A DNA stretch of 64,000 nucleotides, from NCBI GenBank assembly GCA_020137815.1, contig CM035351.1:5208001-5272000 (forward strand). The letters run 5' to 3'. Each line of letters starts with the position of its first letter. Positions within the stretch are counted from its first letter, which is position 1. The DNA is from Hormiphora californensis. Its lineage: Eukaryota > Animalia > Ctenophora. This document shows, piece after piece, positions 1 through 64,000 of this stretch. The notes under the pieces are model-generated. The model was not told where the DNA came from. It worked only from the letters and a program-made list of their open reading frames with translations, and searched no databases. Made by a program: the position numbers and the translations under genes.

Positions 1-109
1 TCATCTCTGAACCTCATCTTCCATTTCCTAGTTACACACTAGTCGCCGTCCAATTAGGGTGGTTAATTAGTTAGTAATTAGCGATAATTGGATTCCCCCT
101 CTCTCGCAG

Positions 110-7043
<6,934 letters not shown>

Positions 7044-7204
7044 TCATGGGTTGTGGGTTGGTATTTTTATTTAGTTTTAGCCTTTATATTTAACCTTGTT
7101 TTCACATCCCCACACAAATGAGAGAGGAGTGGGTCTTCAGTCTTGGGAGACAGAATGAATGGGAATGGGTTGAAAGAGTAATCATTTGTTAATAGGGAGA
7201 GAAT

Positions 7205-7208
<4 letters not shown>

Positions 7209-7282
<74 letters not shown>
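7209..7282. repeat. (GA)n microsatellite downstream of the EPC stop codon
   Basis: Direct reading. Confidence 0.95.
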
Positions 7283-7284
<2 letters not shown>

Positions 7285-9297
7285 ATATAATCCCCTTCTA
7301 CTAAACTTGCTGATTTGTGTTAAAGTTGCTTGAATTGTTATCTATGTTATAAGTTAAGTCGTCAAATAACTTGTAGTTTGCACAAGTATGTAGTGCAGAT
7401 TATTATCACCTCAAAAACAAACGTGTTTTGACTTTGAAACCTAACACTGGGGAAAACTAGCAAATATTTTGAGGAGTCCGATTTGGTACGCGCAAATAAA
7501 ATCCGCGCCGCGCGCAGTGTTGGAATGCGCTGCACTGCAGCGTAAAATAAATCGAACAACTCGGTGTCGGCTTGTTGTGGCCAGCGTTAAAATCGGAAAA
7601 CGTTAAAATCTGGGTGCCTTCCATTGCTAACAATTCATCGATTTTGGCGGTCGAGACGGGTTAGGGCTGTTGTTAGGGTCGGGTTAGGGCTTTGTTTGGG
7701 GTCATCGGTTAGGGCTATCGATTCTCTATCAGACACCGTTTAGTTTACTCAAATCGGCCATGTGGTTGCGTGGCTATAGCCGTTTGAAAAAAGTCGGTCT
7801 AGGAAATAAAAGTGTACTCTTTTTGGTAGCGCGCACCTGTAAACACGCTGCAAGGCACCCAGATTATAATCACGCCCGTTAAAATCTGGGTGTTTTGGGA
7901 GTGCTGACAAACGGTTTTTTAGGGTTAGGGCTAAAGTAGGGCTGGGGTTAGGCCTTGACATTCCCTACCAGATAAACGTTGAATCAGCCAAAACGGTTGA
8001 GGGGTTTGGCGGTTAGAGCCATTTTAGTGAATCAACTTTTTTGGCAGGGCGCACCTGTAAACAGGCCTGAGGCCTCCAAACACCCATATCGTAACGGCGC
8101 CCGCTTGTTGTTTCTTCAAAAAGAGAAAGGGTTTGGGTTTGAAAAACGCTGCCCTATCGGGGGCCAGCAGCGTTTGCCAAGGTTTTGGTTGGGGTTAGGC
8201 CTTGACATTCCCTACCAGATAAGCTTTGAATTAGCCAAAACGGTTGAGTGGTTTGGCGGTTAGAGCCATTTGTAAACAGGCCACGAGACACCCAGATTGT
8301 AACGGCGCCCGAAAGCACGTTGGCTGCAGTAGTCCCTAGAAGACTGAAGACGTCTGACATAGATCAGTCGTAAGCTCCTGTTCTTAATTGAATATTAGTA
8401 CTGCAAAATCGTTGTTTCTCTTTAATTGTAGTCCCTAGAAGCCGTGGGAAACGCGCACACTAGGGGTCTGCAGCACATGCCAAGAAAGCAGGTTTTTTTA
8501 CATTTCCATCGCATGACCTGAGTCCTAATTCGATCATCACAGATGATTCACAGTTTACGAGAGCGTATGGGAGCTGTTATCTGCGATGTTTGGTCTAATA
8601 TATTTGGTCTAAATAGGTCACGTGGTACTGAACTATAGCACTCTGCAGAATTTCTGTGGTTTCTCATTCTGTGACCTATGATTTTAGAAAGTGTGTGAAT
8701 GTTTAGTGTAATGTGTGCTTCAATACATATTATTACACTAAAAAGAAGTACATATGGTGGCCCGAGGAATGTGTGTATCGGCGTCCATTACATTGGTGCT
8801 CCGTCATATTGGCTGCCCAGTGCCCACTGCCCACACAGCGCCGCCCACGACGTGGTCCACGACGTCCAAGGCGAAATAGCAAACAAAATTATCGGACTGC
8901 GTCTTAGACGTCGTTGACAGCGTCATAGGCAACGCTTCATACAGGCGGCCAATATGACCGCTACTGTCTCTATCCACTCAATTTTCAAAGTCTCCAATGT
9001 ACATTGATGGTGCATTACAGTCACCTTTTAATTATACTGTTGTCATCGGCCGCTCGAGAGGGATGCAGCGACATCTAGTTCTTGCAAGGAGATATATTCA
9101 ATTTAACTGTCTAACAACCTGACGGGATATCTCGAGCTATTGCATTCTGATCTGGATTTACCACAGTCCAGGAGTGATTAATTGTGTGTGTTTTCAGCTA
9201 CCAACACGTGTACTCTTGTCGAATCACGTTACACTGGCTTTTCGCTACACTGAACTGTTGTACTTTTAACTCAATCGCTATTTTTACTAGGTTAATT

Positions 9298-12133
9298 ATG
9301 TCAACTACAACAATCAAATCGAGTTTTCTGACATCGTTACTCTCCAAAAGCCGTTACAGTTTAGGAGCCATCAACTATTTTCAAGGGTTTGCTTGGTCTG
9401 TGAATGTGATACTAAGTGAAACTGGTAAGGATATTCAAGCGTATCTTTCCTGTGCACCAATAAACTCCACCAAGGAATGGATGTGCGCAACTTCATTTTC
9501 ATTGGTCGGCAGGTGAGTAGAACTTCGCTCCTAATAAAAGGCTGCAATAAAAGGCTGCAGAAAAAGGCTGCAATAAAAGGCTGCAGAAAAAGGCTGCAGA
9601 AAAAGGCTGCAGAAAAAGGCTGCAATAAAAGGCTGCAATAAAAGGCTGCAATGGATCACATATCCAACTGGACTAAAGCACTAAAGCAGGAGATAGACCG
9701 AATCGTCCTCCCCTAATAGTGTTTTGTTTCACGTATCGGTTTCTACCATAAGCGGTAGAGAGACCGAATCACCCGCCCCTAATTATAGTGATTCGTGCCT
9801 GGTATCCAACTAAACCATAGGCGGTAGATAGACGGAGATAGAGAGTTAGAGAGGTGAGAGTGAGAGATCCGAATCATGGACGACTAATCAAGTATTGTAT
9901 CACGTTTCATGATATCCTCTAATTAATTAAATGAAAGGCGGTTACCTATAATTTGACCTAATCGGTGCCAATACGTGATTACTGATTTTCTACCGTTATT
10001 CGCCAATAGTCTTTATGTACACAATTCAGTAGAGCGGAATCACACATAATACTATGATAGGTGAACCAAGTGGTTGGGTGGTTCACCTGTGATTGTGCTA
10101 CACGCTCAATCAATAGATCTACCCTACCTCATTAGACCAACACTCTCAGTAGTTACTGACTACCTCTACTGAATCGTGGATCGATACGGAAAGACTAATG
10201 GAGAATACATAGCGGTAGAGAATCACGTATCGGGACCGATGAGGTCTCATTGTCAATTGGTAACCGCTTTTCATTAGAGGATACCATGGTACGTGATACC
10301 ATACCGCGATTCTTATTTTTCACACTCTCAGTTCTCACTCGTACTCGCTCTCTATCTCGGTCTCTCTCTATTGCCTATGGTCTAGTTGGATACGTGACAC
10401 GAATCACTATAATTAGGGGAGGGTTATTCGGTCTCACTACAGCCGATACGTGATACGAAACACTATTAGGGGAGGACGATTCGGTCTATCCCCCGCTTTA
10501 GTCTGGTTGGATACGTGATCCCTTGCAGCCTTTTATTGCAGCCTTTTATTGCAGCCTTTTATTGCAGCCTTTTTCTGCAGCCTTTTATTGCAGCCTTTTA
10601 TTGCAGCCTTTTTCTGCAGCCTTTTATTGCAGCCTTTTATTGCAGCCTTTTATTAGGAGCGAAGTTCTACTCACCTGCCCATTGGTCAACCCTAGAACAG
10701 GAGTCAACGTTAATTCTACAAAAAAATATTCTAATGTTAAATATCTCTCATGTAGTGCTGGAAAATTGGACACATTTGAAAGCGTAAGAAAAGTTGACTG
10801 GTTTACGATTGAGGCTAATATTACAATCAATGACTGTTATATTGGACCGCCTACTGTCATTGAAGCGAGGCCGAACTTGGTGATTTTTCATCGATTGGCA
10901 AAGACCTTTGTGTCGGTGATAAAGCAAACTAGCTGTTATGAAGCCAATGGGGCTACTTGGATTGCGGAAGGTCACAAATCTGAAAATGGGCTAAAGTTCA
11001 TGGTTAAAAAGTACACACCAAATGGCTTAGTTTCTTGGAAAGACCTCACGGTAACTATTCGGAGCCCAAACTCTGTAGAAACTGTTTCTAATTCAAGAGA
11101 GCTCTTGTTCCTAAAAAAGATTGAAGAACAGTCAATTGTAACTTTTTTCATCCACGATCAACCATTTACGTGTGAGACTGAGATTTCAAAGGGGTTTGAT
11201 TTTGGGAGAGAGAAACTGTCCTGCCATATCCATGGGAATGTAAACTTTAGTCTTCAAGATGGAAGCACAATTCCTCTGAACTCCTACATTCTGGCTCACA
11301 ACTCTCCTGTCTTGACAGAGCTTGTGGAGGAGGTTGGAGAGATTGATCATGATGTTACTGACTTTCATCCTGAGGCTGTCAGAATCTTCGTTGATGCGTG
11401 TTACACTGGGAGTGTTGAAATGCTAAATAATGACACTAAGTTTAGCGTCTTCAGCGACTTTGTAAAAATGGTTTCTGTCTTCAAAGTTGATTGGGCAAAA
11501 GAACAATGTCTTGGATTCTATAAGAGGCTGCTACCCGCACCCTCTGACGATTTTGATAGTTACTGGAGCTTCGCCTTGCTAGCACTTGACTCAGCAGTGA
11601 AGTATGGAGACACACACTTCCTAGAATACCTTCTATCAAACACCCCAAAGAACACTGGTGAATTTCAATTCTGCTTTTCTGAGCTGCTTGCAAAGACTTC
11701 AAAGCGGTCCCATCTCGATTTGATTATGGTTATGATAGTTGAGTTTGATCTTGTGGATGAGTTTTTGAAACAAATTCTTACTTTACTGGCCGTAAGGTTT
11801 CAGATTCCTCTGCTTGATTACTGGCTGGCAAACTTTAACTTTACCCTCTGTGACAAGGACATACTCCTGCTTCTCACTAAGGCCATAGAGCAGAACTCCA
11901 ATGCGGAAGTTCTATGCAAGTTTAAAATGTCGCTAAACAACGATGACGCGAAAAACCTGGAGATTGAAAATGAGGTATCTGGAGATGGTACACTGGCGAC
12001 TCTGGCAAGGAACCACTGGAACAAGATTGTGAACTCAGCATGGCCCTGTTCCAAGAAGCGGCCATTTTGTCTCATCAAGAGAGAACTATGTGAGGATGAG
12101 GATAAAGGAAGGAAGGCACAAGACGGGGCTTAG
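9298..12133 (+). CDS. MATH-like + BTB/POZ domain protein. Predicted exons 9298-9512 and 10696-12133 (550 aa); the single intron is a transposon
   Basis: Exon 1 FQGFAWSVNV..IQAYLSC..WMCATSFSLV continues after the insertion as NPRTG..FTIEANITI (MATH-like pattern). NVNFSLQDGSTIPLNSYILAHNSPVL..DFHPEAVRIFVDACYTG is BTB-like. The joined CDS is 1653 nt and in frame. Confidence 0.75.
9508..10679. mobile_element. Non-autonomous TIR element, 8-bp TSD, GG...CC termini (Merlin-like), with 13-bp subterminal tandem repeats
   Basis: CATTGGTC|GGCAGGTGAGTAGAACTTCGCTCCTAATAAAAGG...CCTTTTATTAGGAGCGAAGTTCTACTCACCTGCC|CATTGGTC. (AATAAAAGGCTGC)n-type arrays at about 9533-9651 and inverted at about 10525-10654. 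Superfamily assignment is an inference. Confidence 0.92.
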
Positions 12134-12461
12134 TGTAAATTATCTGTAGCAAAGTGAATGAACAAGCACGGGTGGTATGAATGTTTGTACAACAACATTT
12201 TTAAACTATTTTTAAACGTTTTAATATATTCACTAACCAAATATGTAATATCTATTTTAAGTTGTTTGCTTACCATACATTAATTATAATCATTTTTATC
12301 ATCGTTTATTTTAATTAATAATTGGTTACGAAGTCACCCCTATATTACCACAATTAATACCTTGTTGTTTTCTTAGTCGTCCATTTCTTTGTCGTTTTGC
12401 CAAGTGCCATCTCTCACTATATACCACTATGTCTAGATATGTCAGTCGATTGAAGCGCAAT

Positions 12462-13841
12462 ATGAGTGGGGGATTTGATCCATGTGAATGTGCCTTCAGT
12501 CAGGAGGCTGCCATGAGGCGACTCCTATCACTGGTATGTGTTTCTTCAAACCCATTTTAGAGAGGGTCGAGTAAGACACTGCACTATGACGTGTATCTTA
12601 CAATTATTGCTATCCATTTTCAAGTCCAATGTGAAGTCCTACTTTGCTGACCATTAAATATTTTCAGTTACGGCAGGGGCAATCATACTGCACTGACACA
12701 GAATGTGATAACCGTAAGTGAAACTATGTTTTCCCCTGTTTCTATACCTACTCATTCGACATATTCGATTTCTAGCAGTTCATGAAATCTCACATTTTAT
12801 ACCCAATATCCTTGTCCATATATCCCCTTCGTCTTTACCCCCTTCCTTTTCTCAAAACCGCCCCTTGACCCTTCCCTTTCCTCAGTACCCAATATTCCTG
12901 CCGGACAGAACCAGGGGGACTGGAATCAGTCCATGATGATGGTATTTGGAATGTTCTTCACTCTCTTGATGATGTGGTACATGAGGTGAGATAATACAGG
13001 AACATAATATTAGGAATTAGGACACAATTACCATGTTTAGTGGGTTGCAATAAACACATTCCTCACACATCACAGTTGTAATTCACTACCAGATACCGAG
13101 CACAGTTTTAAGCCAACCCCCTTCTCCCCTCCTGGATAGTGGATATATCTTGTAGGATATACGTTGTAATCCCTCCCTCTCTCACCCAGGCCTGCTTCAT
13201 TGAGACGACAAGAGAACCCACTTCAGAAGCCAGAACGACCCGGAAGGAGCAACGAACCAGATGATGAGGTACCGTATAATATCTTGTTAATTACCTGTTG
13301 ATTAAACCAACACTAATTGTTTGTTGGACCAACCCAAATTATAAAATAATTGGATACACTGTACGGTATAAGTAGACAACGCTATATAATACACCGCTAT
13401 ACACGTTACAACTCCCATGTCCGTTTCAAAGTGGTAACTGCCCTAACTGGTATGATAGACTACTTACCGCTGCCCCGGTAGAATTATTCACTCAGTTTTG
13501 AGCAACCTCTCCTTTGTATTCTATACATTCGCATGGATGTTCTAACAGAAAATGAAATCCCATAGAGGGATAAAGAGGGGGCGGTTGCTGCACTAGTTTG
13601 GAAGTTGAATGAAGCAGTGTTGTCCCCTATTCATCACCTCTTTCGCAATTTTAGCTTGCAAACAACGAAGAAAAAAGCTCCACGTTCCATGTTTTCTCCT
13701 CCACGTATACCATTAAGACACTTCATGTTTTCTCTTCCCCCCATTACCCGTCAAACACATTCATCTAGCTCCAGAGACTAGAGAGTGTTTGTGTTGATGT
13801 TACATGTTTAGCTGACACACAGTGTCCCTCATGTAAACTCC

Positions 13842-13935
<94 letters not shown>

Positions 13936-16900
13936 ATGCACCCTCTCTGTCTCCGACTCTCCTTTTCTACACTCTGAGCGGTCAGTGCATCCTCCTTGTA
14001 TAGTAAACGGAGTAAACGGAGGAAATGCTTATGCGATTCAGGACTAACCAAGAGCGGGGGGGGGGGGCCCGCGTGAATTTAATATCCATGTCCTAAATAA
14101 ACACGTCCGACTTTAATGTCCCTGGGACATTAAAGGACATTAAAGGACATTAAAAGACATTAAAGGACATTTAATAAAAACATGAATTTTCAGCTATTAT
14201 TAAACTAAAATGGTGTTTTCAACCACTTAATATTTACTCCTAATGTCCCCTCTGTCGATTCCAACCAATACCATAGATGTTGGCGGTGATTAAGCCTCAT
14301 TTTAGGGTGGCCCGCTACCTCTAAGCGAACCCCGGAAATTTTTAAGTTTTGGACTAAATGTCAAGGTTTTAAAGTGAAAATAGCCCCGATTTTGATGAAA
14401 CTAAGTCAGAATGGTCTTTGGTGTCTAATTAGAAGTCAAAAAGTTTTAAAGTGCTCAAATTCTAAATTTAGGTTTTTCTAGGTTTTTTAGGTTTTTTGGC
14501 TTTTATGGGTTTCAGGAACGTCCTAGAACAAAATAAATAGAGTCATCTTTCTCGGCGTGAAATTCTGCATCGATTATAGTGGCTATAAACCTTTTTATGA
14601 TTTAGTCGTAAGATTCAGGAGTTATCCCAAAAAACCAAACGGGTATGCTTCATTTAGTAAGGTTTTTTAGGTTTTATTCGTTACACAGACATCGCAGATC
14701 AAAATGGTTTTCACCAAAATGATTTCCTCATCAATACACGTCGATTGAGTACCTATAACATGGTGTTCTGACAAGAGGTTCGCCCGTTAGCCTAAAACAT
14801 GTACCCGCCCCTATAACATGTACCCTTTTGGGATTTTTTGGGATAACTTTACGTCATAGAAAGGTTTATAGCAACTAAAATCGATGCAGAATTTCACGCT
14901 GAGAAAGATGGTTCTATTCATTTTGTTCTAGGACGTTCCTGAAACCAATAGGAAAACCTAAATTTAGGATTTGAGCACTAATTATTTAACTTCTAATTAG
15001 ACACCAAACTGTTCTCTCTCACTTTAATGCTTTTGGTGTCTTCTCTACTCGTTTCATAAGATGATTTTGAGATATCTTCTAGGCTAGAAATATGCACATG
15101 TAAAAAAGGTACCACACGCAAAAGCAAGCCTAATCACCACTTAACATTTATGAACCTTCATTGGAATCGAAAGGTGGGACCTTTAGTAGTACACTGGTGG
15201 TAATAAACATGTTTGGTAACACATTTTGTAATGGTTTTTGGAAGTTATAATTTAATGTCTTTTAATGTCTTTTGATGTCCTTTAATGTCCTAAATAAACA
15301 CGGCCAATTTAATGTCCCAAAAATCGAGGGACATTAAAGGACATTTTAATACGCGGGCCCCCCCCCCCCAAGAGCCTAGGATAGTGGGTTTAAGGGTACG
15401 CTAACCAAAAATTTTTTTCGAGTGCAGGGAAATCTCTCACCGTAGGGTTATAGGCCATACCAAGGAGACCTCAAATATGCAATTTTAGCCATTAAGTCGA
15501 ATTCATATTTTTGCTACACCTGTTTAAAAAATGTCCTGTAAATTCGTTTTTGGCATCTCGAAAAAAATTTTTTAAAGATAGGAGCATGAAAATTTGGGGA
15601 TTTGAAGAGGACATGAAGGTGAATAACCACAAAAACTTTTTTTGCAATCCGAGCTGATTTCCGGTCCTGAGATGGATTTCTTTTTTTCCACTTTAACGCC
15701 CTGTTTGGCAAAGTTCCGAAAACATGTGAAAGCTGTAAATTGGTGAAAAGTTGCGTCTAACGATTATCTAAGTGGCCATAAATTTTGGGCGTGTCCTTAT
15801 TTGAGATAAGCTGTACAGAGTTTTTTTTGTGAAAGCCGTCATTTCAGAAATAAATAAATTCCCTGTATCTCAAAAACGGCTGATCGTAGAGATCTGAGAC
15901 TATGCTTAAACGATTCAGAAGGTCCAATTTTGGGGGGGTCTTCTGAGAGACATTTTGCTCCTACTTCAACCGTTTTTGCTGTAATTGCGAAAAACAAAAA
16001 CCCATCTTCGCCATCGTGGATTTTTTGTGATTTTGTTTTTGGTGATTATAGGGACCCATATGGACCAAATAGTGAAGGAATTAGCTTGTTACACACTTTT
16101 CCATAGTTTCGGTCCTTTCTTAGCTAAAATTCCCTAATTACAGGATATTGGAGTTTAGCTTTTGCCCTTTTCATAGAATTTGTTTTTCGCAATTACAGCA
16201 AAAACGGTTGAAGTAGGAGCAAAATGTCTCTCAGAAGACCCCCCCAAAATCGGACCTTCTGAATCGTTTAAGCATAGTCTCAGGTCTCTACGATCAGCCG
16301 TTTTTGAGATACAGGGAATTTATTCATTTCTGAAATGACGGCTTTCACAAAAAAAACTCTGTACAGCTTATCTCAAATAAGGACACGCCCAAAATTTATG
16401 GCCACTTAGATAATCGTTAGACGCAACTTTTGACCAATTTACAGCTTTCACATGTTTTCGGAACTTTGCCAAATAGGGCGTTAAAGTGGAAAAAAAGAAA
16501 TCCATCTCAGGACCGGAAATCAGCTCGGATTGCAAAAGAAATTTTTGTGGTTATTCACCTATATGTCCTCTTCAAATCCCCAAATTTTCATGCTCCTATC
16601 TTTAAAAAATTTTTTTCGAGATGCCAAAAACGAATTTACAGGACATTTTTTAAACAGCTGTAGCAAAAATATGAATTCGACTTAATGGCTAAAATTGCAT
16701 ATTTGAGGTCTCCTTGGCATGGCCTACAACCCTACGGTGAGAGATTTCCCTGCACTCGAAAAAAATTTTTGGTTAGCGTACCCTTAAAGGTTATGTAAGA
16801 GGAAGAGAGAAGGAGAGAGAGAGAGAGAGGGATAGAGAGAGAGAGAGACAGAAAGAGAGAGAGAAAAAGAGAGAGAGAGATAGTGAGAGAGTGTGGTTGT

Positions 16901-17428
16901 GTAGAGTGAATGAGTGTGAAAGAAGAATGATCAAAAAAGGAAAACACTGGTAACAGATCTCAAACACTTTGCATGTCAGATTGTGTTTGTCAGACTGTGC
17001 CACGTCACCATCCCACTCAAGTTTGTGTTACCCCTCCTTATAGTATCCCCCCATCGAACTGTGTACCAGCCGGACACCTACCATCCCTCCCACACTTCCG
17101 CTATATTATACAGATCAGGCTTAGTACAAGTTGGATATTATATAGAGCGTATATTTGTACACACAGACAACCCTCACATGTGGTGAGAGCGACTTGACGT
17201 AGGGCGCGATCGCCACACACTTCTCTACAGTAGAGAGCTCTTATTGTCATCACAGCATGTAAACAGGAGCAAAGCACCCAGACCACAAACACAATGCTAT
17301 ACTACGTACCGTTCGAAATACCTGCCTGCGATTCACAACTGGCTCAATTTATGATTTAAAACCATTTTTTTTCGATCAAATAACGCCAATATCTATTTCA
17401 GGAACCCGGACCGTCAGGAATGTCTTAG
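12462..17428 (+). CDS. SMIM14: Small integral membrane protein 14. Exons 12462-12533, 12668-12713, 12886-12985, 13190-13268, probable last exon 17402-17428 (or read-through stop at 13301)
   Basis: [39 protein letters not shown]..RP matches the SMIM14 N-terminal signature. The last exon (EPGPSGMS*) is phase-compatible but tentative. Confidence 0.88.
14056..15367. mobile_element. Non-autonomous TIR element with poly-G/poly-C termini and 8-bp TSD
   Basis: CCAAGAGC|GGGG..GCCCGCGT...ACGCGGGCCC..C|CCAAGAGC. GGACATTAAA subterminal repeats and internal imperfect inverted repeats. Superfamily unresolved (MULE- or Merlin-like). Confidence 0.82.
15394..16783. mobile_element. Fold-back MITE with ~600-bp arms, Kolobok-like
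   Basis: TTAA|GGGTACGCTAACC...GGTTAGCGTACCC|TTAA. The mirror ORFs at 15514 and 16430 come from the two arms. Confidence 0.88.
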
Positions 17429-17764
17429 AGAGCCGGAGAAAATGAAGCGACAGGACAGGGCAGAAAGCTACATTTGACAAGACACTTATTTGAGTGTGAA
17501 TTAATTTTCCAAGGATTTTCTAAGGATATGATATTGGACAATGAACATAGTAGCGCTTTTAATTTGAGCTTAGGTTTTTTTTTCTATAGAACACCTTTTG
17601 CCAAAACTGCTTGTGCATCATGCTCTCTCTTTTTTCTGGGGATTTTAATACTTTGTCATGATGATGATATTGATATGTGTGTCATGTAGATATTACGATA
17701 ATTCAGCTGTAAAATAATTCATTTAGCAACAACTTTCAACAAACTACCGCTCTATAAATTGTCT

Positions 17765-20042
17765 CTACAACAATGCAGCTCTACTCTCAAGTCCCTCGAT
17801 CTGCCTCGCCACCTTGTGTGCCTCTATCTCCTCTTGTGTAAAGGCCCACTCTGCTATCCTGAACCCATCCTCCTTCTCTCCATTCCCGCTCTTCAGCGAC
17901 ACTCGGGGCATCATCGCTTCTATCTCCGTTACAAAGATCAACGTGTTGAAGTCGGTTATTGTCACAGCCTTTGCCTTCGCTTCATTCGTTTTCTCCCCCA
18001 TCATGGAAATGAACATGTTCACGATGATAATGCTACCTGTAACGGACCAGTAACAATGCAGGATATACCACCAAAATGTCAGAGGAACATCGTACGTGGC
18101 ACTCTTGTCCTCCAGAATCGAAAGACCCAGATCGTAGTCGTAGACAAAGTGGGTCTTCCTGAATGTTTCGAAGAAGACAAACTCTATCCTCGAGTAGGTA
18201 GTATTCGCATCTTGGTGATGCCATCTTGCCATCTTGCCATCTTGGTGATGCCATCTTGCCATCTTGCCATCTTGGTGATGCCATCACAACTCAGCCCGCT
18301 TCGCGGGCTTCGTTTTCGCACGCTACGCGCACGAGTTGTAAGGGTGACTGCGTCACCAAATTCGCATCCAGAGTCGCATCTCCCAGATTCCAACTGTAAA
18401 CTGTGTCCCAGAATATTGCGAATATGGGAATGTAAATGACCAGCCAGAGGACCCCCATTTTGAGAAGTAACCGGGAGATGGTGTGGAGAACCTCGGCAAT
18501 GTAGCCCATCCTAGTAAAGACTCGGAGGGTGGTAAGACCCACGATGTACTGAAGGAGCAGGATGGCAGAGCTAAGGTAATCTCTATACTGATTAGCAATC
18601 AGAATGTTATCCTTGTCATTGTAACCAGAGGAACTCATTGTGGTGGAGTTGCTCCGAAGTTCTTTGTCAGCGCCCTCCTTAAGTCTGCTTGTTCCGGAAA
18701 ATGTCTCCACAAAAACGTAAATAAGGAATATCAGGGTTAAGATGTCCACAAAATATTCATACAGGGACTCTCCCACTATCTCCTTCGACTTGAACTTCAG
18801 TACATCTTTGATACCTTGAGAGGCTTTTCGAAGACGTCTTGCACAGTTCTGCATTTTCGGGTGAGAGGCGAGCTCCTCCTTATGTGTTAGATCTTCTTCG
18901 TACTTCTGAAACTTTTCCACAGCTCTCCATCGACATATCAGCCTACAGAAATCATACCCCATAATGAAAATGATAACTCCTAAATTTAGAATCAGGGCTG
19001 CTTCAAGTTCTGAACTTGCATCTTTCGACAGATATAACGAACTGTCTAGCAAGTAGATGACAGTCCAAATTAGAATGTAGACCCACTTCATAACTCCGTA
19101 GACCGTGAAAAATTTCCACCCAAAGCGGTTCCATTTTTCTGTCAGTGTCCCTTGGAACACTTTATGCCTGAGTAGTGTTGCAATTCCAGAGTGAGTGTCA
19201 TTCTGGCCTGGGTTCAGGATCATACCCGCGTCAAGGGAGTTCCCACAACTAACATCCTCACCATCCATCCAGAAATAATTCACATTCCTCTGAGGACACT
19301 TCACCACCTTGCGATCCATCAGCTCCGTCGCCACAGGGGGCAGCTTTTGGGCAACTCTGAGCAGAAACGACAGCTCAGCCTCGCTCTGGTCGTTGTAGGT
19401 GTAGTCATGGTTTTTGAGGAGATAGGATGCCAGATCTTGTCGTTTGTAGAAAGTCGCCAGCCAGAGCGGTGTCCTTCCATGGCCGTCTACTGTGGACAAC
19501 ATTTCAGATTCCACTGAGTGAAAGAGCTTCATTACCTCCAAGCTGCCGCAGATGGCTGCAATGTGAATGGGAGTCCGTGAGCCCACCCTACATTTCATGA
19601 ACATCAGAGGCCTGTGATGAAGAATGAGCTGTTTGGCAATGTCCGCTCGACCGGAAATTGCACAGTAGTGGACAGCGTTAAAACCAAACTCATCAAATCT
19701 CGTCACATCCCCTCCTGCTTTCACAAAATCGTCCAATCTCTCCAATGAGCCTACTAAACTCAGTGCATGTAGGACATTCATTCCACTACTGTCCCCCGTG
19801 TCCACACTTGGCATGTCAGATAGGCACTCTCTAAACTTCCTTCCATCGATATCAAGAACTGGGAAATCTTCGCCTGAAACGTCCTGTTCCATCAAGTTTT
19901 CCAGATATCTGTGGGCTGAATAAGTGTGAGCAAAGGAGGGGTCTGCTCGGTGAAGGGGAAGATCAAACAGGGTCTCTCGGACTTTGTCAAGATCAGATTT
20001 TCCAAACTTCCGCAACCTATCCAGAAGGTTCTTGCGCCCCAT
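17765..20042 (-). CDS. Ankyrin-repeat TRP cation channel (TRPV/TRPA-like), otherwise intronless, interrupted by a 148-bp insertion; possibly a disrupted allele
   Basis: Ankyrin repeats (GMNVLH, GFNAVH, SRTPIH, GRTPLW), six hydrophobic segments, and S6 IIIVNMFISMMGEKT. Removing the insertion plus one TSD gives a continuous 2121-nt ORF (706 aa). Confidence 0.85.
18212..18359. mobile_element. 148-bp mini-element with 9-bp TSD and 7-bp TIR
   Basis: ATTCGCATC|TTGGTGA...TCACCAA|ATTCGCATC (TSDs 18203-18211 and 18360-18368). Internal 30-bp tandem repeats and hairpins. Confidence 0.85.
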
Positions 20043-20765
20043 GATAACTACTACTGCACAGGAGCGTCAATAGGAAATGAGGCAGAGCGATTACAGAAGT
20101 GTACCGGGAGGAGAGAATGATCATGCTCATATATAGAGAGGGCGATCAGGGGAATGTTATACACGTGTGCCAATCACGTTAGGGGGCCTTGGCGACCTCT
20201 TCTAGTTTTATTAACGATCAGTCTCCATGGGGCCCAATTTTAATGTTGGGAGAAATTAAAACACGGGGGTTTCGTGAACGGGGTATAACAACGAAAATTT
20301 ATTATGTACAGGGTATAATGTATGTGTAAACGACAAGTAATACGAACACAGAATGATACGAATAGAATAATAATCATTGGGTCACAGTCTCTCAAATGGG
20401 ATACAAGACTACAAGGTGCCACGATTTATAATTGGTATCTTTTAATGACCTTTTTCTGCTAAAATATAATACACCACACATCGTGAAACCAAACTCTTTT
20501 TTATCTCACTGGTTTTAAATAAAATGCTAAATATAATATAACATCAGACGGGGAGCTAATTTCTACAGTTTTTTGTTAAGTTGACCTCTGGGTGACTGTT
20601 TCCAATGTCAATATTTGACTTAATCCGCGATTCACAGACTCTATCTACGTAGGGCAAACGTTGCAGACCCCTCACAGTACAGGGGACTACAACAGTATTC
20701 ACTCGGAATTATAATAACAAATAAGTGACAACTACAGGACCAGAATCTCTGTCTCTCTCTCTCCC

Positions 20766-22416
20766 TCAATGATCCTCAACAACACTGTTATTGTAAACTT
20801 TCTGAGCTATGGGTTGCTCCTGAACCCCATTATTAGCCTGCACAGTGCTCGCCTGCTGAAGGACGGTAGAGTGGGTCTTTGCAAAGCCCCCGGAGCTGTT
20901 AGCAGCGTGTTTTCTCATGCATTTCTGTATCAGTCGCACATAGGCCGCCCTGAAGTTCTGGTTGAACAGTCCGTATATTATGGGGTTGATTGCGGAGTTA
21001 GCCAGAAGTAGCCAGATGACAAAGAACGCAAGGGCCGCAGAGCCCTGGATCTTTACTCCTGCTTTCAGTAGGATTCCAATGATGAACACTGGGAACACGC
21101 AGATCTAAGGGAAGGAGGAGTTAAAAAGGAGGAGTGTAGTATTAAAGCATGATCTGCCAACTAAACGGAATGTAAATTACAGGCACCTGGCGACTTTGTC
21201 CTTAGGACTTGACTGTTATACACTGCCGTGGTATAACAATTAACTATTCGACCTCTATAGACTATAACAGCTCCCTGACTACTTTTTACTTTATTTGAGT
21301 GCCAGGAGGATTGACTATATGCAGGGCGGCGTGCAAGGAATGACTGCACTTACCATGAACATGACAATGATGAGAAGGATGATTTTGGCAGTCCGAAGGT
21401 TTCCTCTGTGCTTCTTCACCATACTGTTCTGAACGGAAGCCTTGCCCATACTGCCCATCAGAATGAAGTAGTAGGTGGGGAAGATGATGAGGATGGGAAG
21501 GGGGAAGGTGGATCCCACGTAGAACCAAAAGTAGGAGCTCATACCCGAGGAGCACGTATAACTCGCAGTAGAGAAATTGTACTCCGCCCACCCTCCGAAT
21601 ATTGGTGGTATGGAGACAATTGCTGCCCATCCCTGCAGAAAGAGAGTGTGTGTTAGACGCTTGTTCCATGAACTGAGATCCTGCAGAATCATTTTCCCTG
21701 ATTGTAGATTGCCCTAATCATAATGTCCATCCTATATCATCTAGGTGGCCTGTTGAGTGATTGCTGTCACTACATCCTACATGTCCCAGTTACAGTAAAC
21801 ACACTGATCTAATGCTCAGTTAGGGCACTCAGTTACATACCCATATTATACCGATGCATATCCATGCCAGGGGTCGCTTCATGATGTGTGGGTATCTGAT
21901 AGCATGGCACACCAAGATATACCGATCGACACTGAAAATAGAAAATAGCTATTATTCACCGGCTGGTGGGTCATATCATATCTAACTATATCTAATGCAA
22001 ATTTGCACGGAAATGTGATACCCTATCGTCAATGTGACGACTTGATCCGTCAGTGTGACGACTTGATCCGTCAGTGTGACGACGTGATCCTTCAGTGTGA
22101 CGACGTGATTCGTAGGTATCACGTATCACAAGTGCTAGACATCTGCTTGCGAACTTGAGGGGTCACATCACATACATAAAAGGGAGAGAAAGAGAGAGAG
22201 AGAGAGAGAAAAAGAGAGGGATCACATTACATTACATAGCAGATAGCATCATAGAGGGAGAGAGAGAGACAGAGACAGAGACAGAGACAGAGACAGAGAC
22301 AGAGACAGAGACAGAGACAGAGACAGAGACAGAGACAGAGACAGAGACAGAGACAGAGACAGAGACAGAGACAGAGACAGAGACAGAGACAGAGACAGAG
22401 ACAGAGACAGAGAGAA

Positions 22417-22467
<51 letters not shown>

Positions 22468-23942
22468 GACAGAGAGAGAGAGAGAGAGAAACAGAGAGAG
22501 ACAGACAGAGACAGACAGAGACAGACAGAGACAGACAGAGACAGAGAAAAACGTAGAGAGAGACAGAGAAAAACGTAGAGAGAGACTGGGAGATTGAGGC
22601 AGGGAGACAGAGAAAAAAGGAAAATATGTGATTCATATGTGATTAGGATATGTGGTTCACCATTTCTAATGGATTATGATATGTGATTCACCCTTTCTTA
22701 TGGATTAGGATATGTGATTCACCCTTTCCAATGGATTAGGATATGTGATTCACCCTTTCTAATGGATTAGGATATGTAATTCACTCTTTCTAATGGATTA
22801 GGATATGTGATTCACCCTTTTTAATGGATTAGGATATGTTATTCACCCTTTCTAATGGATTAGGATATTATATGTGATTCACTCTTTCTAATGGATTAGG
22901 ATATGTGATTCACCCTTTCTAATGGAATAGAATAGAATCACATATCCTAATCCATTAGAAAGGGACTAGGATAATATGTGATTCACCCTTTCTAATGGAT
23001 TAGGATATTTGATTCACCCTTTCTAATGGATTAGGATATGTGATTTACCCTTTCTAATGTAGGTAGGATATGTGATTCTATTCAGGGATAGTGCATGTCA
23101 ACAGTCAGTGTTTCCTAATCCAGCTACACTTTCCGCGAAATTCGCCCGTTTACTAGTTGACATAATACATGGCTCCCCTATTTTGATATTTTTAAATTTT
23201 GAATCTGGGTGTGGGACAGCAAAATACGAGATCGTTACTGCAGTGCTGACAGCTATAGCTCTATTATAAATGCCCTATTTTCTCTAACCACCCAAGATTG
23301 ACAGCTATGGGGGTGGGGTCCAACCTACTGTCGCAATATCTATTTGACTCGTGACGTCATAATGAATGACGTCACACCCAGACAACTCTCACCTGGTCAT
23401 CCCGAGGGTAACCATGGCAGCACAGATGGTAATGTTATCAATGAATCCCCCGATATCACACATAGGATCCGGAAGGATCTGTTTTCCTCCAAAGGCGATG
23501 GAGAAGAACCCCATGGGCATTGTGAAGAGTCCAGTAATTAGGTTGCTGAATGCCAAACTATAAAAATGGGGGGCAGGTGTTAGTAATGGGGTGAAGTTTT
23601 AAATAATAGGCTAACTGTCAGACCCTATATTCTCGCGAGAACCGCAGTCAGAGCATTGGCCTGATAATAGGCTAACGACCTGCTTCATGACACTTGACAC
23701 GATGCCAATATAGGTACCATGATCACCTTTCAGCCAATAGCAGCTGTCCCCAATCAAATTGGTCAATAATATTACCTGCCAATAAAGAGGTTGGATGTGG
23801 TCCGGAGCTTGGGTTGGGAATACATGGCAAAGAGAAGGGCGATGTTGCCACATACACACAGTATTATGAGAACCGCTATCAGAATTAGGATCAGAACCTG
23901 GTCCACTTTGTCAGCGAAAATGTTATCTCCTCCCCCTGCCAT
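20766..23942 (-). CDS. Class A (rhodopsin-family) orphan GPCR. Exons 23942-23776, 23557-23393, 21931-21841, 21632-21354, 21104-20766
   Basis: Phase-consistent splicing gives GN in TM1, SNLFIGSLAFSNL, SVDRY, W in TM4, SIPPIFGGW and NSAINPIIY. No Schiff-base lysine in TM7. Confidence 0.88.
22262..22550. repeat. (GAGACA)n/(GACA)n microsatellite in a GPCR intron
   Basis: Direct reading. Confidence 0.9.
22630..23080. repeat. ~31-bp minisatellite (GGATTAGGATATGTGATTCACCCTTTCTAAT)n with one inverted unit near 22935-22965
   Basis: Direct reading of tandem units. Confidence 0.9.
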
Positions 23943-25332
23943 AATTCTAGTTTATCTGTCGGGGGCAAAATAACGGTTAGGAGAAAACCGAGTACAACAA
24001 ATAAAGGGATACGTATACCGGTATGTCTTGTCGACTCGATATTGAAAAATGAAATTACGGGGTTAGTTAAACATATATGGACGGAATTCTAACTTTAAAA
24101 GTTAAAACTTAAGCTACATGGCGGTTGGCTAAAAAACTGTCAGGCCAATGCTCTGATACTGAGCTCTATACTCTAATCTCTTATATGGTCTCTACTAGCT
24201 GGTCTCCCTGCAATAACAGGTGTATGGCACTGTTTAATTTGTTCAACTTTGTGCCCTGGTCCGGCAAAGCAGGTGCAAACAGAACGATAATGCTAAATTC
24301 AGCTGCATCACAGCAAAACAGGGGGTAAAGATCTTGGACTTCCCATGAAAACTGACTCAGAAATGAAAGGGCCAAGGGAGCACCGGTGGTAATTTGGCTA
24401 ACGACGAAATCAGGGCATGGTGCGTTTCCATGGCAACAAAAGGGGGGGGTCGGAGTCATTTAATTTTAACGTATTCCACTGAACCTCTCCACCTATATAT
24501 ACCAGCTGCAGCTAGCTTGGTAGTAAATCCAACCCCAGGCACAGAACCTCACTGAACCTACTGAGTAGTGATTGTTGTTCTTAAACAACACCTAGCGGTA
24601 CCTAGCTCTTCTCTTGTTGCAAAAGTTTTCTAATTCATTAGAGACTGCGCTTCTACGCGCCTTGATTAATTCTCCATGGCGCATATATTATATTACATGG
24701 TTTATTCAAAATTCAGTATGTGTCTCTGTTTAAAACAATTGTGCCTTACTACTCCAGTCATGAATCAAGGACACCAAGCACGGAACTACCTCAGTTGAGT
24801 TAGTCCGTTGTTAAAAGTTCCAGGGTGGGCAAGTTGTAGGATGAAATCACAAAGAACACACCGCTGTCAAGACAACCCCTGTAATTATCCCTGTATACGA
24901 ATCAATACAACTAGAGAAATTCCAGTCAAGAGAATCTTTTAGGTAATCAACGAATGTGTGTGTGCTCCTTCAATCATATTTACACGGCATCCTGTATGCT
25001 CTATAGAAAACTTTATCTAGTGGATCCAGCAATTAGTTCTCAGAAACACAAGCCTTTTATAGAGATCCCGCCCTGTGAAATTAATTGATTGCTATGCCTC
25101 AGGATATAATCTAGTCCTTCGAAGGGAGGAGAAGACAAATGAATTCCCCCTCCCCTTGGCCCACGTTTATCATTATCTGAAGACACGTACTGTATGGGGA
25201 CATATAACAGTGGCGCTATGAGCCGAGAATCTGTTTGCGTATAATGATAAGGGTGTTCCGCATGGATACTAAACTAGATAAAGTGCATTGTATGCTCAGT
25301 ACGATCTAGCGCTGTGATTGGTCAAGCTTGCA

Positions 25333-25421
25333 CTGTCAGGCCAATGCTCTGACCACAGTTCTCGCGCGCTCCCTTATTTGAGAGAAGTGAGAATAGGGTC
25401 AGGCCAATCATGCTCTGACAG
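25333..25421. mobile_element. Tiny dispersed element (CTGTCAG...CTGACAG family) with 8-bp TSD AGCTTGCA
   Basis: TSD at 25325-25332 and 25422-25429. Relatives at about 23614, 24138, 42536, 44849, 46041 and 47619. Confidence 0.8.
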
Positions 25422-26458
25422 AGCTTGCACGTCTTCCTAGGGTATTTTTTCAAAACATTTTGTTAGATACCGTTTTTCTGACTACAAGCAGCCTTGATTG
25501 TATGATAAGTTACTAATTCACTCACGCATTGTTTAGAAAACAAATAGCATATAGAATATTCTATAGCTTTTGGAGAAGGGTCCTTTCTAACAAATCACAG
25601 CATAACAAATCACAAGCCAGCTGGGAGAACAAGTTGATGAGTAACAAAGGAGAGTAGTTTCACTCTAAGAAATCAGCACTTACTCATAAATGCAGCACCG
25701 GACTTTTGCTGATCATATCATGCACACACACACACTGTCTATCGCTGAAGACAATATCATTATCAGTGGCTTTATTTGGTTGCACACGTGCTAAACTACA
25801 TACACAGATATAATGGGCCCAGTAAGCTACTAATATGTATGGGGTTAATTTGACAAATATTGCATCTATACTTTCATGGAACTTCACATCTCAGTAATAA
25901 GATGAACTACATTCAACTACTTAACATTGGCACTGATCATTAGATCACATATATGTAGAGCACTGACCAGGGGCTCAACGTACTATCATGATGATGGAGC
26001 AATGAGCTAGCTCTCAACCACTAATTATAATCATTTTCTAATTAAATCACTCTTATTTATCAGCTGTACTGACCTATATTGGCTCTTTCTTTCCACTATT
26101 TCGGTTTGTTCTCTAGTACCTTAGATAATTGATTACTCATACCCTAATTGCTGGGTATATGATCATCCCCCACATTACAAAACTATATAATGATATCAAT
26201 AAGTCTCGTGGCACACCATTACAATTATACACGTGTGCTAAAGAATGCTGCTGACCAACACCCCCAGGTTATAGTCTCTATTATCAATTGCAATACACAT
26301 GTGTTATAATAGAGCCACTCGACAAGTGCTCATGTTATTTGCTCTTTCCCCCATGGAGCATTTATTGGGAACCCACCAGCCAACACGTGGTTAAGTGGCT
26401 GATGCACGTGCAATATGGCTCTTCCCAACTAATGTAATCTAGCACCTGTCTGGGGAGA

Positions 26459-26511
<53 letters not shown>

Positions 26512-26994
26512 ACAGAGAGAGAGAGTGAGAGAGAGAGATACAAATAGAGAGAGAAAGAGAGAGAGAGCTCTTCTATTCCTTAAGTATCAGCAGTACTGTC
26601 TCAAATTTGTCAGCTGGAAAATATGTGACAGATCACCTGCACCCTTCATTATGTGAATTTTTATGTTCTAACCCTCCTTTTTACGGGGTGCGGTGAAACC
26701 TAGGGTCGAGCAAGGCAATATAATGTGAAATAGTAAAAATGAACTATTTCTCCTCTCACCCCCGTATACATATTACATATAATTATCTTAACATAATGAA
26801 ATCATTCGGCTGAAAGAGGTGTTACACAAGAGATTACATATAATATATTCATGAAGTTGAAGGATTCATCAGCACATGAACACTTAAGTGCATACTGAGA
26901 TGAAGGGGCAGCAAAGTGATGCATTTGCAATACTTGTATTGGGGAGACATCAGACAGGTTCTAATGAAGCAGTCATAATGGCATTCATTAACCG

Positions 26995-27105
<111 letters not shown>

Positions 27106-30089
27106 CTTTTGAGAGAGCGAGGGACTGAGCGACGAAAGAGGGTATAACTGTGCAGTGGGACAGGGGAGTTTCGACCAATATCCACCCACGTGTAGTTGTG
27201 TGAGGGACGAGGAGGAGGGACGAATATTTACTGTGACAGACAATTTCTCAAATTAAAGCATGCTATTGTAGCATGTACATTGCATATAATAATGTCTCTC
27301 TCCAAGGAGTCCTGGTATTCTGGTAACAGGGGGTGGTCATCTTCTAGCTGGACATTAGAATACTCATTATATTTAGCGTGGGTGTTCAAGGAGACACTCA
27401 GACACAAGAGAAACCAGGGTTATGCAAGTTAGAAAATCACAAAGGGGCAGGGGCATCCCAGTGAGCTTGAAAAATCTGACAGACACTCGAACATGAAGCT
27501 TGATCTTTATTGTACTAGTTTTATCCCACCACCTGTTGTAAGAATGACACAGAAAATACTGTAATTCCTTTGTAGCCGTCTCCCGTCGGCGGCTTCGGAT
27601 TAATCGATCAAACAAAATATATTACTGCTGTTACGACCCCCCAATAATTACCAACAAGATCACCCACCATGACCATGGCCATGGAAGGGAAGTACCATTA
27701 CCATTTCCCAACCAGACACACTGATAGACAAATAAAACTAGGGAGACTTCTGCAGACAGAAGCGTTGAATGGAGAGCTCCAAGGAGCAGGTGTGGGGGAC
27801 TAATTGACTTCGTGTCACTGCAGCTCCCACTTCATGTGAAGGGGAGGTGGTGGTAATAGGCCGCTGAAGGGACAGTGCTACACGCATCTGCCATTCGCTA
27901 TTAAAGATGGTCACCATGTGTTTAAACGTTATTAAATAGGTCGTTGGGTTAAATAAGCCGAATTTAATAGGGTCAATGAGCCGAATGAGCTGGTAGTTCC
28001 TTATCGTATATCCTTGCTATATTCTAACCCATCCTTCCAAGGGCCACGTTGAGAGACTGAGAGAGGGTCGAGCAAGACAAGTCGTTCCTACCATAAGAAG
28101 ATGATCATAGTGCTTAAAGCAACCGTTGGCATGCGCTGCAGACCCCATATTTTATTTGAAAAAATCGGCTGAATATTTTGAGATTTTGGACGATGGGAAG
28201 ACTAAGTAGATTATCGTAATCAAAATAATACACATAATAATGTGACACTACTATTACTAGTGGAGCGTAATGCAAAGCGTATGCAGAGTATATAACAGTA
28301 GTATAAGCCATAACACCATTCTAAAATCCAGGGAGGTGGAATGAGTTGTGGAAAATATTAAAATGAACACCTAAAAAGTGCAGGTCAGCGGAGCGGGGGC
28401 TAAACCAAAGGGAAAAGGAATGTATATGAGACGGTGAAAAACCCCTTGGGGTCAGTGTGTAGGGGTGATGGGCACTCCGTGGTAGAAAAGGGCAGTTGAG
28501 GGGATGTCCCCGTATTGATTCACGTGGGTTTGGAAGTTTGGCAGGCATTAGTGGGGAAAAAAACCCCCCCCCAAAAAAAGGGACGTTTTTGTGACCTATT
28601 AGGAAATGAAAAAGGGCAATTTATGAAAAGATCTGTGGAAAAAAATTTTTTTAAAAAAAATGTTTTTTTTACCCGGGGTTCCCAAAGGCTAATTTAAAAC
28701 TAAATTAAAACCCCGTTTGCCAGTTTTAAAAGGACCAAAAGCCTTTTTTCTAATTTAAGGAACGGATTTGATTTTTAGTAAAAACCTTTGTGTTTTTAAA
28801 AAATGTGTTAAAAGATACAGTTTTTTAAAAATTTTATCAAAAAAAGGGTTCCCCCAAATTTGGCTTTTGAGCCTAGGGGGAAATTGAAAGGGTGCGGCCC
28901 TCTTTTTTTGAACCCATAAAAAAATGTTACTTTTAAACGCGCGAAAAACCTAGTATTCCGCGAAGGTAAGTAGAATCATTTTGGGCAGATTTCACCAGAC
29001 AGGGGCACTGGCAAATATCAAATCCTGTTTGATAATTTCTTTCCCCATTTCATGACCATTTTCCCAAGGGGTTTTGTAATCCGATATAAAACTCACATTT
29101 TTAAAAAATGTTTGGGGATGGAGTAGAAAAACGGGGTAAAAGGGGGGAGGGGGAGAGGTAAGGAGAGGGGGGTAGGGGGAGGGCAAAAAGAGGAAAAACA
29201 GATAATTATCTACACACATGTTTTAATTTTTTCAACGACCCCATTTATTTTATTTTTTTACCAGTAAAATTAAAGTCCATTTTTTTAAAAGTCACCCCCC
29301 CAAAAACGTTTCGCGGAATTGTTTTCGCGTTTAGACATGTTAAAAGTGTAGGCGCGCGCGTAAATTAAAAAATCGCACGGGGCAAAGAGTTGGGGGGGGT
29401 GAAACCCGTTGAATAAAAGGACTTTAAAAATGATATGGATAATAAAAAGGTAAAAACGGGAAAAATTTAAAAAATAAACAATTTAAAAATCATCACATTT
29501 ATATAAAAAAGAGTCAAGAGGAAATTTTTTCCCCCTTCTTTCGGGAAACCCAAAAAATTAAAATTTTTTACCCAAAAAAATTTTGAGTTAAATTTTGCTT
29601 GAGATTTTCTTTTCCCCTGGCGAGGAGGGGCACTCTTTCCCAAAATCCAAGGGTTCGAGGGAAAAAACTGAAAAGAGAGGACAATAAAGAAGTAATTTGG
29701 GTTTTTTTAAGTGCCCCTTTTAGCCAAGGTTTTACTTTTGGCGGGCAGAGAGCGCCCTTTATCATGTAAAATCCCAGGGACTTCGGAAATAAGGGGAAAC
29801 GGGAAAAAACCCCCCCCCCAAAAACAGTTAAAAAAATTAATTTTTTTTAAAAACAGTCCATTTAAAGTAAAAGTAAAAAATAAAAACTGGGAAAAAAATT
29901 TCACCCCATGGATTTTATTATCGGGCCCAATGTGTCCATCACTTTGGGTAATAAGCCCGTGTTTTCCGGGTTTTCATCAATAAAAAAGCAAGGGAAACCA
30001 AAAAATTTAAAAAGGGTTACAGTCCCCAACCCCCCAACCCCACCTAAAAAGGGGGAAAGGGGGGTTAGGGGTACCCTAACAGAAGAAAA

Positions 30090-32060
30090 CCAAAAAAGGG
30101 GGAAAATTGGGAGAATTAGGGGGAAAAAATTTGGGGGGGGGAAATTTGGGAATTAAAATTAGGGATTTAAAATTTGGGGTATAAATTAGGGGGGGCAATT
30201 TGGGAGGGAATTTTGAGAAGGAATTTTGGGGGAATTTTGGGAGGGAGGGAAATTTTTGGAGAATTTAGGGAGGGAAATTTTGGGAGGAAATTTTGGAGAG
30301 GTTTTTTGGGGGAATTTTTGGGATAAATTAGGGATAAATTAGGGTAAAGGAAAAAATTAGGAAAAAATTTGGGGTAAAAATTTGGGAGAAGGGGGGGGGG
30401 GAAATTTTGGTAGAATTTAGGGGGAATTAGGGAGAAAGGGGAAAAATTTAGGGAGAAATTTTGGGGGAAATTTTGGGAGAATTTGGGAGAAAATTTTTGG
30501 AATTAAAAAAGGAAATTTTAAAATTTGGAAAAAAATTGGTTTAAAAATTTGGGAGAATGTTTGGGAGAAATTTAGGGAATTAAATTTGGGATGGGAATTG
30601 GGATAAATAGGAATAAATTAGGGATAAATTAGGGGGAATTTAGGGAGAATTTAGGGGGGGAAAAATTTGGGAGAAAATTTTGGGGAAAAATTTAGGGGGA
30701 CTTTTGGGGGAAAAGTTTTGGGGGGAATTTTGGGATAAATTAGGGAAAATTAGGGAAAAATTTGGAAAATTGGAATTTAAATTTGGGAAAAAAATTTTGG
30801 GAGAAATTTTGGGAGAATTGGGTTGAATTTTGGGAGAATTTTTTGGGGTAAATTAGGGTAAAATTTGGGAAAAAATAGGAATAAATGGAATAAATTTTGG
30901 GGAATTTTAAAAAAGGGGGGAAAAAATTTTGGGAGAATTTAGGGAAAAAATTAGGGATGAAAATTTGGGATAAATTTGGAAAAATTTGGGATTAAATTTG
31001 GGGAAGTTAGGGGGAATTTTTAGGGAGAAAATTTTGGGAGAATTTGGGAGAATTTTGGGGACTTTTGGGAGGGGGTTAGGGGGAATTTAGGGATTAAAAT
31101 TTGGGATTTAAAATTTGGGAAAATTAAAGGGTAAATTAGGAAATTTAAAAAGAGATAAATTGGGAAAAATTTTTTTGGGAAATTTGGTAGGGAATTTTTG
31201 GGGAAAAATTTGGGGGGAAATTTTGGGGGGAAATTTTGGGATAAAAGGGGTAAATTAGGGATAAATTTGGAAAAATTAAAGGGAAAAAATTTGGGAGGAT
31301 TTTGGGAGGGAATTTTGGGGGGAAATTTGGGGGTAAAATTTGGGATTTAAAAAGGAAAAAAATTTGGAAAAATTAGGGAAAAAATTAGGGAGGGTTTAGG
31401 GAAAAAATTAGGGAAAAAATTTGGGATAAATTAGGAAAAATTGGGAAAAATAGGGGAAAAATTAGGGAGAATTTTGGGAGAATTTGGGAGGTTTTGGGAG
31501 AATTTTGGGGGGTAAAAAATTTAAAGGGTAAAAATTTGGAAAAAATTAAGAATTTAAAAAGGGATAAATTTGGGGGGAATTTTGGGGGAAAATTTGGGAG
31601 AATTTTTGGGATAAATTAGGGAAAAAAATTAGGAATAAAATTTTGGAAAATAAAATTTGGGAAAAAATTAGGGAAAAATTTTTGGGGTTTAAATTGGGTA
31701 AATTAGGGGTAAAATTTGGGATTTAAAATTTGGAATAAATTAGGGGAAAAAATTAGGGATTTAAAAATTTGGAATAAAAATTGGGGAGAATTTAGGGGAA
31801 TTTGGGAAGGGAATTTTGGGAGGGAAATTTTGGGAAGGTTTTGGGGGAAAATTTTGGGGCTAAAAATTTGGAAAAAATTTGGTAAATTAGGGAGAAAATT
31901 TTGGGGGAATTTAGGGAGAATTTAGGGGAATTTAGGGGGGGGTTTAGGGGAAATTTTGGGATTAAAATTTAAAGGGTAAATTTGGGAAAAAAAAGGAAAA
32001 AAATTAGGTAAATTGGGAGAATTTTGGGAGATTTAGGGAGAGTTTTTGGGAAATTTTGGG
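30090..32060. repeat. Degraded ~11-12-bp satellite (GGGATAAATTA / GGGAGAATTTA units)
   Basis: Recurrent TTAGGGATAAA and TTAGGGAGAAT cores amid homopolymer noise. Confidence 0.65.
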
Positions 32061-32815
32061 AGGAAAAGGGGGGGGGAAAAAGAAAGGGAGGGGGAAAGAG
32101 AAGGGAGGGGGAAAAAAAAAGGGAGGGGAAAGAAGGAGGGGGAAAAAAGAAGGGGGGGGAAAGAGAAAGGGGGGGGGAAGGAAGGGGGGGGGAAAAGAAA
32201 GGGGGGGGGAAAAAGAAGGGAGGGGAAGAGAAAGGGGAAGGGGGGAAAAAGGGGGAGGGGAAAAGGAAGGGGGGGGGGGGAAAAAGAAGGAGGGGAAAGA
32301 GGGGGGAGGGGAAGAGAAGGGGGGGGGAAGAAAAAGGGAGGGGAAAAAAGAAAAAGGGGAAAAAGAAGGGGGGGGGGAAGGAAGGGGGGGGAAAAAGAAA
32401 TTTTAGAAAAGGGGGGGGAAGAGAAGGGAAGGGGGGAAAGGGAGGGGGGGAAAGAAGGGAGGGGAAGGGAGGGGAAAGGAAGGGAGGGGGAAAGGGAAAA
32501 GGGGAAGGGGGGAAAGGGGGGGGAAGGGAAGGGGGAAAGGGAAAAGGGGAAAAGGGGAAAGGGGGGAAGGAAAGGGGAAAGGGAAAGGGGAAAGGGGGAA
32601 AGGGGGGAAAAGGGGAAGGGGAAAGGGGAAAGGGGAAAGGGGAAAGGGGAAAGGGGAAAGGGGAAAGGGGAAAAGGGGAAAGGGAAAAGGGAAAGGGGAA
32701 AAGGGAAGGGAAGGGAAGGGGGAAGGGAAGGGAAGGGAAGGGAAAGGGAAGGGAAGGGAAGGGAAGGGAAGGGAAGGGAGGGAAAGGGGAGGGGAAGGGG
32801 AAAAGGGGAAGGGAG
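32060..32815. repeat. Polypurine low-complexity tract (a second one at about 34450-35590)
   Basis: Almost only G and A. Generates the G/K/E/R and F/P/S pseudo-ORFs. Confidence 0.85.
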
Positions 32816-32819
32816 GGTA

Positions 32820-34440
32820 CCTTTGGTATTTTGGGGCTCGAACGGGAATGCCCATCGGGCCAAAAAGTCGAGCGTTTCCCCCCGCATTATGGAGGCCGTC
32901 CGCCCCCTGAAAAAGGGGTCCCCATGATCCCACTCAAAACAGGAGTTTTATTGAAGATTTTGGGGGGGGGGTGGGTGCTGGTATGGTCCCGGGAAATGGC
33001 CGTGTGATTTGAACTGTTCCTTTTTGGAGAGTTTTTAATTGTGTGGAAAAAAGTGAATAACGCAAAAAAGTTTGGAGAGAAGGGTTTTCTTCGTTTGACA
33101 GATTGTATTTAGAGTGCCCAATTGGTCGGATGAGGAGACCCACGGTGACAGAAGTGGGGAAGTTGAGCCAAGGGAGTTAGGGATGAGTCCGCCCCATATT
33201 TCATTGATGATGAGGGCCCCTACCGCTCTTTTTCCCCTTGTAGCGAATAGATTTTCAGCTTTCTAGCCTCCCCAATAGTTTAATCACTAACCCTGAGATC
33301 TTAGCGTGAAGAGGCTGCATGTTCGACACTGATATATCAATTTGAAGCAGGGTCCCACATGCCAAAACAGTATTAAAAAGGACCACATGAGTTGATAGAG
33401 GGAGAACATATGACCCCGGGCCCCTTTTGGAGAAAGGGGGGAGAATCCCTTGGGGTTTTCCGGGGGGCTTAGCGCTTTCCCCGGGGGTGAGGCCTGAAGG
33501 TTTGATCGCGTCAATGAAACCCCAGGCTTTTTCAAACCCGTTAGGCAGAGAGATTTCCGGATGGTACGAAGTTAGATTTAGGATCTCCCTTTCCTGCTGC
33601 GGGGTTTGGAAATTTTAGATTCATTGATTTTCCAGGGTTTTTTTGGTCCCCCATCTAACCCCCTTAAAAATTTTTTTTTGTGTGCTGGTGTCGGGTTGGT
33701 CCGGATGTTCTGGGGGCCTTTGAGTCATAAAAGCAAGACTTTCAGCTGGAGTGTGACGACGGAACATTTTTTATATACAGGACAAATAGAAGGGTCCTAG
33801 GAGTACCCGGGGGACCCCATCAGGACCCGGATGGGATCAGACATTTACCGGGGGAGGAGGATCTCTGAATCGGTTAAAAAGAAGTTGGTGATCCAGGGGA
33901 TTGACCTGGAGCCATAGGATGGAGCTTTTTGAGAAGGATTGATATCCACCTTGTCGGCCTTTGAAAAACCAGGTAGAGACATCGGGTTCCATCTCGAACT
34001 TTTTTCATCACATCCCAACTGGTGGGGAGGGGTGAGGCCTTTTCCCTTTTCGGGAAACCCATTTTTTGATCTGGAGGATGTTTCCTGGGCTGTGGTTTAA
34101 ACTAAACCCAGTTTGGTAGAGTTTCCTAAAAGATTTTAACCAGATGAGATGTAAGTGAGAGGCCGAATTTGGGCAGCATCTGCCCGGTTCCCTTTCTGAA
34201 GAGGGCACCACCCCTTGTGCTTGAATAATGAGCTATATCCCCGGGGGAAAGAGGGATTTTCTCCATTACCTATAGAGCATGGGCAGGCGCTACACACCTT
34301 TTTGGATAGTGATGGGAATTATTTGGGCCCGGGGCAGACGAAGAGTCCCTGGGGCTTGAGGCCCGTAGGGTGTCCCTTTATGAAATCAAGTGAAGACGCC
34401 CCCTATCCGGGGGTAGATTTCAGTACCCCGTGTTTGCCAG
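32820..34440 (-). pseudogene. Degraded non-LTR retrotransposon (CR1/L2-like) reverse transcriptase remnant
   Basis: Frameshifted minus-strand remnants of YLDFSKAFDKV (about 33930-33985), GVPQGTVLGPLLFVLYI (about 33770-33825) and FADDSK (about 33715-33740). Confidence 0.6.
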
Positions 34441-37400
34441 ATCAGGGTTGGGGGAAAAAGGGAAGGGAAGGGAAGGGAAAAAGGAAGCGGAAGGGAAGGG
34501 AAGGGGAAGGGAGGGAAGGGAAAGGGGAAAGGGGAAAGGGGGGGAAAAAGGGGAAAGGGAAGGGGGGGGAAGGGAAGGGGGGGAAGGGAAGGGAAGGAAA
34601 AAGGGAAGGGAAGGGAAGGGGGGAAGGGAAAAGGGAGGGGGGAAGGGGAAAGGGAAGGGAAGGGAAGGGAAGGGGAAGGGGGGGGAAGGGAAGGGGAAGG
34701 GAAAGGGAAGGGAAGGGAAGGGAAGGGAAGGGGGAAAGGGGAAAAAGGGAAAGGGAAGGGAAAAGGGGAAAGGGAAAGGGAAAAAAAGGGAAGGGAAGGG
34801 GAAAAGGGAAAGGGGAAGGGAAAAAGGGAAGGAAGGGAAAAAAAAGGGAAGGGGAAGGGAAAGGGAAAGGGGAAGGGGAAAGGGAAAAGGAAAGGGAAGG
34901 GAAAGGGGGGGAAAGGGAAGGGAAGGGGAAAAGGGAAAGGGGGAAAAAAAGGGAAAAGGGAAAGGGGAAAGGGAAGGGAAGGGAAGGGGAAAAGGGAAGG
35001 GAAGGGAAGGGAAGGGGAAGGGGAAAGGGAAGGGGAAGGGAAAGGGGAAAGGGAAGGGAAGGGGGGGGGAAAGGGGAAAGGGGAAAAGGGGAAAGGGGGA
35101 AGGGGGGAAGGGAAGGGGAAAGGGGAAAGGGGAAAGGGGAAAAGGGAAAGGGGAAGGGGAAGGGGAAAAGGGGAAGGGGGAAAGGGGAAGGGGAAAAAGG
35201 GAAAGGGGGAAGGGGAAAGGGGAAAGGGGAAAAGGGAAAGGGGAAGGGAAAGGGAAGGGGAAAAAGGGAAGGGAAGGGAAGGGGAAAAGGGAAAGGGGAA
35301 AAGGGAAAGGGAAAGGGAAAAAAGGGGAAAGGGGAAGGGGAAAGGGGAAAAAGGGAAGAAAGGGAAGGGAAGGGAAGGGAAAGGGAAGGGAAAGGGAAAG
35401 GGAAAAAAAGGGGGAAGGGCAAGGGGGGAAGGGGAAAGGGGAAAGGGAAAGGGGAAAGGGGAAAGGGGAAAGGGGAAGGGAAAAAGGGAGGGAAAAGGGA
35501 AAGGGGAAGGGAAGGGAAGGGGAAGGGGAAAGGGAAGGGGGGGAAAGGGAAGGGGGGGAAGGGAAGGGAAGGGAAGGGAAAGGGGAAAGTGGGTTTTTGG
35601 GGGTAGCTGTCCGATAAAACCCAAAACCTATCATGGAGAATCCCAGATGGGGGGTCAACAGAAAAAAAGTGGCCCTGTCCCATGCCGTGGGTAGTCGAAC
35701 ACCCCTTTGACGGTGGATAACAAAACCTTTCGTAACTCTCGGGGCCCCGGTGGGGGGGACTTTTTAAAAGCCAGGGATCCTAAAATGGGTTTTGGGGGTG
35801 TTTTTGGGAAATTCGTTTTTGGTAGCCCTTTCCCCAAATTTTGCCCTTTCTATAGGGGGACCCTTTGCTGACAAAAAAGGGGGAAGAAATAAAAAAGGAC
35901 CCGTGGTTGAAGTAAAATACCTGAAAAAACCTTTTTTATTACATAAACCCTCCAACCCCAAACCTCTTCCATCAATTGTATAGAAAAATGCAAAGTTAGT
36001 ATGGGCCAGAGCCCATTATCCCCTTTTTTTTCTAAAATTCCCAAATGGGGCTGGGGGCAGAGGAAAACCCAAATCGCTACCATGGGAATGTTTGGCTGAC
36101 TTTTTTTCTTATAAATGAGGGGGAAAATTCAAAAATTTCCCCTTTTCCCAAAAGGGTTTTGGTTTTGGTTTGGGGGGGAAGTCTTTCTTAGGAAAGCAAA
36201 AGCAAAACAAAAAAAAACACCCCTTTTTTTAAAAATGCCACATTTTTTTTAAAAAAAAGTTGGGTAAAATTAAAGTTTGGGGGAATTTGAAAATCGAAAA
36301 AAATTTTCCCCAAAATCTACAAAAAGCGCCCGCGCGCTCCGACCCCCGGGGGAAACGAAAAAAAAAAAAGCCCCCCGCGCACCCCCCATTTTCCCCATAA
36401 AAAGAAGATCGGTTTTTTACAAAAGGGAACAAAATTTTAAAAGCAAAACAGAGTTTTGGGGTAAAATAGCCCCCCTCACTGAGGGGGGCTATTTTTCGCC
36501 GAAAAGTCGTTTGTATTTAAAATTTTTTCACCTTTGAACATCCCGAGGGCTTCTATGCCTGACCAAACTTCGAACCAAGTGGATCAATTTCCGGGAAACA
36601 TCCCCCCCAACACGGTGAAGAATGCTTTAAAATTGGGAAAGGGACGAAGGAAAAAATCGTAGAACCCCTCAAGTGTAAAGGGCAACAAATTTTTTCCATT
36701 TTCTGTATTTTTCCTTTGGGGTTTTGGGAATCAAAATTGGGTTTCTAGGATAAAAAAAAAACGATTTTAAATGCAGGTGGGGATATGAATATTGGGGGAA
36801 ATTTTTCACTGCATTTACCCGAGGGTGTAAATAACAAAAGATAAACTGGTTTTGGGCCTCTCCCAACCCCTCTCTTACCTCTTAAACCCCCGCACCTCAG
36901 ATTTTCTCAACCACACAGCCCCAAACAAATCCACATGCACGCTCAAGCACTCATAATAATATGAGTCATAATATGCAAGCAGGTAATACTCTACGACTCT
37001 ACGTGAATAACTGGTGGTCTTTCCACTGTTTCTCTACAGTGGTATCAGCTTTCCTATCTTCGCCGGGTGGGTTATCAAAAAGCCCTTACTTGAGGCGCAC
37101 CCAATGGGTGCGCTAGTCCGCTATACCAAACAAATCCAACTCAAACTCTTCTTCTCTTTTTCAATTTGTTACCACATCCCATATTGTTGAGGGATTACTC
37201 AACAAATCCTATCTTTCGACGTACATTTTATATGGATAAAATTTCCCAAGAAAGGTGTATGAATAGAATGAAGGGAAGAATCTCTAAAAACCTTCTGGAA
37301 GATTCTGTCGACGGTCCTTTCATAAAAGGAGCTCGAGCTAGCTCCTTTTAAATTAATCTAGCTCCTAGGTCCTAGATCCATTTAAATGTGACAGACCAAT

Positions 37401-38966
37401 TCTTTTAAAGACTTCTGTCACATCTTACTCGGTTTACTCGCTATGACTCAGTATGAGTTAGTCAAAACCTTAAAGAGGAGATGTGCATCCGTTCTTTATT
37501 ACGAGCAAGTTTAAAATTACCGTAAAATTACCTTAAGTAAGCTTCTAGCTGTTAGAGAATTGGCCTGAAAAGTGCAATTTAGCAGATACATTTTGTTAAA
37601 TGGTTTTACCTGGTGGGTTCTTATCGAGAAGGGGGTATAACTTGTCCTTTATCTTATCAGAGTGTCAAATGCCATGTATATAAGAGGAAGAGCTGGCCTG
37701 TAAAGGTATGATTAGTGACAAGTATAATGGGCCTCTTAGAGTCTTAGGGCACGTCCTAACGATCAAACTATTGGTGTTATCAATAGTTGGGGTAGAGAAG
37801 TATATATGGGCTATTATATTGTTCCTACTGAAAAAGAAATATTCAGTGTTTTTGTGAATGATATAGAAGTTAATAAACAATCAAAAACCCACGTCAGACG
37901 TCTGGCAGAATTCAGCAATTTATATAGCACAGCTGAGGCACAAATAGCTGGTACACACAGAGGGAGGGAGAGAGAGAGAGGGAGGGAGAGAGATTGAGGA
38001 TTGAGGAAGGGAGATTGAGGATTGAGGAAGGAAGAGAGGAAAAGAGAGAGATCCCCTCGAGGGAGGGAGTTATAGTCAGTAGATGAAAAATAGTCATGCA
38101 TATACCCATGAATCCTGATAGATGCAGGGGAAGGAAGAGATGGAAAGTGATAGAGAGAGAGTTGTGACAAGCTGCTATATTTCCACTGGACGATCAATAT
38201 CAGATTTATTTTCTCCTAAAATTCCCACGGTTAATCACAACACATTCTCTCCCCTCAAGCGAGAGAGTGATATAGCTGCACCGTGTTAGTATAATACACA
38301 GTCGACTGAAAATGCAGCATCTTGTAGATTAGAAATCAAAATGGAAGCAATGCAATACTGAGAGAAATGCAGGGGCCGTACAGAGCAGTGCTGCTCTCTC
38401 GAACAATCTTCTAGAAAGGTAAGTGGTGAAAGGCCTAGGATGTGTGTGCAGTTAGATGAAGGGGCCCAGGTGGCCAAATTACAAACGTTTGGGGCATTAT
38501 TCGTATTGTGTACAATTATGCCACCACTTTCACAACTTGTTGTAATTTAATTTCTTTTTCTCTTTTTGAAACTATTTTTTTCTGAACTATTTAGCCGTCT
38601 TGTTAGACTAACTATCTTTTTATGGTACGAACTGTTGCAGTAACCATTTAACTATGTTAAGCTGCAGGGGGCACCATTAAGCTATTTTGGATAAATGCTC
38701 TCCGGAAATAACAATGTCCCTTTCAAATATGGGTTAATTACAAGTGCAAGAGGGTGGGTGGTAGGGGTTGGAGATATATATGAACATTGAACACACAGCT
38801 ATGATATACATAATAGCAGCGATGTATCAAGAGCTAACTGTACCTAATTTAATGTCACCCTCTCTCTAATTCTAAATCAGCTAACTATAGTCTATACTTC
38901 CAATGTGAGTAGTCGATTCACACGAGAGAGCTCAATCGATTTTTTGTAGTCTATACTTCCTAATTT

Positions 38967-40373
38967 TCACCCTTCCTGAATTTCATTGAGTGTCGGTGGA
39001 GTCCCAACTGCTCCTCCATTCTCCCCCACACTGCAACCCCCTCCCCTAGGGCTATAAATCTGCCTCGCCGAAAAAGAGTGCCGTCTTCTGATGGGATCTT
39101 GCATGTCATCCATGTTAAGATGACTGCAGCAGAGCGGTGAAATGGCTGGTTCGGAACCCCGGGCCTCACTGTTCAGAGTCCTGTTATACGACTTGATGTG
39201 TCTCAGGGAGTTGCTGAAGTTGCTCATATTGTTCATTCTGATCGCATCCAGATCCACGACGAAAGAGTTCCTTCCCGCCCCTCCCGCACTGTGGTTACTG
39301 CTTGACACGTTCATTTTAGGGGTCCCTTGGATGGACCTCATGGACATAAAGGATCTCTTCAGCCGGGAGTATCGTTCCCGTAGGATGAGGCTTAGGAACA
39401 TCTGCTTGTACACACACCGGAACTGGCTATTAAACCACCCGTAAAGAATGGGGTTGAACGCACTATTTGAGAGGAGCAACCATATCACTGTCCTGCTCAT
39501 CCTCTCTGAGAAGGGTATCTGAGCCTCACACCAAAATATCAAAGCAACAATAAAGGTAGGCAACACACAAGCAAGCACAAAAACAATTAAAATCAGCGTT
39601 ATCTTGGCAGTCCGTAAGTTTCTCTGTTTCAGAGCATATGGTACGGAGAATCGTCTGATGGGCCCATCGTGTCTATCGTCCGACACCTGAATATTCCGGC
39701 AGGATATTGGTTTCGGGCCGATTGTGCTGGTGAAGATAAGGAGGTAGGAGATACATATCATACCAATTGGAACAGGAAATGATACCACCACGTAAAAGAG
39801 GAAGTAGTACTTGTGAAAGTTATCGAATCCCTGCATGGACTGCATGGCACAGGACATGCTGTGGGATGAGAAGCCATAGCCGCTCCATCCAAAAAGTGGG
39901 GGTAACGCACACACCAGGGAGATAGTCCAGCATATTAGAACAATTATCTTGGCTTTTATCTTGGTCATCCTGTTCCTGTAGCTCACCGGGGATTGCACCA
40001 AACAGAGCCGATCCAGGGCTGTGAATCCCAGCGTCCACATGGAGGCAGTGATCATGAGAGAGTCAATCAGTGCAGCCAGCTTGCAGATGGCACTCCCGAA
40101 TATCCAAGTTCTATGGTAGACGGTCAGGGCAACTATAGGAACAGTAAAGAAGCCCACACCGAGGTCACTGAGACCAAGTGACATGATGAAGATGTTACTG
40201 GCAGTCTGGAGGGAAGTGTCAAGGTGGATAGCCAGGAATTGGACGGTGTTCCCTGTGACGGTGAGGAGGGAGAGGAAGATAAGGAAACTCAACATGATAT
40301 CCTTCTCCTCGTTATCATAGGATAGTATCACGGCGCTTGTAGAGTTCATATCAGCTTCAATATTGGGCTGCAT
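38967..40373 (-). CDS. Intronless class A orphan GPCR, paralog of the 20766-23942 gene
   Basis: 7TM ORF with GN, SNIFIMSLGLSD, DRL, LPPLFGW, NLRTAKI and NSAFNPILY. First ATG at 40373 (the track starts at an upstream TTG). Confidence 0.92.
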   Translation of the reverse strand: MQPNIEADMNSTSAVILSYDNEEKDIMLSFLIFLSLLTVTGNTVQFLAIHLDTSLQTASNIFIMSLGLSDLGVGFFTVPIVALTVYHRTWIFGSAICKLAALIDSLMITASMWTLGFTALDRLCLVQSPVSYRNRMTKIKAKIIVLICWTISLVCALPPLFGWSGYGFSSHSMSCAMQSMQGFDNFHKYYFLFYVVVSFPVPIGMICISYLLIFTSTIGPKPISCRNIQVSDDRHDGPIRRFSVPYALKQRNLRTAKITLILIVFVLACVLPTFIVALIFWCEAQIPFSERMSRTVIWLLLSNSAFNPILYGWFNSQFRCVYKQMFLSLILRERYSRLKRSFMSMRSIQGTPKMNVSSSNHSAGGAGRNSFVVDLDAIRMNNMSNFSNSLRHIKSYNRTLNSEARGSEPAISPLCCSHLNMDDMQDPIRRRHSFSARQIYSPRGGGCSVGENGGAVGTPPTLNEIQEG

Positions 40374-41158
40374 TGATCGATTTAGTTTCAGAGATAATTT
40401 ACTGAGATGACAAATGGTCAAAGTTCAAGCGGGCCTTAAAAATCTTGTCATTTCATTTATCGTCTAGGCGTCTAGCTTATCAAATGCAGTAATGAGAGAA
40501 ATTAAAGACTTCAATAGTTTCTAGATTGTGACATTTCAACATGTCACTCTGAACTCTCGTCAAAAAATCATAAAGAACAGTTTATCAAGAAATTGAGCTA
40601 AGCAGCTAAAAAGTGGGATATTTAAACAAGATGAGATAACCTGATAAGTAGAAACATTTCTTCGTTGGATTGTCTTCAAATATAGCTACCAAGACAAACG
40701 GTTAAATTTTTGCGTTTCTTGACGTGAGAGACAATCAGATATTTCTGAAAGATTCTCTTTCTCATCGTCACATACGTCTTAAAATATATACTAAATATTT
40801 TGTTTGATAAATGTGTCTCGCCGCTGGCTCGCCGGTTCCCGTCACAGTTTATGGTTATAGGCTCCAAGTTACATACAAGGGAGATCCCAGGGTAGCCGCC
40901 AGATAGAGATCTAGAGATACCAGAGAGATAGTACTAAAGTGATAACTGTGATATAGAGAGTGATACTAGAGAGATAGTACTAAGGTGATAACTGATATAG
41001 AGAGTGATACTAGAGAGATATCATGTTCGATGATGCTCGAACAATTTCGAGACACAGAGGAAGGATGACAACTGAAATTAACCCATGCCGCGAGGTAACG
41101 CAGACACGCAACGAATGTGTCAAGCTCTCTTCCTGTGAATTGTGAATCGTACTTTCTC

Positions 41159-41219
<61 letters not shown>

Positions 41220-42277
41220 TTCTCCATTCTCTCACTGTCAATCTTGCTGTCTCGCTCAGCCCCATTTGACCATTTCTCAGCATGATCATGATGATAACTG
41301 ACACAAAGGTATCATGATAGTTAATAGATGCCTTTTCGAGCTAATCGACCTCGCTACCCCACCTTTTGCAGAATAATAACGCATATATAACCGGTTGTAA
41401 AATGGTTTTTAAATGCTTGAATATGGATAAATTGAGTTTATACATCGAGTGCTACTTCATGGAATATAACAATCATAACATCATAACAATTGAATGATGG
41501 AAGGACACAAAAAGCAAAGAAAGAGCAAAAAACATTTTGAATTGTTTTAAAATACAGGGTACCTGTTTGAGAAACTCTCGAAGAAGAAGAAGAGCGCTGA
41601 CGTATGAGGTACCGCGTAAGACAGGTAACGCGATGTTGTGGAGGATCACACAGAGAGAAAAAGATGCTGCACAGATAAGAACTGCGGACGGGGCCGACAA
41701 CACTTGTACAAGAAGAAGAGGCAGTCGTGGTTAGCCAATCAAATGTGTAAAGAGTGTCTTAGTAACAAATCTCCAAAAACAAAGAGGGGAGGACAAGACA
41801 AGAGGGGGAGGGGAAGAGAGAGAAGCAGATTCCAGAATAAATAGGAACCGATAGCTAATAGTCTTTTACGCAATATTAATGTAAAATAAACTATGCATAG
41901 TTATGGAATAGTGAATATATTCAAGCCGTTATGTTCAGCATCTAGTAAGTGTAAAGAATACTTGCTGTTACTCAAAAAAAAGAATACTGCAAGGTTGAAC
42001 AACCACTATGGCTCTTGGAACTATGGCTCATATAGAATCTATAATGCGCTTTGGAATTCCATATCAATATGGTAAAGCTATGCAAGTTTTGTTGGGTTTT
42101 TTACATAGTGTCTTAGAGCAGGAATAGTTTATCAGTAACTGAGTATTGAACTGGTCGTGGTAAAATATCACTTTCTATCGTTTCCATCAAATTTGTGTGA
42201 CAACTTCCCTCTCGGACAATTATTATATGCTTTATAAATAAATATATGCAGCAATGGAGACAGGTTCCCTCAGAGAA

Positions 42278-42359
<82 letters not shown>

Positions 42360-42535
42360 AGAGAGAGAGAGAGAGATAGAAAGAGAGAAAGGTAGAGAGA
42401 TGTCAGATGGATACCAGGGAAGGAACTCCTATTAATCTGTCAAGCTTTATAATAAGTACTGGGTACCATCTCAACAGCTCCTAAGTTATAATGGCCCCTT
42501 TGGATTACGTAGTTTGCACAACACTCAGGAAAGTC

Positions 42536-42558
42536 CTATCAGAGCATTGGCCTGACAG
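42536..42558. mobile_element. 23-bp solo unit of the CTGTCAG...CTGACAG family with near-perfect 8-bp TSD
   Basis: GGAAAGTC|CTATCAGAGCATTGGCCTGACAG|GGAAAGTA. Confidence 0.65.
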
Positions 42559-45500
42559 GGAAAGTATTGAGTGTTATTGGAACTCCTGAAAGTCTGGCCG
42601 TTACAATTTTGTGCTCAGATCGGGGATGCGGCACCAGACATGGATAGTGGATACTGACAGATCCAGAGTGCCATAATGTTCGCGTTATTAGTTGTTGAGT
42701 AATGGGTGACCCCTTACTCAACAAGTGGTTAGGGGAGTGAGTCGATTTGTTCTAAATCAAAAATATGGGAAAATTTCCTCAGGTTACTGGTTAATTCTAT
42801 TACTTTTAGACATGCGAAGTAGATTGAAGTACCCATTATAGAGCTACTGGCTACTACTACAATATACAGGAGGTTGTTGAGTAAGGGCTGAGCTGGGAAA
42901 TCTCTGCTATACTAGGGGGTCAATGGAACTACTCCGCTATACTAGGGGGCCAATAGCACTACTCTGCTATACTAGGGGGTCAATAGCACTACAGCAGCTG
43001 CAGCAGTATTGGTGGTCAGTGTAAAATTTAGGACAACAACTGGTGTGCCACCTATAACCGGAATGGGCCTTGAAGAATAGTAGAGAGAGAGAGGGAGGGG
43101 GGTGAAGGAGAGTAGCGAGAGGTTGAAGGAGAGAGAGAGGGTTTGAGGGGGGGGGGGGAGGAAGAATGAGAGAGAGAGAGAGGGCAGAGTTGTAGAGGGA
43201 GAGAGATAGCGAGAGATAAACAAGGGGTTTAGGGCAACATGTTAAGGGTTGAACGGTACGAACAGAGCTGTCGATATATACAACAGAAATGTAAATCACA
43301 TTAAGAGTGTGCACAGTGAGATGGTTACTAAGGGTCTCCATGGAGCTAGTAGTTAGAGGCACCCCCTCCTGGGGTAGTGGAGCACTATTTGCGCTTCTAG
43401 TTGTACAAGGGGTATGAGATTTAGGTGAACATAGGAGGAAAATATGGGTATTGTACACTATTTGGCCTGGCTAGTAGATTTTACCGAATGGGAGTATGGG
43501 GAGAGGTGGGGGTGAACAAAGAAAAGGAAAAATAATCCAATTATTGATCAACGAAATTGCAACAAAATAACGGAAAGACAATCATGTGGACGTTTTTAAT
43601 AAGTGCAGAACACTTATTGTGAGACGGACTCGGTGGATCTTGAAGTTGTGAAATAATTGTAACAGTTCTGTTGATGTAGGTTTTCTTGTTTCTATCTTCT
43701 TCTTGTTCTTTTATTCACTTTAGTGGGATGATGTATCGTTTTGTACTCAATTAAGTTATATGGGAGATGGGGGGGGAAGAGATAAGTAGAGAGAACAATC
43801 ACAATTGCACCCCATGCCCTACCCCCAGGGGCCGAGAGTGTTTATCAGAAGGAAATGGAAAAGAGTTAAGGAAGTAATGAATCAATCAATGAAAAATCAA
43901 GTTTTTAATAGTTGCAGATTACAAGTATTGTGATAAGAAACAGGAAGAGCAGTAGCGATACAAGTGGTGAAATGAAATTGATCAAACAGTCTCTGTTCGA
44001 TAGATCTACCTCTCGTATCTCATATCCTTCTTCCCTCTTTGCAACTCAACTTTCACGTGGGAAGATGATCGTTGGTGACCCACAAAGAGAGAGATAGATA
44101 TGGAGAGGGAGAGAGAGAGGGAGGGAGAGAAAGAGAGAAAAGATAGAGAGAGAAACAATCACAATTGCACCACCAATGCCTACTCTCCTGCAGGGGGCCC
44201 TGAGAGACTCTGAGAGAGGGAAAGGAGATGAAAGAGTTTTAGTGAGATTGATAGATAAAGTACAAAAACGAGTGAGAGTTATGTTAGAGTTAAAGGGAGA
44301 GTGATAAAGAAACAAAGAGAGAGTGAGATAGAGAACAAGGTAGTTAAAGGTAAGAGTGAAGGACCAGAACGACGTTTAATATATTTTGTTAGCAATCAAT
44401 GGAGGAAGAGCACTCTTTCCCTACACAATCAGCTTATTGTTTTGAAATACCTGCACTTTTTAGACCCCCCGTGGCGCTCTCACAATATCCGAGATACATG
44501 ACGAAATGATGATAAGAGTCAGAAATCAGGACTTGTACAATTCAATTGAATCAACTGCATTAGTGAAACAGATAACGTAACACGCGGAACCTCGTTAATG
44601 ATCAAACCACCCCTCAGGGCATTTCAAATCGCGCGCACTGTGTGATCCTACACAGACCGTGGGAAAATTATTTGGCCACCGCCGCTGTTCTCAAAACCGG
44701 TGCGCTCAGATCGGGTCGGTGCCACCAGACAGGCAACATCTGGCTGAGCTTGAGGTGTAACTGTCATGTTAGGGTAATTGGTGGTGATCATGCCCTCTCA
44801 CCCCTCAAGAAAGAAAGGAGGGCGCTAAATGGAATTGTGCCGGTGCATCTGTCAGAGCATTGGCCTGGCCCTATTATCATTCTCCTGGCAGATCTAGATC
44901 TGTTGATCAGCTGCAAAAAAAGATATAAATAGACCACAGTGGGGCGGGTGAAGAAGGGGTGAGATCTATTAACTTGACAATGATACAAGATCTATAATTA
45001 GCTTGACAATGATACCCTTGTCTGTTGTGTCACTGTGTCAGATATTCTGCTGAGATACGACAGAGCTCTGCCCCGCCCAATCTTTATCAGCAAGAGAGTT
45101 GTTGAGTAAGGGGTGATTAACAAGACGTAGAAAGGATGATATTACAGATAGATAATATCTTATCCTCTCTCTACTCTCTCTCTCTCTCTCTCTCTACGTG
45201 TTGAGGAGTGGATCTCACGGCTAATATTATTAGGCCAAAGAGGAAGATCAACAATCCTGTGGAGCAGAGTTTTACTGATCTAAGGAACAAATAAAAGCAT
45301 ATTGCACATTAATTGCATTTTACTACATCCTTTTACCAGCTCTAGCCCTCCATTACGGAGCCTTATATTACTCAATACTCAGTGAGAACTGAGAGAGCAT
45401 TAGCAAATGGTTGGCTAAACTGCTCGTACCCTGGCGCCACGGACTGGTCCCCCTTCCCCCGTTTTGAATTCTTTAGCGGGCCCTATTTGATGAATTCAAA

Positions 45501-46136
45501 AATGTGGAATGCACCGTCTAGTTTTGGTTGGGCCCGGCTCCGTTTTGAACAATTGGGCACAGGGACCTGCTCAGTGTGTACAGCACCAGATACTACCAGT
45601 TTCTCAAACGACAAAGATAGAGAGCTACGGTGTCATATATGGTTGGCTGTGTGAACTGTGAGTACCGGAGATATAAATAGTGAGGTCACTCATTGTCTAT
45701 CACGTCTCTCCGTCCCGTTTTGACGAAATTTATCGGAATGATCACGTACTGCAGCAGGGGCTAAACCACTTAAACAAATAATTCAGGATGTTCGCGTTAT
45801 GATTGACCTCACTACTTGTATACTTTTGAATATTACAGCGGTTTAAATTTTTGCAAAGATTAAAAAATGATACAAAATCAAGTAACCCATACTGCACAAA
45901 ATCTTTCAGGCGTACCCTTGATCATCGAAAATACTTTCAAAACACAGCTAGGTTCGGATTACGTGGTCCCCATTTTTTCTCCGAGAAATGAAAGAACGAG
46001 TACAAACAAAAAACAAATTCCACTGCAACTGTCATTATTGCTGTCAGAGCATTGGCCCTATTCTCTTTGAGAACTGCGGTCAGAGCATTGGTCTGACAGC
46101 ATTATAATTGTTTATAACAACAGTTCACCTCCCGCC

Positions 46137-48600
46137 TCATGGGTCCTGTTTGTAAATCTCAGCGTAATGGGGCGCATACCCGAATTTATCCATCATATCT
46201 CCACACGACATCTCAACAGCCTCGATGAAGGACCTCTTAGCAGTTTTCCTCCATTGTCCGTACACGTGGGCAGTATCTTTAACTATGTCAAACCCTGGAA
46301 ATAATTGGTTTCATTCACATAAAAATCACACTTATCATTCGATTCTTAACTCTTTGCGCTCCATCGCTTTAAGAACGATTGGGTCATAGGTAACCCAGTA
46401 CTTTGAACTCAAAGGGTTAAATATTTCCAAGTTCCAGGCAAGCAGATCTTATTACCTCCGCCGGTAGAATCTCCACTAGTACTGATCTTCACCCTGCTCT
46501 CAACATTGGAGTGCCAACTTAATACCAAACTTATCAAACAACTTCTTCATCTCACCCTGAGGGTCTTTAGCCACCTGAAAATGTGTTGTTACTCAACAAC
46601 TGAAAATGGCAGTGATAGTTGGGAGGAATTTGAAGAAAAGAATCAAAATTAGTTTATCTTTTCACACTCACGTTTTCGTATTTGATAGTGGAAGAAGAAA
46701 CAAAATGTTTGACGTTGTCCAACTCTTTTTGTGTGTTGAGGATTTTCTGACAAATCTTGGTAGCCGCAACAGCAATCTCCTCCTGTGTGAATTCCCACTG
46801 TTCCGGTTCATCAGACATGAAGCGGTTAAATGTGTCCTGAGGAGATATTGCTTTATTGGGCCTGTAGCATACAATGAACACAATCACATGGTTCAGAGAC
46901 TGCTACAACATTTATCGGCCCATTCAGTAAGATATACTTTATTGCCTTGAGCTATTCAGCTATGTATTGATCTACGATTTAATTTTAATATCTTTGGATA
47001 TGATAAACGTGGGCACCTACCATGCGAGAGAGGATGCTAGCACGAGGGTCCCGGACCAAATGTACCACTTCAATATCGCACTCCCCGGATAGCGTCTTTA
47101 GAACCTCTACTGATTCAAGTTGCAGTACCTTTGCTACCGTGCTGCTGCTCCCCTTACACACTGGTCCTAGAATTTCTAAAAATAGTTGGTTTTGGGTTTG
47201 TTGTTAGGAAAGTAACTGTAGAGATGTGCCCCGACCCTCGTTTTGATAATGTGCTAATCGACACCGCCGACAAAATTAATGAACTTTGAAACTTGAGTAC
47301 GATGAACCATAATCGCCTAAATACAGCTGTATTATTATTTCGTTGTTAGTACGATGAACTAAATTGTTGTACGAGGGCGTAGCGAGGAGTTGACATGTTT
47401 GAATATAACAATCGAGTGGGGCGATCTGTTTCTGACAGCTCCCTTTTAACAGTTAAACTATCATTCTAAATCTTTAGAGAGGGGCTCGGCCAGTCATATG
47501 ACGTCGATATTGCATTATAAGGGGAACCAATTGATCTAAAAATAATCCCACTTCCAGGGCACTCCAATGCGTTACCGACCCCGATTTTCCAGGTAAAACC
47601 CTTTCCCCGGAGCATTCCCTGTCAGAGCATTGACCTGACCCATTCTCGTTTCGCGCGCGAGAACTGTGGTCAGAGCATTGGCCTGACAGAGCATTCCAGT
47701 AAATTTCATTTACCTGGCGGAGGGTTCTTCCCAAACTGCGACACTGCTTCAATCTTTCCCGATCTCTCAGTGAGTCCGTGAGCCAGGATATCCTCACTAA
47801 ACTGGCACATACACAAACTCCTTAGAATTTCTTCCTGTATGTGAGAGATGGGAATTGTGTAGCTCAGGCTTTGAATTGTTCATACTTTCCTTTATATTCA
47901 AAGCACGGACATGCAGTGTCAAGCGACTCAACTCACGCTGCATTTGATTTTATAAAATTCAAGCTCTGTGAGAATTTGGTAAAGCAAGATGGGACGTGTA
48001 GAGGAAGGGGAAGTAATACAGTAACTGTCAATGTCCCCCTATATTTAATTTTCAAAGGGGGCATTGTCGGGGGGAAAATGATATTGACAGGGCATTCTCA
48101 TGAACCCCCACGAAGAGCTTAATGAAACTTTCAGTTGTGGTATGGTATGTTCAACTGGAAATGAAATGAATCAATAATTCTGGGGAACCTCTGGGAATGT
48201 GGAGATTTTAAATTCTTGATTGAAACACGCACAAAACGAGTTTTATATAATATTTAAAACTCGTTTAGTGCGTGTTTCAATCAAGAATTTACTCTGACAA
48301 CCTTGATCGTGATGCCACGTACTCTGACAAGATGCCCCCCCCCCCCCCGTTTCTGTCTCATCTCGCTCTAATTTTTAATTTTACCTGGTACTTCCTGGTG
48401 GTAAGATGAACTTTTGATGCCATATAAACTTGCGGATGGAGGGGCTCATACACATAGAACACGTGCGGATGGGCATCGAAAAAGTGACCTATCCAGCTGC
48501 TACCTGACCGGGGCTCGGACAGGATAATTCGTAAAGTTCGGTGATGGGGCTTGTCTGAGGAGAAATGAGAAGTTAAGACATTGACATCTGAAATTAAACC

Positions 48601-48690
<90 letters not shown>

Positions 48691-48805
48691 CGAGATAGTA
48701 GAAATGATAGACTAATGGAGAGTTGGGGTGTGGTGGCTTTATATGCTCTCTAGGTTTTTCTCTATCTCTACGCCGCTCGCTTCTCCTCTCCTCGCTCTCT
48801 CTCTC

Positions 48806-48840
<35 letters not shown>

Positions 48841-51800
48841 TCTGCTCTCTCTTCGTTCTTCTGTTTCTCGAAGACCCTTATTCTCAGGCGCCCTAAATGA
48901 AACTGTCAGGCACCGCACCTCTTATCAATATCATATCTTATTCATGAATGCGAGAACATTATTTACTGAACTGATAAACTGTTCCCAAGAACTTGATTTG
49001 AGTTCATTTAGGTATCAGTTATTCAATACTTTTCAACTTGAAATCAAACAACCGTAGAGAGATTAATGTCAGTGAGCGGAGTGAGGAGAGTGGTCACTGG
49101 TCAGTAACAATACTTGCAACTTACTGATATTGTCAGTGACAATACTTGCAACTTACTGATATTGTCAGTGACAATACTTGCAACTTACTGATATTGTCAG
49201 TGACAATACTTGTAACTTACTGATATTGTCAGTGACAATACATACAAAAAATCTCGTGTGCATTCCTCAAACTATTTTTATGTTAGGTGGATAATGGTTG
49301 ACGCATATGGCACGACAAATCTGTAATATAATGCATTCCTTTTATTTTTCTACCGAAGCGAAGAATTAAGTTTCAAAGTTCAAAGCAGCACTCCGATAGA
49401 ATTGAGGAGCCCCCAAATGTATTGTGATGTTGCTTTATTGTGATACAGTCAATATAATACACATTGACTCAATAGGATTATATAGCCGCAAGCATGAGGG
49501 CTTTTTATTGCCTTGCTCGACCCTCTTTACCGCACCCCGCGACAAATATTTTAGAGGATTAGAAAATAACAATATATGTAGTCGAATTTTTTATTTAAGT
49601 CACAGGCCGCCGCTCACTAAATTCGTTAATTGGCCATATCTCCGGTTCCTGATAAGATCCTGGTCGCGTTAGAAAGAAAAACAATTATCTTTCCAACGCG
49701 ACCAATGACGAGTCTCTATCTTATCAGGAACCGGAAATAGATTTCATGCGCTGCATTTTGATGTGCACATGCAGCGGCCTGATTTGGACTTTGTTAAACC
49801 TCATTCTACTGTTTATGTTTTAGTACACACTATCATATCAATATGACCTGACTTCTACATGGTTACAAATGCGGCGGTTTTATCTGCTAGTGCTGACTAT
49901 AATTGGACATTGTGTGATTCATATTAACTGTCACATGATCTACAACTGCAGCATAAAAGAAACCGGTCCATTTCTTGCTAAGTCATGCTCGTTTGAAGCA
50001 GGGGTTGAAACATTCCAGTGCCCCAACTCAAACCTCACCTTCGGAGCGTTCTCACAATATGTATTTGCACTTCGTGGTCAAATTAACTTGGTGACACGGC
50101 TCTGCCCACACGACTCCACAGGCTATCAAGCTTGCATAGCTAGGTTTCTGTTTCAGAAACTGCTTCCGTACAAAGGTTTCAGGATCCGGCTGTTTGATTC
50201 TCCTCCTGTGTGTGGTCGCTTGTGTTGGAATGCTAAGGAACACGCCTATCAGTTTACAGATGAGCAATACTGCCTTGAGGAGCAGCAACTGGATTCTAAT
50301 TACAGTTACACCGTACCTCGCTTTCCAAATGTCAGCTTCCCTATTCGCCCCAATCTTGTGTGCGACGGGAAGTGTGATTATGGATTTGAAGACTTTCTCA
50401 ATGTTCACTGGAGGTGTATTGATGAGTTGGATTGTAATGGGTTGTCATATGGTGTCATCACAGAATCGGGTATCTTTCCCCTATCTGTCATTTTTTACAA
50501 CGACGATAAAATCAAGGAACTGATGCAGTTTGAAAAAACTTGTCCAGAGAAAGACGACTTCAAGTTTCCGCTAAACAACCGTACTCGTTGTTTTTATTTA
50601 CAACGTCATTATGAATTGGTAGGAGTTTCCTTTGACGCCGGCAACAGACAGTACCAACCGTACTGTACTAGTGGTCATGATCAGGCCAACTGTTCCTACT
50701 CGGGGTTTGTAGCGGGGAAATGCATGGTAGATGGATTCCCCACGACAATTTCAACCCACATCCTGTGTGTTAAAGATATGCCGATCCTGTGCGATGACAA
50801 ACTAGATGGAAAGTGTTTTACAACTGATCGTCATTGTCGCGTTCACAAACACCGACTTTGTGACGGTCATAGTGACTGCAACTCAGGTGCGGATGAGAAA
50901 CTTGGTGCATGTAGCAGGCTCACTACGACAAAGTGTGAACGGAGGATGACTCAGGTAACATCTTTACTACCCATTCCCTACGATTGGGTTCAGGACGGCA
51001 TGGTTGATTGTGTAGGAGGACACGATGAGGATTTCAGCTGGGAGAGGTGTGGAACAGGATCAACAAACAGGATCCAGAGAGATGGGAAATGTAGCGATGT
51101 CTTCTTGTGTCGACCGGAGGAGGCATTGGAATATCTGGAACTGGAAGAAGTTTGTGCAACTGCAGCAACGTGCGGAGGAAAAGCCTGCCAGAACTCCTAT
51201 TCAGGCGTGACTAGATCTGCTTTTACCGAAACTGTTAAAGGTAACGATCGAATAATACGGAGTGGATGGTGCCAAAAAGGATTGGAAGCACTCAGAGAAC
51301 TTATAGGCGATAGATGTACTGAACAGGATTTCATTCATCCATTTCATGAGTTTGAAGGTAAAACTCTCACAACTCGACTAACTGTCTCTCAACTTCAAAG
51401 TGATTGCCGCTACTTCTTTGGTAAACAGTATGTCTTAAAAAGTTGCAGTGGCCAGTGTCATAACACAAAGTGTCCTCTGAAAAAACCAATCCTGCACTCA
51501 TCTTGTGGAAATATCAAGAATACACAGTATTCCATTGCACAACCGGGCGTCACTGTGATAGCAAAAGACAGATACGGCTATCACAATAACTTCTTTGCAT
51601 GTAACAACTACATCTGCTTACCATTTTCCAAGGTTTGTGATTTGGTGGATGACTGTGGGGATGGGTCAGACGAAGGGAATTGCGAAAATAGCGTGAAATG
51701 CAGCGAAAGCAGTAGATACGTAGCGGTTAGTCAAATGTGCGATGGGACAGTTGACTGTCCTGATTTTTCGGACGAATGCAACAGTGTTTGCCATCGAAGG

Positions 51801-54800
51801 TCTATTGAAAATACCGGAATCATGGTTTGTGCAACTTTGATGGGTGTAATCGGGACAGTGTTGAGTTTAGTCCAGATCTCTAAAAGTCTCTTCTGGGATG
51901 AACCTTCAAAGACGGACAGTACGTTTGTGAACAGAGTTGTTTCCACACTCATTGCACTAGGAGACTTCCTTACATCATCATACCTACTGATTCTAGTAGC
52001 TTTTCACTGGGCTTATCAAAATAGTTTCTGTGAGAAGCAACTAGCTTGGGTCAGCAGCTGGCCCTGTAAATTTATCGGAATTGTCAGCACAACAGGCACC
52101 ACTATCACGTCTCTCTCTATGGCTGTAGTCAGCCTCTTCAAGCTCCAGGGAACTACACGTGGTCTGCGATACCGGAGGTCCAAGGATATCGACCAGAAGT
52201 TCAAGAAGAAAGTATTCCTTATGGTGATCGCAATCAGTTTCGTGGCAGTCAGTTTTGCTGTTACCCCGATCATACCCAGCTTTGAGGATGGCTTTGTTAA
52301 TGGGATTACATACGAAGATGCAGCTCAGCTCTTCCTGGGAGTGATGACAAAAGAGAAGCTCCTACCAATTATCCAGGGATACCATGGCACCAGGATGATT
52401 ACCAGATCCGAAACTGGCCTCTCCTGGTCGAGGATCAGGAGTATTGTGAGCAGTATGTTTACTACAGATAACGGTGGGATACAGCACAGGAAGTTATCCT
52501 TCTATGGAAATGATCCGGTTTGCTTGTTCAAGTTCTTTGTCCTTCCAGATGATCCCCAGCTAAAATTTGTATGGTCATACATTTCCCTGCAATTCGTTTG
52601 CTTCCTAACTGTGGCTCTGTGTCACACTGTCATTGCGGTTCTGGTAACACGGAACAACTCTGTGGAGGGAAGCAATCTTTCATCGAAGCTAAACCGGAAA
52701 ATTATGCTAGTTTGTGCCACGGATTTCTGCTGCTGGATGCCGTTTCTGATTTGTTGTGCCCTCCACACGGCCGAGGTGGTTGATATGTCACCATGGTACC
52801 AGGTTTTCTCTCTAACCATTATGCCCATAAATGCCGTCATCAATCCTCTGCTCTACAACAGTGAAACCGTTTCTGCCGCACTGAAATTCTGCAAACTAAA
52901 GTTTATGAGTTCTACTGCAGCTGAACAAGATATCCCTGCAGCTATAAACATTTAACTATAATGAACAAACAATAACCCTAATAAGGCTGTCGAATTAAAT
53001 ATGGAGTCCTGATAGATAGGCCGATGTCTAAAAGTTCAAGGCTGGTTCACCGAGTCATATTGGCCGTAGGTTTTGACTTTTAGTTTTGGATGCAGATTGG
53101 AGAACTACATATCTTCATTGGGCAGTGATTCCGATCGGTATCGGGTTGTTTTTAATTAAAAAAAGGAAAAATGAAAAAAAAGTAAAAAAGTCAATTGCTA
53201 AAGAACAGTTTCAAAAAGCTGGTTTAAAAAATAAATCGTTATTTTTGAAAAAATTGCCAATGTTTGAGTTTTAGTTTTACTTTTACAATCGGACCCTGAT
53301 TTAAAGGGATGCTCGGGGGAAAGGATATATCCCGATAAATCGGGGTTAATTGGGGGTTAACTTATATTTTTCTTCTCCGTTTTATTTTTCTTTGGGATGG
53401 AGGTGTCACATTTGTACAGACCTGTATCCTAGCACTACAATGAAGGAGCTCACATAATATATTTGAGGTGTTGTTTTGATCAAACCCGGGGAGTGTGAGG
53501 AGAGAGTGTTGCCCCCCCCCACCCCGGTGGAGCCAGGCTTGGGGGATGCATAAGCTGCCATTATTTATCCCAGTTAATACTATATTTGAGAAGGGTTTTC
53601 CCTCTCTTATCTCGCGAGAGTACAGCGCAGGAGAGAGAGAAGGGGGGACCTCGTGCCCAAACACTATATTATACAGCAGGAAACGACCGAACCGGGTTTT
53701 TTTCCACCGAACCGAACCGAACCGAATTTGAAAAAAATTTTTACCGAACCGAACCGAACCGAACCGAACCGAATTTCGGTAACCGAACCGAACCGAACCA
53801 TACAAAACTTTTTCTGTATAAATGTTTCTCTAAAAAGTCATGGAGAGCACCGATCAAGGTATTGAGAATCATTCTCTGAAATTTTGTTAAAAAATGTTTG
53901 AAAAAATTTCAAAGTCAATTTTGTGAAAAAATTTCAAAGTCAATTTTGTGAAAAAAATTTCAAAGTCAATTTTATCGTAAATTTTCTATGTCAGTTTTTG
54001 CGTACGAATCGTGTTTCGAATCGGCAATGCTATACGGGAATGGTATTGCTAATTAGCAGGATTAAACGAACCATGAATCGTGTCTCTCTAAATTTCCTAA
54101 TTAGATTTGATGGGGGATCACGTATCAGCACAATCCATCTCGGACCCACTAATTACCAACATCACTACCGTTTAGCATTGTCGATTAGAAACACGATTCG
54201 TATATCATAATTTACTTAAAATATTTTTCACAAAAAAATTTCACAAAATTTCAGGTAATGATTCTCAATACCTTGATCGATGCTCTCCATGAATTTTTAG
54301 ACAAACATTTAATTTTGTGAAAAAACTTTGTAAAATGTTTCAAAGTCAATTTCGGGAAAAAAATCTATGTCAATTTTGCCGTACGAATCGTGTTGCGAAT
54401 CGGTGATGCTATGCGGCAGTGCTCTCGCTAATTAGCAAGATTTATTGAAACATGAATCGTTTCCCCTAAACTTCCTAATTAGATTTGATGGGGGATCACG
54501 TATCAGCATAATCCATCTCGGACCCACTAATTAGCAACATCACTCCCGCTTAGCAATACCGATTCGAAACACGATTCGTACGCAAAAATTGACATAGAAA
54601 ATTTTCCATAAAATTGACTTTGAAATATTTTCCAAACTTTTTTACAAAATTTCAGAGAATGATTCTTAACACCTTGATCGGTGCTCTCCATGAATTTTTT
54701 GGAAAAAAAAATGTTTCTGAATTTGTTGACCAATGACCCTCTCATGAGGACACGATTCGACGGGAAGTCAGGTATCAAATTAATCCATATCGAACCCGCT

Positions 54801-57800
54801 AACTAGCGAAATCATTTCCACATAGCACCACCGATTCGAAATAGGGTTAATACGGCGAAATTGACATTGAAATCCATACAATTTTCGTGAAATAATTGAA
54901 AAATTTTGCATGAAAAAGCCCGATTTCTGGGCATTTTTGACCAAAAAATTCGGTGGTTCGGCCAAAATTTCCTACCGAACCGAACCGAACCGAACCGCCC
55001 AAAAAACACCGAATTTCCGAACCGAACCGAACCGAACCGAATATTCGGTCGCTTCCTGTTATACAGGGTGTCCCATATATTCTATGGGTCGGTTGGCGAG
55101 CTGTCACGCAAAAACGGTGATAGTTGTGTGAAAACAAACTACGGGAGTGTGCTGGATTAATTCCTTCCTAACTGATTGCTTTGTTTTAAATTAAAATTTC
55201 AAAAGTTCATTTTTCATGAATGAACATTGCTGCCGTTCATTCATGAATTCTGAAATATTGTTTACCTTGAGTAAGTAACTTTTCTTTGGCTCGCAATTAT
55301 CTTTCCAATGAGCACCATAAAAGTCAAATTGAAGCACCGGGTCGCATGACAGTTGAGAAAATGAACATGCATGATTTTGGCTCTTTCTGCGACTTTCAAT
55401 CAGCTGTATCACCGCTACCCTTTGTTCAATCTTTTTGAAACTTTGGGTGAACATTGGATAAGCAAAGATCTTCGCTCACAAGAAAAATCAAGTTCATAAC
55501 TCACAGTTCATTTTTCAATTTTGGTAGTTCATTCCACTCATTCATGAACCAACATCCTTAAAGTGATGAAAAGTGTTGGGTTTTGTTTGGTCCATGTCCT
55601 GCAATGACAGAGAGGTGTAGTAACGTGTTTCCGAGCTAGTTAGTGGGTGCCATGTGATCATGGCGATATCTGACACCTTCGTTGAGCAATAATTAAGAGA
55701 TTTTCTCAATTTCGAGCATGTGATTTGGGTTTTCTGCGATTGGTATCGTGCAGCAATCTTGAAAGATCTCATAGCACCTCAAAAATAATGATTAGTTCAA
55801 TGAAATGAGTTGACTCACGATTGAAAATGGTCGTTGAGTTCAATGTGGCATCGGTTTTAATCGTATTGATCATAAATCAACTCAATTCATTGAACTAATC
55901 ATCATTTTGAGGTGCTATGAGATCTTTCAAGATTGCTGCACGATACCAATCGCAGAAAACCCGAATCACATGCTCGAAATTGAGAAAATCTCTTAATTAT
56001 TGCTCAACGAAGGTGTCAGATGTCGCCATGATCACATGGCACCCACTAACTAGCTCGGAAACACGTTACTACACCTCTCTGTCATTGCAGGACATGGACC
56101 AAACAAAACCCAACACTTTTCATCACTTTAGGGATGTTGGTTCCTGAATGAGTGGAATGAACTACAAAAATTGAAAAATGAACTTTGAGTTATGACCTTG
56201 ATTTTTCTTGTGAGCGAAGATCTTTGCTTATCCAATGTTCACCCAAAGTTTCAAAAAGATTGAACAAAGGGTAGCGGTGATACAGCTGATTGAAAGTCGC
56301 AGAAAGAGCCAAAATCATGCATGTTCATTTTCTCAACTGTCATGCGACCCGGTGCTTCAATTTGACTTTTATGGTGCTCATTGGAAAGATAATTGCGAGC
56401 CAAAGAAAAGTTACTTACTCAAAGTAAACAATATTTCAGAATTCATGAATGAACGGCAGCAATGTTCATTCATGAACAAGAATTATTTGCATTATGTATC
56501 CATAATGCTACGTTTCCCTGCCCTCTTCGATTTGCCATTCAACTCGCCCAACGAGTAAGCTGTCCGCAAAATGGGGATTTGTGTTTTTCGAATTTTTGAA
56601 CAAAACGCAGAACAGATTTTTCAATTTCTCCATAATTTTCACGAATCAAAACGCGCGGCCGATATAAAACAAATTTTGCCGCGCGTTACAGTTTATAGCC
56701 GCACGCCCCCCATAAAATTTCAATTGTTTGTGCGCGCGCATGTTACTCCGCAAGTGTCAGATCGCGCGCGCCGCGAGGTTGCCCGTCGCAACGAAAGTGT
56801 GACCAAAATGGTCCCTCTACCGATTAGTTTTCGAATTCTAACCCTGCTATGCCTTTTTACAAAGTAAAAAGGCATCCGGGTGAATGCCTTCGGCATTCAC
56901 CCGGGCAGGGAAAAAATGAACTTTTGAAATTTTAATTTAAAACAAAGCAATCAGTTAGGAAGGAATTAATCCAGCACACTCCCGTAGTTTGTTTTCACAC
57001 ATCTATCACCGTTTTTGCGTGACAGCTCGCCAACCGACCCATAGAATATATGGGACACCCTGTACATACGGGGGGGGGGCATGTTAATTTTGTTAACTTT
57101 GTTAATATTAACATCGAGAAAACAGGTGATTTATTAACAAAATTAACAAAAAGTTAACAAACGTTAACAAATGCCATTTATGCCATCTAAATCCCCTTTA
57201 GCACGTATTTTTAGTATTTAACACTTGTTCTGCGAGCAAAGTTGTTCATTCTGTACGATTTACATACCCCTACTACCACTACTACGGCTTTTCTACAGCG
57301 TATTATTCCATTTTGTTAATGTTAATAAATACTAGCCAAACTAAACCGCAATTGAAGTCAAATGAGCCTAATCCACATTTTCGCACCCTAAAAACTAAAT
57401 AAGACTCATGAATTTACCTTAAAACGAAAAATATCCCAAAAATCTATTTTTCTAAAAAAACACAAGGATTTGTAGCGAAGCAAATTTTCAATTCTTGACC
57501 AAAAAATTGATTTTGGGAAAATTTTATTTCTTTTTTCAACAGAAACGTTGTACATCATCTTATTAAGTTCAAAGAATCGATTACTAATTTAAAAATTACG
57601 TTTAAGTGAGATTTTATACGCTAAATTGAAATATTTGTAACTTTTGGAATTTTATCGATTTTGAGGGGATTTTGAGCCAAAAAACCTGTATGTCGGACTT
57701 TGGTTATCGGAAAAGGCCTTGTTTGGGTATATATGTGTTAGATAATTCATTAAACTATAAAATTAAACCAGTTAAAGTCGTATTATCAACCAATAAGAAC

Positions 57801-58112
57801 AGTCTTTTAGCATTTGTTAATTTTGTTAATTTTGTTAATTAACGTTAATTAAAAAAATCGAAAAAAAGAGGTGATTTATTAACAATTAACATGTCCCCCC
57901 CCCAACTGTACTTGTAACTTACTGATATTGTCAGTGACAATACTTGCAACTTACTGATATTGTCAGTGACAATACTTGCAACTTACTGATATTGTCAGTG
58001 ACAATACTTGCAACTTACTGATGTTTGGGGGTGGTACTGCTGGTGAGTCAGATATCAGTCCTTTGACCATGATAATGGTGCCTACTACCACACACACGTA
58101 GAGACCCAACAT
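46137..58112 (-). CDS. Golgi carbohydrate sulfotransferase (CHST1/3/4-like). Coding exons 58112-58019, 48554-48385, 47834-47714, 47166-47021, 46836-46672, 46574-46456 (1-nt frameshift), 46294-46137
   Basis: Type II TM (MLGLYVCVVVGTIIMV), 5'-PSB RSGSSWIG..HPHVFYVYEPL, 3'-PB VVHLVRDPRASILSRM, IKYENVAKDP, and WRK..VEMSCGDMMDKFGY. Intron phases are consistent once the extra base is removed. Confidence 0.88.
47619..47689. mobile_element. Tiny CTGTCAG...CTGACAG element with 8-bp TSD AGCATTCC
   Basis: TSD at 47611-47618 and 47690-47697. Two direct copies of GTCAGAGCATTG(G/A)CCTGAC. Confidence 0.8.
48210..48291. repeat. ~80-bp near-perfect palindrome in a CHST intron
   Basis: AAATTCTTGATTGAAACACGCAC..AAACGAGTTTTA / TAAAACTCGTTT..GTGCGTGTTTCAATCAAGAATTT. 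Confidence 0.8.
49100..49240. repeat. 32-bp minisatellite (TGTCAGTGACAATACTTGCAACTTACTGATAT)n, left half
   Basis: The same unit resumes at 57909-58022 and recurs at 61874-61987. Confidence 0.9.
49869..52955 (+). CDS. Intronless LDLa-repeat class A GPCR (GRL101/RXFP-like, no obvious LRRs), nested antisense in the CHST intron
   Basis: 1028-aa ORF with a signal peptide, LDLa motifs (CDGHSDCNSGADE, CDLVDDCGDGSDE, CDGTVDCPDFSDE) and 7TM with LIALGDFL, TDFCCWMP and PINAVINPLLY. Confidence 0.92.
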   Translation: MRRFYLLVLTIIGHCVIHINCHMIYNCSIKETGPFLAKSCSFEAGVETFQCPNSNLTFGAFSQYVFALRGQINLVTRLCPHDSTGYQACIARFLFQKLLPYKGFRIRLFDSPPVCGRLCWNAKEHAYQFTDEQYCLEEQQLDSNYSYTVPRFPNVSFPIRPNLVCDGKCDYGFEDFLNVHWRCIDELDCNGLSYGVITESGIFPLSVIFYNDDKIKELMQFEKTCPEKDDFKFPLNNRTRCFYLQRHYELVGVSFDAGNRQYQPYCTSGHDQANCSYSGFVAGKCMVDGFPTTISTHILCVKDMPILCDDKLDGKCFTTDRHCRVHKHRLCDGHSDCNSGADEKLGACSRLTTTKCERRMTQVTSLLPIPYDWVQDGMVDCVGGHDEDFSWERCGTGSTNRIQRDGKCSDVFLCRPEEALEYLELEEVCATAATCGGKACQNSYSGVTRSAFTETVKGNDRIIRSGWCQKGLEALRELIGDRCTEQDFIHPFHEFEGKTLTTRLTVSQLQSDCRYFFGKQYVLKSCSGQCHNTKCPLKKPILHSSCGNIKNTQYSIAQPGVTVIAKDRYGYHNNFFACNNYICLPFSKVCDLVDDCGDGSDEGNCENSVKCSESSRYVAVSQMCDGTVDCPDFSDECNSVCHRRSIENTGIMVCATLMGVIGTVLSLVQISKSLFWDEPSKTDSTFVNRVVSTLIALGDFLTSSYLLILVAFHWAYQNSFCEKQLAWVSSWPCKFIGIVSTTGTTITSLSMAVVSLFKLQGTTRGLRYRRSKDIDQKFKKKVFLMVIAISFVAVSFAVTPIIPSFEDGFVNGITYEDAAQLFLGVMTKEKLLPIIQGYHGTRMITRSETGLSWSRIRSIVSSMFTTDNGGIQHRKLSFYGNDPVCLFKFFVLPDDPQLKFVWSYISLQFVCFLTVALCHTVIAVLVTRNNSVEGSNLSSKLNRKIMLVCATDFCCWMPFLICCALHTAEVVDMSPWYQVFSLTIMPINAVINPLLYNSETVSAALKFCKLKFMSSTAAEQDIPAAINI
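53677..55058. mobile_element. hAT-like MITE with (ACCGA)n subterminal repeats
   Basis: TTATACAG|CAGGAAACGACCGAA...TTCGGTCGCTTCCTG|TTATACAG: 8-bp TSD and CAG termini. Confidence 0.87.
55064..57062. mobile_element. Tc1/mariner-like non-autonomous element with ~150-bp TIRs and an internal ~600-bp inverted repeat
   Basis: TA|CAGGGTGTCCCATAT...ATATGGGACACCCTG|TA. Inner arms at about 55213-55815 and 55878-56477 give the mirror ORFs. Confidence 0.88.
57065..57908. mobile_element. TA-flanked TIR element with G/C-run termini and TTGTTAA subterminal repeats
   Basis: TA|CATACGGGG..GCATGTTAATT...AATTAACATGTCCCC..ACTG|TA. Termini are imperfect. Copy at about 61019-61873. Confidence 0.7.
57909..58022. 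repeat. 32-bp minisatellite, right half; contains the predicted CHST exon-1 donor
   Basis: Minus strand reads AACATCA|GTAAGTTGCAAG, and the donor motif recurs in each unit. Confidence 0.88.
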
Positions 58113-59389
58113 TTTGGTAACACCTGCAGGTATGGGATAGTGTCACATGGGTAACTGCAGTAGGGGGGTAGATCGAGGGTAGCTAAGGTCTAAATAAAGT
58201 TACCGCTTACTCCTGTTACAGAAGTTGTTAAGAGTAAAACTTACGCTGAGAGGAATACCTTCCACCGCCGCTGCCAGAATGATTTGTTGTCCGTGTGTAC
58301 ATGGTTCACAATCAAGATTTGCAGAGATAAATAGCAGTAGCTGGAAGACAGAAAATTGAGACACAAGTACTACTACTAAACACACACACACACACAAACT
58401 AACTTACTTACCTTGCGGATCGTGTACCATCTTTCAGTGATGACGTCACTAGCCAAGAATGTGACGGCACCAGATTATCATGATCTGGAGCTAATCAGCC
58501 AACTTATCAAGGGGGTAGGGGATATCCAAATCACTATCAGGATCGTATCCGAAAGATCTCTCCAGAATAACTTACCCAGCTGTTATACCCGCCACTGGCA
58601 GTAGCGGGTACTGGGTAAAAAGCACTGTAGGGTGTGTCACTAAACATTATCTTTCTCACCCTCTCTCTGTTTCTGCATTTTTCATTCCTTTCTATAAAAT
58701 TCACCCCATACCCCTCCGTGTTACGGATGCAAGTTGATGGCGTCAGAACTTCAAGGAACTCGAGCGTCGTGTGAGATGCAAAGTGTATCATGTTTCTCTC
58801 TTATCATTTCTCTCCGTTCCCCTTTCATTCTCAAGTCGTACCTTGCTATTTGCTTGTTGTGAAGGGGGGACACCAACATACCATGCCTGCTACAAAAGGT
58901 AAAAACCCAAAAATTAGAGGCGAAAGGAGGGCGGGTAGTTTCTACAGACCTCTCTGCAGACAGGGTGAAACTCATCATTATATGCAGTTATCATATTCAT
59001 TCCGTGTGGGGTTTACAGTTACACGAAGTCATCACGTCCCTGCCAGTGTATCTTTCCCCCCGCTGTCTTGTGTGTGTGTCATTCCTCTCCTGCCTCTCTG
59101 TGCCCCCACCCCCTGGCGGTTGTATATATCTCTTCAAATATGACCAGGGGACGCCCAGGGGTGGTGAGGTTTGCGCCCTTCGTTGTTTTTACCCCACCCA
59201 TCATACGAGGTATCTTGGAATGCAATATGTTTATGGGATTATTTTAAAATTAGTGCCACCGTTTGAGTGTTCAATGCAGTGTCAAGTCCAGGAAATCTAT
59301 TGATTTTACTTTCTATTTCCAGGACCAAGTTTTATCCTAAAGGCAGATATTGAGGGTCAGTTGTCTTGCTCTGTTTCAGCCACGGATGG

Positions 59390-59570
59390 TCAATCAATCA
59401 GAGATGCATTCAAGGTAGGTCAGTCAATCAGAGACGCATTCAAGGTAGGTCAGTCAATCAGAGACTCATTCAAGGTAGGTCAGTCAATCAGAGACGCATT
59501 CAAGGTAGGACAGTCAATCAGAGACACATTCAAGGTAGGTCAGTCAATCAGAGACTCATTCAAGGTAGGT
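59390..59570. repeat. 30-bp minisatellite (CAATCAGAGACGCATTCAAGGTAGGTCAGT)n, ~6 units
   Basis: Direct reading. Confidence 0.92.
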
Positions 59571-62500
59571 GTTAGTAACGGTTCCGAGCTAGTTAGTGGG
59601 TGCCATGTGATCATGGCGATATCTGACACCTTCGTTGAGCAATAATTAAGAGATTTTCTCAATTTCGAGCATGTGATTTGGGTTTTCTGCGATTGGTATC
59701 GTGCAGCAATCTTGAAAGATCTCATAGCACCTCAAAAATAATGATTAGTTCAATGAAATGAGTTGACCTCACGATTGAAAATGGTCGTTGAGTTCAATGT
59801 GGCATCGGTTTTAATCGTATTGATCATAAATCAACTCAATTCATTGAACTAATCATCATTTTGAGGTGCTATGAGATCTTTCAAGATTGCTGCACGATAC
59901 CAATCGCAGAAAACCCGAATCACATGCTCGAAATTGAGAAAATCTCTTAATTATTGCTCAACGAAGGTGTCAGATGTCGCCATGATCACATGGCACCCAC
60001 TAACTAGCTCGGAAACACGTTACTACACCTCTCTGTCATTGCAGGACATGGACCAAACAAAACCCAACACTTTTCATCACTTTAGGGATGTTGGTTCCTG
60101 AATGAGTGGAATGAACTACAAAAATTGAAAAATGAACTTTGAGTTATGACCTTGATTTTTCTTGTGAGCGAAGATCTTTGCTTATCCAATGTTCACCCAA
60201 AGTTTCAAAAAGATTGAACAAAGGGTAGCGGTGATACAGCTGATTGAAAGTCGCAGAAAGAGCCAAAATCATGCATGTTCATTTTCTCAACTGTCATGCG
60301 ACCCGGTGCTTCAATTTGACTTTTATGGTGCTCATTGGAAAGATAATTGCGAGCCAAAGAAAAGTTACTTACTCAAAGTAAACAATATTTCAGAATTCAT
60401 GAATGAACGGCAGCAATGTTCATTCATGAACAAGAATTATTTGCATTATGTATCCATAATGCTACGTTTCCCTGCCCTCTTCGATTTGCCATTCAACTCG
60501 CCCAACGAGTAAGCTGTCCGCAAAATGGGGATTTGTGTTTTTCGAATTTTTGAACAAAACGCAGAACAGATTTTTCAATTTCTCCATAATTTTCACGAAT
60601 CAAAACGCGCGGCCGATATAAAACAAATTTTGCCGCGCGTTACAGTTTATAGCCGCACGCCCCCCATAAAATTTCAATTGTTTGTGCGCGCGCATGTTAC
60701 TCCGCAAGTGTCAGATCGCGCGCGCCGCGAGGTTGCCCGTCGCAACGAAAGTGTGACCAAAATGGTCCCTCTACCGATTAGTTTTCGAATTCTAACCCTG
60801 CTATGCCTTTTTACAAAGTAAAAAGGCATCCGGGTGAATGCCTTCGGCATTCACCCGGGCAGGGAAAAAATGAACTTTTGAAATTTTAATTTAAAACAAA
60901 GCAATCAGTTAGGAAGGAATTAATCCAGCACACTCCCGTAGTTTGTTTTCACACATCTATCACCGTTTTTGCGTGACAGCTCGCCAACCGACCCATAGAA
61001 TATATGGGACACCCTGTACATACGGGGGGGGGGCATGTTAATTTTGTTAACTTTGTTAATATTAACATCGAGAAAACAGGTGATTTATTAACAAAATTAA
61101 CAAAAAGTTAACAAACGTTAACAAATGCCATTTATGCCATCTAAATCCCCTTTAGCACGTATTTTTAGTATTTAACACTTGTTCTGCGAGCAAAGTTGTT
61201 CATTCTGTACGATTTACATACCCCTACTACCACTACTACGGCTTTTCTACAGCGTATTATTCCATTTTGTTAATGTTAATAAATACTAGCCAAACTAAAC
61301 CGCAATTGAAGTCAAATGAGCCTAATCCACATTTTCGCACCCTAAAAACTAAATAAGACTCATGAATTTACCTTAAAACGAAAAATATCCCAAAAATCTA
61401 TTTTTCTAAAAAAACACAAGGATTTGTAGCGAAGCAAATTTTCAATTCTTGACCAAAAAATTGATTTTGGGAAAATTTTATTTCTTTTTTCAACAGAAAC
61501 GTTGTACATCATCTTATTAAGTTCAAAGAATCGATTACTAATTTAAAAATTACGTTTAAGTGAGATTTTATACGCTAAATTGAAATATTTGTAACTTTTG
61601 GAATTTTATCGATTTTGAGGGGATTTTGAGCCAAAAAACCTGTATGTCGGACTTTGGTTATCGGAAAAGGCCTTGTTTGGGTATATATGTGTTAGATAAT
61701 TCATTAAACTATAAAATTAAACCAGTTAAAGTCGTATTATCAACCAATAAGAACAGTCTTTTAGCATTTGTTAATTTTGTTAATTTTGTTAATTAACGTT
61801 AATTAACAAAATCGAAAAAAAGAGGTGATTTATTAAAAATTAACATGTCCCCCCCCCCCCCCCCCCCCGACTGTACTTGTAACTTACTGATATTGTCAGT
61901 GATAATACTTGCAACTTACTGATATTGTCAGTGACAATACTTGTAACTTACTGATATTGTCAGTGACAATACTTGCAACTTACTGATGTTTGGGGGTGGT
62001 ACTGCTGGTGAGTCAGATATCAGTCCTTTGACCATGATAATGGTGCCTACTACCACACACACGTAGAGACCCAACATTTTGGTAACACCTGCAGGTATGG
62101 GATAGTGTCACATGGGTAACTGCAGTAGGGGGGGTAGATCGAGGGTAGCTAAGGTCTAAATAAAGTTACCGCTTACTCCTGTTACAGAAGTTGTTAAGAG
62201 TAAAACTTACGCTGAGAGGAATATCTTCCACCACCGCTGCCAGAATGATTTGTTGTTCGTGTGTACATGGTATACAATCAAGATTTGCAGAGATAAATAG
62301 CAGTAGCTGGAAGGTAGAAAATTGAGACACAAGTACTACTACTAAACACACACACACACACACAAACTAACTTACTTACCTTGCGGATCCTATACCATCT
62401 TTTAGTGACGTCACTAGCCAGGTATGTGACGGCACCAGATTATCATGATCTGGAGCTAATCAGCCAACTTATCAAGGGGGTAGGGGGATATCCAAATCAC

Positions 62501-63977
62501 TATCAGGATCGTATCCGAAAGATCTCTCCAGAATAACTTACCCAGCTGTTATACCCGCCACTGGCAGTAGCGGGTACTGGGTAAAAGCACTGTAGGGTGT
62601 GTCACTAAATATTATCTCTCTCAACCTCTCTCTGTTTCTGCATTTTTCATTCCTTTCTATAAAATTCACCCCCCCCCCCCCGTGTTACGGATGCAAGTTG
62701 ATGGCGTCAGAACTTCAAGGAACTTGAACGTCGTGTGAGATGCAAAGTGTATCATGTTTCTCTCTTATCATTTCTCTCCGTTCCCCTTTCATTCTCAAGT
62801 CGTACCTTGCTATTTGCTTGTTGTGAAGGGGGGACACCAACACCATGCCCGCTACAAAAGGTAAAAACCCAAAAATTAGAGGCGAAAGGAGGGCGGGTAG
62901 TTTCTACAGACCTCTCTGCAGACAGGGTGAAACTCATCATTATATGCAGTTATCATATTCATTCCGTGCGGGGTTTACAGTTACACCAAGTCATCACGTC
63001 CCTGCCAGTGTATCTTTCCCCCCGCTGTCTTGTGTGTGTCATTCCTCTGTGACTTTGTGCCCCCACCCCCTGGCGGTTGTATATATCTTTGTTGTTCAAA
63101 TATGACCAGGGGACGCCCAGGGGTGGTGAGGTTTGCTCCCTTCGTTGTTTTTACCCCACCCATCATACGAGGTATCTTGGAATGCAATATGTTTATGGGA
63201 TTATTTTAAAATTAGTGCCACTGTTTGAGTGTTCAATGCAGTGTCCGGGAAATCTATTGATTTTACTTTCTATTTCCAGGACCAAGTTTTATCCTAAAGG
63301 CGGATATTGAGGGTCAGTTGTCTTGCTCTGTTTCAGCCACGGATGGTCAGTCAATCAGAGACGCATTCAAGGTAGGTCAGTCAATCAGAGACGCCTTCAA
63401 GGTAGGTCAGTCAATCAGAGACGCATTCAAGGTAGGTCAGTCAATCAGAGACGCATTCAAGGTAGGTCAGTCAATCAGAGACGCATTCAAGGTAGGTCAG
63501 TCAATCAGAGACTCATTCAAGGTAGGTCAGTCAATCAGAGACGCATTCAAGGTAGGTCAGTCAATCAGAGACGCATTCAAGGTAGGTCAGTCAATCAGAG
63601 ACGCATTCAAGGTAGGACAGTCAATCAGAGACGCATTCAAGGTAGGTCAGTCAATCAGAGACGCATTCAAGGTAGGTCAGTCAATCAGAGACGCATTCAA
63701 GGTAGGACAGTCAATCAGAGACGCATTCAAGGTAGGTCAGTCAATCAGAGACGCATTCAAGGTAGGTCAGTCTATCAGAGACGCATTCAAGGTAGGTCAG
63801 TCTATCAGAGACGCATTCAAGGTAGGTCAGTCAATCAGAGACGCCTTCAAGGTAGGTCAGTCAATCAGAGACGCATTCAAGGTAGGTCAGTCAATCAGAG
63901 ACGCATTCAAGGTAGGTCAGTCAATCAGAGACGCATTCAAGGTAGGTCAGTCAATTAGAGACGCATTCAAGGTAGGT
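59571..63977. repeat. Tandem duplicate of about 55617-59570, including a second CHST first coding exon (62077-61984)
   Basis: Identical ORFs recur at an offset of 3954 (55917/59871, 56235/60189, 56571/60525). Confidence 0.92.
63346..63977. repeat. 30-bp minisatellite, ~21 units
   Basis: Direct reading. Source of the repetitive ORF 63323-63958. Confidence 0.92.
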
Positions 63978-64000
63978 GACACAGGTAGCAATGGCACCAA

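What the first reader, a model, noticed from the sequence alone, without database searches (positions are those of the whole stretch)
9500..10695. Candidate introner: a DNA transposon inserted in an exon that can be spliced out in frame
Seen: a 1,172-bp TIR element with TSD CATTGGTC splits the MATH-like domain (pre-insertion ...SLV|NPRTG). Five nt inside the element is a consensus donor, GGCAG|GTGAGT (intron start 9513). The first AG after the right TIR is host CCTAG (10694-10695), preceded by 29 AG-free nt. Joining gives GTC GGC AG/A ACA GGA, which is in frame and changes NP to G (net -1 aa, 550-aa protein). The downstream exon has no stop before 12131. Established: introner DNA transposons create introns by carrying one splice site and co-opting the other from host sequence. 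Inference: this is a young, large, Merlin-like intron generator in an animal.
Basis: partly seen in the sequence, partly recalled or inferred. Interest (0 to 1): 0.9.

Follow-up and report, generated by a model that had tools for sequence, protein, structure and literature searches.

The report
Young Merlin transposon splitting an exon
A recently inserted 1.2-kb Merlin-type DNA transposon interrupts the single coding exon of a comb-jelly MATH-BTB gene; its ends look like splice signals, so it could be spliced out in frame, but no RNA data cover the gene and the family does not behave like a dedicated intron generator.

Summary
A 1,172-bp element (9508-10679) has perfect 24-nt TIR cores and a perfect 8-bp TSD (CATTGGTC). 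It splits an otherwise intact intronless MATH-BTB ORF. A 9/9 consensus donor lies 5 nt inside the left end. The first host AG (10694-10695) gives an in-frame join (NP to G, 550 aa).

The Merlin call holds: terminal GG, 8-bp TSDs in 33 of 39 copies, and a copy with the same ends that encodes an IS1595-type DDE transposase. The element is young, 98.6% identical to its nearest examined sister copy.

The introner reading is untested and gets little support at family level.
- No RNA covers the gene. The only match is a 203-nt contig inside the element.
- Only 2 of 39 copies lie in host coding exons, which is no enrichment.
- A different autonomous Merlin family shares the terminal GGCAGGTGAG, so the donor is probably a transposase-recognition end.
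- The right arm offers about 14 competing AGs, most out of frame. One, TAG|G at 10656, would always add exactly 36 nt.
- The left arm carries five AATAAA signals.

The most likely reading is a recent, possibly polymorphic, gene-breaking insertion with at best leaky splicing. Other first-stage notes on this genome flag similar exonic transposons.

The parts
9298..9507 (+). 5' part of the MATH-BTB coding exon (70 codons from the ATG; MSTTTIK...FSLV)
   Evidence: Open frame. The N-terminus aligns with the start of homologues. Paralogues carry this part fused to the rest in one ORF.
9500..9507 (.). Left copy of the 8-bp target-site duplication CATTGGTC
9508..10679 (.). Non-autonomous, nearly palindromic Merlin-superfamily element (1,172 bp; no transposase ORF)
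   Evidence: Self reverse-complement identity is 74%. It folds as a hairpin about 570 bp long, -742 kcal/mol. Only short low-complexity ORFs lie inside it.
9508..9531 (.). Left TIR core GGCAGGTGAGTAGAACTTCGCTCC (inverted-repeat arms extend to about 9679 / 10495)
   Evidence: (I1, I2)
9510..9518 (+). Consensus 5' splice-site motif CAG|GTGAGT (cut after 9512). In the exon frame it reads GGC AGG TGA, so read-through stops here.
   Evidence: It is the only MAG|GTRAGT match in 9298-12133, and the read-through product is 72 aa.
9533..9652 (+). Left subterminal array of 13-bp repeats (AAAAGGCTGCAAT/GA) with five AATAAA hexamers at 9533, 9546, 9572, 9624 and 9637
   Evidence: (D2)
10523..10654 (+). 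Right subterminal 13-bp repeat array (TTGCAGCCTTTTA), offering 11 pyrimidine-rich CAG acceptor-like sites. Every third one is in frame and stop-free.
   Evidence: (D1)
10655..10656 (+). Element-borne acceptor candidate TTTTATTAG|G. With the TIR donor it leaves 5 + 23 nt of the element plus the 8-nt TSD, 36 nt in all, which is in frame (+12 aa here).
   Evidence: By inspection, the 28 retained element letters have no stop in any of the three frames.
10667..10674 (+). Branch-point-like CTACTCAC (A at 10673) inside the pyrimidine-rich, AG-free right TIR. It is the reverse complement of the donor motif.
   Evidence: The distance from 10673 to the host AG at 10695 is 22 nt.
10656..10679 (.). Right TIR core GGAGCGAAGTTCTACTCACCTGCC
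10680..10687 (.). Right copy of the TSD CATTGGTC
10694..10695 (+). First host AG after the element (CCCTAG|A).
10688..12133 (+). 3' part of the MATH-BTB coding exon (481 codons plus stop), containing the BTB domain
   Evidence: PF00651, E = 3.5e-5. It aligns end to end with homologues.

Best explanation
A young, non-autonomous, almost perfectly palindromic Merlin-superfamily transposon has cut-and-pasted into the single coding exon of one member of a large, fast-turning-over MATH-BTB gene family. The host is a comb jelly, most likely Hormiphora californensis. In the DNA the insertion breaks the gene: read-through translation stops two codons into the element, at the TGA inside the donor motif.

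The terminal motif GGCAGGTGAG is probably kept for the transposase. It happens to be a perfect 5' splice site, and its reverse complement at the other end is a branch-point-like, pyrimidine-rich, AG-free stretch. If the gene is transcribed, the spliceosome may therefore remove all or most of the element. That splicing would most likely be heterogeneous, using the host AG or one of about 14 element AGs, and would compete with five AATAAA signals. This is how Ds, dSpm or Tc1 insertions in exons behave (my own knowledge, not checked here).

Shown here: the element, its family, its superfamily, its youth, its exonic position and the frame arithmetic. Inferred: everything about RNA. The most likely status is a recent, possibly polymorphic, loss-of-function or leaky allele. 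It is not an established intron, and the family is not a dedicated introner.
For: Structure and family. Merlin membership: with the defining features taken from PMC8101967. Youth. Ancestral state uninterrupted: paralogues with both halves in one 570-600-aa ORF and homologues contiguous across the site. Dispensability is plausible: at least 90 paralogous loci, many with internal stops, and the nearest paralogue is only 61% identical. No exon preference: 3 of 39 copies have an open frame of 150 aa or more spanning the empty site, against 11% of 116 control sites, and one of the three lies in a retroelement RT ORF. A distinct autonomous Merlin shares the terminal motif: GGCAGGTGAGAAGAAG, 14 of 16 letters identical, with different subterminal repeats. 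Competing signals. The likely source species has 3.2% heterozygosity, so a single-haplotype insertion is plausible (PMC8527503).
Against: The donor is a full 9/9 consensus match. The right end supplies a branch-point-like motif 22 nt before the first host AG. At least three joins are in frame. A second same-TIR element sits in an intact, single-copy L-xylulose reductase ORF; the first host AG and a CAG|G further on are both in frame there. Another first-stage note reports a further exonic palindromic transposon of 1,323 letters, a length that matches a same-TIR copy in the list; I did not read it. Intact ORF halves around the insertions are what a functional new intron would leave, although for young insertions they are also expected by default. 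The absence of RNA evidence cuts both ways.
Confidence: 0.6

Rival explanations
1. Nascent functional intron. The pre-mRNA is spliced mainly from the TIR donor (after 9512) to the first host AG (10695), using the branch-point-like CTACTCAC in the right TIR. This yields a 550-aa protein with NP replaced by G in a variable MATH loop, so the gene stays functional.
For: The donor is 9/9 consensus and is the only such site in the gene. The branch-point-like A at 10673 lies 22 nt before the AG, with 29 AG-free nt between. The join is in frame and stop-free. The insertion site falls in a stretch of variable length and sequence among homologues. The hairpin would bring the two ends together. The second exonic copy, in the L-xylulose reductase gene, also has in-frame solutions.
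Against: No RNA evidence exists. An in-frame outcome has a 1 in 3 chance per site, and the element's design does not guarantee it. Eleven pyrimidine-rich CAG acceptors and a TAG|G lie upstream of the host AG, and most are out of frame. Five AATAAA hexamers lie 20-130 nt after the donor. The donor pairs with the right TIR in a -742 kcal/mol hairpin. Intact ORFs are expected anyway for an insertion this young.
Confidence: 0.2
2. The family as a whole is a Merlin-derived introner: an element selected to be spliced, spreading introns through genes. The element-borne pair, the donor at +5 and the TAG|G 23 nt from the right end, would leave exactly 36 nt (5 + 23 + 8 of TSD) in any phase and orientation. 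That would resemble the Aureococcus introners, which add 12 nt.
For: 5 + 23 + 8 = 36, and the 28 retained element letters are stop-free in all three frames (plus inspection). The signals are the same in both orientations because the element is palindromic. Introners that add codons are on record (PMC9860276). Two copies, possibly three, lie in exons with intact flanking ORFs.
Against: Only 2 of 39 copies lie in host coding exons, with no enrichment over controls. The TAG|G is specific to one subfamily and is absent from the L032 and L045 type. A different Merlin family shares the terminal motif, which fits a role for the transposase. The chance that the sum is a multiple of 3 and that all frames are open is roughly 0.1, which is not compelling. 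At 1,172 nt the element exceeds the reported range of family median lengths, 30-654 nt.
Confidence: 0.08
3. The element rewires the transcript rather than being removed. Either the left-arm AATAAA signals cause premature polyadenylation, or one of the strong right-arm acceptors takes the spliced leader by trans-splicing. The second route would give an N-terminally truncated protein with little of the MATH domain.
For: There are five AATAAA hexamers. Eleven CCTTTTATTGCAG-type acceptors lie in the right arm. Spliced-leader trans-splicing is reported as common in the probable source species (PMC8527503).
Against: No RNA evidence exists. Binding of U1 at the adjacent strong donor might suppress nearby poly(A) sites; this is an inference from general knowledge and was not tested here.
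Confidence: 0.08
4. Assembly artefact: the element was placed in the exon by misassembly.
For: The family is repetitive and the likely source genome is highly heterozygous.
Against: The 8-bp TSD is perfect and the restored empty-site frame is exact. This is the same signature as 33 of 39 other copies.
Confidence: 0.02

Closest known systems
Merlin superfamily DNA transposons and their non-autonomous derivatives (Feschotte 2004, as summarised in PMC8101967)
   Same: TIRs begin with GG. TSDs are 8 bp. A same-TIR copy (L045) encodes a DDE_Tnp_IS1595 transposase. A sister family (L048) has an intact 312-aa transposase. Subterminal short tandem repeats are present.
   Different: The element is 1.17 kb, almost entirely palindromic and without an ORF, so it is foldback-like. 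Its terminal motif doubles as a consensus 5' splice site.
Introners: intron-generating DNA transposons of Micromonas, Aureococcus, Symbiodinium, Chrysochromulina and others (PMC9860276, PMC12130899, PMC11282704)
   Same: It is a non-autonomous TIR/TSD element that carries one splice site and would need to take the other from host sequence, like the Chrysochromulina type that carries the 5' site and co-opts the 3' site. An alternative element-borne pair would add a fixed number of codons, like the Aureococcus 12-nt type. The host is aquatic.
   Different: Splicing is not shown. Copies are not concentrated in genes (2 of 39 in host coding exons). The element is larger than the reported family medians (30-654 nt). 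Frame preservation is not built in under the host-AG model. A Merlin-derived introner was not mentioned in the two introner surveys and one review I word-searched.
Splicing of ordinary transposons out of exons: maize Ds/dSpm and C. elegans Tc1 (from my own knowledge, not checked here)
   Same: A transposon in a coding exon has donor-like sequence in its terminus. Removal is expected to be heterogeneous and partly in frame, giving leaky alleles.
   Different: Those cases rest on cDNA evidence, and here there is none. The donor here is a full consensus match rather than a cryptic site.
MITE-derived introns of the tunicate Fritillaria borealis (Henriet et al. 2019, as cited in PMC11282704)
   Same: An animal in which inverted-repeat transposon insertions in genes are removed as introns.
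   Different: The Fritillaria introns are mostly non-canonical (AG-AC, AG-AT) and number in the thousands. Here the signals are canonical GT...AG and only two or three exonic copies are known.

Membership tests
Merlin superfamily (class II, TIR) | TIRs with a conserved terminal 5'-GG | tested here: met
   GGCAGGTGAG... at both ends. The feature is taken from PMC8101967.
Merlin superfamily (class II, TIR) | 8- or 9-bp target-site duplication | tested here: met
   33 of 39 copies have a perfect 8-bp TSD. One more (L019) fits a 9-bp TSD.
Merlin superfamily (class II, TIR) | Autonomous relatives encode a DDE_Tnp_IS1595-type transposase between the same TIRs | tested here: met
   L045 4151-7993 has the same right TIR and the same 13-mer repeats. 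Its ORF hits PF12762 at E = 7.7e-12. That ORF is 61% identical to the intact 312-aa transposase of L048. The left TIR of L045 is degraded and its transposase frame is split, so its activity is unknown.
Introner (intron-generating transposon) | A family of near-identical copies with transposon hallmarks | tested here: met
   About 95 copies at 90-99.8% identity, with TIRs and TSDs.
Introner (intron-generating transposon) | Copies coincide end to end with spliceosomal introns of many unrelated genes | tested here: not met
   Among 39 copies with flanks, only 2 lie in host coding exons (MATH-BTB, L-xylulose reductase) and 1 in a retroelement ORF. This is not above control sites. About 55 copies could not be fetched and no annotation was available, so the count is a lower bound.
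Introner (intron-generating transposon) | RNA evidence that the copies are spliced out | not testable with these tools
   Only one 203-nt contig, inside the element, was found. No exon was covered and no joints were seen. No near-identical protein or contig was found elsewhere.
Introner (intron-generating transposon) | The element carries at least one splice site and obtains the other from the TSD or host | tested here: inconclusive
   At the sequence level this holds: a consensus donor, a branch-point-like motif, and a host AG 16 nt after the end. The TSDs show no conserved AG, and a second Merlin family shares the donor motif.
MITE / foldback-type non-autonomous element | No transposase ORF; long inverted arms; high copy number | tested here: met
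   No ORF longer than 90 aa lies wholly or partly in the element, and those present are low-complexity or repeat-derived. The arms pair along nearly the whole length. The element is longer than a typical MITE.

The most novel reading that the evidence does not exclude
A Merlin-derived, 1.2-kb palindromic element family in a ctenophore works as an introner. Its TIR encodes a consensus 5' splice site at one end and a branch point plus pyrimidine tract at the other, in either orientation. Exonic insertions, in the MATH-BTB gene here and in the single-copy L-xylulose reductase, would then be removed in frame and survive as brand-new introns. This would add an early-branching animal lineage, a new transposon superfamily and a new size class to the known introners.
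Probability: 0.15. Interest if true: 0.8.

Novelty: new member of a known kind. Interest (0 to 1): 0.42.

Why it matters
If splicing were shown, this would be an intron caught at birth in an animal. It would come from a superfamily (Merlin) that the introner surveys I word-searched do not mention, and its cognate transposase is still identifiable. That would make the mechanism of intron gain directly testable. As the evidence stands, it is a well-documented example of a recent exonic transposon insertion with good-looking splice signals. It is useful as a target for the existing RNA and long-read data of the source individual, but it is not evidence of intron creation. The conserved terminal motif shared by two Merlin families shows how a transposase-recognition end can mimic a splice donor by accident.

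Tried and rejected
1. RNA evidence. The look-up of sequencing runs listed only a seawater metatranscriptome (6% of words) and one run with the same species label and next to no words. Read laying placed a single 203-nt contig inside the element (9827-10023), with no exon coverage and no joints.

2. Gene models or transcripts in the protein collection. Exon 2 found nothing above 81% identity. The 70-aa N-terminal piece found nothing at all.

3. Empty-site or spliced contigs in metagenomes. Both scans were blank.

4. The L-xylulose reductase locus as a proxy. The closest protein (P0028, 96% identical) starts at an internal Met downstream of the site, so it says nothing about the junction.

5. 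More copies. About 55 of the roughly 95 copies, including the reported exonic copy of 1,323 letters, could not be read.

6. The longer same-TIR copies as autonomous elements. L031 and L033 carry nested retrotransposons. L034 carries a captured KH-domain ORF. L032 carries another nested repeat. Only L045 carries a Merlin transposase.

7. Rejected reading: treating the branch-point-like motif as independent support. It is the reverse complement of the donor.

Joins were made only inside scripts, to count frames and stops.
Full report
OBSERVATION

The sequence reads ...ttcattggtc|GGCAGGTGAGTAGAACTTCGCTCC... on the left and ...GGAGCGAAGTTCTACTCACCTGCC|cattggtcaaccctagaacagg on the right. The element is therefore 9508-10679 (1,172 bp). 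It has perfect 24-nt TIR cores and a perfect 8-bp TSD, CATTGGTC, at 9500-9507 and 10680-10687.
- The inverted arms extend about 145-170 nt and contain 13-bp tandem repeats.
- The whole element is 74% identical to its own reverse complement.
- As RNA it folds into a hairpin about 570 bp long, at -742 kcal/mol.
The donor cut is after 9512, and the first AG after the element is at 10694-10695, after 29 AG-free nt. The join is stop-free to the stop codon at 12131-12133 and gives 550 aa, with NP replaced by G. The next AG (10700) is out of frame.
- Without splicing, translation stops at the TGA inside the donor motif, giving a 72-aa product.

THE ELEMENT FAMILY

The 24-nt TIR occurs 98 times forward and 97 times reverse in the 110.7-Mb genome. 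The reversed control pattern occurs 0 times. That is about 95 elements.
- Of 39 copies for which I held flanks, 33 have a perfect 8-bp TSD. The TSDs show no target consensus.
- The focal copy is 98.6% identical to its nearest examined sister copy. Other pairs reach 99.8%, so transposition is recent.
- Longer same-TIR copies mostly carry secondary cargo: non-LTR retrotransposons in L031 and L033, a KH-domain ORF in L034, and another repeat in L032.

SUPERFAMILY

A search of the genome with PF12762 (DDE_Tnp_IS1595) gave nine hits. One lies 2.3 kb from a lone right TIR.
- That locus, L045 4151-7993, has the family's right TIR, a degraded left TIR and the same 13-mers. One of its ORFs matches PF12762 at E = 7.7e-12.
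- A second Merlin, L048 4331-7844, has an 8-bp TSD (AGAGAAAG), an intact 312-aa transposase ORF and different subterminal repeats. Its TIR starts GGCAGGTGAGAAGAAG, which matches the focal TIR at 14 of 16 letters.
- The two transposases are 61% identical over the DDE half. The L048 type has one intact copy and one truncated copy.
- Terminal GG, an 8-9-bp TSD and an IS1595-type transposase are the published Merlin hallmarks (PMC8101967). The Merlin-like call is therefore supported.
- Two families share the first ten letters but differ in their internal repeats. The donor-like end is therefore most simply a transposase-recognition motif.

THE HOST GENE

Removing the element and one TSD restores a single ORF with its ATG at 9298.
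- The 3' part has a BTB domain.
- At least 90 paralogous loci exist in the genome. Many are intronless ORFs of 570-600 aa that hold both halves without a break, for example G000:C9:5108591-5110234. Many others carry stops. The nearest paralogue is 61% identical.
- Homologues from a related species carry Pfam MATH (about residues 18-110) plus BTB, and align straight across the insertion site. The site falls in a stretch of variable length.
- The insertion therefore splits the MATH domain of a previously intact member of a birth-and-death gene family.

IS IT SPLICED?

This could not be tested.
Laying them gave a single 203-nt contig inside the element and nothing on the exons.
- No near-identical protein exists in the 5.8-billion-protein collection for either exon piece.
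- Two metagenome scans were blank.
- The joined-junction search is therefore left out.

INDIRECT EVIDENCE

In favour of splicing:
- The donor is a 9/9 match to MAG|GTRAGT and is the only such site in the gene.
- The right TIR is pyrimidine-rich and AG-free over its last 15 nt. It contains CTACTCAC, with its A 22 nt before the host AG.
- A second same-TIR element (L032, 3,492 bp, TSD GATGTAAC) interrupts an intact, single-copy L-xylulose reductase ORF of 60 + 182 aa. The first host AG (a GAG) and a later CAG|G are both in frame there.
- Another first-stage note reports a 1,323-letter palindromic transposon in a coding exon. Its length matches a same-TIR copy in the list, but I could not read it.

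Against splicing, or neutral:
- The branch-point-like motif is just the reverse complement of the donor.
- An in-frame result has a prior of 1 in 3 per AG.
- The right arm offers 11 CCTTTTATTGCAG-type acceptors plus TAG|G (10656), GAG|C (10659) and AAG|T (10664) before the host AG. Most of these are out of frame.
- The left arm has five AATAAA hexamers within 130 nt of the donor.
- The donor is paired with the right TIR in the predicted hairpin.
- Only 3 of 39 copies have an open frame of 150 aa or more spanning the empty site, against 11% of 116 control sites. One of the three lies in a retroelement RT ORF. Pfam found nothing convincing in the next-best flanking ORFs.
- For insertions this young, intact flanking ORFs are expected whether or not the element is spliced.

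The 28 element letters are stop-free in all three frames. In this subfamily such a splice would add exactly 12 codons at any site, in any phase and in either orientation. This recalls the Aureococcus introners, which add 12 nt (PMC9860276). The TAG|G is absent from the L032 and L045 subfamily, and the coincidence has a chance of roughly 0.1.

ORGANISM

The genome has 110,691,255 bases in 45 contigs, 13 of them large. The published Hormiphora californensis assembly has 110 Mb, 44 scaffolds and 13 chromosomes (PMC8527503). The best named homologue of the reductase is from the ctenophore Bolinopsis. That paper reports 3.2% heterozygosity and common spliced-leader trans-splicing. A single-haplotype insertion and trans-splicing onto the element's acceptors are therefore both plausible.

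COMPARISON WITH KNOWN SYSTEMS

The element is a member of the Merlin superfamily; all three defining features were tested and met. It resembles introners in anatomy only. The defining features, copies that coincide with spliced introns in many genes and RNA proof, are either not met in my sample or not testable. Introners are reported in only two animal groups, and family median lengths range from 30 to 654 nt. The nearest functional analogy is the leaky splicing of Ds, dSpm or Tc1 insertions out of exons (my own knowledge).

VERDICT

The most likely reading (0.6) is a recent, possibly polymorphic, gene-disrupting Merlin insertion whose transposase-recognition end mimics a splice donor, with at best heterogeneous splicing. 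The nascent-intron reading keeps about 0.2, and a true Merlin introner family about 0.1. Existing RNA and long-read DNA data from the sequenced individual would settle the question in one mapping run.

Noticed in passing
L032 (G000:C2:780734-785225), element 501-3992; downstream ORF L063:1501-2046: A 3,492-bp same-TIR Merlin derivative (TSD GATGTAAC, with another repeat nested at about 464-1658) interrupts an otherwise intact, single-copy L-xylulose reductase (DCXR-like) ORF of 60 + 182 aa. The first host AG (-9 nt) and a CAG|G (-27 nt) are both in frame.
   Followed up: partly
L048 (G000:C11:4372000-4381999) 4331-7844: An apparently intact autonomous Merlin. TIR GGCAGGTGAGAAGAAGCCCGACCGG, 8-bp TSD AGAGAAAG, a 312-aa IS1595-type transposase ORF (4763-5701) and a second 233-aa ORF (6670-7371). 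A 99%-identical truncated copy lies at G000:C9:6958175-6958891.
   Followed up: partly
L045 (G000:C1:572000-581500) 4151-7993: The only copy carrying the focal family's cognate transposase. The left TIR is degraded, no TSD is recognisable, and the transposase frame is split, possibly by an intron. It shares a second-ORF region with L032.
   Followed up: partly
L034 (G000:C2:6572438-6577056) 501-4119: A same-TIR element carrying a 438-aa KH-domain / RGG-rich ORF (PF00013, E = 1.4e-11). This looks like Pack-type gene capture.
   Followed up: no
L031 501-4525; L033 501-5588; L060 1501-2793: Nesting in both directions. Two family copies contain non-LTR retrotransposon ORFs (897 aa and 793 aa). One family copy is itself inserted in a reverse-transcriptase ORF (PF00078, E = 1.2e-22).
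   Followed up: partly
window 18203-18368: A different 148-bp TIR element (18212-18359, ends TTGGTGATGC / GCGTCACCAA) flanked by a perfect 9-bp TSD, ATTCGCATC. Another first-stage note says it lies in a TRP-channel exon. I confirmed only the TIR and TSD.
   Followed up: partly
G000:C11:2884697-2904531; C5:6302529-6313900; C7:5932605-5948614; C7:7988070-7994010: The MATH-BTB family (at least 90 loci) forms several tandem clusters of intronless genes, a good share of them with internal stops. This fits birth-and-death evolution.
   Followed up: no
window 9827-10023: A 203-nt contig from a seawater metatranscriptome matches the element's interior without a mismatch. Element-derived RNA, or contaminating DNA, of this species or a near relative is present in an environmental sample.
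   Followed up: no
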